From assembly GCA_950097015.1 (NCBI GenBank), contig CATNEN010000033.1, positions 2,542,001 to 2,606,000 on the forward strand: a DNA stretch of 64,000 nucleotides, in the 5' to 3' direction. Origin of the DNA: Macrostomum hystrix. Taxonomy: Eukaryota > Animalia > Platyhelminthes. How positions within the stretch are numbered: position 1 is the first letter of the stretch; the number at the start of each line of letters is the position of its first letter. Both the position numbers and the translations under genes were made by a program. Of this stretch, positions 1-64,000 are shown piece by piece. Under the pieces are notes generated by a model. The model saw nothing but the letters and a program-made list of their open reading frames with translations, had not been told where the DNA came from and ran no database searches.

Positions 1-1914
1 TAGGCTACTAAAGAGAAACATTTACTTTTTTTCTACATTTTAGCTAAAGAAAAAGGGTTAACTAAAAGAGTCCTTTAGAAGTAGACAATAGTATGTGAGT
101 CTAGCTAGAAGCTAGCTAGTGTCAAATGTTAATGTGAAATCTGTGATTGAATACAAAAATTAGATATTAGGGCCTAGCCCTATATACATGCAAATTAAAA
201 GTTAATATAGTTCTATGTTGAAATGTGAAGTGTGAAAAAATAACATTGGTATGGCTAGAAAGTTAAAACTTTTTTTGCCAGATTTGTTCTAAATTGAATT
301 TTTTTCAATAGGCCTACCACTTTATATTTTAGTTAATATTTCTTTAGGGATAAAAAATGAAAACTCTAAGTACAATAGTTAGGCCTATAACTTATAAGCA
401 TTTTTGAATTCCTAGATTTTCAAAATGTCCTCGTTATAACCATATTATTCAGAATGTCCATTTAAGTCTTTATAGGGAATAAATAGGCCTAGTATATTCA
501 ATAATTACAGAAATTAAACTTAAATTTAAAGGAAATTTTGCCAAAAAATCCTTTCAAACTTGCATATTATTTCATCAGTTCATAGCCTTGGAAAACTGCT
601 AGGATAGACAAACAATAGGCCCTAGTATAACTACTAGGCCTAGGGTAATTGAAAAAATAGTTTCCATTAATAGGCCAAGCCAGCTAGTCTCTGGTTCGAC
701 ATGCTTAAAACATAATAAGCTAGGCCTATTTAGATAAGTTGGTATGTTAGGTCCTACTGTTGTACTCCTTCGTAGGAAATAACACTGAGCTGATTACTAA
801 TATATTCTAAGATGGGATTTACTGCAGCTTTTGTTAAATAGTATTAGTTATTGATGTTCAATGTGGTTAATACCTCGTGTTTATCTGTAGGCCCAATCAT
901 TTTTTAATAAGCAGACCTATACGACAGGACGAAGAATCGCATCGAGAACACGGCAGTCTCAATATTCTGTAGTATTTTACCATTTCATTCAACCCAATTT
1001 TTTTTCAGAAAAATACTTCGAGGAAATGAGTAAGAAATCGAAGGCGGTAAAGCCCAATTCGTTCAAACTATTAACAAATTTTTAACTTCATCAACGTATT
1101 AATTTTGTGGATTTTAAACAGTGAATAAGCTGACGCAAATTTTTCATATTTATGTTATTATAAAATTTGCTGCAAAAAATCTAGTCAAAAATCAAAATCC
1201 GGCATACAACTTTCTGATGAACCATGGCAGAAGTCCCATACATTACACCAATTGCATAACTCATGCTATTGTATATGTACATGTACCTGTACATTGCAAT
1301 AGTCGGCTAATAGGTATATTTAACAGCTCTGTAGGCTCGTTAAACAGAAGTCTGGACACCTTGTTTCGAATGCGAGTTTCTGAAAAGGGAAGTCTGCATG
1401 CATGCACTGGATAACTTTTCGATCGTCGATTCGTAATCTATAAATTATGCTCATATTTCATTTACAAATTAGTATGTATCACAGTCTTTTAAGAGCCGAA
1501 AATTTAACGGTTTGCAAATCATTTTATATCATCGAAGATTTTCTTTAGAATATTATATTGCATATACTCGTACATTAGACCAAAAACGCAAATAGCTGCT
1601 TTGGGGATAATTACATTAAAAACATCATTTAAATAACGTTATACGTGATAATTCAAGGCATGCATAGAAAACGTGTACTTTTGGCTTTTGCATGCAACAG
1701 TCTGATATGCATGTACAGTTTACGCAATATCATAAAATTATTGTTTATACACATTACTGTACAAAATCTCAGCGCCTTATTTTTTCTGTATAATTAACAA
1801 TAAGCTACCAGGAAGATGAGCAACCAAATCATTTAATCAATAAATAGCTGCAAAAACAAAAAAAATTTGTACATCTACATGCATGCAGAGAATCGAAATT
1901 CACATGAATATTCT

Positions 1915-2598
1915 TCATCCTTTTCGGAGCCCGAGCAAAGCGGCAGTCTTAGGCCTGCTAGCGGTGCCCAAGCCAGCTGCCGCACTTGTCGAAGCTACCG
2001 CTGATGATGCAGCAACAGCCGAGGACGGCGTATCACCGACTGCCGCCGGCCCTGCCAGCAGCTGATCCTCCGAATCCGGGGCCGACGCCGCGGCCACCCG
2101 AGCTGCCACTGCGGCGGTAACCGGTCTGGGCAGCACGCGGGCTGGCACGGAGGTCACGCCAACCCAGTCGGTCCGCTTGGCCTCAAGGATTCGCAGCCTA
2201 TCAAGCCGCCGCATCGTTAAGTCGACGTCCTCTTCTTCATCGTCGACGTCGTCCTCCTCGCCATCCGGTGGATCGCCGGTGCGAATTCGCCGACGGCGCG
2301 GCAGGTCGGGCATGCAGCTGGCTTGGCGGATGCGCCGCTTTTCGAACCAGTCATTCACAGAGGGCGTCAGCTTGGCGTCCATCATGTGCGCCAGGTCCAC
2401 CAGCAGGTTCCGCTCGTTCTTCTCGTTGTCGCGCGCCCAGGCGGAACGGTCGCGATCGAACTTGGCGCACTCGCTGCCCAGCTGCAGTTGCATTTTCATG
2501 TTCTTGTCGCGCACGCGGATCTCGGCGAAAGGTCGAGCGGTTTTGCGCCGGCCCCGGCTGCCGTTTTGCTGCTGCTGCTGCTGCTGCTGCATCTGCAT
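1915..2598 (-). CDS. Uncharacterized ~227-aa protein (polyQ N-terminus, charged helical region, acidic patch, Ala-rich tail)
   Basis: GC-rich island in AT-rich DNA. The provided ORF starts at TTG 2643; the first in-frame ATG is at 2598 (MQMQQQQ...). A 3' splice acceptor (ccctcag) lies just upstream at ~2654. No family recognised. Confidence 0.55.
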   Translation of the reverse strand: MQMQQQQQQQQNGSRGRRKTARPFAEIRVRDKNMKMQLQLGSECAKFDRDRSAWARDNEKNERNLLVDLAHMMDAKLTPSVNDWFEKRRIRQASCMPDLPRRRRIRTGDPPDGEEDDVDDEEEDVDLTMRRLDRLRILEAKRTDWVGVTSVPARVLPRPVTAAVAARVAAASAPDSEDQLLAGPAAVGDTPSSAVAASSAVASTSAAAGLGTASRPKTAALLGLRKG

Positions 2599-4426
2599 GG
2601 CAAGTCTTTGCAGAGCTGCACCGTGCACTGACCGTCCAGGCAAGATGTCTCAACTGAGGGTTTGGAACATATAAAGGTGCTTATTAAATTCTTCCTCTCT
2701 TTCTCCGTGAGACACAGCTGAGAAGCGGGCTGCCCCGCCACCCCGACCAGTCAATTAAAGCCTTTCACCTGTCAGCGCTCAGTAAGAAATAGTTGTTTGC
2801 AGTCTCACCGCTGCTCTTTCTGCCATTCTTGCGCTTCGGGCTCTCACAAAAGCGCAGTCTATAGAACTGCGGTTTCAGTGCTTTTCCCTGGCAACTCTCT
2901 GTCTGTGGCAAAGGTTGCCTCTGGTCTCTCCTTCTCTGTTGGCTGTCACAGGCCGGCCTGCGCACCCGCTGCTTTCCCTCTCTTGAGCCGCGACGTGAAT
3001 GCTCATATTATAGAACTGAATACAAAAGCCGAGGTCCCAAGTGTGGCCCCAAGAGAAGGGACAATGCCAGTAAGCAAATAGTTATGCTTCATTCAGCATA
3101 CAGACACCCTACATTGTTAAAAGTACTCATTGACTAAAGGCTGCATTATACAAATATACTCAAGCATAGTATTGCAGGCCAGCAAGGCTCTCTGAGAGCT
3201 GGCTGGATCATATAGCATCTCATTTCCATCGCGCCATTCATTTTATCTCTTTGGAATTAGAGGAAAATTAATAAGCAAACGAGAAGCACACAGATTTCGA
3301 TGTGATGTCGAGTTTGCGAGACAATTTTTGCTACAAAGAAAACAGGAAGTTGCTTCTTCGAGAACTTTAAGTTTCTGAGAAGCTCCATTTCATAAAAAGG
3401 ATGCGAAAATGGTGTTCGCAATGATCTACTACTTTTGTGGTTGAAGGCTGTGAGTAGTCTTGATAAGATATTATGCGACCTGTCAAAGCCCAGTGGACTA
3501 AACAAGCATGATGCGGGTCAATCGTATCATCGTTTATCGCTTATCATAATGTCTATCGCAATCTATTTGCCTTAGCTGAAAATTCTATGAGCAAAATACG
3601 CATGAGGAAAATAATTGTCTATGGCCTGAACTACCAATTGTATGAAAGTGGCCATCCCAATGCATCCCAATGGCCATCCCAACTGTTATATTCTCTGATT
3701 TAAGACGAGGTGAAATTTAACGCCCCAGTTGAATTAGAACTTCGCCTAATCTGACCGCAAGGGCCGAGATAATTTCACTTAATACCCATGGCTTCTAGAA
3801 ATTGAGCTGCGTGTATAACGGCCCCTGGACTGAAGTGCTGAATGGAGGCCTTTGGAAGGGCCACTGGCTGTAACGTCTTGCCCAACTGCGCTCTGGGTTT
3901 GTCGTTTTTTCTGTGATCTTGAGGCGAGCTGAATTTTAACACACGCGCTCGTGTGATACTACTTACGAGTACAAGGACACGCTCGCATCTCGCCCAAGAC
4001 AGTTCGTGTGAGTTCTACAATTCCAAGATGAATTTACCCAATGTGCACGAAAAGGCGCGCATAGTAACAAACTTAAAATTGTGGATAATGCTACTCGACA
4101 GATCTGTTTACAAATGATGTTTTCTTAATTTTCTTAAGCAAGATCACTGCTCGTATGAATCCAAACGTCTCAAATGCTTTCTTGAGAGCGACTGATTAGT
4201 AAAACCACGGACCGCAATAAGTCAGTCGCCTCATCGGCCGGTCCCGATGTATTTGCGACAAATACAAATCACAAAGCAAACTGGAGTATCGACTGGACAA
4301 GCTAGCTAATTAAATTAAAGGGCGCTTTAAAGTGCGAGGCAAGCTAGTCAGTGCATAGTTAGCAGAAGCTGGAGAGGCACTGTCCTCTCATCCGATGCGT
4401 CTTCGCAGATGCGGCCCTCTCCCGTC

Positions 4427-4853
4427 TCAGGCCTCCTGCTGCGGCCACCAGCGCTTGTGCCCGCCGGCCTCGTGGCTCCTGGCCGGCTCGGAGGCCTGCT
4501 CCCAGCCCGCCTGCCCCGAGTTGTGATGCCGCTTCACCTGAATGTTGCCGGCGTCGTAGTACTTCACGGGCCACCAGCGCTTGGCATCCTCGCTAGCGTA
4601 AAGCCGAGAGATGGTGGGTTATGTGCAATAAAATGCAACAGAGCGTATAGCATTCCAAAAAAGATTGCTCACTCATGAGACCGTTGACCGCCCGAGGATG
4701 GGCGCGCCGAGACCATCAGGATGCAGCTGCCAAGCAGGGCTGTAGTGAAACGGTTGTGCAGCCATTGTTACCAAAGTCGCTGAGATTTATTAAAAATAGG
4801 CAACGTTATCGCTTACCCACAACAACAAGAAGCAGAGCTGGCACGGGGCGCAT
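4427..4853 (-). CDS. Candidate neuropeptide precursor (signal peptide + KR-flanked WWP peptides)
   Basis: Exon 4853-4817 (MRPVPALLLVVV), 37-nt GTAAG..CAG intron, exon from 4779 (ATLVTMAAQPF...), intron GTGAGC 4672..CTAG 4593, exon 4592-4427 reading EDAKR-WWPVKYYDAGNIQV-KR-HHNSG...GH-KR-WWPQQEA*. The exon 2/3 junction is out of frame or hits TGA as assembled. Confidence 0.6.
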
Positions 4854-5483
4854 TCTGGTGCGATGACAAGTTGTTAGTGCAAACGCAGCGGCGAATTTCT
4901 ACTTGAATGCGGCGCCTTCTGTGTGCGAACAAATTGTTAAGTCTGACATCCGAGTGCCGCTTATTTGTAACGCTCTGTAAACTCAACAACCGGCTGATTG
5001 GCCATGGCCCGATCACTTCGCAGCCAATGGAATACGAGACGCCATTCTACGAGCGTATCCATCTCTGGCTCGAACACTTCGTGCAATTACTACCATCATA
5101 AATTAATTGAATGCCGTGTCAGAAATGTCATAAAGCTGCACCATTAGGACACTTAGCTCTTCTAGGTGCAGTTAGCTAGCTGCACAGATCGGCTGTAAAT
5201 CAGAGGGGAATTACTGCATTTTCCGGAGGCGAAATGCCCTTCACGATTGTGAGTTTCTCAGAGGCGATGGGATCCTAGATCTGCCATGAGACATCTCAGA
5301 GTCTCCATGTTGAAATCGTTAATGTGTACCTTTTATTAATTGATTAAGAAACGATTCCAAAAAGCGCCTAGCTTTCTGTTTCCAAAATGACATTATACAA
5401 CTCGACTTGAAAGTCTGCTGCAATTCAGTTTCAATTCACGTTGTGAACTATAGAAGTGGCTAATTTCCATACAAAAATTCGTA

Positions 5484-6925
5484 CTGGTTGTGATTGTGGT
5501 TCAGTTCTGGTTGTGATTCTGGTTCAGTTCTGGTTGTGATTGTGGTTCAGTTCTGGTTGTGATTCTGGTTCAGTTCTGGTTGTGATTGTGGTTCAGTTCT
5601 GGTTGTGATTGTGGTTCAGTTCTGGTTGTGATTGTGGTTCAGTTCTGGTTGTGATAGTGGTTCAGTTCTGGTTGTGATTCTGGTTCAGTTCTGGTTGTGA
5701 TTCTGGTTCAGTTCTGGTATGATTGTGGTTCAGTTCTGGTATGATTGTGGTTCAGTTCTGTTTGTGATTGTGGTTCAGTTCTGGTTGTGATTGTGGTTCA
5801 GTTCTGGTTGTGATTGTGGTTCAGTTTTAGTTGTGATTGTGGTTCAGTTCTGGTTGTGATTCTGGTTCAGTTCTGGTTGTGATTCTGGTTCAGTTCTGGT
5901 TGTGATTCTGGTTCAGTTCTGGTTGTGATTCTGGTTCAGTTCTGGTTGTGATTCTGGTTCAGTTCTGGTTGTGATTCTGGTTCAGTTCTGGTTGTGATTG
6001 TGGTTCAGTTCTGGTTGTGATTGTTGTTCAGTTCTGGTTGTGATTCTGGTTCAGTTCTGGTTGTGATTGTGGTTCAGTTCTGGTTGTGATTCTGGTTCAG
6101 TTCTGGTTGTGATTGTGGTTCAGTTCTGGTTGTGATAGTGGTTCAGTTCTGGTTGTGATTCTGGTTCAGTTCTGGTTGTGATTCTGGTTCAGTTCTGGTA
6201 TGATTGTGGTTCAGTTCTGGTATGATTGTGGTTCAGTTCTGGTTGTGATTGTGGTTCAGTTCTGGTTGTGATTGTGGTTCAGTTCTGGTTGTGATTGTGG
6301 TTCAGTTTTAGTTGTGATTGTGGTTCAGTTCTGGTTGTGATTCTGGTTCAGTTCTGGTTGTGATTCTGGTTCAGTTCTGGTTGTGATTGTGGTTCAGTTC
6401 TGGTTGTGATTGTGGTTCAGTTCTGGTTGTGATTGTGGTTCAGTTCTGGTTGTGATTGTGGTTCAGTTCTGGTTGTGATTCTGGTTCAGTTCTGGTTGTG
6501 ATTGTGGTTCAGTTCTGGTATGATTGTGGTTCAGTTCTGGTTGTGATTCTGGTTCAGTTCTGGTTGTGATTCTGGTTCAGTTCTGGTTGTGATTCTGGTT
6601 CAGTTCTGGTTGTGATTGTGGTTCAGTTCTGGTATGATTGTGGTTCAGTTCTGGTTGTGATTGTGGTTCAGTTCTGGTTGGGATTCTGGTTCAGTTCTGG
6701 TTGTTATTCTGGTTCAGTTCTGGTATGATTCTGGTTCAGTTTTAGTTGTTATTCTGGTTCAGTTCTGGTTCTGATTCTGGTTCAGTTTTAGTTGTTATTC
6801 TGGTTCAGTTCTGGTTCTGATTCTGGTTCAGTTTTGGTGTGATTGTGGTTCAGTTCTGGTTCAGATCTGGTTGTGATTCTGGTTCAGTTCTGGTTGTGAT
6901 TCTAGTTCAAATCTGGTTGGGATTG
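5484..6925. repeat. Minisatellite, 23-bp unit gttgtgatt(c/g)tggttcagttctg, ~62 copies
   Basis: Directly visible tandem array. Confidence 0.97.
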
Positions 6926-7647
6926 TGACATGACAGACAGTGCAAATGTAAACCGCAAAATTGTCTGGCTTAACAAACGCCATTTCATGTAATTTGATAA
7001 TAGGCGTCACAATTGCCACCTCGATCAGCGTGAGCAGCTAAATGGACCGAATGGACGCTATCGAATATGTCCCTGGTGACGAAAGGCTAATGGTCAAATC
7101 GCGCATGGGATAATCGGAGCTTAATACGATACGCATCGCTGTCGAGGTCGGATAGGACAAAATGGTTGTTTACCACTGGCTAGAAATGATTGAATTTGCT
7201 TTTTATTCCCAGACTGTCATTTACGCTCGCAGTCTGATTAGGAAAATATGTTTCGCATTGTGAAGCAGTTGATTGCGGCTAGCATATTTGAAGCCTGTAC
7301 AATGGGTACCAGCATCAGCGAGCTCCCAGTCCATGGACTGAATAATTAGCGATACGCAGTCTTTGGATGGCTAATGTCTGCGTCTGGTCAAACTGGTTTA
7401 GATGTCATTTTTATCTATCTCTGTCAACCAAGGTAAGAAGGCAATCAGTCAGTTTTTAATTAGTTACACAAGTGCAGACGAGTCATGATTTTATTACAAG
7501 CTATTATATGAGAAATGCTAAATATTAGTAAGAAAAATTGTGCGTATAAAGACAAAAAAGACAAAGCTACAAAATAAAACGTAACGAAGTATAGTACACA
7601 GCTAGATAGAAAAGGAATGCCTGTCGATGGGTTGGGCCCAGAGAAGC

Positions 7648-10600
7648 TCATCTGGGCATGTACAGTCTTTCTGATTTTCGATCAGCCGGCCTAGAGCAGC
7701 AGCTGTCAGTCACCCAGGCTTCCGTCACAATGTGAAAGCGGCTCCTCTGGTCACGGCTGGCAGCGGCGCGCAGCTCACTCAGCCGGCTTGGGCCATCGTC
7801 GGTCAGCTGCACCACGGCGTGCGTCACTGACGGAGTCAGCGAGGAGGCGACTCGGCCGCCGGCGCGCCGAACATCGGCGACCAGCTCGCGCCAGCGACCG
7901 TCCGGATCGCGGCGGGTGGTCTGATCGCCTGAAATAATCGATCGCAATAAATGGAAAGAGATACATTGGGGTGAAACTACTTGCGAGTAGCTAGGATACG
8001 AGGCTGAAGCTTGAGTTTATGACGTTGGATAAAAAATGACTTGAGAATAGTGAAACTTGAGACTTGAGAATAGTGAAACTTGAGAATTGGGAATAGTGAA
8101 ACTTGAGAATTGGGAATAGTGAAACTTGAGACTTGAGAATAGTGAAACTTGAGAATTGGGAATAGTGAAACTTGAGAATTGAGAATAGGGATTGATAGAT
8201 AGGACTGGAGCACGGTGAGAAGAAAAGGCTGACCAACAAGCAGGCAGCAGTCGAGGTAGATGGTGCATCCAGCCAGCGGCAGACCCGCGTCATCCGGTAA
8301 CAGCTCGACAGGCCATTCCACATCAGCCCCATCGTTGTCAAACATCGCATGCATCGTTGTTGCCTCGCAGTCCTCACTGGCTGCGCAGTCAATAAGTTCG
8401 CCAAGCTCTGCCGGAGTCACCGGCTCTGTATAGCTGTCGCCGAATTCGTCCCGATCATCTGCGACAGACGCAGTCGACGTTGAAGCTGCAACCATCGCCG
8501 CGGCTTTTGCCAATGTGGCCGGGCGGGCGAAGTGCACGAACTCCTGACTGAGGGGAAGCAGCCGGCCGGCTTCCAGGCTTCTCAGCAGCCAATCAGCGGT
8601 GGCCACGTCGTGCCGGCCGCTGGCGATGACATTCCTGACGCGCGCATTGACGAAGTGCGCCACGACACAGTGCGTGGCTCGGCCCGCATTCTGTACAATC
8701 TTGCCGCCCGCCGTCAGCACCCGGCGCTCCAGTTCGGCTTTGGGCGCCAAGTCAGGCCCGTTAAGCACCAGCAGCTCGCAGCCGGCCAGCCAGCCGCCGC
8801 CGCCGCCTCCCACGGACACGCCGATGAACTGGGAGCCAACCTGCGGTCGGGCGGCGCCCGCCTTGACCGCCGGAGCCCGACGCTGCCGCTTGCGTCCGGG
8901 CGGCGAAGTCGACGTTGACGCTCCTTCGCCATCGCCGTCCTCATTGTCTGGATCAACTGGCAGCACAGAGCGGGCCAGCTTGCCCTGACTGCGCAGCCGC
9001 AAGACGGTCAGTTGAGCTACTGTGGTGGCCTGTCGGCAGCTTTTGTCATCTCTGAAGCCGACAACACGGGGAAAGCGCAGAGTAAAACCGGTGGCATACG
9101 CATCCGAGGCGACGATCTCGCTGGCTCGAATCTGTGACGGAGTAAAACAAGTGAAAATAAATCAGAGTTGTGCATAGTGAGAACATGCTTGAGCTGAAAA
9201 AGTGAGCACATGTTAGAGTTGAGCGTAGTGAGCACAGGTCAGAGTTAAGAGCACAGTGAGCAGTGAGCACAGGTCAGAGTTAAGAGCACAGTGAGCAGTG
9301 AGCACAGGTCAGAGTTAAGAGCACAGTGAGCAGTGAGCACAGGTCAGAGTTAAGAGCACAGTGAGCAGTGAGCACAGGTCAGAGTTAAGAGCACAGTGAG
9401 CACAGGTCAGAGTTAAGAGCATAGTGAGCACAGGTCAGAGTTAAGAGCACAGTGAGCACAGGTCAGAGTTAAGAGCATAGTGAGCACAGGTCAGAGTTAA
9501 GAGCACAGTGAGCACAGGTCAGAGTTAAAAGCATAGTGAGCACAGGTCAGAGTTAAGAGCACAGTGAGCACAGGTCAGAGTTAAGAGCACAGTGAGCACA
9601 GGTCAGAGTTAAGAGCACAGTGAGCACAAGGTCAGAGTTAAGAGCATAGTGAGCACAGGTCAGAGTTAGGAGCACAGTGAGCAGTGAGCACAGGTCAGAG
9701 TTAAGAGCACAGTGAGCAGTGAGCACAGGTCAGAGTTAAGAGCACAGTGAGCAAAGGCCAGAACAGACTCACCTGCACCACAAAGGAGTTCTTGGGATCA
9801 ATCCACACATCTGGCCGCTCCCGCTGACCGTCAGCCAGCCGAAAAACTTCCGGCGGACTGCGCCGATCGAACCTCTGCCAGTGGGGCGCCATTTTTAAAT
9901 TGTATTCAAACAGAGTCTGCTTTGAGTAGCCGCTGCCAACCTTGCAGAAGCTCAAATACTTCACATTGCCAGCGTCGCCTCCCTCTTCGTCTTCATCATC
10001 GTTAGCGGCTTCGTCTCCGTCGCGAAGGTCCGGCAGGGCGCACAGGAAGTGGCTGCACATGCCGGCGCGGTGGCCGCTGCCAAAATAGCCGCCGACAATG
10101 GCGCAGTCGAAGTCGTCCACCAGGCCGCCCACAAACTCCGGCTTCAGCTTGAACCAGCCGGCTTTGCGGCTGGCCACGCTGTACACCGAGTCAGCCAGCT
10201 TGGCCATCAGGCCTTCCTCGCGCGCCTCCACAGCCAAATTGAACTTCTCGACGGCTTCCGCCTGGGTGGTCGCCTGGCTCCATTCGGAGATGAGAAGGCG
10301 ACCAGGCACCGGCGTGAACACCTGAGGTGGGCATCGATACTGTTAGCAACCCCACAGAACACATCTGGATAATGTAGACAGTCTGACACTTCGCTACTAA
10401 CAGTAGTGTAGGAAGATTTAGAACAGTAATAAGTAAAGAATGTGTCCAGGCAAGAATTTGACAAGCAGTTTCCAAACAGACCAACCTGCGTATCCAGAAT
10501 TTTCTTTCGCTCAACCAGCGGCCGATCTGTGAGCACCCGGCCGTTGAGCAGGATGAGATCAAACACCACAAAGCAGGGCACGTAGCCGCGCACAGAGATT

Positions 10601-13600
10601 CGCTTGATGTCGAAATCCTGCGCCTTGGAGCCCATTGTGCCAGTGTCCGGATTGTAGCCCATCATCTCGCCATCCAGGATACAGTTGTCAACGCCGGGCA
10701 GGAAGGCTCCGGCCAGGTGAGGCGTCAGATTGCCCGGCCCGTCAGGGCTGGAGCCGTAGGTGGCAGTCCACTCGATACCGTTGCGGGACCAATAGCGGTA
10801 GCTGTCAACGGACTTGTGCAGCTGCATTCGCTCGCCATCGAATTTCACTTCCAGAATGAAAGGCCGGCCGGAGAACAGCTCGCCGAGCTGGAGGACGCTG
10901 GCGGCTTCGCCCAGCATCGGGCGGAACGGCGTGTTCAGCGCCACCCCGATCTCGTGCAGCCGAACGCTGGGCGAGTGCAGACTGGTGCACACCTGGGCGG
11001 GCGATTGTTTGCAAAATATTTGCAAATTAATAAAAGTACTTTACTTCGGAGCTAGATGAAAAGAAAGCGGCACAATTATCGAAGTCGAGACAAGGTTTGA
11101 CAATAAAAGGGCTGCAGTTTTCAGCGACAGGAGGAGGAGGAGGAGAGGTCTCGCTAGCATTGAGCATCATAAAAGCCCAATCATTGAAATCTGCTATGTA
11201 CGTTTTACTCATTCGGGTGCAGTGAGGCAATCCAATTCAATTGAGAGTATCGGCCCTGTTCTGTGCTACTAACGCACGCGCGGGTGAGAAAAAGCACCGA
11301 TGCAATCTAATAAAACTGACAGTGTCGGGCCCTATACTAAAGACGAAAAAATGACCCTTAAAAGTATAGCAGAAAATGACCGCTTTTTCGAATATTTAAA
11401 GCCTTTAGAATGAAACAAATGCTTAGAAAATTAACACGTTCCATCTCGCTGAGAAGGCGAATCTTTTAGAGAAAGAATCGCGAATATCGGACAATGCATG
11501 CACTAGAACAACGACAAGACCACTTTTTTTACATTGAGTGAATAGACAAAGTTTTCATTTTTTGTATAATTTTTATTTACTAGCAAACCAAGACCCCTTT
11601 GGGGGAAGCAAATCACGCAGCCCTGGGAAGAAGAATAATTTAAAATATGCAACTTCAATGCTATGATTATCTATTCTTGATATCTCCTTGATAAATCATA
11701 CTACCCCCTTGATAGTTCATGCTTCCCCTTGATAGTTCATGCTTCCCCTCGATAATTCATACTTCCCATTGATAGTTCATGCCTCCCCTTGATAGTCATG
11801 CTTCCCCTCGATAGTTCATGCTTCCCCTTGATAGTTCATGCTTCCCCTTGATAGTTCATGCTTCCCCTCGATAGTTCATGCTTCCCCTCGATAGTTCATG
11901 CTTCCCCTTGATAGTTCATGCTTCCCCTTGATAGTTCATGCTTCCCCTTGATAGTTCATGCTTCCCCTTGATAGTTCATGCTTCCCCTTGATAGTTCATG
12001 CTTCCCCTCGATAGTTCATGCTTCCCCTTGATAGTTCATGCTTCCCCTTGATAGTTCATGCTTCCCCTCGATAGTTCATGCTTCCCCTTGATAGTTCATG
12101 CTTCCCCTCGATAGTTCATGCTTACCCTCGATAGTTCATGCTTCCCCTCGATAGTTCATGCTTCCCCTTGATAGTTCATGCTTCCCCTCGATAGTTCATG
12201 CTTACCCTCGATAGTTCATGCTTCCCCTCGATAGTTCATGCTTCCCCTTGATAGTTCATGCTTCCCCTCGATAGTTCATGCTTCCCCTCGATAGTTCATG
12301 CTTCCCCTCGATAGTTCATGCTTCCCCTTGATAGTTCATGCTTCCCCTCGATAGTTCATGCTTCCCCTCGATAGTTCATGCTTCCCCTTGATAGTTCATG
12401 CTTCCCCTTGATAGTTCATGCTTCCCCTTGATAGTTCATGCTTACCCTTGATAGTTCATGCTTACCCTTGATAGTTCATGCTTCCCCTTGATAGTTCATG
12501 CTTACACTTGATAGTTCATGCTTCCCTTGATAGTTCATGCTTCCCCTTGATAGTTCATGCTTCCCCTTGATAGTTCATGCTTCCCCTTGATAGTTCATGC
12601 TTCCCCTTGATAGTTCATGCTTCCCCTCGATAGTTCATGCTTCCCCTCGATAGTTCATGCTTCCCCTCGATAGTTCATGCTTCCCCTTGATAGTTCATGC
12701 TTCCCCTTGATAGTTCATGCTTCCCCTTGATAGTTCATGCTTACCCTTGATAGTCATGCTTCCCCTCGATAGTTCATGCTTCCCCTTGATAGTTCATGCT
12801 TCCCCTCGATAGTTCATGCTTCCCCTTGATAGTTCATGCTTCCCCTCGATAGTTCATGCTTCCCCTCGATAGTTCATGCTTCCCCTTGATAGTTCATGCT
12901 TCCCCTTGATAGTTCATGCTTCCCCTCGATAGTTCATGCTTCCCCTTGATAATTCATGCTTCCCTTGATAGTTCATGCTTCCCCTTGATAATTCATGCTT
13001 ACCTTGATAGTTCATGCTTCCCCTTGATAGTTCATGCTTCCCCTCGATAGTTCATGCTTCCCCTCGATAGTTCATGCTTCCCCTCGATAGTTCATGCTTC
13101 CCCTCGATAGTTCATGCTTCCCCTTGATAGTTCATGCTTCCCCTTGATAGTTCATGCTTCCCCTTGATAGTTCATGCTTACCCTTGATAGTCATGCTTCC
13201 CCTCGATAGTTCATGCTTCCCCTTGATAGTTCATGCTTCCCCTCGATAGTTCATGCTTCCCCTTGATAGTTCATGCTTCCCCTCGATAGTTCATGCTTCC
13301 CCTCGATAGTTCATGCTTCCCCTTGATAGTCATGCTTCCCCTCGATAGTTCATGCTTCCCCTTGATAGTTCATGCTTCCCCTCGATAGTTCATGCTTCCC
13401 CTTGATAATTCATGCTTCCCTTGATAGTTCATGCTTCCCCTTGATAATTCATGCTTACCTTGATAGTTCATGCTTCCCTTGATAGTTCATGCTTCCCCTC
13501 GATAGTTCATGCTTCCCCTTGATAATTCATTCTTTTCCCTCGTCATTTCATGCTTCCCCTCGACAATTCATGGTTTCTCCTCAATAATTCATGCTACCCT

Positions 13601-15573
13601 CTTTAATAAATCATGATATCGTCTTAAAAAATATCCCTGAAAGCACTTTTGCGATTACCTGAAAATCTCATGCAATCCTTTCAAGAAATCAAGATATTCC
13701 CTAGATATCGAATGCTTTTCCCCACAAACTCCATGCAATTTACTTGATATACCATGCTGCTATCTATTGACATCTAGCGCTGTAGTCTTTAGTTTAATGT
13801 TCTCATTCGAATTATCATGCTTTCAAAATACAGAAAAAACAATGATTGCTTTCCTGCACGAAAAAAACCCTAAGTCCTGCACGAAAAACTTTGCCACTAC
13901 ACTGAGGCAGTTAGAATGTGCGAACGGCCACCTCTCCGCCACTACACAGAGGCAGTTAGAATGTGCGAACGGCCACCTCTCCGCCACTACACAGAGGCAG
14001 TTAGAATGTGCGAACGGCCACCTCTCCGACACTAAACTGAGTCAGTTAGAATGTGCGAACGGCCACCTCTCCGCCACTACACTGAGTCAGTTAGAATGTG
14101 CGAACGGCCACCTCTCCGCCACTAAACTGAGGCAGTTAGAATGTGCGAACGGCCACCTCTCCGCCACTACACTGAGTCAGTTAGAATGTGCGAACGGCCA
14201 CCTCTCCGCCACTACACACAGTCAGTTAGAATGTGCGAACGGCCACCTCTCCGCCACTACAGAGTCAGTTAGAATGTGCGAACGGCCACCTCTCCGCCAC
14301 TCCACAGAGTCAGTTAGAATGTGCGAACGGCCACCTCTCCGCCCCGTTTTCAAACCGACTCCACTGGAGAGAGAATACACTAAGCAGATATATATATATA
14401 AGACAGAGAGAGGATTGATTGTTGATGTTGATGAATGATATCCCATAAACATCCATCTCAGATATATTATTGCTAAATATCTCCATAGACATCCATCTCA
14501 GGTAGCATTGCTAAATGTCGGGATTTGTAAATCACACTAATATCTAATTAAGGTTAACTGGACAACTCCAAATGTAAAATACTCCCAAAGGCGGTTGCTA
14601 ACCTTCTCGAGGCTTTGAGTGACATCGAACAGCGCCTCAGCGTCCGGATGAAAAGTGCCCAGCACCGTCTTCTCGCTGACACCGGCCCGAATGTCTCGCA
14701 GCACAATGCGAATCAGCCACTTCTGCTCCAATGCGGTGGTCTGCCTAATCAGTGCAAACAGATGGCGCTTGACCTCATCGCGCTTGTTGGCAGCGTTGGC
14801 GGCGCTGATGGCGGTCAGGTGCGTGTTCACCTGCACAATGGGCGTGCCGAAAAGTTTGCCGATATGTACCGATACAGCAGCAAATGATACAAGTGGAAAG
14901 AGCGAAGAATATTCGTGGAATAGCTTTTAACTATTATCCTTTCTTTTGTCCAAAAGTTCTTAACTTTATCAAAAATTCACTAAGCTTATAAATAAAATAA
15001 CTCACGCTAAAATTTCGAAATGTATCGAAAAAATGTTTTTTACAGTTACTTTGTTCATCCGGCAAGACAATACAGATGCTCTTGGCCCAGTCGCACCTGT
15101 TCAACAGTGAGAGTTCCCTCGTGCGGGCACCGATGCTGCAGTATAAAGTAAGCCGTAGAGGCGAAGTCGCCAGTGGTCGCGCCCGACTGCCCGGGGTTCT
15201 TATAGTTCAGCAGCTTCTTGGCTTCCGGACTGTCGCGGCCCAGGCACAGGATCTCGGTGTAGATCTTGGCCAGCATGAATTCCTTGATGCCGTAGGCTGG
15301 CCGGGACCGGTCGCTAAGCGGAAGCAGCAGACGCATGGCGGGGTAGAATGAGTCCGGCTGCTGCTGGGAGCCGTGCAGCTCGGAGTGCAACTGCCGCCAT
15401 TTGGACATGAAAGCCGCAATAGGCGCACTTTTCTCCTTGTGACCCCGAAGCCGGCTGACCCGCTCCAGCAGGCCGGCCAGCTCGCTGAATGGAACCCGCG
15501 ATGCCACGGTGGCGACGGCGGCTGGCGACGCCGAGGAAGCTGCTGACGTTGATGGCTGGTCGCTGGCAGACAT
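7648..15573 (-). CDS. LIG4: DNA ligase IV
   Basis: Six exons with GT-AG borders and consistent phases: 15573-15097, 14830-14603, 10992-10486, 10321-9773, 9131-8234, 7928-7648. Motifs: DNA-binding domain, LEVKFDGER (KxDG), EGLMAK, WFKLKPEF, OB-fold IVGGYFGSG and RFPRV, two BRCT domains separated by an XRCC4-binding-like segment DEFGDSY. Confidence 0.96.
8040..8190. repeat. Short degenerate tandem repeat (gaatagtgaaacttga...) in LIG4 intron 5
   Basis: Directly visible. Confidence 0.85.
9225..9755. repeat. Minisatellite, 28-bp unit gagcacaggtcagagttaagagcacagt (35-bp variant), LIG4 intron 4
   Basis: Directly visible. Confidence 0.95.
11705..13560. repeat. Minisatellite, 20-bp unit gatagttcatgcttcccct(t/c), ~90 copies, LIG4 intron 2
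   Basis: Directly visible. Confidence 0.97.
13895..14342. repeat. Minisatellite, 45-bp unit, ~10 copies, LIG4 intron 2
   Basis: Unit cagttagaatgtgcgaacggccacctctccgccactacactgagt; it produces the spurious QLECANGHLSATT ORF. Confidence 0.95.
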
Positions 15574-16363
15574 TTCGGCTTCAGCTCAACCTGACGGCAC
15601 AATTGACAATGAAATTCAAGTGCGCGACAGTGTCTTCACTAATTAGAAGCTTGCCTTCCCAATAGAATACTTAGACCATAATTATCTTCTGCTTTGAATG
15701 CTTCTGGCCAATCAAACTTGCAGGCTTCTGTACGCCCTGACCAATCAGAGAATATCTTCCCCGCTAACGTACGCTCGTATTTGTAAACTAATAAAATATG
15801 GCAATGGCATACATTTTAATGGTCTGGCAAGCCAAAAAAGGAAGATTAGCCTCAATCCTTGGACCTTTAAGAGAACAGAGGATTGCCCTGTATACTTGGA
15901 CCAATCAGAGACCGCTGATCAATATTGTCCTGACGAATCAGGAAACATGTTACAACGAACACTACTTTTGGAACAATCAACATCTCTCGTCTCCGATGAG
16001 AACTATCTGTATTGTCTGTACAAAAAGCGTATCTATAAACTACTTTGCACTACTTCAAACGCGATAGAAATAGATAAGTCAACACCGATTTCCAGTCCAA
16101 TAAATGCGAACCAATCCAAAGTGCATCATGGTCGCTGCGAATTCTTTTGTATTTTAAGTTCCATTTATCTCTGATGACAGGGCCACGGACGCAGGAGTTA
16201 TATTTCAACATTTACTGACCATTTAAAGACAATATAAACGCTGAGCACAACTGCTTGGCAACAATACAAATAGCAAACTGCGCAATTGAAACAGACTGTT
16301 CCACACTCTCACTAGCCAATCAGCACGGCTGCTCCAGTCACCAGTCAGTATTAAACCGATCGA

Positions 16364-16892
16364 CTATTCAGCTTGGGCTTTCAACAGAAAATCCATCGCT
16401 TGGGAAGCCTGAGACGAGCCCAAGTCCTGCAATAGAGAACGAGGCCAAGTGGCTTGAGATATGAGACCAATCAGAGAATATGCCACAATTATGGAGTCGC
16501 CAGTATTGTGTCAGTGAACAGACAAGATCAACTCAAAGCTCACTCACCCGCACCACCACGCAGGAGCACTTGACCACTTTGCGCGGCTTGCCTTCCTTGT
16601 CGATCTTGCAAAGGCCGGCCCACTCGCCAAGCTGCTTGGCCTGCTCCACCTTGACCAGACGCACATTGTGTTCATGGCACAGGGCCTCAACCAGCTTGCT
16701 GTAGGATCCCTCGTCGCAGTCACTGGCCAGAATGCACAGGTGGGCATTGCGCTTCTCCAGAGCCTTCGTAGCTTCGTGCAATCCGCGCGCCAAGCCGTCG
16801 TGCACCATCGAGGTCTTCAGCACCTCCTGCACAGCCGTCTCGATTGTCAGCGGGCCACCACCAGCGGCAACATCTCCTTCCGTGTCGCTCAT
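16364..16892 (-). CDS. RPS12: 40S ribosomal protein S12 (eS12)
   Basis: Exons 16892-16548 and 16426-16364. Signature [15 protein letters not shown]...LVEALC...[28 protein letters not shown]. Confidence 0.97.
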
Positions 16893-17279
16893 TGTTAAAA
16901 CTGCTTGTTGAATAAGAGACAGCGGACGTCCTCCTGGTTGGAGCAAGTAGGAGAAAGAGACTCAGATTGGACTAAGATTTCATTAATCTACTCAAAGGGC
17001 AGCCACGCTTACTGCTGCATTCTGTACAATATGAAATGGCTTTATTTATTCATTTATTCTCTACACATGCAGCAGCTTTTTGCAGGCTGCAAATTTATCG
17101 TTATTTTACAGTTGTATGAATTTCTAAACTGGTTAAATTAATTTCAACTTGTTAAATTTTATTTGAAAGTTTTGAATTAGTGTATATAATGGGACCATAA
17201 GAGGACAAGAGAAGAAGAGTTCTTCTCGATAGTGCGGCGACCGTGAGCACTATCGATGCACCCAGCGCAATAGCCGCAT

Positions 17280-18800
17280 GCCTTGCTGTGCCACCTTGAT
17301 GCGAAAACCTGATGGAAGTTTTATGCGCGGCAGAAGTATTCATTCTCATGATCCTACACCAGACGCATTAGCTGTGCGCAAGATAATTCATGACGTAAAG
17401 ACGGCTGCGGCTTCCGATGTTTTCAAGTCAGCTGCCACCATTTCTGAGGAGCGCCTGCTTCAAAGTTTTAGCTCAAAGGAAGCCAAAAATTTGCCAAATC
17501 CGGCAAATCTTGCCAGGATGGCAAACTGATTTTGCGAACGAGATCAACGGGAAGAGCCAAGGAATTTGGATTTCGAGCTCCAGCAAGAAGCGATTCCCAA
17601 TGGCTTCTTCAAAGGCATGTCCGAGTTCGAGAACGTCGGCACCTGATTTTTGCAACAGAGCAACAACTTAAATTGTTCCATGATGTCTACATGGATGGAA
17701 CATTTTCTATCATCAGATGGCCTTTCGTGCAGCTTTATTCCCTTTATGGATTTTTGAGATCAGAAGGACAAATCAAGCAGGCAAGACTTTTTTATAGAAT
17801 ACTTACGATTTACACTAGAACGTATCATTTGTTCAATCTTTTCACTGACCAAAGATTCAACTGACATAAAAGCGAATGGGGAGAAGGGGAAAGGAAAAGG
17901 ATAATACGTAAAATTTACTCCATTACTATTAATTATACTGGAATTACGGATGGGATGACACCGGCGCTAGAAAAAAAAGGGGAAATTTAAGAGGAGGGCA
18001 CATCACAACTGTGATTCGTTATTGTTTACTACAGGTCCCATTGGTCTTTATTCTCATGTCGGGAAGGCAGACCCGCGACTACAAGGCCATTCTGAGCGAA
18101 ATTTGACGCCATGTCCCTAACTTTGCGCCTCCCCGATTCGTCCTAGACTTTGAGCGATCCACGTGGAAAGCAATTAGGCACATCTTTCCCTAGGCCGATG
18201 TTCAGGGATGCAACCTTCACTGGACTCAAGCCTTGTGGAGAAAACTGCAGAGTGTTGGACTGCAACAGTCTTATTGTGAAGACGAGGGCACAACGCTTCA
18301 TCCGAAAGCTCATGGCACTGCCCTATCTGCCTCGTGATGCGATCATGCCTGTCTTCGAAGATCTTTGTTCTGACAATGCTGTGCAGCTGGACAATTGAAT
18401 CAAGGATCTCTGCGACTATATTAGCAACACATGGCTGAATGACAGAGGAAGCTACTGGAGTGCAACAGACATTTGCATATTTGGCCAGCCCATCAGAACT
18501 AACAACGATCTGGAGGGTTGGCACAATCGCCACAATCGCCACAATTGCAAGGCCGGAAGGCGCAATCTACATTTTTACCAACTGCTTCAACTGCTTCATA
18601 AAGAGGCGGCACTCGTCCCACTTCAGGAGCAACTTCTGTCCAGAGTGCTGTGACGAGAGCAACGGCTGGCTTACAGAACAGTGCAGTCGCGGCTTTTTTG
18701 CTACTGGGCAGAATTCAAGGACGGAAGTTGCACAATCCAGCAGCTGCTTAAAGCCTGTGCTCGCCTCGTCAATCCAAAACTTGAAAATTGATTTTTATAC
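17280..18800 (+). mobile_element. Decayed Mutator-like (MULE) transposase
   Basis: Fragments across frames: HSHDP, VYMDGTF, QLYSL, PLVFILM, FVLDFE, GCNLHWTQALWRK (CxxH), RKLMALPYLP, RTNNDLEGWHN. Several stops and frameshifts; TIRs not located. Confidence 0.85.
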
Positions 18801-21586
18801 ATATTCAATTAGGAACGAATAACTATTGAAACTATCGACTACTCTTAAATCGTTTAATTTGAAGTAAAACTTACACAATCTTTGAGTGTTGAGTCCTTTA
18901 TACTACAGTGGTCCTTGACCAAACTATAATGATTTACTTTTCTAATGCTTTTTAAAACAAGGGGTTTATAGAAAATTTAAAGGGGCCTGAGAATTTTACG
19001 GTTTTTTACAAACATTTTTAGTGATCAGAATTATTGTGAAATAAGAGCATGTGCTATATAAAAGAATATAAAAAATGTAAATTACTTTCGCAATTAAAAA
19101 AATGGAACGGCATACCGACGCCACACGTATATTAAAACAAATTCGCATATCATAATTTAATAATACTTAATAGGTGTGCGTAGTTCAAATGGAAGGCTGT
19201 TTTCTAAACATATTCAGGTGCAAGAATAGCTGTCACTGAACTGACCCATTTTGTCACCGAAATGTCTTGTCACCGAAATGACCTGGGACCCACTGGAGGT
19301 ACTCATTAATATGGTTGGTATCAAAAAGACATCAGAGGTGCCATAAATCACCTTAAATTTGGTCTTAACATGGACCCAAGACCCCTTGGTGTTGGAGTGG
19401 AATGTGGAGTGTTGGGTCATTGGGGTCCCTGAGGAAGGCTGCTACTCTCTAGGCTACCCTACTGGAGGGAGAACCACAAGTTTTGGGGTCTCTGTAAAAA
19501 CCAAAATGGACCACAAATGACTACAGTGAGACCAAGGCAGTAGTTTCTTTATATTTTCTTTTATAATGTGGTTCTAGGAGCTCTGCTGATTTCTATTTGA
19601 TATTAGTTTAAATTGAATATATAAAAAAAAACAATTTAATGCATTTTTTGAAGTAGGCCTAATTAGATAATATTAGATAATTACAAAAAACGGCAAGATG
19701 TAGTTTATATTTGTATAAAGATTAATGCCAAAATCAACATGGAGTATTTGTTTAATTAGAATCGCAATCTCTACTTGTTCACTTTTATTTTAAGTAAACC
19801 TGAAGATGCACACTGTTTAGCGAAACGCATCATTAATTAATGCATTTTTTTAATTCAATGTAATGATTTCAAGAAATTCGACTGTTAGAGTATTGTTTTT
19901 TACTTGATTTGCATAGGAAGCAATAAATACAATTACTTACGATGAAGCTCTACCCAAACAGGAATGGGAGTTAGTCAAAAGATAGGCCTAAGCAAATGTT
20001 CCAAGAGCAGTATCGACGTGGCGCGTCCGCAGCTTTTTATTTTAACTTAAAAAAGTGCATTTTTTTAGAAATAAACAAATTATTTTTTTAGCCAAGGCTT
20101 AAACTTTAGTGCACAATGAAATGACACGAAAGCTTCGTATTTTTATGATTTTTTAAGACAGACACAAAACTATCAAGCTAGCAGTAATTATTTAGAGTTT
20201 GTTAAATTTTTAAACAGTCCTTCTGTAACAGTTTTGCGTTACTAAACTACTTTTCGAATTATATGGACTCGCAATAAAATGTAAACTTTTACTTAGCTCT
20301 CACTGAGACGCCAGCCGCACGGGTTAGAAGGTCGCCAATCACCCTCGAGTGTATTTTAATATAATTGCTGAGCCAATCAGCGTACAGAGTCAGGGTTCGA
20401 GATGACGTACAGTATTTAAGTAACAAACATTAAAACAAATACGAATACAGTAAATTACAGTATATAAAGGAAGTACAGTACGAATACCATATAATACTGG
20501 TACAAAATTACATTCCGAATGTTTGTGTAAATATGGAAGGTTATTGTAAATGCGAACATTCAAATATGGCAAGAAAATCGCACTACACTTCATTCGATTT
20601 TTAAGACTCAGTTGGAAGTCTGGTTAGTAACCAATTAGTAATTAAGTGGTGTAGTAAATTTGAAATTAGTAATTGGTTACTATCGCTTCTCATAACGCAA
20701 ACATATATAAGACGTTCTCATAATTATTTTAATTAAAGCAAATATCAGATTACGCATACGAGAGCGAACAGCTGAAAAAAAATTAATTGCTGCTCCGCAA
20801 TATGACCTAATAAAAAACAAAATGCAGAAAACGTATATAAATACGACATAAAAATGTATCATCCTGGATGGAAACTATACAAAGCTATTATTCAGTTTTA
20901 GCAAACGGAACAAAGACGGAAAGTGCTGGGCGTGAGGAAGGTAAAACTAAGGCGAATTAAGCGATGGCCCGCTTGCACTAAGCCAATATAATTTATTTCA
21001 AAAATGAAAAAACAGACGAAAAAAGCAAGCAGACGAAGAAAATAGAAGATCGGATATAAATGGGTCGGCTTGTGGGTGCGACAACGAAGGAAAAGGTTGT
21101 AGGCATCCTATTTCGTCGCCGCAATGCTGCCCAAAGCGTGTAGTATCGATTCCGATCTGAAACTTCCGACTAGTGGCTGGGTGCATGCAGCTAGGCGAGC
21201 GTGACCGCGTCTGCCCGGTTGATCGGCCGGCTGGTCAGTGGTCGCAGCCCTCGGAAGCCTTGCGGTGGGTTTTGCAGTGCGGCTCCGTTTAGAACTTATT
21301 CAAGAACCGGCCGGATGCGCATCGTGTCCGTTTTGTTTGAATTAGAAAAAATTCTAATTCGTGCTTGTAAACCGAATCGAATGCGTGAGAGCATTTATCT
21401 CACGAGCAGCCATTTTACGAGCAGCCACGAGGAAGTCAGATGGTCTCGTATTGGCTGTAAATGCCTATTACTTCCATCGCTGTTCGATCGAGACATAGTG
21501 TCTAAACACTAATTAAAAATAATTTTTCATTCTGAAGCATTTTAAAAGTCCTGCAAAATCTACATTTTCGTCCTCAATTTTCTGGA

Positions 21587-24500
21587 ATGAATTTGCAACT
21601 GTCAACTAGAGTAGTGGGCCTTATTGTGTCCGCTGCGATCGCTTGGCAAATCGGCTCGGCGTCAGCAGAGGCTCCAAGCCAGCGGGATGAGGCATCGAGC
21701 GACGAGAAGATCTGGAATCTGCTCCAGCTGGGCAGCAAGTATAACAAAATTGTCCGACCGCCACCGGACTATAATTCAACCAATGTTGTCTATATGGGAT
21801 TCGTCGTCTTGAAACTTCTTGGAATCGTAAGTCGATGGATCAAAACACTCCCGACTGTGATTACGCATTATTTTACAATAGTTTCAAGCATTTCGAATTA
21901 AGAATGTGTCGTACAAATTTGAAGTCCGAAGCAGATGTCAATTTAAGGCTCTAGAATCGAGACCGAAGTCAATCCTCGAACCAAAACCAACTGAAGTCAG
22001 TAGCTGGTCGTTCTAGGCGACTAGAACAGCCGAGACATCTCACCCCAGTTCTTCCCATGGTATCGACCAGCTACTGATTTCAGTTGGTTCGGTTCGAGGA
22101 TTGACCTCGGGCTCCATTCTAGACCCTTTAGTTGATATCCCCATTATCCATCTGACCCGTGCGCAGTCCAGACGATAAGCTCCCAGCTCCGGCTGCATAG
22201 ATGTAGTATGCACCCGAGGCCATATACATTTGGTGCACGATATAGCTATTCTATTCTGAAATTGTATGATTCGAATCGACTAGATCTTACCCATAGACAG
22301 TAGAAGCAATTAAATCAGAGCGTGCAGCAATACATCATAATAGGAGCACACTTTGAACAAATGTCTATGGCACAATGTTATGGACAGTTTAGCAAGTCAT
22401 ATTAAGCCAGTTATGGCCATAGACATAAAAGGCGGGAAATAATCTGCCTTCATTGTTAGGCCCCAAAAAACTCCCCTACAATGATACAATGAGCTATGAC
22501 ATTACATGGTAGCGGCTTCTGTCATGCCATAACGTCATTTTGTTTGAATCAACTTAATTATACTCGTAATTTAACTTTTATATCAAACAAGCCGTTTATA
22601 GTCTGTCCACAAAGCTTCGCAAAACCTGGCGAAGTTGCAAAAATAGACAGGAATGTATTTCTCGATGACGTAATTAAGTCAAACTGGTCATGGATACAAC
22701 AATTAGAGCAGTCTGCAAATTTATGCAGCGATAAATTTACTTAACATTTACACCATTTTTTCACCCAAAAACTTCAGAGTGAAGTTTCCCAGCACATGGC
22801 ACTTGAAGGCTACACTGAAATGGTGAGTCCAATTGTGCGATACAACTGTTCCCTCGTGTTTAAAAAAGAGAATTGAATGTGTTAAACCCAATTGACAAAT
22901 AAATCGCCAACTTCCTCAGTTGGAACGGGCTTTGATGTGGGGGCTTTCCGGCAGGCAATTTTGTGAATGAGCTTTTTGTCGCAAGTCTCACAGTAGACTT
23001 CTGTGCATGCACTGAACTTTCAGGAGTGGAATGATCCTCGTCTGGCTTGGTACGGCAAATTTAACGGCAGTTTTGATAATATCACAGCTATTTATCTGCC
23101 ACAGAGTGCCATTTGGATACCCGATATAATAACCATCAACACGTGAGACACTGATTGCTGATGCCTTTTCTATACAGGATCGAATTAAGCAATCTGCTCA
23201 ACTTATTTATCAGTACTCCAGCGTTCTTTATTATTCTTGCTCTGATATCTCGAAAAAAATTGTCTTTATAGGACGCTCTTCTTTACTGTTAAGATGCAAA
23301 TAAATAAACCGCTTAGAAACTCCTGCTTAGTACACAATTTTCCTGACGAGATTAGGTTCATTATTTTCTGTCCCGCAGTAGCAAATGCAAATAATTTGCT
23401 ACCATTTGCAGCGCCGAGTACAAAGAATCAAATCAGCCGCTGTCCACCATCGTGCAAGGCGACGGTCGCGTCTTCACCAGCTGGCCGTACAATTCGAAAA
23501 CCCTATGCGACATCAACATGCTGTACTTTCCATTCGACTCGCAGGTGTGTCGCGTTGTGTTCGGCAGCTGGCTGATGGTCAAGGCCAACCTGGAACTGCG
23601 GCTGCTCGACAAGAATTCGTCGTCAGTCCTTCCGCTGGACGCGGTCAGGCAACAGAGAATCGAGAGTGACGAGTACTGCATCACGAAGAGCGACTTCTCC
23701 GTAACGTCTGTGATGGATATGGACGCTTCCCAGGAGGCAGTCTTCACCGTTGCCATTCAGGTTAGTTTGTGGACTGAAGTAACCCTTTTTGGTACACGGA
23801 CCGCAAGTGATGAAAACGACTTTAAACTTAAAGGAGATGAAAAGAAGTTTTGGTGAATAAGTTTTCTCGAGGCCCGATGGTAAGCTAAGTGCAGTACCAA
23901 TCGGCCTCTTCAAGGAATTTCGCTCCACACTTGATAGTTCGATTGGACAGCGTAGACAAAAAAATGGCAACAAAAAGGTACCGGAAAATGTTTTGAAGCT
24001 CCGGGATTTGTTTTTGCCATCCGCGGCGGTGTTCGAGGACTTTTCAAAGCAGCCTGGCTGGTTGGATTGACATGACGATTAATTTCGTTTTTTTAACACC
24101 GTTTGCAAATCCACCAAAAACTTCAGCGCAAGCCGCTGTTCTACATCATGAACCTGATCGTACCGAGCTTCCTCATACTACTCATCTGCGTGTTCAGCTT
24201 CTTCCTGCCGCCGGATTCTGGCGAGAGACTGTCACTGAACATCACCCTGATGCTCACGCTGATGGTGTTTATGCAGATTGTGGCCGGCTACACTCCGGCC
24301 CAGAGTGACAGCGTGCCGATGCTGAGTGAGAGCTGTCCCCTTTGCTGATCAATCAATGTGCTCGATCATTGGTTTGTTGATTTGGTGGCTAACCTGGGGA
24401 CTGGAGCAACCGTTCTGGGGTCACCTATTCAACTTGCCAGAGGAGCTTGTAGCGGCCAGTAAGCTTCGGACTTCTGATCGAGAGGTCGGGAGTTCGTATC

Positions 24501-25685
24501 TCAGCCCTAGGGATACATAATGTGTACTTAAGCTAGATCGCTATTGCTTCAGTTCAGTGAAATTCGCATGTCAGCATTAGCTGGGGTAGAAATTTAGGTG
24601 TGTGACGGCCTCCCAAAGCTGAACAGCTGTATGCAGCCTCTGATAGCGCCGCGTAATAGCTGCGGCTGTGCTACTGGCTGTAAATCTGGCTGTACATCTG
24701 GCTGTACATCTGGCTGTACATCTGGCTTTACATCTGGCTGTACATCTGGCTGTACATCTGGCTGTACATCTGGCTGTACATCTGGCTGTACATCTGGCTG
24801 TACATCTAACCCAACTGTACGAGGTTAGGTGTCATTGGCATCAATCGACGCAGGCGGAATTAAAGTGCCAATTTAATGACAGTTGGACTGCCCCTGTAAA
24901 ACACAAATAAACACAAAACACCACTCGAACGTGTTTTCGAGCTTTCAAGAACGACTACTTCACCTACTTCATCAACTATTTTCAACCGAATTTCAGCCGG
25001 CTTCTTCGCCGCAGTGGTGGCCCTGACGGCCGTGTCCACCGTGGGCAGTGTGTTCCAGCTGTACTGCTGCTACAGGGCCCGCAGCTCGCATGGCTTCGCG
25101 CCCCCTGCTGCTATTCGAGCGGCCTGCTTTTGCGGACTTCGGGGCCGACCGGACAAAGGGGACGAAGCAGCGAGCGGAGATGGCAATGCGGAGGCCACTG
25201 TGAGTCTAGATTCATGTTGTGTGTGCTGATCTAGTTTAGAGATTCTGGTTCGCTTCACGCATCAGTGAATGTGTGATGGCCTTGTAGAAATACCCGAGCC
25301 TAAAGGCAGCCTCATCTTCAAAGGGAAATTAAGTGCATTGCTCAGAGAGTAACGGAGATTCTAAGTTAACGGTCAGGCGTCCGAAAAGGGGAAAATCCTC
25401 ACAAGCGATTGTAAAATTGACTAATTTGTACAATCGATGAAGTTTCAATACAGAAATAAGTTGAGCAGCAATTGAATAATTTGGACAGTTGACAACACCG
25501 ATCAGACCTCTTCTTGACCACTTCAGCGAATTCAGCAAGCGGCACCGCAGGACGCCACGGATATCAATTGGCTCGTGATAGGGCGCAGGCTCGACTGGGT
25601 CCTGTTGGTTGCCATGGTGATCGCCATGGTCGTCCTGGCGGTGTTTATGTGTCACGCCAGAAGTCCGGATTATGTTGCCTGCTAA
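21587..25685 (+). CDS. Cys-loop ligand-gated ion channel subunit (nAChR-like, non-alpha)
   Basis: Approximate exons: 21587-21826, ~22769-22823 (SEVSQHMALEGYTEM), ~23023-23142 (EWNDPRLAW..WIPDI), ~23411-23760 (Cys loop CDINMLYFPFDSQVC, GSW), ~24128-24325 (RKPLFY, M1, PPDSGERLSL, M2), ~24998-25199 (M3), 25527-25685 (M4). Signal peptide present. Confidence 0.93.
21945..22130. mobile_element. MITE-like inverted repeat in channel-gene intron 1
   Basis: Arm tctagaatc..gtcaatcctcgaacc..ccaactgaagtcagtagctggtcg pairs with cgaccagctactgatttcagttgg..ggttcgaggattgac..attctaga (~65-bp arms). Confidence 0.75.
24440..24810 (+). mobile_element. tRNA-derived SINE-like element with 12-bp tandem tail (tacatctggctg)
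   Basis: Degenerate tRNA-like head (..cggacttctgatcgagaggtcgggagttcgtatctc, B-box-like), followed by a body and a tandem tail at 24676-24808. Confidence 0.55.
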
Positions 25686-26628
25686 GCTTGATCTCTTTAA
25701 ACCAATGATTTAAATAGGAACATGCTGCTCTACGAGTACAAGCAAAATAAAGAAAAATTAGACTTTTTTTCAAGCAACTGTAATTAGCAAATTATATGAT
25801 ATTATATACAGATAATATTGTAATCGTATGTATGTATTCCTTTGCAATTTAATTATCCCTTTCATAGGCACTTTAAATAGTTGGAGAAAAGGAAAATGGG
25901 CAAATCAAGGGAAATATGAGGGTTCAAGATGCTACGTAATAAATGACATAAGACACTAAATTGGCCTTTTAAACCGATAATACATTCGTAGAGACAGATT
26001 GATAATAAATATGCGTTAAAAATCTATATTTATCCTTTTTTATCCACAAGTTTAACAAAAGTGAATTGAACTCAAGACGCTGTCGTGGTATAGTTAATAT
26101 AACTTTTTTCAAAAGGCAAAGCCTCACAACTTGGGATCAGGAATCGACTGTAGGCAAAGCCTCACAACCTGCGCAAGAAAAATATTCAAGAGGAAGAGGA
26201 AGAAATATTTTTTTGCGACTTTTTCACGACTTAACATGGCACTGACAACTCACTGGAAGCGGTTGTTTGGAAGCTGTGGAGGCGCACAAAACCAAGCAGG
26301 CAGAGACGGAAACAGGGCGACAAAATCGATCAAAGAGACCGATTCCGCGCCTCGCCGGTGTCACCTGCAGCTCAAAGACAAACACAGATGAGTCGCTTGA
26401 TTTCTAAGACAGTTAGAGCCTGTAAGATGCGGAGTCTACCCGGTCTGCATCACCCCATCCCGCGTTGTTTCCGGTGGATATTATATTCTTTCGAGCCACT
26501 GCAGATCAATATCTGCGCGTGTTATAAAACGGAGTTGGTCGGAGTTGGTAGTCACGTAGACGCCGCAGTCCCTGGGTCAAAGACAAACATCACGGCGAGC
26601 CACCCACGCTTTGGCTGAGCAATTTAAA

Positions 26629-27780
26629 ATGCAATCTTTCCATTCTCTCCTCCGGCTGCTCTGGGCAATGGCTCTGCTGTCCGTTGGCAGAGCGAACGAC
26701 CAATGCGACGTCGCGAGGGGCTACGAGCTGGTGACCAACACCACCGACTGCGTCGGAGCCGAGTCTGCAGTGCGCCTCTCCGCGTGCGACGCTATGGCGG
26801 CCTGCACCCTTCTCGGGGAGAGCTTGCTCGGACCGGTAGCTTTCAGGTGGTAGCATGATTGCAGTCGCTTTTTGAGGTCATTGCACTGGGGTTTACGGTT
26901 TCACAAAGTCTAATTTTTTTACACTATTCTATTATTCGTGTAGACAGTTTTTATTTGATATTGAATTGTTGGAAGCGATCACTGCTCTACTACTGGTACA
27001 TCGATACCAATGGACGCAAGGGCAAATTCTGTACAATAAACCCTGCTTGAAATGGTCGTGCAGTGTCCGAAAGCGTCGCCCCGCCAAAACACTACAACCA
27101 TCGCTCGGACCTTGAACTAAACTCGCGCATTTGTGGCTTGCAGGTCATTGCGCAACACAGGTGGCTTGACTAAGGACACTTGGTTGGGCATAACGGATGC
27201 CGCTGTGGAGCGTGACAAGCAACCGACCGGCTGGCAGCTGGTACCGGGGTCCCAACAGATGGCCAGCCAGGACGCAGAGTTCTGGTCGGCCGGTCAGCCG
27301 GACAACCAGGTCGGCTTGGAGGACTGCACGCTCTATCTTGTGTCTGACGATGGACTGCACGACTATCAATGCAACGCCACCGCCTTCTATAGGTGCCAGA
27401 GACCCGCCGGTGAAGCGTCAAAGACTTCAAAGCCGAAGAGGTGCCAGTTCTTTCCATTGCTGCCTAGAGAAATCGAATTTCTGGCATGGGATTTCTTCAT
27501 TTGTTATTCTTTCTTTGAATCGTGCAGCTCTCAGCGGTTCCACAAACTTCCAATCCGGAGCTACTCACAGGACGCCCCGGGTTGCACTCGCCCGGTCGTC
27601 AAAGTGGCCACATCCGTGATGTGCGCCTCCAGCTGCTCAGAAGAGCTAGGTTGCATCGGCTTCTATCACAATGAGCTCCGGCTGGAGTGCCAGCTGATGC
27701 TGCATTTTGACGCGGCTCTGATGCTAAGCTACAACTCGGAGGGCGAGCGTCTCGCTTGGCGGAAGATGCTCATTTTTTGA
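26629..27780 (+). CDS. Secreted C-type lectin + PAN/apple-like domain protein (paralog 1)
   Basis: Signal peptide from ATG 26629. Exon 26629-26846, then exon from 27144 with WLGITD, W..GQPDN..EDC, LHDYQC; probable short in-frame intron ~27441-27527; C-terminal CASSC..C.GF.Y...C PAN-like module. Confidence 0.85.
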
Positions 27781-28225
27781 CCGCATGTGGGCGCCCGTCT
27801 GACAGAGTAACTGAGCGTGAAGCAAGTGATGCAGGCCTTCGAAATCTTAAGAATAGTATCTATGACGTTCTGCTATTAAACCAACATATCTAAAGTTCAT
27901 TGTCAATTAGAAATAGTATTATTAGCGCAAAATTTATGTACCAGACAGCTTTTGAATTTGCGCAAGTCTTAGAAATTAATATAGCGCTCCTTTAAGTTTC
28001 CGTAAATTAGTATTCATTTTAATGACAAAAACAGCGGCTTATTGATACATCTAAAATTGATGTTGAATTCGAGTGTTCTGGTTCACAAACAAAAATTCCT
28101 AAGTTGGTATTCATAAAAAAAAAGTTTTTTTGTTCATTCGGTAGCCTTTTAATGCGTTTTTCCAATCTCCAAAAGCGCGGGAAATCGAAAAAAATCGAAT
28201 TTGACTTTTTTGGATATTGCGCGCG

Positions 28226-29260
28226 TCACAGGTGGGCGATGCTCTTGACCCACGCCAACTGCTCAGCGGACGAGCCGTAGCTCAGCTGCACCGCCGCGTC
28301 AAAGTATTGCAGCAGCACGCACTCCGAGCGCAGCCGGTTGAAGTAGAACCCGACGCAGCCGAGCATCGCTCGGCAGGCGGCCGCGCAGTGCAGCTGCACC
28401 GGAGAGTTCAGCAGCTCCGAGTTGCAACCGACGGCGCCCTGGGTGAAGTCCACAACCGCTGCTGAAGCGAACAGGTCAAAGTGCTGCTGCACTGGCCTCT
28501 GGTTGTCAATCGGGTGCTCGCACATGCAGGCAGCATTCGCGTCACAGCCAGAGTCGTGCAGTTTCCCCGTGATGGCGCTGTGGTTGACGCAGTCCTCGAT
28601 GCTTGTGCCTCCGGGCTGTCCCGAGGCCCAGAGACTGGTGGCATTGAACACTGAGCCCGACCAGTTTGGAACCACCTTGGCACGAGAAGAAGCATTGAAA
28701 ATATGTCTATACTAGATATCTCAGCCGCAATCGCTTCAGCACTATCATGTACTTGTTAAATATTATTGACTGGGTCAGCTCCTCCTTATAATCGAGTGAC
28801 TTTGAAAGTTAGCTGAACACTTATATCTGTCGCCACATCTCTCGGGGCGAGTCACCAACAAACGTATCAAGACCACAAACTTGTGCTTGGAACCGCGCCA
28901 TGCATACGTTTCACAAAAACTGAAATTTGCCATAATTCAGCCATAGCCCACCTGCCACCCAGTCGGACTGCTGCCTCGCTCGGTCAGCTGGTCGTTGACC
29001 GCCGTCCAGACGGTGCTGCTGAGGCTCAGCCGAACTGCAGCGTACGTGTCCGGCTGCAGCAATTTCTGGCTCAGCTCGGTGCAGATCTGCAGGCACTTGC
29101 AGTAGCCGACAGCCGAGGCGAGGATTCCACTCAGGCAGGTGGGCTGGCCCGGTGAGACTGAGTAGCCAGACTGGCAAGTGGGCTCAGCAACTAGCAGGTG
29201 TGACAGAAGGCAGAGCGCCGCAAGCAGCAGCGAAGTAATTGTTGCAAATGTCTTTGACTA
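28226..29260 (-). CDS. Secreted C-type lectin + PAN/apple-like domain protein (paralog 2)
   Basis: Exon ~29257-28952 (hydrophobic SLLLAALCLLSHLLVA, VWTAVND, TGWQ) and exon 28675-28226 (W..GQPG..EDC, LHDSGC, CAAAC..C.GF.F...C). The start-codon exon is uncertain. Confidence 0.8.
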
Positions 29261-30064
29261 AGGAAGGATACAAATCAATAAAGTCCTGAACAACTATAGC
29301 TAAGCATGCAAGTCTTTAAATATCTCTGTATTTTATTTTCGTACTCCATGGTTACAGAAGCCAACCACGAATTCTTTCATCCACCTGAAACTTTTGCCTA
29401 GCCTTTCCTTTTTTTGCATTCCTGCTTCCTCATCTATCTTTGGAAGCGGTTCAGTTTCTGGGGAGTCAAGCAAAACATGCACTTTATACCTAAAAGCTGG
29501 CTGAGGCTCTCGGGCACTCTGATGCTTTTCAGTTGCATTCTTGAGTGGCCTTGGGGGACTTCAAGCTGTGCCGGTACGAAGCTGAACTCCGCTCGCAGGC
29601 CGGTTGGCCGCGTCGGTTAGCAGGAAGGCTTTTCTGGCCGCCTCACTTGATTAGCTGTAGAAAGACCAGACTATTTTCCTCCTGGGGAGAGACACGGTGG
29701 TATTTCAAATACTCACTGTATTGGTTGAATGTTTTGGGAGATTTTCCATGGTTTAAGTGCAGTTTTACTACTGAAAATTGCTTCACCATTAGATTCTCTG
29801 AATGGACTGCTTTGAATACTTAGAAATAAGGCCTTTTACATAAAGGCTTGGCTTTCAACAAAGACCCAAAGCACCGGGGAGCTCCGGTGCCCCCTATTTA
29901 TCTCCAAAGGAATGGGATCGAATATCCATCTAGTACGAATACTCTCATGCTACTACTGACAGTACAGTTGCAAAAAAATTACTTCCGGCGACAAACCTTC
30001 GCTGTGGCTTTCATAATTTAGAGACAAAATAGAGCGTCGTTTACGCTTTCCTACAGTGCGATTT

Positions 30065-30575
30065 GTGTGTGAGTGAATGTGAGTGATTGTGAGTGAGTGT
30101 GAGTGAATGTGAGTGAGTGTGAGTGAATGTGAGTGAGTGTGAGTGAATGTGAGTGAGTGTGAGTGAATGTGAGTGAGTGTGAGTGAGTGTGAGTGAATGT
30201 GAGTGAGTGTGAGTGAATGTGAGTGAGTGTGAGTGAATGTGAGTGAGTGTGAGTGAATGTGAGTGAGTGTGAGTGAATGTGAGTGAGTGTGAGTGAATGT
30301 GAGTGAGTGTGAGTGAATGTGAGTGAATGTGAGTGAGTGTGAGTGATTGTGAGTGAGTGTGAGTGAGTGTGAGTGAGTGTGAGTGAGTGTGAGTGAATGT
30401 GAGTGAGTGTGAGTGAGTGTGAGTGAATGTGAGTGAGTTTGAGTGTGAGTGTGAGTGAGTGTGAGTGTGAGTGAGTTTGAGTGTGAGTGTGAGTGAGTTT
30501 GAGTGTGAGTGAATGTGAGTGAGTGTGAGTGTGATTGTGTGAGTGAGCGTGTGCAAGTGTGTGCGAGAGTGAGTA
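30065..30575. repeat. Simple repeat (gtgagtga(a/g)t)n
   Basis: Directly visible; it produces the spurious THSH ORFs. Confidence 0.97.
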
Positions 30576-31126
30576 CATGTAAGGGTGAAACTCAGCGTTT
30601 CATTCTGTGTCAATTTTGTTTTCTCGAATTCTAAATTTCCGACAGTCGTGGAGTCGCAGCGCAATTGTGACCGGCTCCGGTCTCCAGGGCCGCTGCTAAT
30701 TCCCAGCTGTGCTCGGTGTCCATCTATGCGCACCAGATGGAAAAGCAGTGGCAAAGTAAATTAGAGTCTATAATAAGTACTAGGGTGACGCTCCAGTGTT
30801 GTGTTATTGTGAGCAGCTCAAATGTGAAGACCTTGTCTCAACACCATGCATATGTGACCCGTGGCTTAATTAAGCCCGCTTTCAACAGAACAAGATGCCA
30901 TGAACGTGACTGAACAGTCGATAAGCTGCAGCAAACATCGTGTAGTTAGCATTAGCAATGAATGCCGCGTTTTGCGCACTGTTCTTCACTTATGGGGGAA
31001 TTTATTTTCAGCATTGCCGTCTGAGAACGCAGGTCAAACTTAACAAGCTGTTTCAGCCGTTCTCGCATAACAACAAAATGTTTGTTCACAAATTATCCTA
31101 GTAGACAAATCGCGTAGTCTAGCTAT

Positions 31127-32069
31127 TCACTTTCTGAAGAGCAGTGGGTCGTATCGCTTCATGGAGTACAGCGGGTCGAACCTCTTGGCTAGAAGTGGGT
31201 CGTATCGCTTCATGGAGTACAGTGGGTCGAACCTCTTGGCTAGAAGTGGGTCGTATCGCTTCATGGAGTACAGCGGGTCGAACCTCTTGGCTAGAAGTGG
31301 GTCGTATCGCTTCATGGAGTACAGTGGGTCGAACCTCTTGGCTAGAAGTGGGTCGTATCGCTTCATGGAGTACAGCGGGTCGAACCTCTTGGCTAGAAGT
31401 GGGTCGTATCGCTTCATGGAGTACAGCGGGTCGAACCTCTTGGCTAGAAGTGGGTCGTATCGCTTCATGGAGTACAGCGGGTCGAACCTCTTGGTAGATA
31501 GCAGCGGATCAAAGCGCTTAGCTTTGTTCTCAGAGTGCTGAGTAGCGCGTGATACACGCGGAGCCTGCAGCATGTTGAATTAATTCTTTAATTCTTTAAT
31601 TACAAATGTTTAAATTAATGGTGTCTAAAATGCAGACTGAGGTCGCATTCGTGGCCAAGACCTTAGTTGGTGAAACGGTCGATCCAACCCCAGTCGCAGG
31701 ATCGATTATCAGAGCACAAGGTCTGCAACAGACGAGCGACTGTGCCGTGACGGCTGGTTTAAGAGGACCAGGAAGGGAAACTTAATCCTTCTCGCTTTTA
31801 CTGAGGGACCAACAGAGTATCGGTGCTGGGCCGGGTGCTTCAGCTTGGGTTACCTCGCATAGTATATCGACCTGAGACAATCGACCATGGGGGATGCGCC
31901 CCCAACTAATCCCCCACCAACTGGCGAAATTAATTTCTGAGCTTTACTAGATATTGATTGCAAAAAAAATTGTGTCATCAGACAGAGGATTTACCGCGAC
32001 GGCTGAGCTGACGGCCAGGCCGCAGATCAGAAGGCACCAGAGCGGCGAACTGCGCGAGGCGACCGGCAT
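31127..32069 (-). CDS. Multi-copy neuropeptide precursor (FDPLYSM / YDPLLA peptides)
   Basis: Exon 32069-31995 is a signal peptide MPVASRSSPLWCLLICGLAVSSAVA. GTAAAT..CAG phase-0 intron. Exon 31564-31127 has 15 KR-delimited peptides: 1 FDPLLST, 7 FDPLYSM, 6 YDPLLA, 1 YDPLLF. Confidence 0.92.
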
Positions 32070-34160
32070 TTTGTTTCCGAAGCTATGGGACACCAGGCCG
32101 CGCTCTGAAAAACATGAAGCGGGACAATTCTTGGGCGAAATCTTTAGAAGGCTGGAGTCGGCTGAGTGAGAAGGCTCAAGAGGGCTAGAAGAGAGTCGAA
32201 GAGTTGGATCATCCATCAAGTCGAGGGAGAGCTTCGCTCTGGTTCGCTGTGGCCGCTGGCAGGCGAAAAAAACAGTTGCCGCTATTTTTGTGCCGTCTCC
32301 CCTTCGCTTGCCAGCTCGCATGCATTCTTGAGCATGCATCGACCGCTGTTGAGAATGAGAAGGAAACGAAGCAATCCAACTCGCGAAAATAATACAAGTG
32401 GACGCGAGCCTCAATGAGTCTCCATGGCGACGAAAAAAGTTGAAATCTGAGCAGAACATATCATTATAGCTTGCAGTAAACTAACCAACTAAAACAGATT
32501 GAAAAGCATTGCGTAAGCTGAAACCAAGCTGAGTGATGGAGTGAGAATGTGTGAAATCTTTCAGCTTACCAGGAACTTGACGTGTCTCGGGCAACCTGCT
32601 GAATTTTTGCTACTCGAGAGGACAGGATTGGGACCAGCAGAGGGACCGCAAGCCTCTTCAGTCAGTGGCCAAGCTTAAATGATGGAAGCGAGAGATGAGA
32701 CGCGCCCAGAGACAGATCACAGACGAAAAGAACCAGCCTGCAGCCAATGGGATGGCGCGTGGTGACAGCGAGTGAGTGGCGACACAAAGGAGAAGAGGAG
32801 AGAGCGGAGGATGAGAACCAGCCACTCCGCAATGTTTGAGCTGTCGGCTCGGCCAACAATCTTGACCTGTCGGCTCCCATTAAGGAAGCGGCGACCGGTG
32901 GGCAGAGGTCCCATCCGAGTGAAATAAGTATGAGTAAAAACTGCTGAGTGGTCTTCCGTCTGTGACATCCCCGATGGCCTCTGAACAGCCAGATGCCACA
33001 AGGCAGAGAGAAGTGGAATTTCTAAGAAAAAGCAAAACAAACAGCCTTGAAAGTTGCACTAGAGACAGACAGCGTTTCGTTGATTCTCTAATGTCCTTCT
33101 TCAAAGGCTTGGTTTAGATTCTCAGTGACGACCAGCCAATCAATCAATAAAAGTTCATGGGCTAATAAAAACCTGAGTACACTATTAAACAGTTTGAGCA
33201 CATTGTCAAAATGTGTTTGAGCACGCTATTAAACAGTTTAATACACTGTCAAACTGTTTAGCACTGTCTTAAAACTTGAGTACACTGTCTGACAGTTTGA
33301 GCACATAGGCGAACAGTAAACAGTGAATATTTCAAGTCGAATTTTGGGAGGGCACCGAATGAAAGGGTTGTATCCGGTATGAAACAGGCTTTAGATAAAA
33401 AAGGAATCCAAGTGAATCGATTTCTATTCTCATCTGTTCGTTGAATAGATAGCTAATATTCCGTGTTATTTCATTGTCGGTAGAAGATTTTAGATAAAAA
33501 AGGTTAGAAGAGAAAGCGAGAGCTTAATGCTGTGGGTGAGCGACTTGCTGAGGCTTTTTTTCTAAGGAAGCGGCGCAAATGACTGTTTTCAAAACAAAGG
33601 AATGTCTCCAACTTGAAGCCGATGTATAAAAAATAGCATTGTCCAAATGCTCGCGACCATTCATTTTGTCAAGCACAACTGAGTCACTAGCGTATGTTGC
33701 TAGGCAACCGTGAGCCCATGATTGGCTACTATTGCACTATTTTTATGCCTAGAATCCGAGAGACATCTTTTTATTCAGCAGGCATTTTCTGCTGCGGATA
33801 GAACTAGCGACCCATGAAGTAGAATCGGCAGTTTCCTGTTTCTACGAGTATATGTATTCTCCTGCATGTGGAATGACTCTTTTTTAATGGCTATTAAAAT
33901 GCGTTGATGAGATGGCTAATTTCAGCTTTTTAAAAAACCAGATTATCCATAATGAACCAATGCGAGACAGTTGCTTTGTTAGTATTTTAGAATTTATTAT
34001 TTATGAGTTTTTTTAGACCGAAGTTGTAATTGTCTATGGCCCAATCGTCAATACGCAATGTGGTTCTTCCTTAAAATCCTTCTTCGACTAATCGTACAAG
34101 GTAATGTAAATGGTTCCATGCTTAAGTGACGAGAAACCAGTTGTATCAGATGGAACTACG

Positions 34161-35742
34161 AGTATTGCTTTAGTCGCGCTATGTGGAACAGTGGACATGC
34201 AAAACGGAACGGCCCATGGAATTCTATGACCAAGCGTTTGAATTCACATGAGAAAGTAAGCCATAGACAACTCAATCTGTCATGCTATGTGGAACGATGA
34301 GCCAAAATAGAAGGAACGATTTTAGCTTTTCACAGAGACAACACGCTTTCATTTTCTTTCGTTTGATCAGTTAAGCAATAATGGCGCCCCAAATTGCTGT
34401 ACGTGATCGACAGCGCATCGTCGCCGCCTTGCACCGTGGACTGTCGATGAAGGATGTGTCAGTCTTGTTTGGAGTATCCAAAACTTCTGTTCACCGTATT
34501 CGGTCGAACGTTCGAACGTTCGAACAAGCTGGCAGGTTGGAAGCTTTGCCTCGTGGAGGACGTAAGGAAGCAAACTGCAAAATGGACGCAGAGATGCGAG
34601 ATTTTTTACAACATGAGGTGCAGCGAAATCCCTTTCTAACGCTAAAGTCAATGGCTGAGAAGCTGATTGGACGCTTTCCTGACAAGCCGCAGGTGAGCCT
34701 TAAAACAATTGATCGAACAATGGATGTTTTGCTCTTTACGGTCAAACTTGCTACCAAGGGGACGGATATTCACCTAAACACCAACCGAGTCGAAAGCCTG
34801 GACGCCAGAAGCGAATACGCTAACTTCATGCTCCACTTGGCTCCAGGAGTTCACACTGTCTAACTTAGATGAGACCGGTATTAACTTGTGGACCCGGAGG
34901 TCGCAGGGCAGGTCGGCTCGTGGACACCCAGTGAAGCGCACGGTGACAACCCAGAGGGGTCCTAACGTTACGGTTTGCATGGCAATTTCGTCGGAGTTCG
35001 GGTTGTTGCATTCTGTCATCCAGAGAGGTGGCCAAACGCAGCAAAGGTTTCAAGAATTTTTAGACCACCTAGCAGACCGCTGCCATCAACTGGACCCTAC
35101 CGGAAACTGGATAATTTTTATGGACGTCCCAAACTTTCATCGTAATGTGGAGATCCGAGAGAACCATCGGAACAGAATTACGACACGAATCCTACCCCCG
35201 TATTCACCATTTCTAAACCCGACCGAATTTGCTAACTCTGCGTTGAAGTCAAATCTCAAGAACCGTTTGGCGGAAGCCGGCATGGTTGAGGATGAGCAAG
35301 TTCCACCAGAAGGAGTGACACTTGAGCAGTGGAGATTCATGCTACTTGAACGAGAGGCGACTGAAGCTGTTGATCAATCAATCACTGCTGACTAGTGCGC
35401 TGGTTGGAAGCTGCGCTGCAATCGATTGTTTGGATTGTGTTTGCAGCGACATATGTTTTAGGGGTTGAAATTTTTTAACTTTGATGCTTCAATTTCAGAC
35501 TTAAAATAAGATTCATTTGAATGCAACTCAGAAAAATGTTCTGTTTCTGCTTGTTCTTATTCTTTCTGCAAATAAAATCTAATCTGGTTCCTTCTATTCT
35601 GGCTCATCGTTCCACATGGCATGACAGATTGGGTTGTCTATGGCTTACTTTCTCGTGTGAATTCAAACGCTTGGTCACAGAATTCCATAACCGTTCCGTT
35701 TTACATGTCCACTGTTCCACATAGTGCGACAAAAGCAATACT
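34161..35742 (+). mobile_element. IS630/Tc1-mariner DNA transposon with ~157-bp TIRs and inactivated transposase
   Basis: TIRs 34161-34317 and 35587-35742. Transposase 34381-~35460: HTH, LDETG, FMD..FH, PYSPFLNPTE. A +1 frameshift/stop at ~34861 and a premature TAG at 35393. Confidence 0.93.
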
Positions 35743-38700
35743 AACTCCTAATGACTTACCTGCACGGCTATTGCATGGCTCCAATATATATTTTTTCAAA
35801 AGGCTTGTATTTTTAAGAAGCCGTTCAGAAGATGGAAGAATTTTTCCTTCACTGCTAGCCAGAGGATGCACTTTTCTAACAACGATCGGTTGACGACCGC
35901 AATCGATCAGAAATCTGAGCCGTCTGTCTCTTCAGCTTCTTCAACTCAGCAAGTGTGCCAGCGCTTTACTCCTTACTGTTGGAGACGTGCACAAGTGAGC
36001 AGCAGCAGCAGCAGCATGCCACTCAGTTCAAGGGCGCACGCGCACACTCGGTGACGGACCAGAATTCGCTGACCGTCAACCAGGGACGCTCAGTCCGTGA
36101 GGCATACATCACAGGCTCTTAATTTGTGTTGGGCCATCCAAGCTCTGCAAATAATTCATGGTCTGTGATGCCCTTGCCCATCGTCTTCTAGGCGAAAAAA
36201 TGTTCAAAGTGCAGCGTCTTAACAAACTGGGCCCGAAATTGCTCGGCGCACTTTTGTAACTCTGAAGGCTAATCAAAGGCGTGAGTTTATCTGTCACGGA
36301 TTTTCTCATCTAACATTGAAATAGGTCAATTCATTTCAAAATAATTTAAATTGGCTTCTGGCATACATATAAATGCAATAATGGTTAGCGGTATAATTAT
36401 GTCTACAATGTACTCTATAAAATGATTCTGGGTTGTGTCTAGACCGCTTGGTCTATTGATTGACCCGTGTCTTCAGCCGCAACGGCAAAATGCTGTCTCA
36501 GACGCCCATCTTGAGATTCAGTCCATAATATGCACTGCTTAGACCTGAAAGTTTTCTCCCCTATAAGTTTGGCGCCTCCGCTGTCACTGCTGTGGTCAGG
36601 TCTCTTGTATAGTGAGCAATTTTCACATTCAAATTCAACCAACAGGGGAAGCCAAATCCCAGGGGTCACAAATCCCTAATGCTGATTTTCATCATCAGGT
36701 GAGATTTTAATTATCGACTCAGTGTGTCAGCTTTAAAAACGCGCAAAGCCAATAGCCCGGATGGCGTGACTGACTCTTGTGCGTGTTGAGTCGGTTCCAA
36801 CAACTTGCTGATTTTCATTCTATATAGCTGATAAATATTCTAGTAATTCAGCCTCATCTAGTATGCTCAAGGGCATTGATTAGCTGCCCAATTTATCAAA
36901 TAAATACATTTATAATAAATCGGATAAAACAGAGCCAAACTGAGCTCATGCATAGCCTGCATGTGATCCTTTGCAGCCATTGCCTGGGCTAATTACAGGA
37001 TAATTAGGTCCATGGTCAGATGTGAGCTCTGACTCGATACGCTGAAGGAATATAGATATATGCAGCCGTGTATATTTGGATTACACCTGTGCGCGTGGAT
37101 GCCTAATAATGATATCGCCAACTGTTGCATCGCACAACATGTATATATGATATGAGCTTCAGTAAATTTTGTATTGTGTTCAATGGATGCAACGAAACCC
37201 CATCCTCACTGCACGGCCTTCTGTAGTGCGTCAGTGCAACCAAAGTGAAACATGTTATCGATCATAATTATGGACGCTAATAGAGAAACCTATCATTTTC
37301 ATGTTGCTGGATTGTATTTCGACGCCTATTATGTTATTCAATTTGCTGTTTGGAGTACCTTTGAAACTAATTTGCTGCAAATAAGGATTGTTAAAGGATG
37401 TGCGAAGCCTAAATGATTGACAGAAGCGTAGCAATGTTACCGAATGACATTGCTGTAAAGTAGCTTGCGAGTTTTCACAATTTCATTAGTAAAGTTAGCC
37501 ATGCAGTTTGCTCAAAGAGAACATGGCAAAGAAAACAGCACGATGAATGCATGCGCACGCATTGATTATGACGCGATCAACATTAAAATGCACGGTGAAA
37601 CCGTATATACACTCAGGATGTATTTCGTTTCAGAAAAATGCGTTTAAGCTGAATATGCGATCAGGTACAACTAAATTAAGGGGGTTTTGTTGTCACTGTA
37701 TGTGATCTTTTTCTTTGTTAAACGTTAGTCTAAGGTAAAGCAAGGATCACTAGGAGAAGACCACTCCTAGTTGTCCTTGAGGCAAAAATGAGCAACTCGT
37801 CAATATTAGTCCCTCAGCCCATTCATTTTACATATACTGTGTGCGCTTAACACTATGTCGTTTCTACACTTTACTTGAACGTGCGCCTGTTTGAATTTGA
37901 ATTTCCAGCTTGTTAAAATTGCTGAACTATCTAAATCATCGATTGAAATAATAATGTTTGGATGTGCTATCTAGTATACATTTTTGATTACAAAAACCAT
38001 CGCAGCATGTGAGGAATGATCATCATCAAAATGCTAAGATCGCCTCTCGTAGTCAATAGGGACAGAGAGATGCTTTTGACTAATCTTAATAGGTTCATCG
38101 ATCTAATATTCCCATGCTGTTATGATTTAGCAAGTTAAAAAACCACATCGAGTTTCTTTTCACTAATACTAGCTAAATTTGCACACACTGCTGTTTTACT
38201 AAGTGTAAAAAACTATCGCGTGCAAATTTTTCTTAGAATCGGGATCAATATGGTCACAAGTGACACGTTGTGAGTTCGTTGACACAATAGTGTGACTTCG
38301 TTGGCACACTATTCTGTCATGCATAGCTAATCGAGCGTACAGAAGATACGACAGTTGTCCTAAATAATTAAAAAATGTAATGACCATGCCTTGCCTTCAA
38401 ATCCAGCTGAAAATTCTTTATCTTTAACTTCGTCTTCATATGGCCTTAAGGAGAAGGTATCAATATGCCAAGCTATTAAGAAATAAATAGCTTAGTTTAC
38501 TTCTTAACCAAATTAAAGTCATTCATATTTTATTACTAATACTTTTAGGCTCACAAAATTGATTAGGCTGTATGCTACTTATTTGCATAGCTTCACCATT
38601 TACATGCAATTAAGCAATGAAATTATAATTTTGAAATGTAAGGCCTATACCAATGCAATTTACACATTAGACACGAAGATTGGAATGTTACTTGTGTAAT

Positions 38701-39863
38701 TGGATTGGATTGATTGGAACATTCCAATCATAAATGCTTTGTTTGCGAACCAAAATATAAGTATTTTGTATTCATAAGAAAAGATACTGAGAAATTTTTA
38801 ATAGGCCTAACCTTAGTCCTTATTATATCCACAGCTATAGTTTTTAATAAAATCCATTTTTATTTAGGCCTAACAGTTTCAGGTCATAGCTACTTTTATA
38901 TTTGCCTGTTATTCTTTTTAATAAATGGATTTAACAACAATTTGGCTTCTTTTTTATATTTGCTTCTCTGTTATATCTAGCTAGAATATTAGGATATAAG
39001 GTTTTGTTAATTTTTGCACAAAGTTCATTGACATGTGCTGGGAACTGTATCATTTTGAATCAAAAGAGTGCCGCAACAAGCTAACAGGGGCTTTGGCCTG
39101 TGAAACCCTATAGGAAAAAATGAAATTGGAGTGCTGTGCTGTGTCATATCAAGCCATGTTGCCTAAGTGTGCTCTGCGCCAACCAGAATTTTCAAAAATG
39201 AGCTGGACATGTGTCTACAAAAATATATTTTTTCTATTGGAACTTCATTTGCAAGTAGTTCAGAGGAATGGAAGTGGCCAACACTGAGGAAAAGATATGT
39301 TTATATATGTCTTAGTAAAATATCAACTAATGAGTAGAAAATCAAAAAAAAGATATAATTTATCAATTCTTGAATATTAGTACTTTATTAGGTACCTATA
39401 AATGCTCTTCCATTTATTTTTTTGTATAGTCACTCAAGATTTTATTTTTGTTTTAATAACATAATATCTAGCTATGATTATTTTTTTAATTTCAGGTTTA
39501 TCTTGATCTTAATATTTGTAATACTTGTTCTTAAGTGATTGCTATTTACTATTTATTTGAATTTAAAGCCTGAAGCTAGGAATGTTTATCAGAGTAATTA
39601 AATTATTTAAGCATCTTAAAGATTTTTCAATTCTGGTTAAGAGAGCTTAATACTTCAAATAGTTTAACTGCAGGTTTTTCTATAGACTAGGTTTAGTTGC
39701 CACAGACACATTTTTCACAAAGAAAGCTTTTTTACACTGGCCTTTGTCCAAATGCTACTTTTCAATAGACCACTGACTAATTTAAATGTATGGAAGAAAA
39801 TCATAGAGGTATTTTCCAAATTTCAGCTGAGGAAAATCATTGCTCAGCCTAGCTATCGTAATT

Positions 39864-41918
39864 ATGCTAAACTATCTCAGTCTGCGTTCAGCAACAGCAG
39901 CAGCAGTGCCTCGCATGTTGCGCAGTCTGTCTGCTGCATCTTCTACCTGCGGAGGTGCCACAGCCGCAACCAAAGTGCCGGTTGCTGCCGCCCCTGCTGC
40001 GAATCAGCTGCAGCAGCAGCAGCCGCCTCCGCTGACAGCTCCGCCCCCGGCCGCTGTCCAGTTCTATCGGCGTGTTCTGCCAGACAACTGCCTGGCCTTC
40101 GGCAGTCCCGAGGGCAAGCGAGTGTTTCGCGAGGCCCTCGAGGCCGGCTACATGGAGGGCTACTTCTCTTTGGCCTCGCAGTATCGAACTCAGGACGATC
40201 CGTCATTCTGCGGCCTGGCCACCCTAGTCATGTGCCTCAACAGCCTTGAGGTGGATCCAGGCAAGGTGTGGAAAGGACCCTGGAGATGGTTTCACGAGGA
40301 GATGTTGGACTGCTGCGTGCAGGTGAGCAGCAACTAAATGTCTAACATGTTTAATATGTCTAACCAAGACCACTAAAGTAAAGTATGCTTGAACAGGACG
40401 CGACACTCGTGTGTTGTGGAAAACATTTTAAATGTTATTTTCCCAGAAAATTAAGTCACAAATCTTGTATTACGAGAATTAGAATTATCTATTTTTTGTT
40501 TATTTCTTTTAATTTTTTCTATTCACATATTTGTAATGATAGCTTAAATTACATATATTGTATGGACCTAGCTAGCATACCTTAGAAACAGCAGTGCACA
40601 CTGGCTAATAAACTGTATTAATAAATAAGCCCCGAATCGTAACATAGAGCTATGCTAAGGTAAGAAAAATTCTGAAGGTCACAGCGAAAAAAAGTACCCT
40701 TCTACGTGCATCTGTTGAAAAGGCAAATCATTTCGAAAGGTGGCCTTCAAAAAATATCCATAGATTTCGAGTGTAGGGGTTCTTTAGCACTGTTCACATA
40801 TCCACCAGGTGTGCAATAAGAGCTGTCTGAGTCTCCAACTGCAATTTCACTCGCCTGTGCAGGTAGACCGGGTGCGCCAGCACGGCCTGACCCTGGCCGA
40901 GTTCGCCTGCCTAGCCGGCTGCAATTCGCTGCAGGTGCGCCGTCTCGTTCAGCCGGCTGGCGACGCCGACCCGGACACGGACGCCGCCGGCTTCGCCGAC
41001 TTCGAATCTGTTGTTCGCGACTGCTGCCGCACTGACGGCTGTATCCTGGTGGCCAGCTACAGCCGGCGCGCCCTCGGACAGACCGGAGACGGCCACTTCG
41101 CTCCCATTGGCGGCTACCATCCGGACAGGCAGCTTGTACTTTTATTCGACACGGCCAGATTCAAGTACCCGCCACATTGGGTGTCCCTCAGGCAATTGTG
41201 GGATGCTTTGAAACTGCCGGATTCCGTCACTGGCCGGCCGCGCGGCTACTGCGTGCTGGCCAAAGCGCGCGGCCTCACCGCCTTCCGCGTTTCGCAGCGG
41301 TTCGCCACTGGCGTACGCGAGCCCAACTCGCCGCTGCTGCGACTGGCGCGCGACTTCGAGGATTGGCTGGTCGGCCACGAAATTCTCACGGCGTCGACCA
41401 ATCGGAGCGCGGAGGCTGGGATGGCTGAAAGCACATCAACAAATCGCGGCGGCGCATTGTTGGACAGCGACGTGGGGGCGTTCCTCTCCATGGCAGCCGG
41501 TCAGCTCGGTCGTCTGTGCGGCCATCACCGGCTAGGTGAGGCGGTGCTCTCAAGACACCGTCAAAATTCAGCTGACGTTGGCGCCGATGCCGTCCTGTCG
41601 GCGCTTCGCTTGCTGCCGGTCCATGCGCCAGTTGGCGCCGCTTTCAACGCCGGTCGTCTGCAAGCCTCCGGCGATGCCATTGCGAGTATCGGCGACGACG
41701 AAGACTCAATCGCTCTCCTGACACTGCTGGCCTGGCCTCTGCAGCTCTGCTGCTCCGGCCCTTCGAGTCCTGCGACGCCGACGCGCGGCGCCCTGCTGTC
41801 TGTGGCGCGCGACCAGCTGATGCGCGGCGCCCCCGACTGCCTGTCAGCCGAGGTGCAGTTGTTGCGCAATCAGCTAGCCACAATCTTCGATATTGCGCCA
41901 GTGCGGGCGTCTGCGTAA
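39864..41918 (+). CDS. PCS: Phytochelatin synthase (glutathione gamma-glutamylcysteinyltransferase)
   Basis: Exons 39864-40322 and 40863-41918. Motifs [15 protein letters not shown] (catalytic Cys), [36 protein letters not shown] (His), [13 protein letters not shown] (Asp). Confidence 0.96.
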
Positions 41919-42244
41919 AGCTTTTTTTGAGCCGTTTGACCTACTTGAAATGTTCTGGGGCAGCATTTGGTTGGGGCAGCATGGCTACCAGGAAATTGTT
42001 TCTGATTTGTACTTGATAATTTGGTGTTTATCTTGTGAAATCCCAACGCAACAGCGGCAATTGATACTCCTATCTTGCAGGGTTAGAGAGCCTGCGAGTC
42101 GATTGGATTGCATTTTTGTGTTCTTATTTACTTCCAGCTTGTTATCGTCATTTTTCCAGTTTTGCGCTGCTCGGGTTTTTAGATTTTGTTTCCAGTCAGT
42201 TATCCAGTTGTCCAGAAATTCGATTTCACATCGATTGATCTGAC

Positions 42245-42760
42245 AGTTTCCCGGGCGGTTTCTCGAGTATTTTCTGTAGTTTCCTGAAAATTATCTTGAG
42301 CAGATTCCTGGGCGGTATCTCGAGTGTTTTCTGTAGCTTCCTGCAAATTATCTTGAGCAGATTCCTGGGCGGTTTATCTGCAAATTATCTTGAGCAGATT
42401 CCTGGGCGGTTTCTCGAGTGTTTTTCTGTAGCTTCCTGCAAATTGAGCAGATTCCCGGTCGGTTTCTCGAGTGTTTTCTGTAGTTTCCTGAAAATTATCT
42501 TGAGCAGATTCCTGGGCGGTATCTCGAGTGTTTTCTGTAGCTTCCTGCAAATTATCTTGAGCAGATTCCTGGGCGGTTTCTCGAGTGTTTTTCTGTAGTT
42601 TCCTGAAAATTATCTTGAGCAGATTCCTGGGCGGTTTCTCGAGTGTTTTTCTGTAGCTTCCTGCAAATTATCTTGAGCAGATTCCCGGTCGGTTTCTCGA
42701 GTGTTTTTCTGTAGTTTCCTACAAATTATCTTGAGCAGATTCCTGGGCGGTTTCTCAGTA
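42245..42760. repeat. Minisatellite, ~56-bp unit (aaattatcttgagcagattcctgggcggtttctcgagtg...)
   Basis: Directly visible. Confidence 0.92.
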
Positions 42761-43272
42761 TGTATCAACATATGAAAACATTAATTTAATCGATTCCAAA
42801 ATTTACCTTTGCGTATTGTGCGTAATAATGTATGAATTACCTCGTTTCCCACGTTTGTAGTATATTCTTGTTACTCCTGTTGACAAATAATGATTAATTC
42901 TTAAAATGATTGTTTTCTATTTAACTTCTTTTTTACTTAATTTGTAATTAGTAATGTACAGTGTTCTTGCCTTGCAGCGATTGCGCATAGAGAAACTACG
43001 ATCAAGACCTATTTTACATATGCTTCATTTGTTACCAATTAATGTTTTTTTTCAACGGTTTTCACCGACGTGATAGTAGATGCTGGAGAAACGTGCACAA
43101 ATGTGAATGGAGACTGTATTTATGACCTTCATCTGTAATCGAATTGCGATGCCTTGCTTGGATGTCTTGGATTTGTTACTTCTATGGTGTTCGTGCAAGA
43201 ATTCCTGGAATCTCCACTGTTTTAATGACCCATGACTTTTTCCCTGGTCCATTTACCTCGTTCAATGAAGAA

Positions 43273-43635
43273 GACCATTAATAGTAATAATAAAATAATA
43301 ACAATAATACTTGCAGGAGGGCTGCGGGCAATGGCGCATTATTTGCTGACTCTAGACCCTCAGACAGCGAGGAGGCAATTCTGCCCATTTCGCTGACTCC
43401 TGAGCACACACAGATACCGTACGCAGGCACACGCTCTCACAGGTGTGTACACCTGCCCTGATTCTCATCGTCAGGAAGTGTTCACTCTCACTTGGAGGTG
43501 TAACCAGCAGACACACCTCAAATAGCACGACAAGCCCCCAAGCCTTCTCTCCGTGGCTGCGCCCCAAATAAATGTGGCCTCGCCGCGGAATCGAGTGCCT
43601 GAGGCAAGCGCATTATACCGCTCTGCCACTCAGCC
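43273..43635 (-). mobile_element. tRNA-derived SINE, same family as 62265-62599
   Basis: Reverse-complement similarity to 62265-62599 along its whole length; (taa)n tail at the left end. Confidence 0.85.
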
Positions 43636-43734
43636 CAGACCCATTCCTAACTTAGATCTTAGGACACCAGCATTAGCTGCTCACCCCAGACCCATTCCTA
43701 ACTTAGATCTTAGGACACCAGCATTAGCTGAGCT

Positions 43735-43953
43735 AGGAAATCTTATGGGCGTGGCAGGTGCATTCGGCAGCAGTCGACGCCACATCAATTACCGCAGCGG
43801 ATGCTGATACCTATTTAACTGCTTCGTGAACTGAGGCAATCTAGAGTTAAGTGTCTTGCAAACGGACGCAAACTGTTCCAGTGGAGTCGGGAATCGAACC
43901 CACGACCTTCACGTCGTAAGTCCGATGCTTTAAGCACTAGGCTACAACCCACA
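43735..43953 (-). mobile_element. tRNA-headed SINE with CORE-like domain
   Basis: Minus strand: gggttgtagcctagtgcttaaagc...gtgggttcgattccc (A and B boxes, broken anticodon stem), then gcaagacacttaactctagattgcctcagttc, which resembles the MIR/CORE consensus as I recall it. Confidence 0.65.
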
Positions 43954-44282
43954 GTACATGGACCGAACAGCTGTACACAGCCTTTAGATGCGCGGCGTCA
44001 CAGCTGAAACTGTGCCGCTGGCTGTACATGGCCCCACTGTGTCCCATGCAGTGCTCAGTCAGTTTCGTACCTAAGTTGCTGCATCTTAACTTCCAGATAC
44101 AGACCCTGCGCTCCGCCAACGCAGTTGTGGTATCTATCTTCTATGTATCGAAACTTGCTCTTTAAAGAAAGTGTTTTGAAGAAAAGCACATTTTTTCCGT
44201 CATGACTTTCTTTTTCCTTCGACAAACAAAATAAAGATTTTTCTCTCAGCAATAATTGTTAGCCAGAGTTGCTGATCATGGT

Positions 44283-46853
44283 CTACAAGTTCCAGGCCTC
44301 TGCAGCAGCAGCAGCAAGGCCACTGCTGGGCCCCGTGCACTGGTTCTCCTTCCACCAGCCTCCCAGGTGAATGCCGTAATAGACTTTGTGCGACTCCACG
44401 CACGCCATGAGGTTGGAGGGGTTGAGGCAGGAGCGCCAGTTGTCAGACGAGTTGGCGCAGTCGCTGTCCTCATTCACCGGGGTGCCGGTGCAGACCCGGT
44501 AGCCATTGCTGCCCGGCTGCATGTCGGCTGTCCTGGGGAAGAACACTTCCGTGCCGTGGTGATAGGGGAAGCCCAGGTGGCCAGAGCAGCTGAATGCCGT
44601 TGCCAGGCGACTGGTGCCCGACAGCATCACAGGCGAGCAGATTGGCAGGTGCACGACAAGGTCCTTTGAATGAGCAGCAGGAGTTACCATCTTGCCTTGT
44701 TGAATTATGAGATTTAAAATATACAATGCTGAAAAAATGAATAGACTTATGCAGGCGTCGAACCCTAAACTATACATCCTCACGACGAAAATCGTTTAAA
44801 CGGAATCTTGGGTGATGGTCACACATCTGAGGAAGCCGTACCGTGAGAAGTGATCATCTTAGGAGGAGTTTGTGAGTCGGAGAACGCTTTTTGATTTTCT
44901 CGCTGTTGGATTTTCTCAAAATTCGAAGGTCGTTTTATAGAAACTTTTGACTCGAAGCGGTTCAGGGTGGTTGAAAAAGAAACGACTGAAAATGACTCCA
45001 TGCACATGGGCAACACCAATGGGTTACATAGTCGTTAAAGAAGCGTTGTTGGGTTTTGAATCCTGGCTATTCAAAGCTATGGAGGCACTTCGAGTCGCAA
45101 CAGTCGCTTGAACCTTGCAAGAGCTCATCACAAGAGCTCATCACAAGAGCTCATCACAAGAGCTCATCACAAGAGCTCATCACAAGAGCTCATCACAAGA
45201 GCTCATCACAAGAGCTCATCACAAGAGCTCATCACAAGAGCTCATCACAAGAGCTCATCACAAGAGCTCATCACAAGAGCTCATCACAAGAGCTCTTGTA
45301 ACTCTTTCTCTCGACGTTGCGAGAAATCTATGGAGACAATTTCATTTTTAAAGTTCGCTAGAGAGATCTCGAGGCACCAATAACTAAGTCAGCTTTCAGC
45401 CTTTAATCCCGCAGTTCACAATGTCCTCACATTTCCGTGCACCACCCGCCAGCTATTGGGCACCAGCCGGTCGAACGCCCTGGCGAAGAAATAATCTCCA
45501 ACTCGCGGCTCGCCGAATGAATAGAAGGCCAGCCGGCCCGGCGCCACCGAGTCGAAGACGGCCAGGTTGGCTGCAGCCAGGGTCGCCATGGCGCCGCCCA
45601 GCGAGTGCCCAGTGACCAGCAGGCTGTGGTCCGGGTTGGCCCTCATCAGGCCCAGCGTGGCCTCTTGTAGCTGCGGCCACAGGGCGTCGAAGCCGTTGCT
45701 GAAGTAAGCTTGCACTTTGCCGCCGATTGGCGAAGTCTGCTTCGGCATGGCCATGCTCATCAGGCCCTCCACCATCAGCTGGCTGCTGCCCGTGGTGCCC
45801 CGGAAGGCCAGCACGATCAACTTTCGGTCAGGAAGACGGCCTATATTTAATTGTGATGTTTTGAAATAGATTACTGCTCACCGACTCATCCTGAGCTGCA
45901 CAGCACCCACACATGCTCACCGACACATCCTGAGCAGCACAGCACCCACACATGCTCACCGACACATCCTGAGCAGTACAGCACCCACACATGCTCACCG
46001 ACACATGCTGAGCAGCACAGCACCCAAACATGCTCACCGACACATCCTGAGCAGCACAGCACCCACACATGCTCACCGACAAATCCAGAGCACTCGTCAT
46101 GCAGCATGTCGCAGGGAGCCGCAGCTTTGACCACGTTGACCAGGCGAGCCCCGCCAACATGAGCAGCAGGCGGGTAGTTGGCCAGGCAGGGCCCCGGCTC
46201 TGGCGCATAGGCGGCACCGGAGATGATGGCGGCGAGCTCGCTCAGTCGGGCGTCGAACTGGTAGTTGCCGTTGTCCGGCTCCTGGCACTTGCCCGGATCC
46301 ACGATCTCCTGCATTGGCAGCGAGGCGTGTGCGTTGTGGAAAATTAAGATTCGCCAGTGTACAGTGTAGCCAAAGCTGCCAATTTCGAATCGGTAAGCCT
46401 TCATTGAGTTCGTTTATCATAATCTAAGTAAAAAAACGCAACTCAAAGAGCGTTCTGACCATGAAAAACGGTTCTTAAATATTACTCGAAAAGCACTCAA
46501 TTGAGCAAGAGGAGAACCGGCCTGAGTACTGGGTCACCACTTCAGTTCAGTGTCTCTGAACTGCACCAACAGTGCAACACCCGTTTCTCTGAACTGGCGC
46601 AATTACCGTTAAACACCCAAGCCCCTGAAACACGCACCTGAGACGCGGAGCACTTGTTAACCAAGGAACCTGGCTCGTGACAGGCCCTGTCAATGGGGCA
46701 CCACCTGCAGGAGGTGCCTAGCCAGGATAATTTGGTGGCGCAGGTGCCGCAGTCCGCGTGGTTCGAGCAGCTCTCGCGCCTGTCGCTCGCCTCCAGCGCC
46801 GACGCTAGCAGCAGCGCCGGCAGGAGTGACAGGACTGCAGGCCTGAGCAGCAT
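44283..46853 (-). CDS. Secreted class-3 (Lipase_3) lipase with N-terminal Cys-rich PSI-like module
   Basis: Exons 46853-46638, 46308-46077, 45840-45431, 44663-44283 with matching phases. Signal peptide; C..C..C..C.WC...C module; AFRGT, VTGHSLGGA (Ser), FGEPRVG, D-LVVHLP (Asp), H-KVYYG (His). Confidence 0.93.
45120..45297. repeat. 13-bp tandem repeat aagagctcatcac, lipase intron 3
   Basis: Directly visible. Confidence 0.95.
45875..46090. repeat. 39-bp tandem repeat containing the lipase exon-2 donor site
   Basis: Six copies of gctcaccgac (minus strand gtcg|gtgagc) at 39-nt spacing. Confidence 0.92.
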
Positions 46854-47687
46854 TTTGGCAGGACTCCAATGGGTTTCTGGATCTATTGCAGCAATGAAAA
46901 GTGCACTAGACGTATTTTTTACTCAGTTTTGGTAGATAAGAAACATGCCCTTACAAAAGACTTTTTATGCTAACACAATGGGCCAGCAGGGCCGCATCTG
47001 CTTGGACTCTCATGGACTGCAGGTGAATTGTTCTTATACGCATGTAGGAGTTGTGAGCAGAGGTTTGCTGTAATTGCACAAGACCAAAAACACCGATATT
47101 CCCCATGCATTTCGCTACCATGGCCTGCACGCGCGTATTGCATGCACCTTGCGCTTATAGTTTATCAACTACTGAATTACACAATAGTAGTACGTAAAAA
47201 AGCGGTTTCAAAACAAATTGCGCGCTTAGCAAGCAAGCAAGTTTCTTTAATTCAAGGTATAAAAAACGATTTATTCGAGCACTGAACTTGGATGATGAAA
47301 TTCGGCTTATGAAGCTGCCGAGTAGGTTTGCATGGCAAGTGCACATTTCAGGCTCCTAATCTATCAGAGCAGTGTTTCAACCCTTGAACGATGAAGCTCA
47401 CGTTGAAGCTCCGATCCAGTTGAGCCAATAGAGACCTCAAGATGATAAGGTCTGTATTGGTACTCTGTTAAATAAATATATAATCTATTTTCTCGCATTA
47501 GATTGTCTGAATAGTCATGCACAATATATTCACGTATTTAAGTGCAGCTGTGGTAATCACAGTAACGCGTATATTCTTGCTTTGAATTAATGATAGCCAC
47601 TACGGATTCAGAAAGCCCATTGCAAGCTCAACTGTATGTGGGCCCTCACGAGAAGCTTAAGATATCAGAAGGCTACAAGGCACCTTG

Positions 47688-48987
47688 TCACCAGAAGCGG
47701 CCTCTATTTCCAAGATGAGCCGTCAGAGCCCGCTTGGGACAGACATCTGGGTCCGTGACGCGTGGATGCAACAGCACAATGCCCCGCTGCTTGGCCACTT
47801 CAGTGGCAGTTTCCAGGCAAAGACTGGATTTGAACTTGCGGTCAAAGATGTCCAGGTAGGCCAATCCCTCCGCCAGGCACACGTAGTTAAGCAGCGCTTC
47901 GTCGGTGATGCGTGGCACTCCGAACAGGTTGAGGTGTCTCAACTGAGGACAGATGGTGCGAATGTATTCAAGACTGCGGTCGGTGAGGTTGTGACAGCAG
48001 GTGAGGTTCAGCGTTTCAAGCTGCGTGAGGCCTTGGAGCAGGCTGAGCAGGTTTGAATCTGTCATGAGATAGCCATGCCGACGCAGATTGAGTACTCGTA
48101 ACAGCGGGCAGCGGGAGCGCACGATAGCCAGCGATTTCGGTGTCAGGTAGCAGCCCTCCAGGTCCAGGATTTCGAGTGACGCAGGCAGGATGCAACTCAG
48201 GGTTACATTGTTGAGCGCCTTCTGCCTGCGAAGCCGACTAATTAACTGGCTGGAGTAGGGAGTGGCCGCGTCACTTGTTTGAGAAGGCAACAATAATTTT
48301 CGGGAGATTTTCCCAAAACCTTTATTACTTCTGTATGTTTTATTATTAATAAAATCACTCACCTGGTTAAATAATCATCTACGAATTCCGAAAAATCGTA
48401 CTGCTTGATGTTTTTTGTTGCTTTATCCAGGCAGATCTCCGTGAGCTTTTTCACTTTGCAATTTTCATGGTATGGATTCTGAAAGCAGTAGGAAATAGTG
48501 GCAAAAAAAACGCACTTATTGGAATAAAATCTGATATGAATAGAAAGATTATGAGGATGGTTCCTGTTTTTGCATGAACCAAGCATGATTAGCAAAAATA
48601 TTAATTCGTGCAATGTCTTTTTTCAAGGAAAGTTTATTTTGCAGACTTTAAGCACTAAATGCACTAAAAGCAATTTCTTACTTCTTCCAGTTGTCTTCCA
48701 TACGTAGCCCTTACAAGCTGGCGGCTTTTGCCATTCGAAAATTCTTCTTTTGTCTCAAATCTTTTAACGCCGCGATAGGATATATCCTCTGATAAAACAG
48801 ATATTAAGAAATCTTGTTTGTAACCTGTCAGCAAGCTGCATTCCAGAAGCTCTTGAAGATCCACGAATGCACCACCAATAATTGTGAGTCCTTCCCGGGC
48901 GGCGCCATATCGCAGAAGATAAGCAAGTGTCTTCCCCACCCTCTTTCTTACCTGCGGGTCTGACTTTGCAAAAACCTTACTTTTCAT
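47688..48987 (-). CDS. Tpt1/KptA N-terminal (RNA-lobe)-like domain fused to a BC-box-like motif and Cys-containing LRRs, ~354 aa
   Basis: Exons 48987-48682, 48478-48363, 48330-47688 with canonical GT-AG borders and matching phases (0, 2). N-terminus KTLAYLLRYGA..GL...FVDL.ELL...KRF...VRATYG; KLTEICLDKA; LRRs LEILDLEGC, LRVLNL, LETLNLTCC.NLTD, LRHLNL.GVPRITD. Confidence 0.8.
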
Positions 48988-49523
48988 GTCCTGAGAATGA
49001 AATACGATTCACCTAATGAATAATATTATTAAATGGAAGGCCTTCACTAAAAAAATTATATATAAATATATACAAACTGACGTAAAGCTCTACAGCGAAT
49101 GCTTCTAAATGAGAAAATCACGAAAAGTAGATTGTAATTGTGTAACGTGACAAAAAAGTATTGCACAAACGAAACCACATTTGTGTCAAATGAAAAACAA
49201 TTTAAAATATTAATTAAATATTGTGCAAATTATACTTTTCTAAAGTAAATTTTAATTATATTTTTCTGCTAAAGTTTAATCCGACGCATTTTTAGCATAT
49301 AAACAAGCAAGCAAGCAACCATTTCATTTTTAGTATATTAGATTCAGAGAATGTGTTATATAATAATTGATTTCTTACATAACCCGTATAAAAGCGTAAT
49401 AATTAAGACACACGGGTATATTTTGTCCAGCAAACAAATAGGCGTTTATTATTATATTTTTATATTTTGATTCTTAATTACTGCATCAAGAAAGGAAAAG
49501 TAAAGTAGCTGGCAAGCTAAAGT

Positions 49524-51869
49524 ATGCAACTACTACGAGCACTATCAATTCTACTGATTGTTGCTTGCATTAATGCTCAGTCTGGGCTAAAGGAACAGAA
49601 GCTTCAAAAACCAAAGCTTGCCTCATTTGCAATGCCTACACTGAGAGTCCTTTACTGGTGAGTTGCATTAGCTAGCTATAATATTTTATTTTATATTTTT
49701 TATACTAACTGTAAAAAAAGAAATTTTCTAGCAATTAGGCACCTGTTCAAAGTTTTATAGATCTAATGTTAATGAGTAGGCCTAATGTAGCTTTCTTAAG
49801 AAAGTTAGACCTTGCCTAGGCCTAGCTAACCTAGGTAACAGTCCACTTTTGTAGGCCTAACAGCTAATTCAGTATGACCACTTTGGTAACAAATTATCTG
49901 AGTTTGTCTGATCTATTATCTAGTTATATGTGGCCTTAAGTGTCAAAAAGCTAAGCTTTGAAGTGTTCTAATGTTTTCATTTGAAGAACAGACTGTTTAT
50001 GTCAGGAACATCACAATTGATTTTACGCTAAGAGGCTGGCATGTCAGTACTCCTCCAGCACTGACAGGTCAAACTGCATTTGCAGTACTTGTAGCCTATT
50101 GGGCTGGCTCATTGGTACTGACAATTGATTTTTAAAAAATTGCAATGATTTACTTTGTTTTGTATAATTGTTTTTCCTTTTGAAATTGCATGTCCTCATC
50201 ATGGAATATTGGAAAACAATGAAATGAACAAATAACAACCAACAGCAATGAGTGAAAATGGTCATTTGGTCAGTCATTCAGAAAAAATCACAGTGGGTAG
50301 TAATGAGCCACAATGAACTTTCAAAGTATAGAAATATTAGCAGTTAGGAGAATCAAGATACACTTCTATATTTTCCCCTAGGGGCCTAGTCATCCCTAGC
50401 CCCAGCATGCAAAGCCAGCATATATCTATGGCATTTAATCCCCCAAATCCATATCAGCACATAAAACCTTGCAAAGCTACATCAGCATATGTCTGTGACC
50501 TTTGCCATGTCATATTTATACATCACTGTGGTCCTGTGAGTTTAAATGAGTTTTAAAAATAATTACATGAAACAAAATAAAATATTGCCATGTTAACTTG
50601 TTTGCTGGCTAGTCCCATAGGCATAGATTGAGATAATGGTGCCAGTCTTTTACTCTAGCTCTAAGTCATCTGTATTGAATTGGTGTTGAATTTCTCTGTT
50701 GATTGCCATTCTAGCCTCTATTCATCCTCTGATGATTCAATGTCCACTTTCCTAATCTTTCTGGGCCAGTTTTCTTTGTGTTTGAGTTCTGCTCTTACTT
50801 TTACTGCACTGGCAGCCTGGCTTCCCTTAGCCTTATCTTTGGCTTATTTTATACTGAGCTGGCTTCCCTTAGCCTTATCTTTGGCTTATTTTATACTGAG
50901 CTGGCTTCCCTTAGCCTTATCTTTGGCTTATTTTATACTGAGCTGGCTTCCCTTAGCCTTATCTTTGGCTTATTTTATACTGAGCTGGCTTCCCTTAGCC
51001 TTATCTTTGGCTTATTTTATACTGAGCTGGCTTCCCTTAGCCTTATCTTTGGCTTATTTTATACTGAGCTGGCTTCCCTTAGCCTTATCTTTGGCTTATT
51101 TTATACTGAGCTGGCTTCCCTTGACTAAATCTTCTTTCACTGAATTAAGAACAACAGTCAAATTGTCATATTGAACAATCATGATGTTTCCAACTAGTTG
51201 CCCATTATGGGATTACAGTGCCCATTTGCATTTTCAGTTTATTCGAATTTTTCCTAAATTAAATTGGATGACTAGTCTATACAAGTAGATTATCCACAAG
51301 CCGCACTAATCACTAAATTTATCCTCATTCTCCCCTTAGCTACTCCTGAGGCTACCGCCGGGTGTTTGAGGAATTTGCTCACATCCTGTCGCAGAAGTTT
51401 CCCACTCTGCGCATCGAAGGTGACAATTATCCTCCACCCGCATGGCGGCAGCAGCTTTGCAGCGCTCTATCCTTCCTGAAGTTCGCTATCATCATAGCCA
51501 TCCTATCCGGCCTGGATCCCTTCCCCTACCTGGGCTTGGCCACGCCGCAGGTGTTCAGCCTGGCACAGGAGAACAAGCTCTACGCCTGCATGATGCTGTT
51601 CTTCATTGGCAACGCCATCGAGGGCCAGCTTATTTCCACCGGCGCCTTCGAAGTGTCCTACAATGGTTTGGCTAATAACCTAATACCTAGATTACTTTCA
51701 TTGTCATAGTTACTCTGGTGTTTAATTACTGCTTGAACTGAAATTCCATTCCGCAGACATGGTCATTTGGTCCAAGCTGGAGAATGGCCGGGTTCCATCA
51801 CCAAGCGAGCTGATTAACATCATCGACAGTCAGCTATCAATGAGCTCATCGTCCATTCCCAGCGCTTAA
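49524..51869 (+). CDS. SELENOT: Selenoprotein T (CxxU; Sec TGA at 51347-51349)
   Basis: Exons 49524-49657, 51340-51665, 51757-51869. Signal peptide; LYC|YSUGYRRVFEEF, IEGDNYPPP, ENKLYACMMLFF.GN.IE.QL.STGAFEV, IWSKLE.GR.P. Confidence 0.96.
50812..51122. repeat. 42-bp tandem repeat, 7+ copies, SELENOT intron 1
   Basis: Unit gagctggcttcccttagccttatctttggcttattttatact. Confidence 0.95.
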
Positions 51870-52607
51870 CTCTATGGCCTGACTCGAAGCATACGCATTG
51901 CATTCGGCTGTACGCCTCGAATTCGCCTCGCCTGTACTTTTCCTGTCACATTATTACCCCTAAATGTCCTTCTCCTTTAATGCTATGGGGAAAATCATGT
52001 TTAGCACATGCATTACTCGCTTGTCATGCATTAGTTTAACATCCTAGATGAACAAATGGAAGTTAATATGTAAGGGAAATCTCATTTCGTCTCGAAAGAA
52101 ATTATGTCGCCGTAACTCTGTTGCTAAGGAAATCCTGTTGCTATGACACAGAAATGTTAGCTGAGTAAGGTAAATTCCGCTTTTATGCAGGATGAGTGAT
52201 AATTGCTAAGGGAAATCCCGTTACTATGCCACCAGAATAGCCGTTTTTAATAGAAATCCCTTTATTTTACAGCCAGGTTACTTTACTTTATGCCCGTCTT
52301 GTATAGGGAAATCTAAGTCAAGGCCGTGTTGATAATCAGTCGAGTGCTATTAGCTATTTCTAAGCAACCAGGATGTCCCATAGGCAACACGCAGGCATAT
52401 ACAGAATCGCCATTCAATTGTCCTTAATTCGCGAATTCATTCGGCTTTCACACCCGTCGCTAACCCAGATTTTTTTCCAATTCTTGATGTTTTGTTTGGA
52501 ACCCATGCGAAAAATGCCACTTTGACTACCAATATGAGTAGTATTCTAGAGTTATTGGCTCGCTTATTCTATTCATTGGAACTGGCCCGCCCTTGGATGC
52601 TAGCGCA

Positions 52608-52686
52608 GCGCGTTCCCTAATGACGATTGGCTGGCCGAAAACTCGACCCAGTTTCGGGTGGCCTCCAATCCGAACAGAGTTCGCTT
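52608..52686 (+). promoter_or_regulatory. Type II SECIS element in the SELENOT 3' UTR
   Basis: ATGA at 52620-23 with GA at 52672-73 (core). Helix II GATTGG/CCAATC plus GGCC/GGCC. Unpaired AAA at 52638-40. Mini-helix ACTCGA/TCGGGT. Confidence 0.88.
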
Positions 52687-52965
52687 CTATGAACGGACCG
52701 ACGCCTCGCAGCTCGACTGGACGCGGGGTTCCTATTATTGTTTTCTTGTTTTCTGCTATTGTTTCTGCTTTGCTGATTTTAAATGAATTTCTACACGAGT
52801 AGCCGAACTGATTATAAATTGCCGATGCAAGTACATGTTATTCATATTACACCCGTCTGTTGTCTTTTTTATTTAGGACAATTTTTGTAAAACCCTTTGT
52901 CTAAAAGAATATATGCTAATATATTTCTCTAGTACTTACTATTACATTTTACATAAGAATCCTCA

Positions 52966-53275
52966 GCTTGAGCTTGAGATCCCCTCTCAGATCCACTGTT
53001 TGAGCTTGAGATCCCCTCTCAGATCCACTGTTTGAGCTTGAGATCCCCTCTCAGATCCACAGTTTGAGCTTGAGATCCCCTCTCAGATCCTCAGTTTGAG
53101 CTTGAGATCCCCTCTCAGATCCACTGTTTGAGCTTGAGATCCCCTCTCAGATCCACTGTTTGAGCTTGAGATCCCCTCTCAGATCCACTGTTTGAGCTTG
53201 AGATCCCCTCTCAGATCCTCAGTTTGAGCTTGAGATCCCCTCTCAGATCCTCATTTTAAGCTTGAGGTCCCCTCG
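52966..53275. repeat. 32-bp tandem repeat gagcttgagatcccctctcagatccactgttt, ~9 copies
   Basis: Directly visible. Confidence 0.95.
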
Positions 53276-53394
53276 GATTCTAAAAAATACCTACTCTCTG
53301 TGTGAGCACATTGAACTATTATTGTGAGAACTCTTACTTCCCAGTATAATCCCAAAGCCTGTGTTTCGCATCGCCGCAATCCTCAGCGACAGCA

Positions 53395-54691
53395 ATGACC
53401 ACGGCTCACCGGCCTACATTCGACACGGCCCGTGGTGGGCAGAGCATGCGAGAGCGCGACCTCAGCGCCCAGTCCAAGCAGTACAGCTCCCGAGACCTGC
53501 CCAGCCACACGCGCCTGAAATATCGCCAGGAAGGCCAGGGTACCGCCGAGGATGCCCGAGTGGGCAGCCGTGACTTCAAGCGCGATCTGGAGGAGCGCGA
53601 GCGTCGACATCGCGGCGGTGGCAGCAGCGCCGAGGAGCCGGCTTCGTCATCGTCTTCGAAGCGGGTCCGACTGGCCGACGCGCCCGGCGGTGGCGCAGCT
53701 GCGGCGCTTCCGGCCAACCTGGACGCCGACGACGCCGCTGTGGCGGCAGCCGATTTGGATTCCGACGCTGATTCAGTAGACGACGCCGACGAAGACGAGG
53801 CCGCCGAGTTGATGGCCGAGCTGGCGAAGATTCGGCGCGAGCGGGAGGCCGAGGCGGCGCGCAGGTTGGCATTTTGACTTGTCACTAACCGTCTCTTCCC
53901 CATTATATTCTGCGAGTGGTTCGAGTAACACACGGGTGTTTTTTTAAGTTGATCGTTTTACGAATTCTTGGAATGATTGCGAATGAAATTCCATGGGGTT
54001 TCTATAATAGATATTCTGAGTGATTATTTTATGAAACCGCCTATTAGATTTGACCATAATTGCCCATAGAATCGCTTATTATAGTATTCATGGGATTCCC
54101 TGAGGAATTTCTGATCGGATTCCTAAGGAATTCCCGACGAGATTCCCTAAGGAATTCCCGACGAGATTCCGTAGGAACTCCCGATTTGGTTCTCTTAAGA
54201 ATTCCCGATGAGATTGCCGAGGGATTTTCCGATGAGATTCCCTGAGGAATTCCGGCAGAGATTCCTGAGGAATTCATGACAAGATTCCCTGGGGATTTTA
54301 AGGATTTAAATTTCCTCTAGGAATCAGATAATGAAATAGATAGGATGTCTAGAAAATTAAGTGAGCAAAATCACACAAATTTGTTTCATCCATCGATAGG
54401 GAAGCCGAGCGGCAGGCCGATGAGGAGCGCATTCGCACTGAGAACATTCTCAAAGGCAATCCGCTGCTCAACAAAGCTAAGCAGGCTGTCCCGGGCGTTT
54501 CAGCCGGCAGCGGCGGAGGCGGCGTTGCGGCCGACTTCAAGGTGAAGCGCCGCTGGAATGACGACGTCGTGTTCAAGAACTGCGCCAAAGACGACGACAA
54601 CGGAGGCAGCCGCCAGCGCCCGGCCAGCTTCATCAACGACACGCTGCGCTCGGAGTTTCACAAGAAGTTCATGGACAAGTACATCAAGTAG
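53395..54691 (+). CDS. CWC15: Spliceosome-associated protein CWC15
   Basis: Exons 53395-53864 and 54400-54691. [81 protein letters not shown]. Confidence 0.96.
54090..54310. repeat. Degenerate ggaattcc-rich repeat in the CWC15 intron
   Basis: Repeated gattccctaaggaattcccgacga-like units. Confidence 0.75.
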
Positions 54692-54992
54692 CGGATTAAA
54701 TGTCATTAGTAACCGTTGCTATGTCGCTGTAAATTTTGCATAACCCCGATATAAACAGTTTCCTTGTAATTCTAGTGTTTTATTATGCGTCTTGTGTACG
54801 TCGTACTAACAATTATTTGCTATTGTGGCACTTTATCTAATAAAGCTAAAAAACATACTTCTCACATTGATGCGGGATGCCTACCCATTGAATTTGCAGT
54901 GCGACTTCGTTTCCTGCTTCTCTTATTCATGATTCTTGGTCTGCCGGCGCCGCGATTTGATTGTCTGACCTGGCATGACTCAAGCACTTAAC

Positions 54993-57445
54993 ATTAGTTA
55001 TCAGCCTGACTCACTGACCCATCATTAGTTCTCAGCCTGACTCACTGACCCATCATTAGTTCTCAGCCTGACTCACTGACCCATCATTAGTTCTCAGCCT
55101 GAGTCACTGACCCATCATTAGTTCTGAGCCTGAGTCACTGACCCATCATTAGTTCTGAGCCTGAGTCACTGACCCATCATTAGTTCTGAGCCTGAGTCAC
55201 TGACCCATCATTAGTTCTGAGCCTGAGTCACTGACCCATCATTAGTTCTCAGCCTGAGTCACTGACCCATCATTAGTTCTGAGCCTGAGTCACTGACCCA
55301 TCATTAGTTCTGAGCCTGAGTCACTGACCCATCATTAGTTCTGAGCCTGACTCACTGACCCATCATTAGTTCTCAGCCTGACTCACTGACCCATCATTAG
55401 TTCTCAGCCTGAGTCACTGACCCATCATTAGTTCTGAGCCTGAGTCACTGACCCATCATTAGTTCTCAGCCTGACTCACTGACCCATCATTAGTTCTCAG
55501 CCTGACTCACTGACCCATCATTAGTTCTCAGCCTGACTCACTGACCCATCATTAGTTCTGAGCCTGAGTCACTGACCCATCATTAGTTCTCAGCCTGAGT
55601 CACTGACCCATCATTAGTTCTCAGCCTGAGTCACTGACCCATCATTAGTTCTCAGCCTGACTCACTGACCCATCATTAGTTCTCAGCCTGAGTCACTGAC
55701 CCATCATTAGTTCTCAGCCTGAGTCACTGACCCATCATTAGTTCTGAGCCTGAGTCACTGACCCATCATTAGTTCTGAGCCTGAGTCACTGACCCATCAT
55801 TAGTTCTCAGCCTGAGTCACTGACCCATCATTAGTTCTGAGCCTGAGTCACTGACCCATCATTAGTTCTGAGCCTGAGTCACTGACCCATCATTAGTTCT
55901 GAGCCTGACTCACTGACCCATCATTAGTTCTCAGCCTGACTCACTGACCCATCATTAGTTCTCAGCCTGACTCACTGACCCATCATTAGTTCTGAGCCTG
56001 AGTCACTGACCCATCATTAGTTCTCAGCCTGACTCACTGACCCAACATTAGTTCTCAGCCTGACTCACTGACCCAACATTAGTTCTCAGCCTGACTCACT
56101 GACCCAACATTAGTTCTCAGCCTGACTCACTGACCCAACATTAGTTCTCAGCCTGACTCACTGACCCATCATTAGTTATCAGCCTGACTCACTGACCCAT
56201 CATTAGTTCTCAGCCTGAGTCACTGACCCATCATTAGTTCTCAGCCTGACTCACTGACCCATCATTAGTTCTCAGCCTGAGTCACTGACCCATCATTAGT
56301 TCTCAGCCTGACTCACTGACCCATCATTAGTTCTCAGCCTGAGTCACTGACCCATCATTAGTTCTCAGCCTGAGTCACTGACCCATCATTAGTTCTCAGC
56401 CTGACTCACTGACCCATCATTAGTTCTCAGCCTGAGTCACTGACCCATCATTAGTTCTCAGCCTGAGTCACTGACCCATCATTAGTTCTGAGCCTGAGTC
56501 ACTGACCCATCATTAGTTCTGAGCCTGAGTCACTGACCCATCATTAGTTCTCAGCCTGAGTCACTGACCCATCATTAGTTCTGAGCCTGAGTCACTGACC
56601 CATCATTAGTTCTGAGCCTGAGTCACTGACCCATCATTAGTTCTGAGCCTGACTCACTGACCCATCATTAGTTCTCAGCCTGACTCACTGACCCATCATT
56701 AGTTCTCAGCCTGACTCACTGACCCATCATTAGTTCTGAGCCTGAGTCACTGACCCATCATTAGTTCTCAGCCTGACTCACTGACCCAACATTAGTTCTC
56801 AGCCTGACTCACTGACCCAACATTAGTTCTCAGCCTGACTCACTGACCCAACATTAGTTCTCAGCCTGACTCACTGACCCATCATTAGTTATCAGCCTGA
56901 CTCACTGACCCATCATTAGTTCTCAGCCTGAGTCACTGACCCATCATTAGTTCTCAGCCTGAGTCACTGACCCATCATTAGTTCTCAGCCTGAGTCACTG
57001 ACCCATCATTAGTTCTGAGCCTGAGTCACTGACCCATCATTAGTTCTGAGCCTGACTCACTGACCCATCATTAGTTCTCAGCCTGACTCACTGACCCATC
57101 ATTAGTTCTCAGCCTGACTCACTGACCCATCATTAGTTCTGAGCCTGAGTCACTGACCCATCATTAGTTCTCAGCCTGACTCACTGACCCAACATTAGTT
57201 CTCAGCCTGACTCACTGACCCAACATTAGTTCTCAGCCTGACTCACTGACCCAACATTAGTTCTCAGCCTGACTCACTGACCCATCATTAGTTATCAGCC
57301 TGACTCACTGACCCATCATTAGTTCTCAGCCTGAGTCACTGACCCATCATTAGTTCTCAGCCTGACTCACTGACCCATCATTAGTTCTCAGCCTGACTCA
57401 CTGACCCATCATTAGTTATCAGCCTGACTCACTGACCCATCATGA
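54993..57445. repeat. Minisatellite, 31-bp unit cagcctga(g/c)tcactgacccatcattagttct, ~79 copies
   Basis: Directly visible, with recurring variant blocks. Confidence 0.97.
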
Positions 57446-57525
57446 GAGTAGTGCATTGGGTTCATCTGTACCCTTCGCGGCTTTCAGTCTGGTTCCACTC
57501 TGGTAAACGGTATTAAAAAAATCCA

Positions 57526-60500
57526 ATGCTGCCAGAAACGCGCTGCCTTAGAAGCAGAAAACCAGAATCAGCAGCAGCCAGTACCTCTCCCGCTGGCTTA
57601 CTCAGCGAAAGTCAGGAGCAGCAGGGGCCCACAGCAACCAAGACTGGTGCCAAGCGACGCAAAGCCCTAGAAGAGAGTGTTTCAACGAAAAACACAATAA
57701 ATCTGAAATCCTTGAAAGCCCAAATTTCTCCCGAGCTTCCGATGGCGCAGCGCGGCGCCGCCCTGCTACTCGGCGCCCACGTGTCCGCGGCCGGCGGTCT
57801 GCACCGGGCTTTCGACAACGCGCGCTCAATCGGCGCTAAAAGTTTCGCGCTATTTGTGCGCAACCAGCGCCGGTGGGAGTCCCAACCGTTGGATGATGAG
57901 GAGGCAGCCAAGTTTCGATCCGCTATGCTCAGTAGTTGCTTCTTGCCTGAGGCTATTCTGCCACACGGCAGCTATCTCATCAACTGCGCCTCTCCCAATG
58001 CTGAGGTCCGCCGAAGGAGCTGCGCCGCACTGGTAGATGAGATGGATAGGTGAGCGACGAGTGGGTGTTTAGATTTGCTGCGTAATTCGTAGATTCGAGG
58101 AGTAGATTTGTAGATTCGACGAGTAGATTTGTAGATTCGAGGAGTAGATTTGCAGATTTGAGGTGTATATTTGTAGATTCGACGAGTAGATTTGCAGATT
58201 TGAGGTGTAGATTTGTAGATTCGACGAGTAGATTTGCAGATTTGAGGTGTATATTTGTAGATTCGAGTAGTTGATTTGTAGATTCGAGTAGTGGATTTGT
58301 GGATTTGTAGATTTGAGGTGTAGATTTGTAGATTCGAGTAGTGGATTTGTAGATTCGAGTAGTGGATTTGTAGATTCGAGTAGTGGATTTGTAGATTTGA
58401 GGTGTAGATTTGTAGATTCGAGGAGTTGATTTGTAGATCCGAATAGTAGATTGGTAGATTCGACGAGTAGATTTGCAGATTTGAGGTGTATATTTGTAGA
58501 TTCGAGTAGTTGATTTGTAGATTCGAGTAGTGGATTTGTGGATTTGTAGATTTGAGGTGTAGATTTGTAGATTCGAGTAGTGGATTTGTAGATTCGAGTA
58601 GTGGATTTGTAGATTCGAGTAGTGGATTTGTAGATTCGAGGAGTAGATTTGCAGATTTGAGGTGTATATTTGTAGATTCGACGAGTAGATTTGCAGATTT
58701 GAGGTGTAGATTTGTAGATTCGACGAGTAGATTTGTAGATTCGAGGAGTAGATTTGCAGATTTGAGGTGTATATTTGTAGATTCGACGAGTAGATTTGTA
58801 GATTTGAGGTGTAGATTTGTAGATTCGACGAGTAGATTTGCAGATTTGAGGTGTATATTTGTAGATTCGAGTAGTTGATTTGTAGATTCGAGTAGTGGAT
58901 TTGTGGATTTGTAGATTTGAGGTGTAGATTTGTAGATTCGAGTAGTGGATTTGTAGATTCGAGTAGTGGATTTGTAGATTCGAGTAGTGGATTTGTAGAT
59001 TTGAGGTGTAGATTTGTAGATTCGAGGAGTTGATTTGTAGATCCGAATAGTAGATTGGTAGATTCGACGAGTAGATTTGCAGATTTGAGGTGTAGATTTG
59101 TAGATTCGAGGAGTTGATTTGTAGATCCGAATAGTAGATTGGTAGATTCGACGAGTAGATTTGCAGATTTGAGGTGTAGATTTGTAGATTTGAGGTGTAG
59201 ATTTGTAGATTCGAGGAGTTGATTTGTAGATTCGAGTAGTGGATTTGCAGATTTGAGGTGTAGATTTGTAGATTCGAGGAGTAGATTTGCAGATTTGAGG
59301 TGTATATTTGTAGATTTGACGAGTAGATTTGCAGATTTGAGGTGTAGATTTGTAGATTCGACGAGTAGATTTGTAGATTCGAGGAGTAGATTTGCAGATT
59401 TGAGGTGTATATTTGTAGATTCGACGAGTAGATTTGTAGATTTGAGGTGTAGATTTGTAGATTCGACGAGTAGATTTGCAGATTTGAGGTGTATATTTGT
59501 AGATTCGAGTAGTTGATTTGTAGATTCGAGTAGTGGATTTGTGGATTTGTAGATTTGAGGTGTAGATTTGTAGATTCGAGTAGTGGATTTGTAGATTCGA
59601 GTAGTGGATTTGTAGATTCGAGTAGTGGATTTGTAGATTTGAGGTGTAGATTTGTAGATTCGAGGAGTTGATTTGTAGATCCGAATAGTAGATTGGTAGA
59701 TTCGACGAGTAGATTTGCAGATTTGAGGTGTAGATTTGTAGATTCGAGGAGTTGATTTGTAGATCCGAATAGTAGATTGGTAGATTCGACGAGTAGATTT
59801 GCAGATTTGAGGTGTAGATTTGTAGATTTGAGGTGTAGATTTGTAGATTCGAGGAGTTGATTTGTAGATTCGAGTAGTGGATTTGCAGATTTGAGGTGTA
59901 GATTTGTAGATTCGAGGAGTTGATTTGTAGATTCGAGGAGTTGATTTGTAGATTCGAGTAGTGGATTTTTAGATTTTATGAAGTCGTCTCCCTTGTCAAA
60001 TCAGTTGAAGCCTTCCGCAACATTCCCAACCCGCAGATGCCGCCGTCTCGGCCTGGTCCAGTACAACCTGCACCCGGGCTCGGCCGGCGCCAGCAACCCG
60101 GACCGGCCGGCGGCCATCGCCCGACTGGCCGATTCACTGGCCGCCGCGTTGGCAGCCGTGCCCGGCGTCTGCTTGGTGCTGGAGAACGCGGCCGGCCAGG
60201 TGAGAGCTCCGCTTGCCACCTCTCGCTCTTCAGGTTCCATTCTCCCCTCAGGTTCCATTCTCCCCTCAGGTTCGATTCCCCTCCCCAGGTTCCATTCTCC
60301 CCTCAGGTTCCATTCTCCCCTTTCAGATTCCATTCTCCCCAGGTTCCATTCTCCCCTCAGGTTCCATTCTCCCCTCAGGTTCCATTCTCCCCTCAGGTTC
60401 CATTCTCCCCTTTCAGATTCCGTTCTCCCCTCAGATTCCATTCTCCCCTCAGGTTCCATTCTCCCTTCAGGTTCCATTCTCCCCTCAGGTTCCATTCTCC

Positions 60501-61292
60501 CCTCAGTTTCCATTCTCCCCTTTCAGATTCCATTCTCCCCTCAGATTCCATTCTCCCCTCAGGTTCCATTCTCCCCTCAGATTCCATTCTCCCCTCAGGT
60601 TCCATTCTCCCCTTTCAGGTTCCATTCTCCCCTCAGGTTCCATTCTCCCCCCAGGTTCCATTCTCTCCCTCAGGTTCCATTCTCCCCTCAGTTTCCATTC
60701 TCCGCTAAGGATCTTCAGGTTCAATTCTCCCCTCAGGATCCTCGGGTTCAGTCCCCACCCCAGGATCCTCATGCCTGTCCTTGTCAACCTCAGCCATCCG
60801 GGCTGTTTTTCCCCGCAGGGCGGCTGTCTCGGCGGCAGCTTCGCTGAGCTCGGCGCCATTGTGAAGGCCGTTTGCGACCGGCTGCCACCCGGCGCCAGCG
60901 CCGAATCGGACAGCCGGCTCGGCGTCTGCATCGACACCTGCCACGCCTTTGCATACGGCTACGACCTGCGCAGCGCCGCCGGCTTGGACTCGGCCTTCTC
61001 GGAGCTCGCCGAGGCGCTCGGCCATCGTCCGCTGCTGCGCGGCCTCCACCTGAACGACTCGCGCTCCGGACTCGCCAGCCGGGTCGATCGACACGCCGAC
61101 ATCGGCGACGGGCAGCTGGGCGCCGACGCTTTTCGTCGACTGCTACGACATCCGGCTGTGACGTCAGCGGCTGCACTGCGTCCGCTGCCCATGGTGTTGG
61201 AGACGCCCGGAGTTGAATGCTACGCCCAGCAGCTACAGCTGCTGCGACGCCTGCAGCTGGAGGACCTGCCGGAGTGCGGTGGCCTGGGCTGA
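57526..61292 (+). CDS. APN1: Endonuclease IV family AP endonuclease (Nfo/Apn1/APN-1-like)
   Basis: Exons 57526-58049, 60037-60199, 60819-61292. GAHVSAAGG, PHGSYLIN, NLHPGS, LENAAGQG, GVCIDTCH, HLNDS, DRH, VLETP; all nine Zn ligands recognisable. Basic N-terminal extension (KRRK). Confidence 0.95.
58085..59975. repeat. Complex satellite (tagatttgtagattcga.. / tagatttgcagatttgaggtg) filling endonuclease IV intron 1
   Basis: Directly visible; 21-bp subunits with larger duplicated blocks. Confidence 0.95.
60225..60735. repeat. 18-20-bp tandem repeat gttccattctcccctcag, endonuclease IV intron 2
   Basis: Directly visible. Confidence 0.95.
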
Positions 61293-61347
61293 CACCAAAA
61301 GTACAAACCTGCGACCTTCTGTGAATCTTCTGGGATTTTAAGTGTAG

Positions 61348-61535
61348 GATTTGGGATTGTGAGTGAACGATTCGGGATAGTGAGTGAACGATTCGGGATA
61401 GTGAGTGAAGGATTCGGGATTGTGAGTGAAGGATTCTGGATTGTGAGAGAAGGATTCGGGATTGTGATTGAAGGATTCGGGATTGTGAGTGAAGGATTCG
61501 GGATTGTGTATGTAGGATTCGGGATTGTGAGTGAG
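61348..61535. repeat. 21-bp tandem repeat attcgggattgtgagtgaagg
   Basis: Directly visible, just 3' of the endonuclease IV stop. Confidence 0.9.
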
Positions 61536-62264
61536 GCATAAGGGATTTGGAGAGTGGGATTTGAGATTGAAGTAGTAGGGTCTGTTGCGAGGTTAACAGC
61601 ATTTTTTCTGAATATCTAGACTGCAATTTATTTTCCTTAACAAATGTTTATCCCATTTTTAACAGTTATACCTTAAGTTGCAGAGAAGTATTATCTATGA
61701 TTATTTTAATCCAGAAATTTTTCGGCTACACTCTACTCAAAGTACTGTGAAAGTGTCAATTCAAATTTTCTGCTTAGTTTTATTAGACTTCTTAGTGTTC
61801 GTTGTGGACTTTCTTAACTAATTTCTGTTCCTCCGTTCACCTTCCTCTGGCATTGTCCACAGGGTAAATTGTTATTAAATCAATTTTCAAAATCAGTTGC
61901 TGACTTTGTGGTGAAGGCAATCATTCAAATTGATCAGCAATTTTTATTTCACTTTGAATTGACGACAAATTTAAATTAAAATTCTGAAAATATTAATGTA
62001 ACTCCGTTTGAAACATTTTAGACATGATTGACGTGTGCCTGACAACGGGCGGACAAAAAGTGCTTTGCTCTTCTTGAGCAACGGAAAAAACAACTCGAGG
62101 GACAATGGGATTTCAGGGAAGAACTGGCAGAAATATTTGGTTTAAATGGGCACCAGCTAGTGTTTCCTGTTGCCCGTTGTCAATGTATACAATGACACAC
62201 TACAGGGCATTGGTTTAATAATTTAAAGAACCTCAAATTGTTGATAACCTATAGTCTTAGCAGG

Positions 62265-62599
62265 GGGAGTGAGTGGCACAGCGGTTAACGCGTCTACCTC
62301 TTGCACCAAGGTCCCTGAGCTCGATTCCGCGGCGAGGCCACAATTATTTCGGGGCGCAGCCGCGGAGAGAAGGCTTGGGGGGCTTGTCGTGCAATTTACG
62401 CCCTAGAGGGCCAACCTCGAAGGCACAGTGGGAGTGTACCTTGCCTGATGATAAGAAAGTCAGGGCAGATGTACACACCTGTGTGAGCGTGAGGAGTCAG
62501 CGAAATGGGCAGAATTGCCTCCTGGCTGGCTGCGGGTCTAGTGTCACCAAATGATATGCCATTGCCCGCAGCCCTCCTGAAATTAATATTATTATTATT
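62265..62599 (+). mobile_element. Full-length tRNA-derived SINE with 11-bp target-site duplication
   Basis: A box tggcacagcgg, B-box-like gctcgattcc, (att)n tail. gtcttagcagg is duplicated at 62254-62264 and 62600-62610. Confidence 0.88.
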
Positions 62600-63200
62600 G
62601 TCTTAGCAGGCTGAAAGGTTGCTCACTTTGCTTATGATTTATTCTAACCGCCCACGGTTGAGTCAACAAGTATCCATGGCAACCACAGCGACTGTAGAGT
62701 CACAATTCAATCGTCAGTTGCGCAGCAAGCAACTAGTTCGTGACTTCTCATCTGTTTCGTGTCTATTCATTCACTGCCGTAATCTCTGACTATGCACTAG
62801 TGCTGGCAGCACTTGAAAACAAAGGAAAGAAATTGTTGCCATTTCAATGGATTTCCGTGTAACCGCTCTTTCGGTTATCAATATGAGATCAATTCAGACC
62901 ACTTGCACCGAATAAGTTCTATATTTTTCTTCCGGAAGCATCTGCACTGTACAGGGTGCACTTTTCTGCGTGAAGTATCTCAGCCTCATGTCACTGTTCT
63001 AATCTCTCCCGTCACTCCCGCTCAGTATTTCTCCCAGTTCTCTTTCCTTCACTCTGATTGAATTCTGCTGCTGATCAGTTCCCATTGGTTGGGGAGGGGG
63101 TTGTGCTCCTTTTATAGACATCAGTCAGCAGCTACCCACCTGATAAGCACTCACGGAGAAGTCAATAGTAGAGTGTCTAGTGGCTTTATCTATAGATACC

Positions 63201-63494
63201 ATGTTCAAATCATGCTCGCCGCATTTTGAGACGAGGTCATTGGTTCGATTCCTAGTCGCCTTCCTGACTGCGGCAGCCGCGCCGTGCCCAGTCGCCGCGG
63301 AGGGCGGACCGACGGTCAGGCTGGAGTGGTGGCACTATTTCATCATCGCCTGCTGCGGCGGGCTGCTGCTGGGGGCCATCGTCGTGTACTGCTACTGCAA
63401 GAAGCGCCACCCTGTAGCGCTGCACGAGCCGCAGGACCCGAGGCGCGTCATCCGGGTTGGGAACATTGTGGGAAAACTCAACCAGCTGGCCTGA
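63201..63494 (+). CDS. Small single-pass membrane protein, 97 aa
   Basis: ATG 63201 follows an acceptor-like tatag. Hydrophobic leader (FLVAFLTAAAA), TM segment WWHYFIIACCGGLLLGAIVVY, juxtamembrane CYCKKR. GC-rich codons. Confidence 0.6.
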   Translation: MFKSCSPHFETRSLVRFLVAFLTAAAAPCPVAAEGGPTVRLEWWHYFIIACCGGLLLGAIVVYCYCKKRHPVALHEPQDPRRVIRVGNIVGKLNQLA

Positions 63495-63559
63495 GACATT
63501 TGAGTCCGCTATGACACCTAATACTTAAGTAATACTTCAGATTAGATTTATTCTTTAAT

Positions 63560-64000
63560 TGAAATGGATTGATAGATCAGACTAGATTGATAGATGAGAT
63601 CAGATTATATTGATAGATGAGATCAGACTAGATTGATAGATGAGATCAGATTGTATTGATAGATGAGATCAGACTAGATTTATAGATGAGTTCAGACTAG
63701 ATTGATAGATCAAATCAAACTAGATTGATAGATGCGATCAGACTAGATTGATAGATGAAATCAGACTAGATTTATAGATGTGATCAAACAAGATTGATAG
63801 ATGAAATCAGACTAGATTGATAGATGTGATCAAACTAGATTGATAGATGAAATCAGACTAGATTGATAGATGAAATCAGACTAGATTTATAGATGTGATC
63901 AAACAAGATTGATCGATGAGATCAGACTAGATTGATAGATGAGATCAGACTAGATTAATAGATTTGATCAGACTAGATTGATAGATTAGATCAGACTAGA
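63560..64000. repeat. 23-bp tandem repeat gatagatgagatcagactagatt, running off the window end
   Basis: Directly visible. Confidence 0.93.

Follow-up and report, generated by a model that had tools for sequence, protein, structure and literature searches.

A spliced, expressed gene encodes a two-module protein

The window that we analysed, a 64-kb stretch of Macrostomum hystrix DNA, contains on its minus strand a genuine, spliced and expressed gene of three exons that encodes a protein of two modules (Table 1). Both exon joints, 48682/48478 and 48363/48249, are found in the RNA contigs of three runs (X1, X3 and X4), and two contigs, record 1 of X1 (1115 nt) and record 3 of X3 (1071 nt), extend without a gap over all three exons. 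The joints are GT..AG on the minus strand, with exon 1 ending at a GT donor, and the ATG at 48987 is preceded by an in-frame stop. The original prediction, that exon 1 is spliced in phase to the LRR part, is borne out by the contigs that cross 48682/48478; the spliced product, a single ORF, was predicted to be 354 aa but is actually 327 aa, with a second intron at 48250-48362. All three SNPs in the RNA of this gene are synonymous.

Table 1. Features of the fusion gene, in window coordinates
Feature	Position	Strand	Details	Basis
Transcribed span	47636..49047	-	three exons	RNA contigs
Exons as transcribed	49047-48682, 48478-48363, 48249-47636	-		RNA contigs
CDS limits	48987 to 47690-47688	-	ATG at 48987, stop at 47690-47688	
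Exon 1 CDS	48682..48987	-	306 nt, aa 1-102; Tpt1/KptA N-terminal RNA lobe (winged helix)	
Codons R26-Y27	48907..48912	-	in the 'LLRYGA' signature; Tpt1 Arg18-His19 (CthTpt1 numbering)	HMMER alignments
Codon R76	48760..48762	-	in 'KRFE'; Tpt1 Arg68	alignments
Intron 1	48479..48681	-	203 nt, GT..AG, phase 0	joint 48478/48682, 3 runs
Exon 2	48363..48478	-	116 nt; conserved linker 'NPYHxxxKV' and first pre-LRR helix	
BC-box-like KLTEICLDKA	48419..48448	-	aa 113-122, exon 2	read from sequence
Intron 2	48250..48362	-	113 nt, GT..AG, phase 2	joint 48249/48363, 3 runs
Exon 3 CDS	47691..48249	-	aa 141-327; second and third pre-LRR helices and LRR domain	
Six Cys-containing (FBXL/AMN1-type) LRRs	47757..48194	-	approx. 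aa 160-305	model strands, Pfam, structure matches
Stop codon	47688..47690	-	3' UTR reaches at least 47636	

The N-terminal module is the RNA lobe of Tpt1, detached from the NAD lobe

The first module (aa ~10-100) is the RNA lobe of the tRNA 2'-phosphotransferase Tpt1, detached from its NAD lobe. Exon 1 matches the Pfam PTS_2-RNA profile (PF01885) with an E value of 8.9e-8 and 32.8 bits (cut-off 26), the match being limited to profile positions 4-83 of 177, and a profile of the fusion family, searched against PDB sequences, finds eukaryotic Tpt1 structures with an E value of 2e-11. Similar results are obtained from structure: residues 10-99 of an ortholog model superimpose on mouse TRPT1 (7yw2) with an rmsd of 1.7 Å over 86 residues (Z 13.8), and the rmsd of the model N-lobe to the mouse and human TRPT1 structures is 1.7-1.9 Å. 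The assignment of exon 1 to the Tpt1 RNA lobe had been made by eye, and the alignment to human TRPT1 on which it was based is identical to the HMMER alignment with 7yw3.

The module retains the residues that grip phosphate, while those needed for catalysis are missing. In Tpt1, Arg18 and Arg68 clamp the RNA 2'-phosphate and the His touches the neighbouring 3'-phosphate (PMC6333775). HMMER alignments, Pfam coverage and a search of the window agree with the earlier reading that two Arg of the tetrad are kept (R26 and R76), that the His is replaced by Tyr (Y27) and that there is no NAD lobe. These three residues are conserved in 27 fusion members from six phyla: R26 is invariant, R76 nearly so, and at least 90% of the family carry Y27, with RY in all members except Dimorphilus (RH). 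The fourth Arg of the tetrad is absent from the M. hystrix protein together with the NAD lobe, the Tpt1 phosphate contact Lys66 is not conserved in the family alignments, and a GHS motif occurs in none of the fusion members. A C-terminal NAD lobe, with its ADP-ribosyltransferase fold, was found neither in the protein nor across the 64-kb window, which likewise contains no alternative NAD-lobe exon and no separate TRPT1; the model residues after ~100 form helices and LRRs rather than an NAD lobe. Because the NAD lobe is missing, the protein cannot transfer phosphate, which supports the loss of phosphotransferase catalysis inferred at the outset. We also considered the 'PYHxGT' linker as a vestige of the NAD-lobe 'HGT', but dropped this idea because HMMER pairs the linker with the non-catalytic 'LDHEED' linker of TkoKptA and not with HGT.

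An RNA lobe that has lost its partner lobe might serve as a metabolite sensor, for which the hemerythrin domain of FBXL5 would be an analogue, binding pAp, CoA, NADP(H) or ADP-ribose-1''-phosphate (Appr>p) and thereby regulating the LRR module. The RNA lobe in the CthTpt1 crystal held the pAp moiety of coenzyme A (PMC6333775), and Tpt1 is reported to act on NADP(H) too (PMC10622864). The phosphate-clamping Arg are kept in the fusion while the base-contacting residues of the NAD lobe and those of the extended RNA path are gone. However, the N-lobe surface upstream of the helix stays rich in Lys and Arg ('RKRVGK'), as it is in RNA-binding Tpt1, and we consider a metabolite sensor very unlikely.

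The fusion is a conserved and uncharacterised animal family

The fusion is not confined to M. hystrix. A syntenic ortholog is present in Macrostomum lignano, where the introns lie at identical positions and exon 2 is likewise of 116 nt, and the two proteins are 75% identical over their whole length. Between the two species pN is 0.16 and pS 0.73 (saturated), and for the N-lobe alone pN is 0.20 and pS 0.83; by these values, the gene is under strong purifying selection. The fusion is also present in amphioxus, echinoderms, a hemichordate, molluscs, annelids and a jellyfish, and members come from at least six phyla; none from vertebrates, arthropods or nematodes was found in the sequence searches made. 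A search for the same architecture among flatworms and lophotrochozoans, which the original prediction proposed, found it in M. lignano, molluscs and annelids.

Members of the family, which are proteins of ~300-390 aa, have in common the motifs LRYGA, KRFE and VRA, a linker 'PYHxGTKV', a helix with L-x-E-x-C and around six LRRs. The "LRYGA" signature is fixed in the family. In a tree, the N-lobes of the fusion proteins form one clade apart from canonical Tpt1 (support 98/82); the M. hystrix protein has all of the family motifs and is placed inside this clade. The multi-stretch proteins P0005, P0009 and P0028-32 of the search of representatives, examined as possible orphan lobes, are canonical Tpt1 with RH and GHS, some of them repeated.

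The claim that no protein of this architecture has been described holds for the literature, in which we found no paper on the fusion family when searching for Tpt1, TRPT1 or KptA together with LRR or F-box (the nearest, LRRC9-ART, is unrelated). The claim does not hold for public protein sets, which already contain members from at least six phyla, automatically named "2'-phosphotransferase" or "uncharacterized". The fusion is a conserved animal family, uncharacterised and new as such.

The breadth of this family bears on whether the gene could be an artefact of annotation or assembly, a chimeric transcript or a TRPT1-derived pseudogene in decay. The missing catalytic lobe and the replaced catalytic His are what such a gene might show, but there is otherwise essentially no support for this reading, and it is refuted by the spliced RNA contigs of three runs, the exon structure and synteny that are conserved with M. 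lignano, the strong purifying selection and the occurrence of the fusion in at least six phyla. Moreover, the His to Tyr substitution is a fixed signature of the family. We regard the probability of an artefact or pseudogene as negligible.

The fold of the C-terminal module is closest to AMN1 and FBXL-type receptors

The second module (aa ~107-327) consists of three helices followed by six Cys-type LRRs, and its fold is closest to AMN1, FBXL15, SKP2 and Rad7/rhp7. Four or more Cys-type LRRs had been predicted; we count six from the model strands, which recur about every 26 residues, and Pfam LRR_6 and LRR_4 match the C-terminal part. The family profile, searched against the PDB, finds FBXL2 (E value 1.7e-42), FBXL17 (3e-25), Rad7 (3.7e-18) and SKP2 (3e-16), and this profile, as well as Foldseek and VIA structure matches, establishes the presence of an FBXL-type Cys-containing LRR domain.

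Structure searches extend the match to the helices in front of the LRRs. Against AFDB Swiss-Prot, AMN1 of rat, mouse, human, orangutan and zebrafish takes ranks 1-4 and 6 (E values 7e-10 to 2e-8), in alignments that run from query residue 106-115 onward against AMN1 residue 2-13. SKP2 scores Z 17.8 and Rad7-Elc1 (5zb2) Z 15.3; the structural alignment with Schizosaccharomyces pombe rhp7 starts at residue 103, and those with SKP2 begin beyond the F-box, from chain residues 166-216. KDM2B, KDM2A and FBXL5 are also among the LRR matches. Unrelated LRR proteins (ANP32, NLRP1 and ribonuclease inhibitor) match highly as well, and the LRR fold therefore does not establish function. In the ESM Atlas we also noted a mollusc family that joins an RRM, an RNA-binding domain, to FBXL15-type LRRs; this is a lead only.

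The conserved pre-LRR helix contains a BC-box-like motif that occurs at chance level

The segment between the two modules was predicted to contain a BC box, KLTEICLDKA, which falls in the model helix 112-122. In the fusion family the L and E of this motif are invariant or nearly so, whereas 10 of 14 members have the Cys and some have G, L or T in its place; in the preceding 'NPYHxxxKV' linker, H and V are invariant. The BC box has the consensus (S,T,P)Lxxx(C,S,A)xxxPhi and the Cul2 box the consensus Phi-P-xx-Phi-xxx-Phi (PMC4878042). KLTEICLDKA fits the BC-box core (L114-x3-C118-x3-A122) except at the first position, which is K/R rather than S, T or P. A match of this kind is expected by chance: L...C...phi occurs in 54% of shuffles of the protein, L...[CSA]...phi in 95% and the strict [STP]L form in 37%, and in the protein itself the strict form occurs only inside an LRR.

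Profile comparisons point the same way. HMMER places the helix in register with 'SLQSLCITKI' of Rad7, although this stretch scores -3 bits. Searched against all PDB sequences, a profile of the pre-LRR segment yields nothing significant (best E value 0.6, Rad7 0.86, ZYG11B absent), and the segment has no Pfam match to an F-box, F-box-like, SOCS or VHL domain in any of the 14 members at E values up to 10. We therefore rejected the segment as a recognisable F-box, SOCS box or VHL box, based on the 14-member Pfam scans and the PDB profile. A Cul2-box-like F-P-D-E-Y/F-L in relatives has a polar ninth position, off the consensus spacing, and at this 'FPDE' site the Macrostomum proteins have F-V/N-D-D, in which the Pro is lost. 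Thus, the BC-box call on KLTEICLDKA is not supported in its original form, with a motif at chance level and no significant profile or Pfam match, and as judged from sequence a BC box is not demonstrated in the fusion protein. The pre-LRR segment resembles AMN1 and Rad7 in position and conservation (L and E invariant) only.

These results weigh on the choice among adaptors. The protein might be a BC-box receptor that joins Elongin C to Cul2 or Cul5 and reads RNA 2'-phosphate junctions, in the manner of ZYG11, PRAME or Rad7. In favour of this are the match to the core of the BC-box consensus (PMC4878042), the collinearity with Rad7, in which the later helices and LRRs align with the helix in register (3.7e-18 overall), the Z score of 15.3 for Rad7-Elc1 and the alignment of rhp7 from residue 103. 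Against it stand the chance frequency of the motif, the negative score of the Rad7 helix stretch, the failure of the pre-LRR profile to find ZYG11B or Rad7 significantly, the absence of SOCS and VHL Pfam matches and of a clear Cul box, and a Cys that is not invariant. We consider this reading unlikely.

The pre-LRR helices could also be a degenerate F-box that binds Skp1-Cul1, as has been proposed for yeast Amn1. AMN1 homologs are the top structural matches of the whole module, SKP2, FBXL17 and FBXL2 are the best matches of solved structure, and 'FPDEYL..I..L' in relatives looks, on our own reading, like the start of an F-box. Yeast Amn1 directs SCF-dependent ubiquitination of Ace2: Skp1 and Cdc53 co-precipitate with it and are needed for Ace2 degradation (PMC6181423). 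However, F-box and F-box-like Pfam matches are found in 0 of 14 members, the SKP2 alignments start only after its F-box and Macrostomum has lost the Pro of 'FPDE'; an SCF-type receptor seems quite unlikely. The reported partner of yeast Amn1 is Skp1/Cdc53 and not Elongin C (PMC6181423), and we found no paper linking AMN1 to Elongin BC in a literature search on AMN1 with Elongin, CUL2 or CUL5. Since the closest module is AMN1, and its yeast member is reported to bind Skp1/Cdc53, a link to a cullin-RING ligase is plausible, with either Elongin C or Skp1 as a candidate adaptor.

A module in which no adaptor box is detectable, by the 14-member Pfam scan or the PDB profile, might not belong to a ligase at all. 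Here the LRRs would be a plain protein-binding scaffold, and the Tpt1 lobe would bind RNA while the LRRs hold a partner in RNA processing or signalling, for instance as a cofactor, chaperone or inhibitor in tRNA or RNA ligation or repair. ANP32, ribonuclease inhibitor, NXF1 and yeast Amn1, which binds the GTPase Tem1, are examples of LRRs as scaffolds. Many LRR proteins that are not ligases match the module at Z 12-13, the 'PYHxGTKV' linker and other invariant residues sit outside any BC-box, and the mollusc RRM family of the Atlas, as a lead, has a comparable layout. On the other hand, the top matches, which cover the greatest length and take in the N-terminal helices, are all from families of cullin-RING receptors (AMN1, FBXL15, SKP2 and Rad7/rhp7), and the Cys-type LRR class is typical of FBXL proteins. 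A plain scaffold, in any of these roles, is a serious possibility but a somewhat doubtful one.

A candidate reader of phosphorylated RNA

The best explanation of the protein as a whole is that it is a non-catalytic reader of a phospho-nucleotide or RNA, tethered to an LRR module resembling the receptors of cullin-RING ligases, and we hold it tentatively, short of thinking it probable. The first module would recognise a phosphorylated nucleotide, most likely an RNA 2'-phosphate junction or a phosphorylated RNA or DNA end. The second would be a scaffold like the substrate receptors of cullin-RING ligases that links recognition to protein partners, with the conserved helix 'K/R-L-x-E-x-C' docking an adaptor of the Elongin C or Skp1 type. 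The outcome might be ubiquitination of bound RNA-protein complexes or of the fusion protein itself. Precedents are yeast Amn1, with its SCF-dependent ubiquitination of Ace2 (PMC6181423), PCMTD1 as a reader of damage for CRL5 (PMC12590147) and amphioxus, in which the fusion is present and a ligase produces 2'-PO4 junctions (PMC10946426). Weighing against this explanation are the chance level of the KLTEICLDKA motif, an LRR fold that is shared with non-ligases and the lack of conservation of Lys66. Of the original proposal, a non-catalytic reader on a cullin-RING ligase, the architecture stands (the Tpt1 lobe, the helix and the Cys-type LRRs), but its basis in a BC box is not supported by a motif at chance level, and the adaptor may be either Elongin C or Skp1.

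More specifically, the family might be the first cullin-RING receptor to read an RNA 2'-phosphate or a related phosphorylated end, kept in animals that retain yeast-type 5'-phosphate ligation and coupling RNA ligation or repair to ubiquitination. We regard this more specific proposal as improbable. If it is true, however, animal 2'-phosphate RNA biology, the purpose of which has long been a puzzle, would have a dedicated non-enzymatic reader.

The main tRNA ligase of animals, RtcB, leaves no 2'-phosphate at the junctions it makes, and mice can do without TRPT1 (PMC3400036); because of this, the retention of Tpt1/TRPT1 in animals is puzzling. With the fusion family, the Tpt1 RNA lobe has a second descendant, a non-catalytic one, which purifying selection has maintained in flatworms and in the other groups that have it. 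That the family is conserved points to a phosphorylated ligand, nucleotide or RNA, that exists and matters in these animals, and the fusion to a receptor-type LRR suggests that the output may be signalling or degradation rather than repair. M. lignano is amenable to RNAi and the protein is small, which makes the hypothesis directly testable, and the outcome would be either a new reader of an RNA mark or a use not yet described for an orphan lobe of an enzyme.

Comparison with known systems

The N-terminal winged-helix RNA lobe is homologous to that of Tpt1/TRPT1/KptA in both sequence and fold, and the fusion keeps the equivalents of Arg18 and Arg68 and the 'RA-x-YG' strand. It differs from these enzymes in lacking the NAD lobe and the fourth Arg of the tetrad, in the changes of His to Tyr and of 'GHS' to 'GRx', in its junction to LRRs and in forming a separate clade.

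AMN1 and FBXL15 are the best structural matches of the whole second module (TM normalised by hit 0.58-0.62) and have the Cys-type LRR class in common with it. The AMN1 alignment takes in the pre-LRR helices from the first one on, pairing residue 106/107 with AMN1 residue 4/5, and both are modules of ~250 aa with N-terminal helices and Cys-type LRRs. Similarly, AMN1 clusters in the ESM Atlas are the nearest after the family's own, with a feature score of 0.85 that is a lead only. However, identity to AMN1 is just 19-21% in the structural alignments, AMN1 has no N-terminal nucleic-acid-binding domain and FBXL15 has a recognisable F-box, while the fusion family has none.

Rad7 is the BC-box and LRR subunit of the Rad7-Rad16-Elc1-Cul3 ligase. 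Rad7/rhp7 (PDB 5zb2) and the fusion share a collinear order of a helix with L-x3-C-x3-I, two further helices and Cys-type LRRs, but the similarity of the helix is not significant by itself, and Rad7, which works on damaged DNA together with Rad16, lacks a Tpt1 lobe. KDM2A/B and FBXL5, which carry an N-terminal sensor or targeting domain on an FBXL protein, would be functional analogues of the fusion: here too an extra domain that binds a ligand or nucleic acid precedes Cys-type LRRs, although these proteins have true F-boxes and other sensor domains.

A further analogy is found in PCMTD1, the paralog of a repair enzyme that reads damage for CRL5 (PMC12590147). PCMTD1 has another fold and no homology with the fusion, its mark is on protein rather than on nucleic acid, and this receptor for L-isoaspartyl damage carries a genuine SOCS box for which binding of Elongin BC/CUL5 is demonstrated. 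By analogy, however, the fusion family may follow the same plan, in which the paralog of a repair enzyme survives as the reader of a lesion or mark and is fused to an element that docks on a cullin-RING ligase (PMC12590147).

Structure, expression and conservation of the gene

The gene at 47688-48987 lies on the minus strand in AT-rich eukaryotic surroundings, with a stop codon in frame seven codons 5' of its ATG. Between 0.62 and 0.66 (approximately) of the words sampled from a 1.5-kb query were present in four public runs from one organism, which is roughly the exonic fraction of the query. Contigs assembled from public RNA runs X1, X3 and X4 skip the first intron exactly, as expected from the proposed in-phase splicing of exon 1 to the LRR part, and all three exons are found within one contig in both X1 (1115 nt) and X3 (1071 nt). 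The product is not the 354-aa protein originally predicted, since the spliced CDS of 981 nt plus stop encodes 327 aa. Three exon-1 positions, all synonymous (48799, S63; 48937, V17; 48943, K15), distinguish the RNA contigs from the window, as does, in one run, position 49011 in the 5' UTR. The contigs break at an AT-rich simple repeat (49048-49081, 5' UTR/promoter region), such that the contig-based 5' extent is a minimum; 49082-49166 is represented by a separate low-depth contig from X4.

One protein was returned when the exon-3 ORF was used in a word-index search: Macrostomum lignano BOX15_Mlig021724g1 (325 aa, PF01885 and LRR domains). It shares 75% identity with the window protein over the full length. 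The M. lignano gene has introns at both matching positions and an identical exon 2 (116 nt). Microsynteny is conserved: the order Cwc15, Rdx-family gene, fusion gene, Lipase_3 is collinear between the window and M. lignano contigs NIVC01001230/1227. Between the two orthologs, pN is 0.16 and pS 0.73 (saturated) over the whole CDS, and 0.20 and 0.83 for the N-lobe alone. We consider it close to certain that the gene and its architecture are real. The M. lignano locus is present on two contigs (L001:6001-7174 and L002:6001-7174) with CDSs one nucleotide apart, which could be retained haplotypes or a recent duplication.

Features of the fusion gene and its neighbours in the window
Feature	Position	Strand	Remarks
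Lipase_3 gene	44325-46818	-	downstream of fusion gene
Intron 2	48250-48362	-	113 nt, GT..AG; skipped exactly in X1, X3, X4 contigs
Intron 1	48479-48681	-	203 nt, GT..AG; skipped exactly in X1, X3, X4 contigs
Exon 1 coding part	48987 (ATG)-48682	-	306 nt, 102 aa; GTAAGA donor at end
Rdx-family gene	51334-51872	-	upstream of fusion gene
Cwf/Cwc15	53407-53580	-	upstream of fusion gene

The N-terminal module is a Tpt1 RNA lobe

On its own, exon 1 scores 32.8 bits against Pfam PTS_2-RNA (PF01885; E 8.9e-8; cut-off 26 bits). A profile of 16 family N-lobes matches three eukaryotic Tpt1 crystal structures (E 2e-11 to 2e-10) as well as archaeal and bacterial ones (E 1e-7 to 1e-6), and these alignments reproduce the TRPT1 pairings originally made by eye: 'LAYLLRYGA' with 'LSYALRHGA', 'KRFE' with 'KQRF' or 'KGRYE', and 'VRAxYGRRF' with 'IRARYGHSF'. 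The M. lignano ortholog was modelled with AlphaFold2 on 27 family sequences (mean pLDDT 88.4). In this model, residues 10-99 fit mouse TRPT1 with an rmsd of 1.7 Å for 86 residues (Z 13.8); for human TRPT1 the rmsd is 1.9 Å for 85 residues (Z 13.3). Thus both profile and model uphold the assignment of exon 1 to the Tpt1 RNA lobe.

The RNA lobe of Clostridium thermocellum Tpt1 comprises aa 1-85. The transferred 2'-phosphate is held by bidentate bonds from Arg18 and Arg68, whereas His19 contacts only the neighbouring 3'-phosphate, and Arg121, the fourth tetrad residue, lies in the NAD lobe (PMC6333775). The equivalents in the window protein are R26, R76 and Y27, respectively, as originally read, and the fourth is absent; the phosphate clamp (R26, R76) is thus kept. 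The NAD lobe is missing, again as originally read: the PF01885 match is confined to profile positions 4-83 of 177, and canonical Tpt1 queries match exon 1 only in the 64-kb window. Lacking both the NAD lobe and the fourth tetrad residue, the window protein cannot be a phosphotransferase.

The C-terminal module resembles AMN1

Following helices at 112-122, 135-147 and 153-159, the ortholog model has six strand-helix repeats of ~26 residues, in line with the predicted four or more Cys-type LRRs. The family profile matches FBXL2 (1.7e-42), FBXL17, Rad7 (3.7e-18), SKP2, KDM2B, COI1 and TIR1, and Foldseek with VIA-align against the PDB retrieved SKP2 (Z 17.8), Rad7-Elc1 (5zb2, Z 15.3) and FBXL17 (Z 15.3). 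Among reviewed AlphaFold models, AMN1 homologs are five of the six top matches, followed by FBXL15 and S. pombe rhp7; the AMN1 alignments begin at query residue 106/107, the first pre-LRR helix, and at AMN1 residue 4/5. Similarly, AMN1 clusters in the ESM Atlas rank next behind the family's own cluster. Taken whole, the module is therefore AMN1-like and belongs with the Cys-type LRRs found in cullin-RING substrate receptors. Another cluster among the Atlas structural neighbours, centred on molluscs and bearing the name of C. elegans EEED8.10, has an RRM with an FBXL15-type LRR and is a lead to a second case of an RNA-binding domain on such a module.

A BC-box is a lead, and Skp1 an equal candidate

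Of the published BC-box consensus, (S,T,P)Lxxx(C,S,A)xxxPhi (PMC4878042), the proposed motif KLTEICLDKA (aa 113-122) has the core L-x3-C-x3-Phi. In a comparison of 14 family members drawn from several phyla, the Leu never varies, the Glu two residues on hardly does, and 10 members have the Cys (the others G, L or T). HMMER places this helix in register with Rad7 'SLQSLCITKI', although the stretch scores -3 bits. However, L...C...Phi occurs in 54% of shuffled window proteins (the strict form in 37%), and the sole strict match in the real protein sits within an LRR. The pre-LRR profile has no significant match in the PDB, and F-box, SOCS-box and VHL Pfam models match none of the 14 members examined. 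For a Cul2-box, the downstream 'FPDEYL' of relatives is off-spacing and its Pro is lost in Macrostomum. Thus position and conservation make the BC-box a reasonable lead rather than a finding, given its chance-level occurrence and the lack of significant PDB or Pfam matches. Since yeast Amn1 is reported to work through Skp1/Cdc53 by an atypical F-box (PMC6181423), the adaptor could equally be Skp1 instead of Elongin C.

The fusion family is widespread in animals

When exon 1 was used in an exhaustive HMMER search, 37 representatives were obtained, many of which also match the C-terminal module. The architecture recurs outside the window, including in M. lignano, molluscs and annelids. Look-ups and a profile search identified members in amphioxus (three Branchiostoma species and a hybrid), echinoderms (Patiria, Acanthaster, Asterias), a hemichordate (Saccoglossus), molluscs (Elysia, Plakobranchus, Bulinus, Physella, Biomphalaria, Dreissena, Mya, Sinanodonta, Liolophura), annelids (Capitella, Dimorphilus) and a jellyfish (Rhopilema); these searches, non-exhaustive for absence, returned none from vertebrates, arthropods or nematodes. 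'LRYGA' is found in every fusion member except Dimorphilus ('LRHGA'), and 'GHS' in none. In a maximum-likelihood tree (root arbitrary), the fusion N-lobes form one clade (98/82) separate from canonical Tpt1.

The Dimorphilus gyrociliatus protein (P0020, 334 aa) is the sole full-length member with the Tpt1 His ('LLRHGA') and, with the tree so rooted, branches at the base of the clade; for both reasons it could be an intermediate. In P0002 (Branchiostoma hybrid, 487 aa; an amphioxus paralog or isoform), the first LRR segments are repeated internally, so that four stretches match the C-terminal module. The search also returned long chains from environmental assemblies (P0005/P0042, metagenomic, 847/863 aa, and P0028-P0032) with several canonical Tpt1 units bearing RH and GHS motifs, up to three 'RANxGHS' per chain, an unusual tandem-Tpt1 architecture.

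We found no published description of the Tpt1-lobe/LRR architecture in literature searches, in keeping with the original claim of novelty, but the proteins themselves are already in public databases as 'uncharacterized' or, automatically, '2'-phosphotransferase', a name that wrongly implies enzyme activity.

Discussion

The gene is expressed and conserved. It encodes a Tpt1 RNA lobe that is non-catalytic but has the phosphate-clamping Arg residues, fused to an AMN1/FBXL-type LRR module; the family joins an orphan enzyme lobe to an LRR of the receptor type. The lobe would be expected to bind a phosphorylated nucleotide, the likeliest ligand being an RNA 2'-PO4 junction or phosphorylated end. 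An alternative is a small nucleotide (pAp, CoA or NADP), because the Tpt1 lobe held the pAp part of CoA in a crystal (PMC6333775). The LRR module would recruit protein partners, and would most likely act as a cullin-RING receptor. We put forward this reader mechanism for a cullin-RING ligase tentatively; the specific version originally predicted, pairing Elongin C with 2'-phospho-RNA, is unlikely. The mechanism is made plausible by two known systems. A stand-alone ligase that both needs and generates 2'-PO4 junctions is present in amphioxus (PMC10946426), one of the animals with the fusion. PCMTD1, a repair methyltransferase paralog, recognises L-isoaspartyl damage on behalf of a CRL5 (PMC12590147), a precedent for a repair-enzyme paralog serving as reader for a cullin-RING ligase.
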